From Bdellovibrionales bacterium (GTDB lineage Bacteria; Bdellovibrionota; Bdellovibrionia; Bdellovibrionales; DASUEL01), in contig JBFWOZ010000049.1 of the NCBI GenBank assembly GCA_050250255.1, forward strand, positions 1 to 19,334: a DNA stretch of 19,334 nucleotides, read 5' to 3'. The notes beneath the pieces were generated by a model. It made no database searches and had not been told where the DNA came from. It worked only from the letters and a program-made list of their open reading frames with translations. Of the stretch, positions 1 through 19,334 are shown piece after piece (position 1 is the stretch's first letter; each line of letters opens with the position of its first letter). Made by a program: the position numbers and the translations under genes.

Positions 1-1
1 C

Positions 2-2050
2 AACGTCGGTATCGGTACGACAAATCCGTCATATTCTTTAGATATTTCTGCGGCTACGGCTAAAGCCCGCGTTTCGTCCTCAACAGGTACAAACGCAGCC
101 TTCTTTGAGGCAAGCAACAGAGGCGGATGGTTTGACATAGGCCGAGAGCGAAGCACGGGTGGTGCTCTTCTGACTGGCGATACAGCGTATGCGGCAGTCT
201 TGGCAGCTCAAGGAACTTACCCTATGCAATTTGGCGTGAATGATTCAGTTGTAATGACCCTATTGAATGGCGGCAACGTCGGTATCGGTACGACAGTGCC
301 GGCCACAGTTTTAGATATTAATGGTGCTATGAGTGTTCGAGGTATGGCGGCGCCCACAGTTTCACCAGCGGGGCAAGGACGTATTTACTTCGATTCAACT
401 GCTAATAAATTCAAGATTTCTGAAAACGGCGGTGCTTACTCTGACATCGGCTCGGGTGGCGGTAGTCCTAGCAATACTGCATACTCGGCCCACATGGCTC
501 GCGTCTCGACGACACAAAGTATTCCTAGCGGCACGGTTACGACAATCGATTTTGATACTGAAACATATGATGTTGGCGGTTTTGCGAGTACCGCTACAGA
601 TCGCTTCACCATTGCCTATGCGGGCAAGTACCTTGTTCAAACAAGTTGGACGGCGTATCCAGTTGCCTCTACTCAGTGTGCCTGGCTCTATATTCATGTA
701 AATGGCACTCAACGCCGTACTATTTACGATTGTATGGCCAATAACGTGTATGGATCTCGACAAATTCAAAGCTCAGAAATTTTTGATCTCGCTGCAGGAG
801 ACTATATTGATATGAGAGTTTATCAAGATACAGGAGCAGCTTTAAATACTCAAACCGCTGCCAATGGTGGCCCACAAATGTCTGTCACTTTAATGTCCGC
901 AGGTGCTGGTGATAATAATAACCAATGGACGCTCGCTTCAGGAAAGCTTTATTATAATGGTGGTGATGTCGGGATTGGTACTACAGCACCGGCTTCAGCT
1001 CTAGACGTTGCTGGAAATATGTCCATGCGCGGTGGTGTGTTTAATTCCTTTGACCCTGTCACTCCAGCAAATTATTTAGCAAGACTAACTCATGGTGGAA
1101 CTGGAAATGGTTCCTTTCAACTTTACAATGCTGGCTCATTAAACGTAGTGCTTGCCTCTAGCGGAAATAGCTACTTAAATGGAGGTAATGTCGGTATCGG
1201 TACGACGGCCCCTGCCCAGGATTTACACATCAGCCAGGCTGCCGATTCCGTAATAAGACTTGAAAGAACAAGCTCAGGATCAGCGGCGGAGATCGCAACA
1301 GCTCATGACAGCGAGGGTTTTGTCATTCGAACACGAACCAATCACGGTATACGGTTTGCCACCAACACAACTAGTGGAGATTGGACCGACAGCACCAGAA
1401 TGTTCATCGCAGCTGGCGGAAATGTCGGCGTCGGCACAACTTCCCCTAACGCAAAAATGCATGTCAACTGTGATACGACAACAGTGAATTGCCTCTATCT
1501 CAACTCCACAGGCGGCGGTGGAACACTGGCACTTTTCCAAACAGCTGGTGTAACAGCCGGGTCCATCAGTATTGGTGGAGGTCCTAGTATTGCCTACAAC
1601 ACGACTTCAGATGCACGTCTTAAGGAAAATATTCGAGACTCATTAGCTGGTTTAACTGATCTGAAACGCATAGATGTTAGAGACTATAACTACATCGCGG
1701 ATTCTTCAAAAACGTCTCAGCAAGGATTTATTGCTCAACAACTGTATACTATTTATCCCGAAGCTGTGACTGTTGGTGGGAAAGATCCACATTCACAACC
1801 CTGGTCAGTCGACTACGGACGACTTACTCCGCTTATTGTGAAGTCAGTACAAGAACTCAATAACAAATGCGAAATGTCTCAAGAACAGTTAGCATCTATT
1901 CAACACATTGTAGCACGCCATGAACGAGACATTGCTTCTGTGAAGACCGAGAACGAGAAACTCAAAAGGGAGAACGTAGCCCAAGCGAAAGAACTGGAAG
2001 CGATTAAAGCTCGTCTTGAGAAAATCGAGAAAGCTCTCAACTCAAAATAA
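2..2050 (+). CDS. Mosaic trimeric tail-fibre-like adhesin with C1q-like domain and C-terminal S74 intramolecular chaperone (5'-truncated by the window)
   Basis: The frame is open from base 2 (NVGIGTTNPSYSLDI...), so TTG 200 is not the true start. Five (N/D)VG(I/V)GTT joints at ~2, 275, 965, 1187, 1421. C1q/TNF-like segment at ~476-895 (TIDFDTETYD...FTIAYAGKYLV...DLAAGDYIDMRVYQ). S74 motifs TSDARLKENI (Ser codon 1607), GFIAQQL and VDYGRLTPLIVKSVQEL, then a C-terminal coiled coil. Confidence 0.92.
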   Translation, partial: NVGIGTTNPSYSLDISAATAKARVSSSTGTNAAFFEASNRGGWFDIGRERSTGGALLTGDTAYAAVLAAQGTYPMQFGVNDSVVMTLLNGGNVGIGTTVPATVLDINGAMSVRGMAAPTVSPAGQGRIYFDSTANKFKISENGGAYSDIGSGGGSPSNTAYSAHMARVSTTQSIPSGTVTTIDFDTETYDVGGFASTATDRFTIAYAGKYLVQTSWTAYPVASTQCAWLYIHVNGTQRRTIYDCMANNVYGSRQIQSSEIFDLAAGDYIDMRVYQDTGAALNTQTAANGGPQMSVTLMSAGAGDNNNQWTLASGKLYYNGGDVGIGTTAPASALDVAGNMSMRGGVFNSFDPVTPANYLARLTHGGTGNGSFQLYNAGSLNVVLASSGNSYLNGGNVGIGTTAPAQDLHISQAADSVIRLERTSSGSAAEIATAHDSEGFVIRTRTNHGIRFATNTTSGDWTDSTRMFIAAGGNVGVGTTSPNAKMHVNCDTTTVNCLYLNSTGGGGTLALFQTAGVTAGSISIGGGPSIAYNTTSDARLKENIRDSLAGLTDLKRIDVRDYNYIADSSKTSQQGFIAQQLYTIYPEAVTVGGKDPHSQPWSVDYGRLTPLIVKSVQELNNKCEMSQEQLASIQHIVARHERDIASVKTENEKLKRENVAQAKELEAIKARLEKIEKALNSK

Positions 2051-2186
2051 AGAGGGCTTTCGTCGTCTCTTTTCCGCATGGCCTAGATTTTCATATCCCG
2101 TAATTTTTTGAGGTCAATTTTTTAACCAGAATTGGTTAATACTGTCTTTGGCTTATGGCGGGCAGACTCCTCCCAATCAACATCAT

Positions 2187-2215
2187 TTGACTATGATCCT
2201 AATTTAGCGGATAAT
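2187..2215 (+). promoter_or_regulatory. sigma70-type promoter of ATPase copy 1
   Basis: TTGACT (2187-2192), 17-nt spacer, GATAAT (2210-2215); ATG at 2224 implies a near-leaderless transcript. Confidence 0.5.
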
Positions 2216-2223
2216 ATAGGAGT

Positions 2224-2951
2224 ATGGTACGTAGAGCTGTCAATCTATCGAAATCACAGAGTTTTTTCCTATTCGGAGCCCGTGGTACAGGAAAGTCAAC
2301 CTTGATCAAAGCCACCGACTTTTTAGCAGATGCGCTTTATTTTGACTTACTAGATCTAGATTTAGAAGAGGAGCTGGCGCTACGACCATCCTCTTTTTCT
2401 GAAAAAATATCTGGGTTGAAAAAAGGCAGTTGGATTACAAAACAATTCAGAATTACTTTCAAATTCTTGAGGAAACATACATTGGCTTTTTTTTAGAGAG
2501 TTTTTCTAAGTCTGTTAGGAAGTCACAGCGCCAATCCCCGAAGTTCTATTTCTTTGACCCTGGCGTTGTGCGTGCGATCGAGGGGAAACTTACGGTTCCC
2601 CTTCAAAAACAAAGCTCAGATTTTGGCAATGCGTTTGAGTCTTGGTTTATCAATGAATGCCACCGTTTAAATTCATATCTAGAACTGGATTATAAGTTTT
2701 CTTATCTGCGCACCAAAGATGATGTTGAGATTGATCTGATCATTGAGCGACCCAATGGTTCAATGGCGTTAGTTGAAATCAAATCCACGGAAAGAATCGA
2801 TGACAGACATCTTCGCCACCTGCTTCATTTCGAGAAGGATTTTCCAAAAGCACAGCTGATATGTATCTCCCAGGAAAAACAAGCAAAAAAGGTGGGCCGA
2901 GTCTCCGTTCTTCCATGGCAAATGGCTTGGAAAGAACTTGGATTCCAATAA
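2224..2951 (+). pseudogene. AAA_14/DUF4143 (COG1373-type) ATPase with internal deletion and frameshift
   Basis: N-part (2224-~2436) has FFLFGARGTGKST (Walker A) and stops matching just before Walker B. C-part (~2430-2951, different frame) has KFYFFDPG, FESW and YLRTKDDVEIDLI..VEIKS. About 140 codons present in the paralogue at 3130 are missing. Confidence 0.88.
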
Positions 2952-2953
2952 GA

Positions 2954-3052
2954 AACGTCGGCATAGGTACGATATCACCGAGTGCAAAAATGCATGTTAA
3001 CTGTGACACATCAACTGTGAATTGCCTTTATCTCAACTCCACAGGTGGTGGT
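2954..3052 (+). repeat. Orphan diverged copy of fibre-gene segment 1421-1519
   Basis: Ungapped manual alignment gives 80/99 identical nt. Encodes NVGIGTISPSAKMHVNCDTSTVNCLYLNSTGGG versus NVGVGTTSPNAKMHVNCDTTTVNCLYLNSTGGG. Confidence 0.93.
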
Positions 3053-3098
3053 GAGACCCACTCGGCCGTTTTGTAAGTAATTACAAAATTTAGACTTG

Positions 3099-3131
3099 AT
3101 AAGTCCATTTTTTACTATAAAATGGACTTAT
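3099..3131. promoter_or_regulatory. Perfect 13-bp inverted repeat over the promoter and start codon of the ATPase (operator-like)
   Basis: ATAAGTCCATTTT-ttactat-AAAATGGACTTAT; overlaps TTGATA (3096-3101), TAAAAT (3118-3123) and ATG 3130. Confidence 0.7.
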
Positions 3132-4263
3132 GTATACTAGACTTTTAAAGCCAGCCTCTAATCAAAGCTTTTTTCTCTTCGGCCCGCGAGGCACGGGTAA
3201 GTCTAGTTGGGTTCAGACAACATATCCAAAAGCGACATACATTGACCTTCTAGAGGACGAAATTTATCGCCGCTTGTTGGCGCGCCCAGGAGCCCTCACA
3301 GAATTCCTGCCTATGTCCACTACAACAGTTATTTTAGATGAAGTGCAAAAAGTGCCTGCTCTATTAGATGAGGTTCATCGTCTGATTGAGCGAAGAAAGA
3401 TCCAATTTATTTTAACAGGTTCAAGCGCGCGAAAACTAAAAAAACAAGGCACCAACCTTCTAGCTGGGCGTGCATTAACATATTCAATGTTTCCTCTTAC
3501 AGCCAAAGAATTGGGGAGTGATTTTAATTTATCTAAGGCACTTCGCTTTGGATTGTTACCAATGGCTGTTACATCAACAAACCCTAAGAAATACCTTGAG
3601 TCCTATGTGAAAACATACTTAAAGGAGGAGGTTGAGCAAGAGGGCTTGACCCGTCAAATCGGCTCATTTGCAAGGTTTCTTGAAATCGCGAGTTTTTCAC
3701 AAGCGGCACCTCTATCGATATCTCAAATTGCTAGTGAATCACAAGTACATCGCAAAGTAGCTGAGGACTATTTCTCTATTCTCCGGGACCTTCTTCTGTC
3801 TTATGAACTGCCCGTGTTTACTCGTAGAGCCAAACGCGAACTGATGACGAAGCGTAAATTTTATTTTTTTGATGTTGGCTTGTATAGGACCCTTCGTCCT
3901 AAGGGACCTCTCGATATTGAGTCAGAATTGAATGGACCTGCATTTGAAACTCTCTGCTTGCAAGAACTCTTAGCTTTGAATCACGACTTGGAAGGGGGAT
4001 ACGACTTCTTCCATTGGCGTACCCGCAAACATCAAGAAGTTGATCTGATTCTCTACGGTGAAAATGGGTTTCATGCATTCGAGTTCAAATCTAGCTCCCG
4101 TCTCCGTGAAGCCGATTTCGCGACCTTGCGTCTTTTTCAGGAAGATTATCCGGAAGCCCAACTTCGCTTAGTTTATGGTGGTCGCGAAAGCCGATCACAT
4201 GCTGGAATTCAAATTATTTCAGCCGTTGATTTTTTCTCAAAAGCTGAAACCTTTCTGTTTTGA
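3130..4263 (+). CDS. AAA+ ATPase, AAA_14 + DUF4143 (COG1373-type), intact
   Basis: Walker A GPRGTGKS, Walker B VILDEVQK, LTGSSAR, LAGRA, KFYFFDVG, and C-terminal EVDLI...FEFKS PD-(D/E)xK-like motif; 377 aa. Confidence 0.93.
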   Translation: MYTRLLKPASNQSFFLFGPRGTGKSSWVQTTYPKATYIDLLEDEIYRRLLARPGALTEFLPMSTTTVILDEVQKVPALLDEVHRLIERRKIQFILTGSSARKLKKQGTNLLAGRALTYSMFPLTAKELGSDFNLSKALRFGLLPMAVTSTNPKKYLESYVKTYLKEEVEQEGLTRQIGSFARFLEIASFSQAAPLSISQIASESQVHRKVAEDYFSILRDLLLSYELPVFTRRAKRELMTKRKFYFFDVGLYRTLRPKGPLDIESELNGPAFETLCLQELLALNHDLEGGYDFFHWRTRKHQEVDLILYGENGFHAFEFKSSSRLREADFATLRLFQEDYPEAQLRLVYGGRESRSHAGIQIISAVDFFSKAETFLF

Positions 4264-4276
4264 GCGTCGATATCGT

Positions 4277-5155
4277 TTAGCGGTTGATGTGCTTGAGAAA
4301 GTTTTCTTCTTTGTCGCCACCGTTAGAGTGAACGGAGCCAATTTTTTCGGTACGTTTATTCAAATTAAAAAATCCGTACACTTTTGCGAGCGTTCCTTTT
4401 GGTAAGAAGGGTTGATCGCTTTCGATCGTAAGTTTCGTTATACCATCATCAAGTTTAATTCTCCCTTTCTCAGCTGTTCCAATTTCTTTGGCACCTTTAA
4501 AAGGAACATAACTGATGTAAACCGATCCCTGATGAGTTGTTACACCGTAGAACACGTTCTCACCTTCTGAATTATTAATTCGCGAGGCCCAGAGGTTGCC
4601 GCGATTATCATAAATTGTCATACGACCACTGTTGATCGGCAGGCGTCCTACGTCAGAAGGATCTGGTGAACTCCACATCATGACATGAAACTTTGCCACT
4701 ACCCTTCGAGAATCGGTTTGCTCAACGACCCAGCTGATGTCGTCAAAATTTTCGATGACAAATTCTTTTTCTTTAAGAAGTTTTCCAAAAGTCGGCTCTT
4801 CGCTCCCTACCCTACTCATGCTGCTGTACTGTTTGATTTTCGCCGTGAGAACTCCGTCTTTACTTAAATCCCACTCATGGGTCAGAGCCACATCGGCTAA
4901 GCCTTTTTGTTTATACGACCAATTGGCCACGATCGGTTTATAATCACCAAAATTCCAACTGCGTCCTTCGTGCGTTTTATATTTTAGTTTCTGACCTGTT
5001 TTATCAAAAACCAGAATTTCGCCCTGGATCTCAAGACTCCAACGCATTTTCTCTAAATTGATATTGGGTCTTGCCGTGTCCGAAGCACCAAAGTCGTTGC
5101 TTGCAGAATGCGCCTGCGTATTAAGTAAAAATAAAATCGCAAAAAGTGTTTTCAT
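4277..5155 (-). CDS. Exported hypothetical protein (~292 aa, beta-rich)
   Basis: Long ORF. ATG at 5155 is preceded by GGAG (5164-5161) and begins a Sec-type signal peptide MKTLFAILFLLNTQAHSA. Confidence 0.85.
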   Translation of the reverse strand: MKTLFAILFLLNTQAHSASNDFGASDTARPNINLEKMRWSLEIQGEILVFDKTGQKLKYKTHEGRSWNFGDYKPIVANWSYKQKGLADVALTHEWDLSKDGVLTAKIKQYSSMSRVGSEEPTFGKLLKEKEFVIENFDDISWVVEQTDSRRVVAKFHVMMWSSPDPSDVGRLPINSGRMTIYDNRGNLWASRINNSEGENVFYGVTTHQGSVYISYVPFKGAKEIGTAEKGRIKLDDGITKLTIESDQPFLPKGTLAKVYGFFNLNKRTEKIGSVHSNGGDKEENFLKHINR

Positions 5156-5197
5156 AAAGTCTCCAAAATAATTTTTAGTGTTGATGTCGTGCACGTT

Positions 5198-5371
5198 CTA
5201 ATTGTTATTGGTGTAAACGTGCTCGATGGTTGCATCTTCACTCAAATTTTGTGTCGTATTTTTTACGGCCGCCACATCCTGAACCCATTGCGGTTGCGTT
5301 TGGTAAAAGAGTCCTGCACCGAGAAGAAATCCCAAAGCAATCCCCGCCGCCCATGGCATCCAGATCTTGAA
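5198..5371 (-). pseudogene. C-terminal remnant of a probable single-TM anti-sigma-like protein
   Basis: Manual translation of the frame shifted from the sigma gene: FKIWMPWAAGIALGFLLGAGLFYQTQPQWVQDVAAVKNTTQNLSEDATIEHVYTNNN*. Clear TM helix directly behind an ECF sigma, with no N-terminal cytoplasmic domain. Confidence 0.55.
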
Positions 5372-5817
5372 ACATGGCTCTTCACTGTACCGACGGGCAT
5401 ATTCAGAAGTTCTGAAATTTCCTCAAGTCGTAACTCTTCATCTAAAACAAGTGACAGCACCTCTTGCTGGGCAACGCTTAAAGAAGCCATAGCCCGTCTT
5501 ACATGTTTTGATTTTTGTTCTTGCTCAAGATTTTCACTCAGCTGCTGAGAATCCACCAAAGTGTGGTTTTCAATATCTTCATGGGGTTGGAGTTCAAAAA
5601 GATGTTCAAAGACCACATATCTTGCAATACCAAATGCGTATTGATTAAAGTTGCCAAGCTTCGTATCGAACTGCCCGCTCTCAACTTTTTCGTAAAGTCG
5701 GATGAGAGTCTCTTGCGTGAGATCCGAAGCCAGCGCCTGAAAGCCTCGTCTCCCAAAATACTGATAGAGCCTTTCACCCAAAGTGTCGGCAATCTGATCC
5801 CAATTCACTGTGGTCAT
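5263..5817 (-). CDS. ECF (sigma70 group 4) sigma factor with aberrant C-terminus
   Basis: Region 2 ASDLTQETLIRLY...FNQYAFGIAR; region 4 LSVAQQEVLSL...LEEISELLNMPVGTVKSHVSR. Likely start ATG 5817 after GGGGATGAG. The final helix is replaced by a non-sigma tail. Confidence 0.85.
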   Translation of the reverse strand: MTTVNWDQIADTLGERLYQYFGRRGFQALASDLTQETLIRLYEKVESGQFDTKLGNFNQYAFGIARYVVFEHLFELQPHEDIENHTLVDSQQLSENLEQEQKSKHVRRAMASLSVAQQEVLSLVLDEELRLEEISELLNMPVGTVKSHVSRSGCHGRRGLLWDFFSVQDSFTKRNRNGFRMWRP

Positions 5818-5881
5818 CTCATCCCCATAAATGTACTTGCCAACTTGCCACCAAAAGGTTGCAGAAAAAAGAAACAAACCC

Positions 5882-5971
5882 ATTTGGGTACCAGGTTCTG
5901 TTTCCGGGTCACACCGCATCACAAACATAAAAGACGCATCGTGACCCGGAAACGGAACCTGGTACCCAAAT
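5882..5971. repeat. Long inverted repeat: 31-bp arms (1 mismatch), 28-nt spacer
   Basis: 5882-5912 ATTTGGGTACCAGGTTCTGTTTCCGGGTCAC matches the reverse complement of 5941-5971 at 30/31. Confidence 0.95.
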
Positions 5972-5987
5972 CGGCACGTAAGTTGTA
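5972..5987 (+). promoter_or_regulatory. sigma54-like -24/-12 promoter (variant -12 TTGTA)
   Basis: CGGCACG-TAAG-TTGTA versus consensus TGGCACG-N4-TTGCW; the GG lies 63 nt before ATG 6036. Confidence 0.55.
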
Positions 5988-6035
5988 TTCGGTAGCCTCT
6001 GTTACCAAAAGGGGTACAGAAAGAAAGGGTTCTCT

Positions 6036-6821
6036 ATGTTTAAAATTTTACTTTATTTAAGCGTTTTTGCTTTGAACTTTCTCATCGTTGATGTGGGCTT
6101 TGCACAAGCTCCACGCTGCAACGAGAGAATGCAAGAATACAACTACCAAGATCGCTGTGAGCAAGTCACACGCTCCGCATGCGAATACAACCGTCGCACA
6201 GGTTGTTATGTTCCTTTGAACAATCCTCCGGGTCGTTGCGAAAGACGTTACGATGAATTCAATAACGAGAGACAATGTCTGCAACGATTTCCTCGAGGTT
6301 GTGAATACCGAAATGGTTGCTGGGTTGAACGTTCTAATCCGCCCCCACGTCCTGTTTGTGAACCACGCCGGGGTGAATACAACAATCGAAATCAATGTGA
6401 ACGCTTGAATCCTCAGGGTTGCCGTCAAGTGGGACGATGCTGGATTCCACTCGAAGATCGTGATCCAGTTCCCACTCCATCAACCGTGATGAGAGCCGGC
6501 CAATCCTTGAAACCAAACCAATCCATTGCTTCTCCAAACAATCGTTACCGCTTGTTTTATCAAGGCGATAATAATTTGGTACTTTATGGTCCAAGAAACC
6601 AACCGCTTTGGGCAAGTAACACCGCTGGACGCGCCAATCCCTCTTCTCTCGAAATGCAGGGAGATGGAAATCTCGTAATCTACAACACCAGCGGATCACC
6701 GATTTGGGCTTCCAACACATCAGGAAATGCAGGCGCTTACCTAGGCCTTCACAACAATGGTTTAACAGCGATTTATTTGCGTAGTGGAAGAATCCTCAAA
6801 GTTTTATTTAGAGGCGAGTAG
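6036..6821 (+). CDS. Secreted protein: three 4-Cys repeats + bulb-type (B-type) mannose-binding lectin domain
   Basis: Signal peptide ending GFA-Q; three C-x12-C-x7-C-x5/7-C-[YW] units; QGDNNLVLY and QGDGNLVIY (QxDxNxVxY) sites and WASNT motifs. Confidence 0.92.
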   Translation: MFKILLYLSVFALNFLIVDVGFAQAPRCNERMQEYNYQDRCEQVTRSACEYNRRTGCYVPLNNPPGRCERRYDEFNNERQCLQRFPRGCEYRNGCWVERSNPPPRPVCEPRRGEYNNRNQCERLNPQGCRQVGRCWIPLEDRDPVPTPSTVMRAGQSLKPNQSIASPNNRYRLFYQGDNNLVLYGPRNQPLWASNTAGRANPSSLEMQGDGNLVIYNTSGSPIWASNTSGNAGAYLGLHNNGLTAIYLRSGRILKVLFRGE

Positions 6822-6843
6822 AGCCTTTTTGATCCCAAAATAA

Positions 6844-6859
6844 GGGCACAGAGTTTGTA
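6844..6859 (+). promoter_or_regulatory. sigma54-like -24/-12 promoter (variant -12 TTGTA)
   Basis: GGGCACA-GAGT-TTGTA; the GG (6845-46) lies 63 nt before ATG 6908, same geometry as the 5972 site. Confidence 0.55.
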
Positions 6860-6863
6860 CATA

Positions 6864-6905
6864 GGCACCTTCACCCCACCCTGTGGGGACAAAAAGGAAG
6901 GTGCC
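6864..6905 (+). other. Nested hairpin covering the ribosome-binding site of the 6908 gene
   Basis: GGCACCTTC (6864-72) pairs with GAAGGTGCC (6897-6905); inner CCCCAC (6874-79) pairs with GTGGGG (6883-88). Confidence 0.5.
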
Positions 6906-6907
6906 GA

Positions 6908-7525
6908 ATGTGTTGTAGAGTTTTATTTTCCCTTGCCCTCGTTGCTTCAAGTCTTCTCTTCTCTCAGCCTAGCTTTGCCCAGTTTGGTGGCAGTAATCGC
7001 TGTGATGAAAGACGAGACGAGTTTAATTATCAAGATCGCTGTGAACAAATTACGCGACGAGCTTGTGAGTACAATTCTCGATTGAGCTGTTATGTCTCCG
7101 TCAACATCCAACCCGTCTCTCGATGCGAACATCGTTACGATCAATACGACTCAGAATATGACTGCCGCATTCGATTTCCAGAAGGCTGTGAATACAGAAG
7201 TGGCTGCTGGGTTTCTCGGCCTATCCAACCACCACCACTCCCACGCTGTGATCCACAATACAAAGAGTACGACACCCAAGCTCGCTGCGAACGCATGCAT
7301 GAGCACGGCTGTCGTGTTGAAGGTCAATGTTGGGTTCCTAACCCTGCGCCACCGCCTCCACCACCACCGCCTGCCGTTTGTCCACACCAAGATGATGATG
7401 GTAGCTACGAAGGTCGTGGTCGAAGAGGTTTTAGAAACCAATCGATTTGTGAAATCTCTGAAGGTCGCCGCGCCGGCGCTTGCGAAATTCGTGGAGACGG
7501 ATGTTGGCACCCGCGAGGTCGCTAA
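6908..7525 (+). CDS. Secreted Cys-rich repeat protein (four 4-Cys repeats, poly-Pro linker), paralogue of 6036
   Basis: Signal peptide ending SFA-Q. Repeats 1-3 align in order with those of 6036 (NYQDRCEQ shared). PAPPPPPPP precedes an elongated fourth repeat. Confidence 0.88.
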   Translation: MCCRVLFSLALVASSLLFSQPSFAQFGGSNRCDERRDEFNYQDRCEQITRRACEYNSRLSCYVSVNIQPVSRCEHRYDQYDSEYDCRIRFPEGCEYRSGCWVSRPIQPPPLPRCDPQYKEYDTQARCERMHEHGCRVEGQCWVPNPAPPPPPPPPAVCPHQDDDGSYEGRGRRGFRNQSICEISEGRRAGACEIRGDGCWHPRGR

Positions 7526-9567
7526 GCCATCTTATCTAATGGTAAGGAAGGAATGGAAGAAAGCGCCAGGTGACGCTGCAAAGTCTTAAAAAGCTTCGGC
7601 AACTCAATAGGCTTCGTGAGATAATCGTTGCAACCCGCATTGAGGCAACGCTCACGATCCTCCTTCATCGCATGCGCCGTTAGAGCAATGATTGGCTTTT
7701 GATACCCCTGCCTTCGAAGCTCTGCGGTTGATGTATGACCATCCATGATTGGCATCTGCACATCCATTAAAACCAAATCATACTGGCCCTTCAGCGCCTT
7801 TTCTAATCCCTCTTTGCCATTGTTAGCACAGTCGACACGAACATTATGTCGGGTCAGAAAAACTCGAAGCAGCAGCTGATTGTCGGGCGAATCTTCTACC
7901 ACCAGGATGCTTTTATTTTGTAGCGCCACTTCTTTAAGATCTTCAGACACAGAAGGTTTTGCAAATTGGTTTTTGAGGACCTGATCCAACCCAACAGTGA
8001 TTAAAAAGGTTGAACCTAAACCTAAGTCGCTTTTTTCTAAAATGACATCTCCTCCAAGTGACTGCGCCAAACGTTTAGAAAGAATCAACCCAAGCCCTGT
8101 CCCCTCGTACTGTCGAGTGATGGAATTGTCGGCCTGTGAAAAGGGTAAAAACAACTGCTTGATATTATCTGGAGAAATTCCAATACCCGTATCGCTCACA
8201 CGAAAATAAAGTTGCAAAGCGTTCGTGAGCGGCACTTGGTGCGTTCCATACTCTACAACAACCAAGCCTTCTTTCGTAAATTTGAGCGCATTCCCCACAA
8301 GGTTGAGAAGAATTTGGCGCAAACGAATTCGGTCTGTGTGTATGGCGCTTGGGTACTCACCTTTATCCACAAATTTTAATTTATTTCCGCCCTCTTCCGC
8401 TCGCACATTGAGAGCCTCTTGAGTTTCTTTCATAAAATCCGAAAGCTGAAACGTTGTTTTCTCAATCTCAAGATGTCCCGCTTCGACTTTGGAAATATCT
8501 AAAATATCATTGATGATTCTTTTTAAATTATTTCCCGTGCGCTCAATCATTTGTACATATTGATCGTGATCATCGACTGAAATATTTTTATCTTTTAGAA
8601 TCTCTGCGATTCCTAAAATTACGCCGAGCGGAGTTCTGATTTCATGGCTCATGTTGGCCAAAAATAAACTTTTAATTTTACTCGCACTCTCGGCTTTTTC
8701 GCGTTCACCAATATTCTTTTTCAAATTCTGAACCATTTGGTTCAGAGCTTGCGCCATCTGCCCCAATTCATCTTTTGAGCGCACGGGAATTTCGTAAGAA
8801 AAGTTCGCATTCCCAACTTCAATTGCGGTATTGCTCAACTCTTTTAAACTTCGGCTCAGATTTCTTGTAAATAAAAAAGTTAAACAAACGCCAGTAGCTT
8901 CAACCGTAAAAACAGCACACAGCAGGAGCCATTTCAACAGAGACTCCAGCCATCTCGAACCTTCGCCTAGAGTGTAAGAGAATTCTTTTTCTAAAGAGGT
9001 AAATTGATCATCGAGAGTTTCAATCCTAATAAGAACAGAAGCTACGCCAGGACTTGGATTTTCTTTTGTTGAGTTTTGCACTTCTGCTCTTAAGTCACGA
9101 GCCGCGCTCATGAGGTCATCTATTAACGTATCTGCCTCTGTCCATACTACAAGAGCATGGTTTACGTAGCTGACCCAATAAAAATTTCGGATAAGGCGAA
9201 TCAAACCTGGAATATCACTACGATGAATTTCTCCTTGAGCAAATCCCTCATGAACGCTCTTAAGATCAGGTTTTGCTTTAATGAGCTCTAATCGCGCGCG
9301 ACGATCGCCGAGCGGAATTTGTAGATGCCTTAAATATTCAGAATAATAGCGATCGTCCTGAGTTGTGGCATATCTTTGTAAATTGTAGACCGCATCTTTT
9401 TGTGCTTTTGACCAAAGCCCTTCACCGCTCACAAAAGATCTCACGGCAGAAAGAACATCCATTGTAAAGAGAAGGGTAAACATCTCAGCCGCAATCAGCA
9501 TCGCCATGATGCCGACAACACCATAAAGTTTTTTTGCAACCGACAGATTGCGCCACCAATTACTCAT
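7522..9567 (-). CDS. Membrane hybrid sensor histidine kinase (sensor-HAMP-HisKA-HATPase-REC)
   Basis: Two TM segments; HAMP (DELGQMAQALNQM); H-box FLANMSHEIRTPL; N box NLVGNALKFT; G boxes DTGIGI and GTGLGL; REC DLVLMDVQMP...YLTKP. Confidence 0.97.
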   Translation of the reverse strand: MSNWWRNLSVAKKLYGVVGIMAMLIAAEMFTLLFTMDVLSAVRSFVSGEGLWSKAQKDAVYNLQRYATTQDDRYYSEYLRHLQIPLGDRRARLELIKAKPDLKSVHEGFAQGEIHRSDIPGLIRLIRNFYWVSYVNHALVVWTEADTLIDDLMSAARDLRAEVQNSTKENPSPGVASVLIRIETLDDQFTSLEKEFSYTLGEGSRWLESLLKWLLLCAVFTVEATGVCLTFLFTRNLSRSLKELSNTAIEVGNANFSYEIPVRSKDELGQMAQALNQMVQNLKKNIGEREKAESASKIKSLFLANMSHEIRTPLGVILGIAEILKDKNISVDDHDQYVQMIERTGNNLKRIINDILDISKVEAGHLEIEKTTFQLSDFMKETQEALNVRAEEGGNKLKFVDKGEYPSAIHTDRIRLRQILLNLVGNALKFTKEGLVVVEYGTHQVPLTNALQLYFRVSDTGIGISPDNIKQLFLPFSQADNSITRQYEGTGLGLILSKRLAQSLGGDVILEKSDLGLGSTFLITVGLDQVLKNQFAKPSVSEDLKEVALQNKSILVVEDSPDNQLLLRVFLTRHNVRVDCANNGKEGLEKALKGQYDLVLMDVQMPIMDGHTSTAELRRQGYQKPIIALTAHAMKEDRERCLNAGCNDYLTKPIELPKLFKTLQRHLALSSIPSLPLDKMA

Positions 9568-9947
9568 GCGGACTTCCTATTTAATCTCATTAAAAATTCT
9601 TTCAACGCATCTAGCGCGTAAAACATCTCACGATTGATCTCTATCAAAAGCGTCTCTGTTTTTGCGTAGTCCGAGGCACTGGCCTGCTTTTCAATTTCAC
9701 GACAAAGAGTAAAAGCACGGGAAAATCCTAAGTTTCCGGTGCTTGCCTTAAAAGCATGAGCCTCTGACTTAATGGAGAGCCAGTCTCGTTGGGCAAGAGC
9801 TTTTGTCATTTTGATAATCCGTTCTGGAGCAATCTTTTCGTAAATCTCTATTAATTCACTGAGGAGTGGTGTTTGGGATTGCCTCTCTAAGTCCAAAAGC
9901 TCTTGAACTTTTGAATGGTCGAGAACAGGAATGTGTTTTAAGTCCAT
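9564..9947 (-). CDS. Stand-alone Hpt phosphotransfer protein
   Basis: EAHAFKASTGNLG (HxxKGxS-like) in a helical 127-aa protein; AGGGGAG RBS; ATGA overlap with the kinase. Confidence 0.92.
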   Translation of the reverse strand: MDLKHIPVLDHSKVQELLDLERQSQTPLLSELIEIYEKIAPERIIKMTKALAQRDWLSIKSEAHAFKASTGNLGFSRAFTLCREIEKQASASDYAKTETLLIEINREMFYALDALKEFLMRLNRKSA

Positions 9948-10018
9948 GAATTACTCCCCTTATAGAATCTCATAAAATCTTGGAGAAACGGCGGTGCGGT
10001 TATGAAGATTTCGTAAAC

Positions 10019-10729
10019 TTATGCAGCTTTTGATTCGGGCGTTGCACCCAAGAAGCGATAGCCAAACCCTGAGACCGTCTCAATATAAGACGAGCAATAT
10101 CCTAATTTATGTCGGAGAGTGGAGATGTGTTTATCCACCGTTCGATCGGTAATCGCAAAGTTCTCTCCCCATACGGCGGTAATAATCTGATCACGAGAAA
10201 AAACATTTTGCTCGTGCCGTGCTAGGAAATAAAGGATTTTAAACTCGATAGGTGTAAGTATTAGCGAGATAGGACCATTCGCCGATTCCAAAGCCACACT
10301 TTGACTTTCCAAATTGATATAAAGTGCCCCAGTACGAATTTCAGAGTTTTTGGTTTTTTGTGTTTTAAGATTTTTAATTTTTGCATTCACCCGAGCCAGT
10401 AGCTCCATCGCGTGAAAAGGCTTCTCGATATAATCATCTGCACCCAAGGAGAGGCCCGTAACTAAATTTGAAACCCCCGTCTTACCCGTTACAAAGATAA
10501 TAGGAACTTGCCTTGTACGGTCTTCCTGCTGAAACTCCGCACAGAGAGAAAAGCCATCTCCATCAGGAAGCATCACATCGAGAAGTATGAGATCAAAACT
10601 CTGCTGTCTCATTTTGAGACGAGCGTCTAAAGCCGAGGCCACCCAAGTTAAATGGTACTGACTTCCTAGGGCTGCCCTTACAAGCAGGTGAGTCTCTTCT
10701 GAATCGTCGATCAGCAAAAGATGTTTCAT
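10019..10729 (-). CDS. OmpR/PhoB-family response regulator
   Basis: REC LIDD, DLILLDVMLPDGDG, GADDYIEKPF; winged helix LTPIEFKIL...RTVDKHISTLRHKL...IETVSGFGY. Confidence 0.96.
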   Translation of the reverse strand: MKHLLLIDDSEETHLLVRAALGSQYHLTWVASALDARLKMRQQSFDLILLDVMLPDGDGFSLCAEFQQEDRTRQVPIIFVTGKTGVSNLVTGLSLGADDYIEKPFHAMELLARVNAKIKNLKTQKTKNSEIRTGALYINLESQSVALESANGPISLILTPIEFKILYFLARHEQNVFSRDQIITAVWGENFAITDRTVDKHISTLRHKLGYCSSYIETVSGFGYRFLGATPESKAA

Positions 10730-10831
10730 AGTTTTTAGTGGTCAAGTACTTATCGGAATTTTGCGACCTCTTCTTGAAGTTGAAAAAAGCGAACTCTCGT
10801 ATATTATAAATAAAAACAGTTTTGATCGATC

Positions 10832-11413
10832 CTATAGAATAAACTGCAGATAATAGAACGTTAATCCTATATAGAGCAAACCGAGAATCCATATGAATTT
10901 CGCGTCCCAAGTCATTTTGAGTATAGCCGGGGCGGCTAGATCAACCGCCTCTGGTAAATTAATTTTGTTTGTGGTTATACTCAGTGCCTCTAGCAACACG
11001 TCCGTTGCCTGCCTATTTGTGCATGATTTTGGCAAAAATTCAGGCATTGGATCTTTACTTTTTGTTAATAAGGGCTGTAAGTCTTTTCCTGACGTCAGCA
11101 GAAACTGCTGTTTTGGGTATTTATAACGACAGTAATTCCACAGATCCATTCCCGTCTCATTCCCCTCGAGAAATTGGTCCGCAATGACTAAATCGTAATG
11201 AATAGCCCTATTATCAAGAAGCTTTTTTGCCACTTCCGCCGACGACGCTCTATCCACACGAGTGTCAAAATCTAATACCCTTAGCAGGCTCGTAAATTTT
11301 GCCTGGAAGAAAAGATCATCCTCTACCAGCAAGACAGATAGCTGAGGCCTTTGAGGCTCTCTATTTGTCAGGTACTCATGATTCCACATATTAAGGTCAT
11401 AAAATTCCTGCAT
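10832..11413 (-). CDS. Receiver-domain protein with C-terminal transmembrane anchor
   Basis: VLLVEDD, YDLVIADQFL, LLTS, FLPK; hydrophobic tail FIWILGLLYIGLTFYYLQFIL. ATG 11413 is preferred because GTG 11422 lies inside the AAGGTG RBS. Confidence 0.85.
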   Translation of the reverse strand: MQEFYDLNMWNHEYLTNREPQRPQLSVLLVEDDLFFQAKFTSLLRVLDFDTRVDRASSAEVAKKLLDNRAIHYDLVIADQFLEGNETGMDLWNYCRYKYPKQQFLLTSGKDLQPLLTKSKDPMPEFLPKSCTNRQATDVLLEALSITTNKINLPEAVDLAAPAILKMTWDAKFIWILGLLYIGLTFYYLQFIL

Positions 11414-11428
11414 ATAAATCACCTTTGG

Positions 11429-11752
11429 TTAATGTTCGATTTCATTATATTCTTTAAAAAGCCCACGTTTTTTACGCCACGAGTGCATTTGTCCATATAA
11501 CTGACCGATACACTTCTCAACCGCGTCTACCAGATTCGATGCTGTTCCACGAGCTATGAACGCGCCTCCTACGTAGCGAATTTCTGCCATCATACAAAAG
11601 GAGTTCTCTGAAGGAGTATGCGTCTTCGTGATGTTGGCCTCTAAATAGGAATCAGAAGGACAAAGTTCTAAAAGATCTGCAATTTGCATCTCCACCTCTT
11701 TTATTTCAGAAGGCTTCACTTTAAAACCGAGACAAAGAATATCCTGATCCAT
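11429..11752 (-). CDS. Small hypothetical protein, possible HPF/RaiA-like fold
   Basis: ATG 11752 follows GGGAG; 107 aa with an apparent beta-alpha-beta-beta-beta-alpha pattern ending FIARGTASNLVDAVEKCIGQLYGQMHSWRKKR. The fold assignment is inference. Confidence 0.7.
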   Translation of the reverse strand: MDQDILCLGFKVKPSEIKEVEMQIADLLELCPSDSYLEANITKTHTPSENSFCMMAEIRYVGGAFIARGTASNLVDAVEKCIGQLYGQMHSWRKKRGLFKEYNEIEH

Positions 11753-11880
11753 ACAACTCCCTTGGTTCAAAACAGGATAAAGGATGAAAGTGAAGCCAGA
11801 TGGGTTTGAAAGTGAAGATTTCTTCACAACCTAAATCCGCAAATCCACACAGTTTTCCACGGATTCTCATTTTAAGATGA

Positions 11881-12276
11881 TGTTTAAGCAACTTTTTCAA
11901 AGAATGCAGACCCGAGGGTGAAAGCGCAAACGACTCCTACACATCTTATCGCGTAGATCTCCTCGCCGCAATTATCCAAGGAGTTACTGAGGATGAAAGA
12001 TTAACGGCTACAGCTCGAAATTCTGACTTTGCCGGCGCTATCATTAACCACCAAGATGAACATCGTATTATTTATTATTCGATCAAAAAGGGGCGCAACG
12101 TACGTCCCAAAAAACTTTACGATCTCACTATTGTTAATTTAGGTTATCACTTAAAACCACTCAATAAAAACTCTGTATTAGCTAGGCCAAATACATACGT
12201 TTTCGGTTTCCGCAACTTATCTGATATTGCTGAAGAGCTCGATTACGCAATCAAAGAGGCCATTGGCGAAAACTAG
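11881..12276 (+). pseudogene. Startless 131-codon open frame (probable frameshifted or truncated gene)
   Basis: Stop-free from 11881 to TAG 12274-76, with no in-frame ATG/GTG/TTG; globular-looking translation; ATGATG at 11877 is in another frame and ends at a TGA after 14 codons. Confidence 0.55.
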
Positions 12277-12402
12277 TCTACTTTTTAAGTGCCGTCGTCC
12301 AGGACGGCATTTTGCCCCGCTCCCAAACGTTCTTTTTTTCCTCGTTTTTTTTCTATTAAAAATCTACTGCAATAGAACTCACTCACTGACAACTTTCGTT
12401 GA

Positions 12403-12418
12403 TGGTATGCGCTTTGCT
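12403..12418 (+). promoter_or_regulatory. sigma54 (RpoN) -24/-12 promoter
   Basis: TGGTATG-CGCT-TTGCT with exact GG-N10-GC spacing, ~80 nt upstream of ATG 12496. Confidence 0.65.
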
Positions 12419-12495
12419 CTGTCTCCAACCGTATTGAACATGGAAACAAACTTCGCAGCTCAAAATAACAATCGTGAATAAAAAAGGAGTGAGAA

Positions 12496-12768
12496 ATGGC
12501 AACGAATAATAATATGAGAAGTTCCAGTGGTTCTTCAAATGTATCTACTACAGGTGGTAGTACACGTTTTGAAAATCAGAAGTCAGGTTCTGAATCAGAA
12601 GCAGGTTCAAAACTTGGAATGGACGGCGAAGCCAGTCAACTTGAGCAACTCGCAGTATTCTTAAAAGAAAACTGGAGACCTATTTTGACTGAACTTGTAG
12701 CTGCTGGAGTGACTGCCTACCTCACTCACGATGCAAAAACAAAAACAGCAAGAAAAGCTGCTAATTAA
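12496..12768 (+). CDS. Small Ser/Gly-rich protein with C-terminal hydrophobic segment (YqjD/ElaB-like architecture)
   Basis: AAGGAG RBS; low-complexity N-terminus, FLKENWRPILTELVAAGVTAYL, basic tail; followed by a terminator hairpin. Confidence 0.85.
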   Translation: MATNNNMRSSSGSSNVSTTGGSTRFENQKSGSESEAGSKLGMDGEASQLEQLAVFLKENWRPILTELVAAGVTAYLTHDAKTKTARKAAN

Positions 12769-12778
12769 GAACGGAACT

Positions 12779-12812
12779 GGTGAGGAGAGGCCATGCGCCC
12801 CTCCTCACCTTT
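12779..12812 (+). terminator. Probable intrinsic terminator/attenuator
   Basis: GGTGAGGAG...CTCCTCACC stem followed by TTTAATT, 10 nt after the 12768 stop. Confidence 0.65.
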
Positions 12813-12817
12813 AATTA

Positions 12818-13216
12818 ATGGATGGACCTGTGGAACGAATGATCACAAACACTGCCTCGAATTCTCTCACTCAAGCGCTTGGCGCCTTAGTGACTCAGCA
12901 ACTTTTAGATCTCTTTGAAAATTCATTTGAGAAGCTAAGGACCGTTGTGATTATTTTAAGTTTGTGGTCCACCATTTCCGTAGGTTGGATACTTGGCTTA
13001 TTCATTATTGTTGTAAGCCTCACGTATCTGATCACTCTTTCATTGGGATCAGTCGCGATCGCTGCGCTAATTATGGGAGCGATTTTCTTCACCGCAACTT
13101 CGCTTTTTTTCTTACAAATCCTACGAAAGAAATTTTGGATAGATGTATTTAAAACACCCAACGTTAAGTCTGGAGTGTACGAAACACCGACTGATTTGAC
13201 GTTAACAACAACTTAA
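12818..13216 (+). CDS. Two-TM membrane protein (YqjE / holin-like architecture)
   Basis: QQLLDLFENSFEK followed by two long hydrophobic stretches and a basic RKK; co-oriented between two small paralogues. The start codon is uncertain. Confidence 0.72.
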   Translation: MDGPVERMITNTASNSLTQALGALVTQQLLDLFENSFEKLRTVVIILSLWSTISVGWILGLFIIVVSLTYLITLSLGSVAIAALIMGAIFFTATSLFFLQILRKKFWIDVFKTPNVKSGVYETPTDLTLTTT

Positions 13217-13235
13217 TTCCCTAAAGGAGAATATC

Positions 13236-13583
13236 ATGGCAAACGAATTTCAAAATAACCCACAAGTTTCTGGTAACGAATCTAAATATTTCAAACAAAA
13301 ATCCGGGGTTCTTAAGTCTGGAGCTGAACAAGATGGTGCTGACAGCTTCCTGAACTCAAAAACTCTTATGAAGCTCGCAAGAGAAAACTGGAGGTCGATG
13401 CTTGCGGGTGCAGCCGTAATTGGTGCAAGTGCCGTGCTAGGACGTTCACGTTACGGAATGAGCGCCAAAGCAGCTGCAGGTACAAGCTCAGCAAATGGAA
13501 CTAAATCCGCATCTTCGCCGAAGAGAAAATCTTCTTCAAGCACGAGCGGACGCTCTGCAGCTCGTCGATCTAAAAGTGCTTAA
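13236..13583 (+). CDS. Small Ser/Lys/Arg-rich protein, paralogue of 12496
   Basis: AAAGGAG RBS; shares F-x(1-2)-QKSG and ENWR-x-[IM]L plus a hydrophobic helix with 12496. Confidence 0.85.
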   Translation: MANEFQNNPQVSGNESKYFKQKSGVLKSGAEQDGADSFLNSKTLMKLARENWRSMLAGAAVIGASAVLGRSRYGMSAKAAAGTSSANGTKSASSPKRKSSSSTSGRSAARRSKSA

Positions 13584-13600
13584 TTAAAAAATTTGATAAT

Positions 13601-13635
13601 GGCTGCATCCTCGCGCTCTCAATGAGGGTGCAGCC
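13601..13635 (+). terminator. Stem-loop after the 13236 gene
   Basis: GGCTGCATCCTC / GAGGGTGCAGCC 12-bp stem (one G-U) followed by TATATAT; weak U tract. Confidence 0.55.
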
Positions 13636-13668
13636 TATATATATCAAAAAATTCCAAAGGGAGGGACT

Positions 13669-14331
13669 ATGGAACAGGAGCCGAAGGTTCAACTACCACT
13701 CAGCGAAAAGGTTAAAAATATTCCTGGAGTATTTGGAATACACTTTACAGAAAAACCAAAATATAAATTATTGAAACACGAGGGCGACTTTGAATTGCGA
13801 GAATATGAGCCCATGATTGTTGCTAAAGTGACGGTGCAAGGCTCTTATGAAGAAGCGCGAGCCGAAGCTTTCAAAAAATTAGCAAACTACATCTTCGGCG
13901 AAAACCGTGAACACAAAGTGATGCCTATGACGGCTCCTGTGCTTCAAGAAGGGGCAGACGTAGAAATGGCCATCCACGCGATGGAGCCTAATGTTCTACA
14001 AGAGTTTCCATTTGCCGGAAATAAGAGCCTGACCATGTCTTTTGTTTTACCCTCAGACATCAGCGCGAAGATTGCGCCACTCCCAACAGACTCTGGTATT
14101 CACATCGAAGCTATCCCTTCACAGACTTGGGCGGTGGTGACCTATTCTGGTGAAAATACACCTCAAGACATGCGAATCAATTATCTAAAACTTCAAGTTT
14201 GGCTAGAACTACGTGGGCAAAAAAACGAATCTCCCACCATGAGAATGGCTGAGTATGATGGTCCAAATACCATTTCATTTTTACGCAAGAATGAAGTGCA
14301 GATTCTTATTTGGAGCGCGGATCTTCAGTAG
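13669..14331 (+). CDS. SOUL-family haem-binding protein
   Basis: EKPKY...FELREY, AFKKLANYIFGEN, MPMTAPV, MSFVLP, RKNEV; GGAGG RBS. Confidence 0.92.
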   Translation: MEQEPKVQLPLSEKVKNIPGVFGIHFTEKPKYKLLKHEGDFELREYEPMIVAKVTVQGSYEEARAEAFKKLANYIFGENREHKVMPMTAPVLQEGADVEMAIHAMEPNVLQEFPFAGNKSLTMSFVLPSDISAKIAPLPTDSGIHIEAIPSQTWAVVTYSGENTPQDMRINYLKLQVWLELRGQKNESPTMRMAEYDGPNTISFLRKNEVQILIWSADLQ

Positions 14332-14406
14332 TTGCGTCATTCCTCGTGGAACCTGACCACAAGACGAAGGTCCCGAAAATGAAACCTTTTTAAGAACAAG
14401 TTATGA

Positions 14407-14763
14407 TTATTTAAGTGTATAGAACTCGAGGCACTGGCCACAGCGAATCGTGAAATCCTCTCGAAACATGTGAGTCAATGGCAACTCAGTTTGACAAATG
14501 AAACACAAGTGAACGTCCTTTAATACAAATTGATATTTCACTCGATAGGAAATCACAAAAACAATGATGGAAAGAATCAGAAACATCGGCACTAAAACGA
14601 AATGAAGTACAGGAATCAGCACGGAACCAACAGCTGCTGCCAAAAGAACGCTAAATTTCTTGCGTGCATTTTTAAGTCGTTGGCTTTTTGTGAGCAAAGT
14701 TATTTCCGACTCCACCAAATAGAATTTGGAAGAATCGCTCGTCAGAATTATCCGCATAAACAA
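14407..14763 (-). CDS. Small membrane protein with C-terminal zinc-ribbon-like CxxC...CxxC
   Basis: Hydrophobic hairpin SVLIPVLHFVLVPMFLIL, then CFIC and CGQC. The start could be ATG 14757. Confidence 0.78.
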   Translation of the reverse strand: MFMRIILTSDSSKFYLVESEITLLTKSQRLKNARKKFSVLLAAAVGSVLIPVLHFVLVPMFLILSIIVFVISYRVKYQFVLKDVHLCFICQTELPLTHMFREDFTIRCGQCLEFYTLK

Positions 14764-14851
14764 GTGTTAGCTTACTCAAGCCCACGAAGATATACGCACC
14801 GCCAACACTGAATCAGAATTGGCCAGCCCTCGTTCAAGAGATCACTGAAAC

Positions 14852-14866
14852 GGGACAAAATGTCCC
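14852..14866. promoter_or_regulatory. Operator-like palindrome upstream of the porin-cytochrome operon
   Basis: GGGACA-AAA-TGTCCC in the divergent intergenic region, ~90 nt before ATG 14958. Confidence 0.5.
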
Positions 14867-14957
14867 ATATCATTGACCAAACTACAAATTATCTAGTCCT
14901 CCAAAAAAAATGTCGTGTCAAAAGCCATTCGGCTCAGTAAGCAAACATACCTAACCT

Positions 14958-16157
14958 ATGAATTTAGTCCCAATTTTGCTCCTGGCATTCATAATGCTCT
15001 CATTCCAAACGAATACACATGCTTTTGTTTCCTTTGAAACCAAAACATCATTTGGATATTACAAAGACGTTCAACAACGTCAAAAGTTTCCGCTTTATTT
15101 ATCTTGGTCTTATCAAGGGCTTCACTCACAGGGCATTGAAACATCTCTACAGATGATCATGAATAACAATTTGCTAGAAAATAAGTGGAAAGTTACGCCC
15201 GCGTATGGATCTGTTGTTGTGCCATTAAGTAAAAAATATCGCTCTCGAGTAGAGGCGGGACGTCTTTTTTGGTTTGAAGGGTTTGAGCTTTCACTGCTCG
15301 ATGGAATTCAAATGCCCATTTATTGGTCTCAAACCGGTGGCATTTTTATTTATGGCGGCTCAACGCAGGCTACTGATTTGGATGAGAATCTTACAGGACA
15401 AGTTTGGGGCATGAGTGTTTTTGAAATGTGGTTAGATATTCACTTCCGAGTCGGATGGATGGGGCAAGATCCCAATCTCAAAAGACAAAGTGTTTTCGGA
15501 TCTATATATCGAGAGTTTAATCTGCCACTTTCTCCCTCACTTCTGCTAAAGCAGGAGGTGCTGCCGACGAGTTGGACTTATCCTCAATCCATAAGCGAAC
15601 TCAACCTGTTCCCAACTGATAATACATCTTTCTCTGCCTCGTACTCTTATCGTCAGCCAAGAGCATACACGGAAGCTGAACAAAATTTTCTTTATAGATT
15701 ATTTTCAATTTCCCCACAACAAACCCAAAGCTATTCCGCTTCTTGGAAGGCGAACGAAAAAGTGAGGCTTCAACTACAAACGCTTTGGATGAGATATAAC
15801 AGCGGCCAAAGAGATGAACGTGCGGAACAGCAGGACCTCTCATTAGACTGGCAACTTACACAGGCTCATAAAATCACACCCCACATCGGTTACATAAAAA
15901 GCTACGGTGGACACGTTTGGAATCAGGGCATTAGGTATCTTTTTGATGCTACAGAAAAGACAAGCTTACTTACCGACATTTCATCAGCTTACATTGAAAA
16001 AATAAGTGGAGTAAAAACTTGGGCCGGTCATATTCGCTCGGGATTAAACTATTACTTATTCTCACATACTTCTGCCTCTACGTGGATAGAACTTGAGAGG
16101 AATCATATCTATGAGTTTGATGGAAGGATTATGACCTATGTTACGCAATATTACTAA
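14958..16157 (+). CDS. Probable outer-membrane beta-barrel (porin of a porin-cytochrome cluster)
   Basis: Signal peptide (THA-F), aromatic-rich alternating beta-strand pattern throughout, terminal aromatic strand (IMTYVTQYY); overlaps the first cytochrome gene. Confidence 0.8.
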   Translation: MNLVPILLLAFIMLSFQTNTHAFVSFETKTSFGYYKDVQQRQKFPLYLSWSYQGLHSQGIETSLQMIMNNNLLENKWKVTPAYGSVVVPLSKKYRSRVEAGRLFWFEGFELSLLDGIQMPIYWSQTGGIFIYGGSTQATDLDENLTGQVWGMSVFEMWLDIHFRVGWMGQDPNLKRQSVFGSIYREFNLPLSPSLLLKQEVLPTSWTYPQSISELNLFPTDNTSFSASYSYRQPRAYTEAEQNFLYRLFSISPQQTQSYSASWKANEKVRLQLQTLWMRYNSGQRDERAEQQDLSLDWQLTQAHKITPHIGYIKSYGGHVWNQGIRYLFDATEKTSLLTDISSAYIEKISGVKTWAGHIRSGLNYYLFSHTSASTWIELERNHIYEFDGRIMTYVTQYY

Positions 16158-16716
16158 AATCCTGGCAATTCTTCTCATAAGCTCCTTTAGTCAATCTGAT
16201 CAGAAGTACACAAAACCATTTCCAGAGCTCTTTTCCCATAAATCACACGAAAAAATCTTTCTGCAGTCCTCCATTAAATGCCTTGAGTGTCACAGCTTTT
16301 CAGTCAAATCAAAAGCTCAGGATCCCTTAGGATTACCCGTAGCAGGAGGTTTCATTCAAGGCTCTCGTACAAGATGTCATGAGTGTCACTTAGGTAAAGT
16401 GAATTTTCCGCGACCCAATCAGTGTGTCCTCTGCCACAGAGATGTTGTTCGTTTAATGCCTGAAGATCACCACCGGTCCTGGATGTTTCGTCATGGTAAA
16501 ATAGCTCAAATGAACAAAGAAAGTTGTGTTGCCTGTCACAGTACGAACACCTGTTCAGAATGTCACATCAAACGACAGTCACAAAAGCCTACTGTACACC
16601 CTCCTAATTATAGAATTTTTCATTCCGTACAAGCGCGCGCCAACCCCCAAAGTTGCATGAGTTGTCACTCGACACAAAACTCATGCACACAATGCCATCA
16701 AAAAGGTGGTCTATGA
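16138..16716 (+). CDS. Heptahaem c-type cytochrome
   Basis: Seven CxxCH (CLECH, CHECH, CVLCH, CVACH, CSECH, CMSCH, CTQCH); FSHKSH c3/c7-like motif; N-terminal signal. Confidence 0.95.
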   Translation: MLRNITKILAILLISSFSQSDQKYTKPFPELFSHKSHEKIFLQSSIKCLECHSFSVKSKAQDPLGLPVAGGFIQGSRTRCHECHLGKVNFPRPNQCVLCHRDVVRLMPEDHHRSWMFRHGKIAQMNKESCVACHSTNTCSECHIKRQSQKPTVHPPNYRIFHSVQARANPQSCMSCHSTQNSCTQCHQKGGL

Positions 16717-16994
16717 GAATTTGTTTACTCTTATTTATTATATTTTGTTCTTGTTCCGTCAAAAAACAAGGTGAAGACTATCATGTCACAACTCAAGAAG
16801 ATCTTGTTCTGCGCGCAGACAATCACCCTCATGGATGGGAAAAAGCTGAATGCTTCACATGCCACGTGTCCACAAACATCCACCTAGAAAATCGGCTGAA
16901 TCATCCAAGCTTTAACTCCGCGAGAGGTCTAGTAGAACAGTATGGCCTAATGAGTTGTCGCGGCTGCCACGGCTCCAATGGAGCAACCCCATGA
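16713..16994 (+). CDS. Dihaem c-type cytochrome, probable lipoprotein (93 aa)
   Basis: ATGA overlap at 16713-16; MRICLLLFIIFCSC lipobox-like signal; CFTCH and CRGCH. Confidence 0.88.
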   Translation: MRICLLLFIIFCSCSVKKQGEDYHVTTQEDLVLRADNHPHGWEKAECFTCHVSTNIHLENRLNHPSFNSARGLVEQYGLMSCRGCHGSNGATP

Positions 16995-17404
16995 AAATCT
17001 TAATTATTTTATTTTTTATACAATTACTCCAGGCAAACGATGGTCGACTAGATCCACATGGAAAAGGCGATGTCGACATCAAGAACCTTAACTTCTTAAA
17101 GGAGAAAGCCTGTACGACCTGCCATTCAAGTTCTGGAAAATTGAAAATAGATGCAAAACATAGCTGCTTTAATTGCCATAACCGTGCGCCACACAGCGGG
17201 GTGGCAGAGCACTTAGGAAAGCCCTACAAGGGAGCATCTATTTCCTGCTTACACTGTCACTCTGCTCATAGATTTGGCTCAAAAAAAGCCGAAGATAGCA
17301 CATTTTTTAAAACAACAGAAAAAGCGCTGCCTGATCATCTTGTGAATAAAAAAAAATCTGAGTCAATGCTCAGTAAAACATGTACGGACTGTCACAAATG
17401 GTAG
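16991..17404 (+). CDS. Tetrahaem c-type cytochrome (137 aa)
   Basis: ATGA overlap at 16991-94; signal MKILIILFFIQLLQA; CTTCH, CFNCH, CLHCH, CTDCH. Confidence 0.92.
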   Translation: MKILIILFFIQLLQANDGRLDPHGKGDVDIKNLNFLKEKACTTCHSSSGKLKIDAKHSCFNCHNRAPHSGVAEHLGKPYKGASISCLHCHSAHRFGSKKAEDSTFFKTTEKALPDHLVNKKKSESMLSKTCTDCHKW

Positions 17405-18963
17405 TTGCCCGAATCCTACTTATTTCATTATCTGTTTTCAGTTTACAAGCCCACTCGAACCAACTTTTATGGGATGTCCAAGTTGCTTGGAAAACAAAAA
17501 TTGAGCACCCAACGCTTTTAGTAGTTTGCAATGAAAAAATATGGTCCTATAGCAGATCAGAGAAAATTATTTGGTCACTCAACATTCAGACGGGCAAAAA
17601 AGAATCTTCGGAAAAATCGAGGAACACTGTTGTTTCCTTTAGTTGTTTCAAAAAACAAATCTTGATTGGTTACCAAGATCAATCCATTACCTATAACAAT
17701 AAACGATTTTTACTTCCTAGAAATGGCAGGTTGAAAGACCTCCAATGCGATGAGACGACTTGCTATGCCCTGCTTGATAATAATCTCTACTCTACAAAAG
17801 ACTTCACAAAATGGGAACAGAATGCACTCCCACCCTCTAAAGCGGTTCTTGATAACAAAATAGATCTAAAGCTTAACCCATTCTCTAACTGGCAAGATTA
17901 TATGGTCCTAGCTTCGTCCCATTATTCTCGCTTGAAACCTCATTCTCAGGCCATTTATTTATTAGATCCTATGAGGGTAAAAATTGTCGAAAAAACAAAA
18001 AATCGTTTTGTTAAATGGGGTGAGTGGGGAGCCTGGGAAGGCTCCCTGATGAACCCTAGAGCCTTTGATTTCACTCCTGGAGGAGATTTGATCATCGTTG
18101 ATTCAGACCTTAAAGCCATCTTCCTCTACAACACCCAGGGAAAGTTCCTAGCAACTCTTAGAACCTCTGGAGAATTGCCTGATTTTGAATATCCCTCAGA
18201 CATTCGCGTCACCCCAGACCATATTTACGTGTCCGATGTGTTTGCGAACCAAATCATCGCATTTCAATGGAAAAATCTCTCATCGAATTGGCAACCAACA
18301 CTCATTCGTCAAAATTTATTTCGCCGAGCTCAAGTATTAAAAGATCGTTTTCAAAATCGCTGTCTTAAGTGCCATGATGGGCTTGTGAGCGACGAATGGG
18401 ATAAATATTTTAAAAATTCTCACCCCATTTCTCAACAAGTGAAAAGCAAAAATCAGCCGTTACTTGAAGATGGGAAAACCTCGTGCGTGAGTTGTCACGA
18501 CCCACACCACAGCAATAAAAATAAAAGCTCAAAGTTTAAGGCCCACTTACGTATGGATGAAAAAAAACTATGTCTTGAATGTCATAGCTCACATGCTGAA
18601 AGACCAATGAACCATGGAGGAAAGTGCACTCTCTGTCACCAGATGCATAAAGGGTACGAGCACCTACTAAAAACCGTTTCTACACAGTTGTGCGTGAGTT
18701 GTCATGCGACTAAGAGCTTTAAGCATCGGAACTTAAATACTATCGAGGATATTGATGTTGCAAAACTGAATCAGCTCTTTAACCATCAACTTAACTGTTT
18801 GACTTGTCACTCAAGCCACAACTCAAATCAAAAGCAATCTCTTCTGAATATCGCAGAGCCCTCTATTAAGCTGTGCCAATCGTGCCATGGGGAGAAGGCT
18901 CAGGATCTTTACAAAAATTTTCACATGAGAATGACAGCTAACAAAAGACGAGGACGACAGTGA
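17398..18963 (+). CDS. NHL-repeat/beta-propeller fused to heptahaem cytochrome c
   Basis: ATG 17398 overlaps the previous stop; signal peptide; NHL-like GSLMNPRAFDF...LIIVDS and FEYPSDIRV...IYVSD; seven CxxCH in the C-terminal ~200 aa, several as CxxCHxxH. Confidence 0.92.
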   Translation: MVVARILLISLSVFSLQAHSNQLLWDVQVAWKTKIEHPTLLVVCNEKIWSYSRSEKIIWSLNIQTGKKESSEKSRNTVVSFSCFKKQILIGYQDQSITYNNKRFLLPRNGRLKDLQCDETTCYALLDNNLYSTKDFTKWEQNALPPSKAVLDNKIDLKLNPFSNWQDYMVLASSHYSRLKPHSQAIYLLDPMRVKIVEKTKNRFVKWGEWGAWEGSLMNPRAFDFTPGGDLIIVDSDLKAIFLYNTQGKFLATLRTSGELPDFEYPSDIRVTPDHIYVSDVFANQIIAFQWKNLSSNWQPTLIRQNLFRRAQVLKDRFQNRCLKCHDGLVSDEWDKYFKNSHPISQQVKSKNQPLLEDGKTSCVSCHDPHHSNKNKSSKFKAHLRMDEKKLCLECHSSHAERPMNHGGKCTLCHQMHKGYEHLLKTVSTQLCVSCHATKSFKHRNLNTIEDIDVAKLNQLFNHQLNCLTCHSSHNSNQKQSLLNIAEPSIKLCQSCHGEKAQDLYKNFHMRMTANKRRGRQ

Positions 18964-19112
18964 TTAACTTAGATAAGTTTCGTAAGCTTTCAAAGACGAA
19001 AAAATTTTTTCTTTATCTGAGCGGATTTATTTTTGGCCTTCTGTTGAGCACCCTAATTGTATTTCAAATTCTCTTTTTGATAAAAGTTATTCCGCACGGA
19101 GGAATTTGGTGA
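18960..19112 (+). CDS. 50-aa single-TM protein (not in the ORF track)
   Basis: GTGA overlaps at both ends; MINLDKFRKLSKTKKFFLYLSGFIFGLLLSTLIVFQILFLIKVIPHGGIW has a basic N-terminus and one TM helix. Confidence 0.75.
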   Translation: MINLDKFRKLSKTKKFFLYLSGFIFGLLLSTLIVFQILFLIKVIPHGGIW

Positions 19113-19334
19113 AATACTTCTGGATGACACTCGCTCCACTTTTTACTTTTTTGGCTCCTAGTATTTTAGGTGGAATCGCCATGGGGGTATATCCAGGTTA
19201 TAAAGCCTATGAATATGCTTGGAAGAATGCTCAATTTTGCACCTCGTGCCATGTTCATGACTATGCAACAGTCGGCTGGAAAGACAGCATTCACGGAGAC
19301 AAAACGACATGTCACGACTGCCATCATCAACCCC
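19109..19334 (+). CDS. NapC/NirT (CymA/NrfH-type) membrane-anchored cytochrome c, 3'-truncated by the window
   Basis: GGAGG at 19098-19102, GTG 19109; N-terminal TM segment, then AQFCTSCHVH, WKDSIH, CHDCH. Confidence 0.85.
   Translation, partial: MKYFWMTLAPLFTFLAPSILGGIAMGVYPGYKAYEYAWKNAQFCTSCHVHDYATVGWKDSIHGDKTTCHDCHHQP

Follow-up and report, generated by a model that had tools for sequence, protein, structure and literature searches.

The seven overlapping genes at the end of the DNA that we analysed (the window, 19,334 nucleotides, which is contig C49 of the host genome G000 in full) probably build a porin-cytochrome (Pcc-type) conduit, in which a heptahaem cytochrome would lie in the lumen of a 22-strand beta-barrel and through which respiratory electrons would be exported when oxygen is short. 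From sequence comparison, this conduit is likely a distant variant of the one that Geobacter uses on iron minerals. Bdellovibrionota are known chiefly as predators of bacteria and are regarded mostly as oxygen-breathing. If our reading is true, part of the phylum (the barrel is present in 30 of the 401 genomes sampled) would have a means of anaerobic respiration in groundwater, sediment, sludge and landfill, and cells of a predator lineage would join the electroactive community. The barrel with its seven-haem insert would be compact, among the smallest outer-membrane wires predicted.

The seven-gene coupled operon of the original prediction was recovered entirely, all ORFs lying on the forward strand (Table 1) and overlapping by 20, 4, 4, 7, 4 and 4 nt in order. 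The count of at least 22 haems is also correct for the window (0, 7, 2, 4, 7, 0 and 2 CxxCH motifs per ORF), and it rises to 26 once the last gene, truncated by the end of C49, is completed from contig C59. The haem-bearing ORFs pack these 22 motifs into 1,018 residues, whereas all stop-to-stop ORFs of at least 150 aa in the same genome, 976,397 residues together, contain 71; the density is about 300-fold over background. The gene content was as described, except that the last gene is incomplete and the 521-aa protein is more than a cytochrome, its N-terminal part being modelled as a propeller. Downstream, the NapC-like gene appears to continue on C59, where a convergent gene for a six-haem lipoprotein with HG repeats comes next; a periplasmic reductase of the NrfA, Nap or OTR type, which had been named as evidence against the conduit, is absent there. 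The complete order is kept in 16 of 23 loci with the close barrel type.

Table 1. Genes of the operon (window positions, except for the last row, which is on contig C59)
Feature	Position	Strand	Evidence
Outer-membrane beta-barrel, 399 aa, 22 predicted strands, plug-less	14958..16157	+	AlphaFold2, Foldseek, hhalign
Heptahaem cytochrome c of 192 aa, predicted in the barrel lumen in an OmaB-like role	16138..16716	+	7 CxxCH, complex prediction
Dihaem lipoprotein, 93 aa, candidate barrel cap	16713..16994	+	Conserved Cys14, 2 CxxCH
Tetrahaem cytochrome c, 137 aa, signal-peptide-like N-terminus	16991..17404	+	4 CxxCH, Cytochrome_C7
NHL-type beta-propeller and doubled-CXXCH multihaem fusion, 521 aa, 7 haems	17398..18963	+	AlphaFold2, Foldseek, PF09699, TIGR01905
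Single-helix membrane peptide, 50 aa, PHGG end	18960..19112	+	27 distinct homologues
Hexahaem NapC/NrfH-like cytochrome, membrane-anchored, 5' part	19109..19334	+	PF03264, homologues
Hexahaem cytochrome, remaining part	G000:C59:14631-14095	minus	tblastn adjacency, homologues

The first protein had been proposed to be a beta-barrel, and AlphaFold2 indeed predicts one (pLDDT 90.4, pTM 0.80), whose Foldseek matches in the PDB are outer-membrane barrels only. Searches of Pfam, NCBIfam and PDB sequences gave no match to it, and PF11854 (MtrB/PioB) was found neither in G000 nor in 48 members of the barrel family; because no member has a Pfam or NCBIfam model, annotation pipelines miss the family. 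The barrel and its cytochrome could also serve metal reduction in uptake or detoxification, or haem handling, and not energy metabolism. Such a role would fit the SOUL haem-binding gene located 630 nt upstream and the ABC transporter genes that the section of PMC11492766 considered here describes in some Desulfuromonadia porin-cytochrome operons. We regard it as very improbable, because no SOUL homologue was detected among 60 related loci searched, the barrel model is without a plug or TonB-type domain, and a membrane-anchored multihaem protein and at least 26 haems suit respiration better.

The heptahaem gene directly follows the barrel gene in all 38 loci with sequence there, and the pair is kept across phyla; seven CxxCH motifs and six further His are invariant in the 38 aligned rows, while no match to TIGR03508 (the MtrA/DmsE decahaem family) was obtained. 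The AlphaFold-type test of the barrel with a cytochrome, suggested beforehand, was passed by this pair with a complex score of 0.77 (0.00 for the best of three controls), although the pass may reflect resemblance to solved porin-cytochrome complexes and just four non-covalent haems were included. Of 157 solved complexes, 116 reach the mark applied, and of 215 mismatched pairs, 2 do; these figures are only roughly valid here. Runs share at least 67% of contacts, with a partner pLDDT of at least 61, and in the predicted complex residues 87-182 contact alternate residues of most barrel strands, placing the cytochrome within the lumen. It is quite doubtful, in our opinion, that the haem chain instead serves mainly for storage or for distribution within the periplasm, as a capacitor that supplies NirK or the oxidases when oxic and anoxic phases alternate, the barrel being an anchor and no net current leaving the cell. 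The widely varying haem counts of relatives (7 to 23 for the propeller-multihaem protein, 5 to 30 for the HG-repeat lipoprotein) and the presence of NirK would agree with it, as would the fact that the surface placement of the lipoproteins is presumed; but the heptahaem protein is predicted to run through the lumen with contacts all around the barrel, and the pair is invariant. Moreover, 24 of 32 carriers have no NrfA, so the cluster is not tied to a single periplasmic reductase.

A Pcc cluster is recognised by a barrel of 18-22 strands, an adjacent periplasmic c-type cytochrome of 5-14 haems and a BLAST E < 0.01 to OmbB/OmaB (PMC4245776). The window operon has a predicted barrel of 22 strands, an adjacent 7-haem gene and a predicted insertion, and it follows the Pcc layout, namely a barrel of about 400 aa, the multihaem cytochrome next and then a putative lipoprotein cytochrome; most Pcc members have an outer-membrane lipoprotein cytochrome in their cluster, for which the dihaem protein and the HG-repeat protein on C59 are the candidates here. 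Partners with 7 haems and cluster-linked membrane cytochromes are already among the pcc clusters (PMC4245776, Table S2). The third gene differs, encoding here a dihaem protein of 93 aa and in Pcc a cytochrome of 6-15 haems, and the window operon adds the tetrahaem protein, the propeller-multihaem fusion, the PHGG peptide and the hexahaem protein. Also the host differs, being aerobic by gene content and belonging to a phylum that is not on the 2014 list of pcc clusters (PMC4245776).

To this layout a probable remote sequence relationship can be added. The profile of the window-family barrels matches barrels (405 aa) of loci with the OmbB-OmaB-OmcB layout (barrel, 8 haems, 12 haems) at E 1e-14 to 1e-18, hhalign gives 96.6% probability with 14% identity in the profile alignment, and the heptahaem protein is 28% identical over 209 columns to the 8-haem protein at the OmaB place. 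In the opposite direction the match is weak. When a profile of 38 Syntrophales-type barrels was run against 33,926 ORFs, the window barrel came third, at only E 1.5, and E < 0.001 was reached by 9 of 60 window-family representatives. The kinship with OmbB would run through these Syntrophales-type barrels, whose likeness to OmbB was judged by eye (27 of 41 residues alike, in the stretch with the invariant GR, DG and G of the window family). We consider it likely that the system is a divergent Pcc-type conduit with an inner module of its own, made of the propeller-multihaem fusion, the 50-aa peptide and the NapC-like hexahaem protein.

The statement that the parts differ from MtrCAB is correct for the barrel, which is not MtrB (28 predicted strands against 22 here), and for the insert (10 haems against 7), MtrC being absent in G000; but the system is probably a remote relative of Pcc and not unrelated to known conduits. 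With MtrCAB plus CymA of Shewanella and MtoAB plus the CymA-like protein of Sideroxydans it would share the logic of a cytochrome in a barrel and a NapC/NirT-type quinone link. MtrAB has been reported in Bdellovibrionota FG-1 (PMC13200544), and FG-1 (locus L082) carries the propeller-peptide-hexahaem module too. Multihaem cytochromes are likewise clustered with NHL beta-propeller genes in Desulfovibrio ferrophilus (DFE_0448-0451 and DFE_0461-0465; PMC9769857), whereas there the propellers are separate genes and a porin is not apparent; in the window operon a single gene joins propeller and multihaem domain, and the barrel comes first. PCC3 and PCC4, in the part of PMC5566968 drawn on here, are likewise predicted porin-multihaem clusters with an inner-membrane component, but that component is a five-helix protein with two HX13H motifs, while the window operon has single-helix membrane proteins only; the same part gives PCC3 porins and cytochromes far larger than ours.

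Regarding the inner module, the first 290 residues of the 521-aa protein are modelled by AlphaFold2 as an NHL-type beta-propeller (residues 24-290, block pLDDT mostly at least 90), with NHL domains as best Foldseek matches. The protein is over the cut-off for PF09699 and TIGR01905, and it scores 42 bits for TIGR03508, where the cut-off is 192. The 50-aa peptide ends in PHGG in 24 of 27 distinct homologues and its gene directly precedes the hexahaem gene in nearly all loci, so that it is likely the partner of the hexahaem protein. Concerning the latter, the alignment of seven intact homologues to C49 stops at a residue n, and for six of these it picks up again on C59 at n+2 or n+3, the seventh having a shorter C49 match; the two pieces reach 64% and 60% in the alignment to the intact homologues. 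Because no sequencing read bridged the gap between C49 and C59, we infer the join from homology; the two pieces would form one gene, whose protein would carry six haems.

The NapC/NirT family usually has a Met after the first haem motif (CxxCHxM) and a tetrahaem core. The hexahaem protein departs from this pattern, with six haems and His in place of Met (CxxCHxH in 27 of 27), but it shares with NapC, NirT, NrfH and CymA an N-terminal membrane helix and two CxxCH motifs with NapC-like spacing. The window fragment matches PF03264 with 28.7 bits (cut-off 24.1), while an intact homologue remains below the cut-off (20.1 bits); 25 of 28 aligned rows match at E <= 0.01, covering about 45 of 174 profile positions. 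The C-terminal two-thirds are unmatched, a separate 50-aa helix is required by the protein, or at any rate accompanies it, and neither a PDB match by sequence search nor a solved relative was found. Of the proposed quinol dehydrogenase, then, the NapC/NirT match stands, but it is weak and N-terminal only; the hexahaem protein and the PHGG peptide may act together on quinol.

The dihaem lipoprotein matches no Pfam family. Its lipobox Cys is conserved in at least 90% of 37 aligned homologues, in which both CxxCH motifs and two extra His are invariant, and it is a candidate for capping the barrel. The tetrahaem protein is over the cut-off for Cytochrome_C7, keeps its position in relatives and is likely a periplasmic relay, its location having been judged by eye. 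With a loose pattern, 19 of 27 relatives of the HG-repeat lipoprotein show a lipobox-like Cys, and a type II secretin, present in G000, could export surface lipoproteins.

The genes with their overlaps and haem motifs, their conservation and their co-occurrence are observed, and the barrel, the propeller and the insertion are predictions; from these we infer the order of the relay, with its quinol activity, surface location, direction and acceptor, as follows. Quinol would give electrons to the membrane hexahaem protein and its 50-aa partner helix, and these would pass them to the propeller-multihaem and tetrahaem proteins, crossing the periplasm. The periplasmic relay would then reach haems 1-2 of the heptahaem protein, outside the barrel, and continue along haems 3-7 through it; the dihaem and HG-repeat lipoproteins would receive the electrons at the surface and deliver them to Fe(III), humics or another extracellular acceptor.

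The guess of a Bdellovibrio-like host was borne out, as the genome (99% complete) is placed in Bdellovibrionota. Its gene content is that of an aerobe, with aa3 and cbb3 haem-copper oxidases, ACIII and complex I. A NirK gene is present, unlinked to the operon, and the molybdopterin family gave a single match, the ACIII subunit ActB; in G000 neither NrfA, NirS nor an octahaem ORF was found, nothing exceeded the cut-off for NosZ, and no FNR-type box lies upstream of the operon. These other electron sinks (aa3, cbb3, NirK) speak against an outward flow, and the inward direction is possible: Fe(II), reduced humics or sulfide minerals would then be the donors and aa3/cbb3 or NirK the recipients, with the hexahaem protein reducing quinone, as has been proposed for Mto-type clusters. 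The two oxidases, ACIII and NirK without other anaerobic reductases found, the lack of a large MtrC-type surface cytochrome in G000, and the inner-membrane CymA-like gene described within Mto operons in PMC5566968 would all agree with this. We nevertheless judge it unlikely. The nearest characterised relatives, OmbB-OmaB-OmcB of Geobacter sulfurreducens, export electrons, their complex passing them across liposomes according to the portion of PMC4282303 used here. In addition, NrfA matches strongly in 8 of 32 carriers and molybdopterin-family proteins in several, suggesting low-oxygen respirers, and Binatia-type loci have an OmcA/MtrC-family decahaem (381.9 bits for TIGR03507, cut-off 209.3, scored for locus L101) ahead of an equivalent barrel-7-2-4 core, with a NapC/NirT protein of 6 CxxCH further on.

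Export through the conduit, our preferred reading, would concern a minority of uncultured Bdellovibrionota. All 17 genomes with the hexahaem protein and all 25 with the HG-repeat lipoprotein are among the 30 barrel carriers, and none is among the other 371; it should be noted that the profiles derive in part from these genomes themselves and that related genomes are not independent. Against this reading, the hexahaem protein was detected in no more than 17 of the 30 carriers, and tetrahaem neighbours scanned in other carriers were not NapC-type.

It is odd for a genome of such completeness that no quinone biosynthesis (UbiA/MenA, MenB, MqnA/D, UbiE/MenG) is recognisable in G000, and where these cells obtain their quinone is a separate question. 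UbiE/MenG occurs in 10 of 30 carriers and in 246 of the 371 other genomes, a trend confounded by kinship, whole families being without the gene and family f22 having it in all four carriers. The gap and this trend, together with the small genomes of several carriers (1.7-2.2 Mb), could point to a conduit between cells, by which a predator or epibiont without its own quinone takes electrons from, or unloads them onto, attached prey or host. This seems to us improbable, since ACIII and complex I depend on quinone in any case, so that a supply taken from prey would account for the gap with no conduit involved, and no barrel match occurs in the genus from which most genomes of the host's order were sampled (26, probably Bdellovibrio). 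A bolder proposal, to which we give little credit, is that a predatory or epibiotic lineage has lost quinone biosynthesis and plugs into the electron chain of the attached cell, or breathes minerals while hunting in anoxia, the PHGG peptide and the CxxCHxH hexahaem protein being a new two-piece quinone-site enzyme that works on scavenged quinones. The idea of a conduit between cells would also agree with a fibre protein with an S74 chaperone encoded on C49, of a type associated with prey recognition in Bdellovibrio.

The original prediction of seven overlapping plus-strand genes with 22 CxxCH motifs was recovered in gene positions, overlaps and motif counts alike. The host genome, G000, measures 3.09 Mb and is 99% complete, the window being its entire contig C49, and the operon runs from a barrel gene through heptahaem, dihaem lipoprotein, tetrahaem, propeller-multihaem and 50-aa peptide genes to a NapC-like gene, with 0, 7, 2, 4, 7, 0 and 2 motifs respectively, a density that exceeds the genome background some 300-fold (22 per 1,018 residues versus 71 per 976,397). 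Besides these, multihaem ORFs in G000 are few: ActA of the alternative complex III (ACIII) operon on contig C35 and two at the end of contig C59, where an ORF running off the contig edge carries 4 CxxCH. Searching G000 with seven intact homologues of the window's last gene, we found that the N-terminal part of each matched C49 and the remainder C59, the gap being one or two residues for six of the seven; aligned with an intact homologue, the two pieces gave 64% and 60%. Since the homologues pass from C49 to C59 with near-contiguous residues, we infer that this is a hexahaem gene divided by the assembly; no sequencing reads bridging the contigs were found. A downstream reductase, which might have accounted for the cytochromes, did not appear on inspection: the hexahaem remainder is followed by a convergent six-haem HG-repeat lipoprotein, a candidate surface module that matched no NCBIfam family. 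The 50-aa peptide is a genuine conserved gene, with PHGG in 24 of 27 homologues.

Coordinates of the features discussed
Feature	Location	Strand or orientation	Remarks
Seven-gene operon	window 14958 to contig end	+	overlaps of 20, 4, 4, 7, 4 and 4 nt
HG-repeat lipoprotein, 6 haems	L006:3420-4142 = G000:C59:13419-14141	convergent with operon	past hexahaem gene
Haem O synthase	L095:2888-3805 (C13)		only UbiA-family gene of G000
Fibre-like protein	window 2-2050		C1q-like and lectin-like stretches, C-terminal S74 chaperone
AAA/DUF4143 gene	window 2224-2951		two overlapping frames; intact paralogue directly after, 3130-4263
Signalling cluster	window 7522-11827	-	hybrid histidine kinase, Hpt protein, two response regulators
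SOUL haem-binding protein	window 13669-14331		just upstream of operon

The first protein, expected to be a beta-barrel, was modelled from a 48-row alignment as 22 strands without a plug domain (pLDDT 90.4), and Foldseek returned outer-membrane barrels for this model, in agreement with that expectation. The idea that a haem chain threads the pore was likewise favoured by modelling of the barrel with the heptahaem cytochrome and four haems: the complex scored 0.77, against 0.00 for the best of three controls. Of 157 solved pairs 116 reach that mark, as do 2 of 215 mismatched ones; these figures apply only roughly here. The runs had at least 67% of contacts in common, with partner pLDDT of at least 61. 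In the model, contacts on the barrel side are alternate residues of most strands, a lumen pattern, and those of the cytochrome lie in residues 87-182 (haems 3-6, motif 7 being just past), haems 1-2 making no contact. By strand parity, the best-defined contacts are near the outer loops, which would put the N-terminal haems on the periplasmic side. Resemblance to porin-cytochrome complexes of solved structure may also explain the score. In the 521-aa protein, a modelled propeller of NHL type is joined to a doubled-CXXCH domain. The operon is, by prediction, well supported as a real, conserved porin-cytochrome conduit, and it very probably crosses the outer membrane, whichever direction electrons take; that the haem chain serves for storage is unlikely, and that the system handles metals outside respiration is highly improbable.

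The barrel found no match naming it in Pfam, NCBIfam or PDB sequences, and its Atlas look-alikes (TM 0.87-0.90), from Myxococcota, Thermodesulfobacteriota and Binatota, are unnamed. Heptahaem homologues are present in Binatia, and with one of this type as query we collected 36 metagenome loci; in seven (L101, L109, L099, L102, L106, L108 and L112) a 10-haem gene, incomplete with 8 in one case, precedes the barrel. One of these proteins was scored, and it exceeded the cut-off for the OmcA/MtrC decahaem family. These Binatia-type loci retain the barrel-7-2-4 core with a NapC/NirT protein at the end, and are hybrids of a Shewanella-type decahaem with a barrel like that of Pcc, the Geobacter porin-cytochrome conduit. 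Six further loci (L126-L131) pair an 8-haem gene with one of 12 haems (or 10, where truncated); five of them also carry a barrel gene ahead of the pair, the layout of OmbB-OmaB-OmcB. The window-family profile matches three full-length barrels of this group at E 1e-14 to 1e-18 among 3,087 ORFs, and hhalign gave 96.6% probability over 354 columns. These barrels have relatives named Syntrophales, and 420 homologues at E <= 1e-20; OmbB shares 27 of 41 residues with them in an ungapped stretch compared by eye. In the reverse profile search, however, the window barrel reached only E 1.5, with E < 0.001 for 9 of 60 family representatives. Weighing the forward profile, hhalign and the OmbB stretch against this weak reverse search, we read the homology to OmbB-type barrels as remote but real, and the window system is predicted to work like Pcc. 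We regard it as a probable conduit of the Pcc kind, with an undescribed inner module and in an unexpected phylum.

An MtrAB operon has been reported in magnetotactic Bdellovibrionota, including FG-1 (PMC13200544), so the phylum already has a published conduit; it belongs to another family than the window conduit. The literature considered also comprised PMC4245776, PMC4282303, PMC5566968, PMC11495043, PMC11492766, PMC9769857 and bioRxiv 10.64898/2026.05.27.727921. No paper describing the operon was found in this search, which was thin on subscription journals, and the supplements of the bioRxiv study could list related clusters.

Among 401 Bdellovibrionota genomes the barrel profile matched 32; with two weak, short matches dropped, 30 carriers remain, 16 of the type close to the window barrel and 14 distant. 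By the same search the barrel is absent from all 26 genomes of the order's most-sampled genus, probably Bdellovibrio. The heptahaem gene directly follows the barrel in all 38 loci with downstream sequence (40 distinct barrel loci). The full seven-gene order occurs in 16 of the 23 close-type loci, four being interrupted by a contig or locus end and three rearranged, and the HG-repeat lipoprotein comes next in 12 of those 16; some loci counted are near kin, and labels were given only to haem proteins and homologues. Every genome with the hexahaem (17 of 401) or the HG-repeat family (25 of 401; 5-30 haems) is a barrel carrier, by profiles built partly from the same genomes. For the 28 loci recovered with the hexahaem alignment, the titles name taxa of Bdellovibrionota, unclassified Deltaproteobacteria or uncultured bacteria. 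The propeller-peptide-hexahaem inner module may work with other conduits as well. Locus L082 of FG-1 contains this module and, within its bounds, lacks any barrel of the window family.

We consider it fairly probable that the operon is an electron-export wire. Quinol would give electrons to the hexahaem with its 50-aa peptide, from which they would pass to the propeller-multihaem and tetrahaem proteins, then to the heptahaem inside the barrel, and through lipoprotein cytochromes to an outside acceptor. A type II secretin was identified in G000, and in a set made up of carriers only it scored over cut-off in 15 of 17 genomes. Running the conduit inwards, as electron uptake, is rather unlikely. 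The quinol step appears the weakest part of the export chain, because the NapC/NirT match of the hexahaem is short and its first motif is CxxCHxH, because profile search did not find the hexahaem in 13 of the 30 carriers, and because none of 15 tetrahaem neighbours scanned was NapC-type. At L005:4158-7801 in another genome, G007, a DsrO/DsrP-like (NrfC/NrfD-type) membrane module and the gene for a 14-haem HG-repeat lipoprotein lie divergent from a distant-type barrel cluster, and may offer an alternative link to quinone.

G000 encodes complex I, ACIII, aa3 and cbb3 oxidases and NirK. The two haem-copper matches are both oxidases rather than NO reductase. NrfA, NirS, NosZ, MtrB and bd oxidase were not found in this genome; the sole molybdopterin-family match is ActB of ACIII. 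NrfA was matched strongly in 8 of the 32 carriers examined. On contig C91 (L097) stand an Rrf2 regulator, an azurin-like protein and a lipoprotein-like NirK with fused cytochrome c. No recognisable quinone biosynthesis turned up in G000, with MenB, MqnA/D and UbiE/MenG under cut-off or absent. UbiE/MenG was detected in 10 of the 30 carriers and in 246 of the 371 other genomes, a trend confounded by family, and was not found in 145 of the 401, whole families included. Possibly G000 scavenges quinone from prey; that the conduit exchanges electrons with prey or host is improbable.

Elsewhere in the window, the fibre-like protein presumably resembles the prey-recognition fibres of Bdellovibrio. 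No homologue of the SOUL protein was detected across 60 related loci searched. The two-frame AAA/DUF4143 gene is either a degraded duplicate or the product of faulty assembly.
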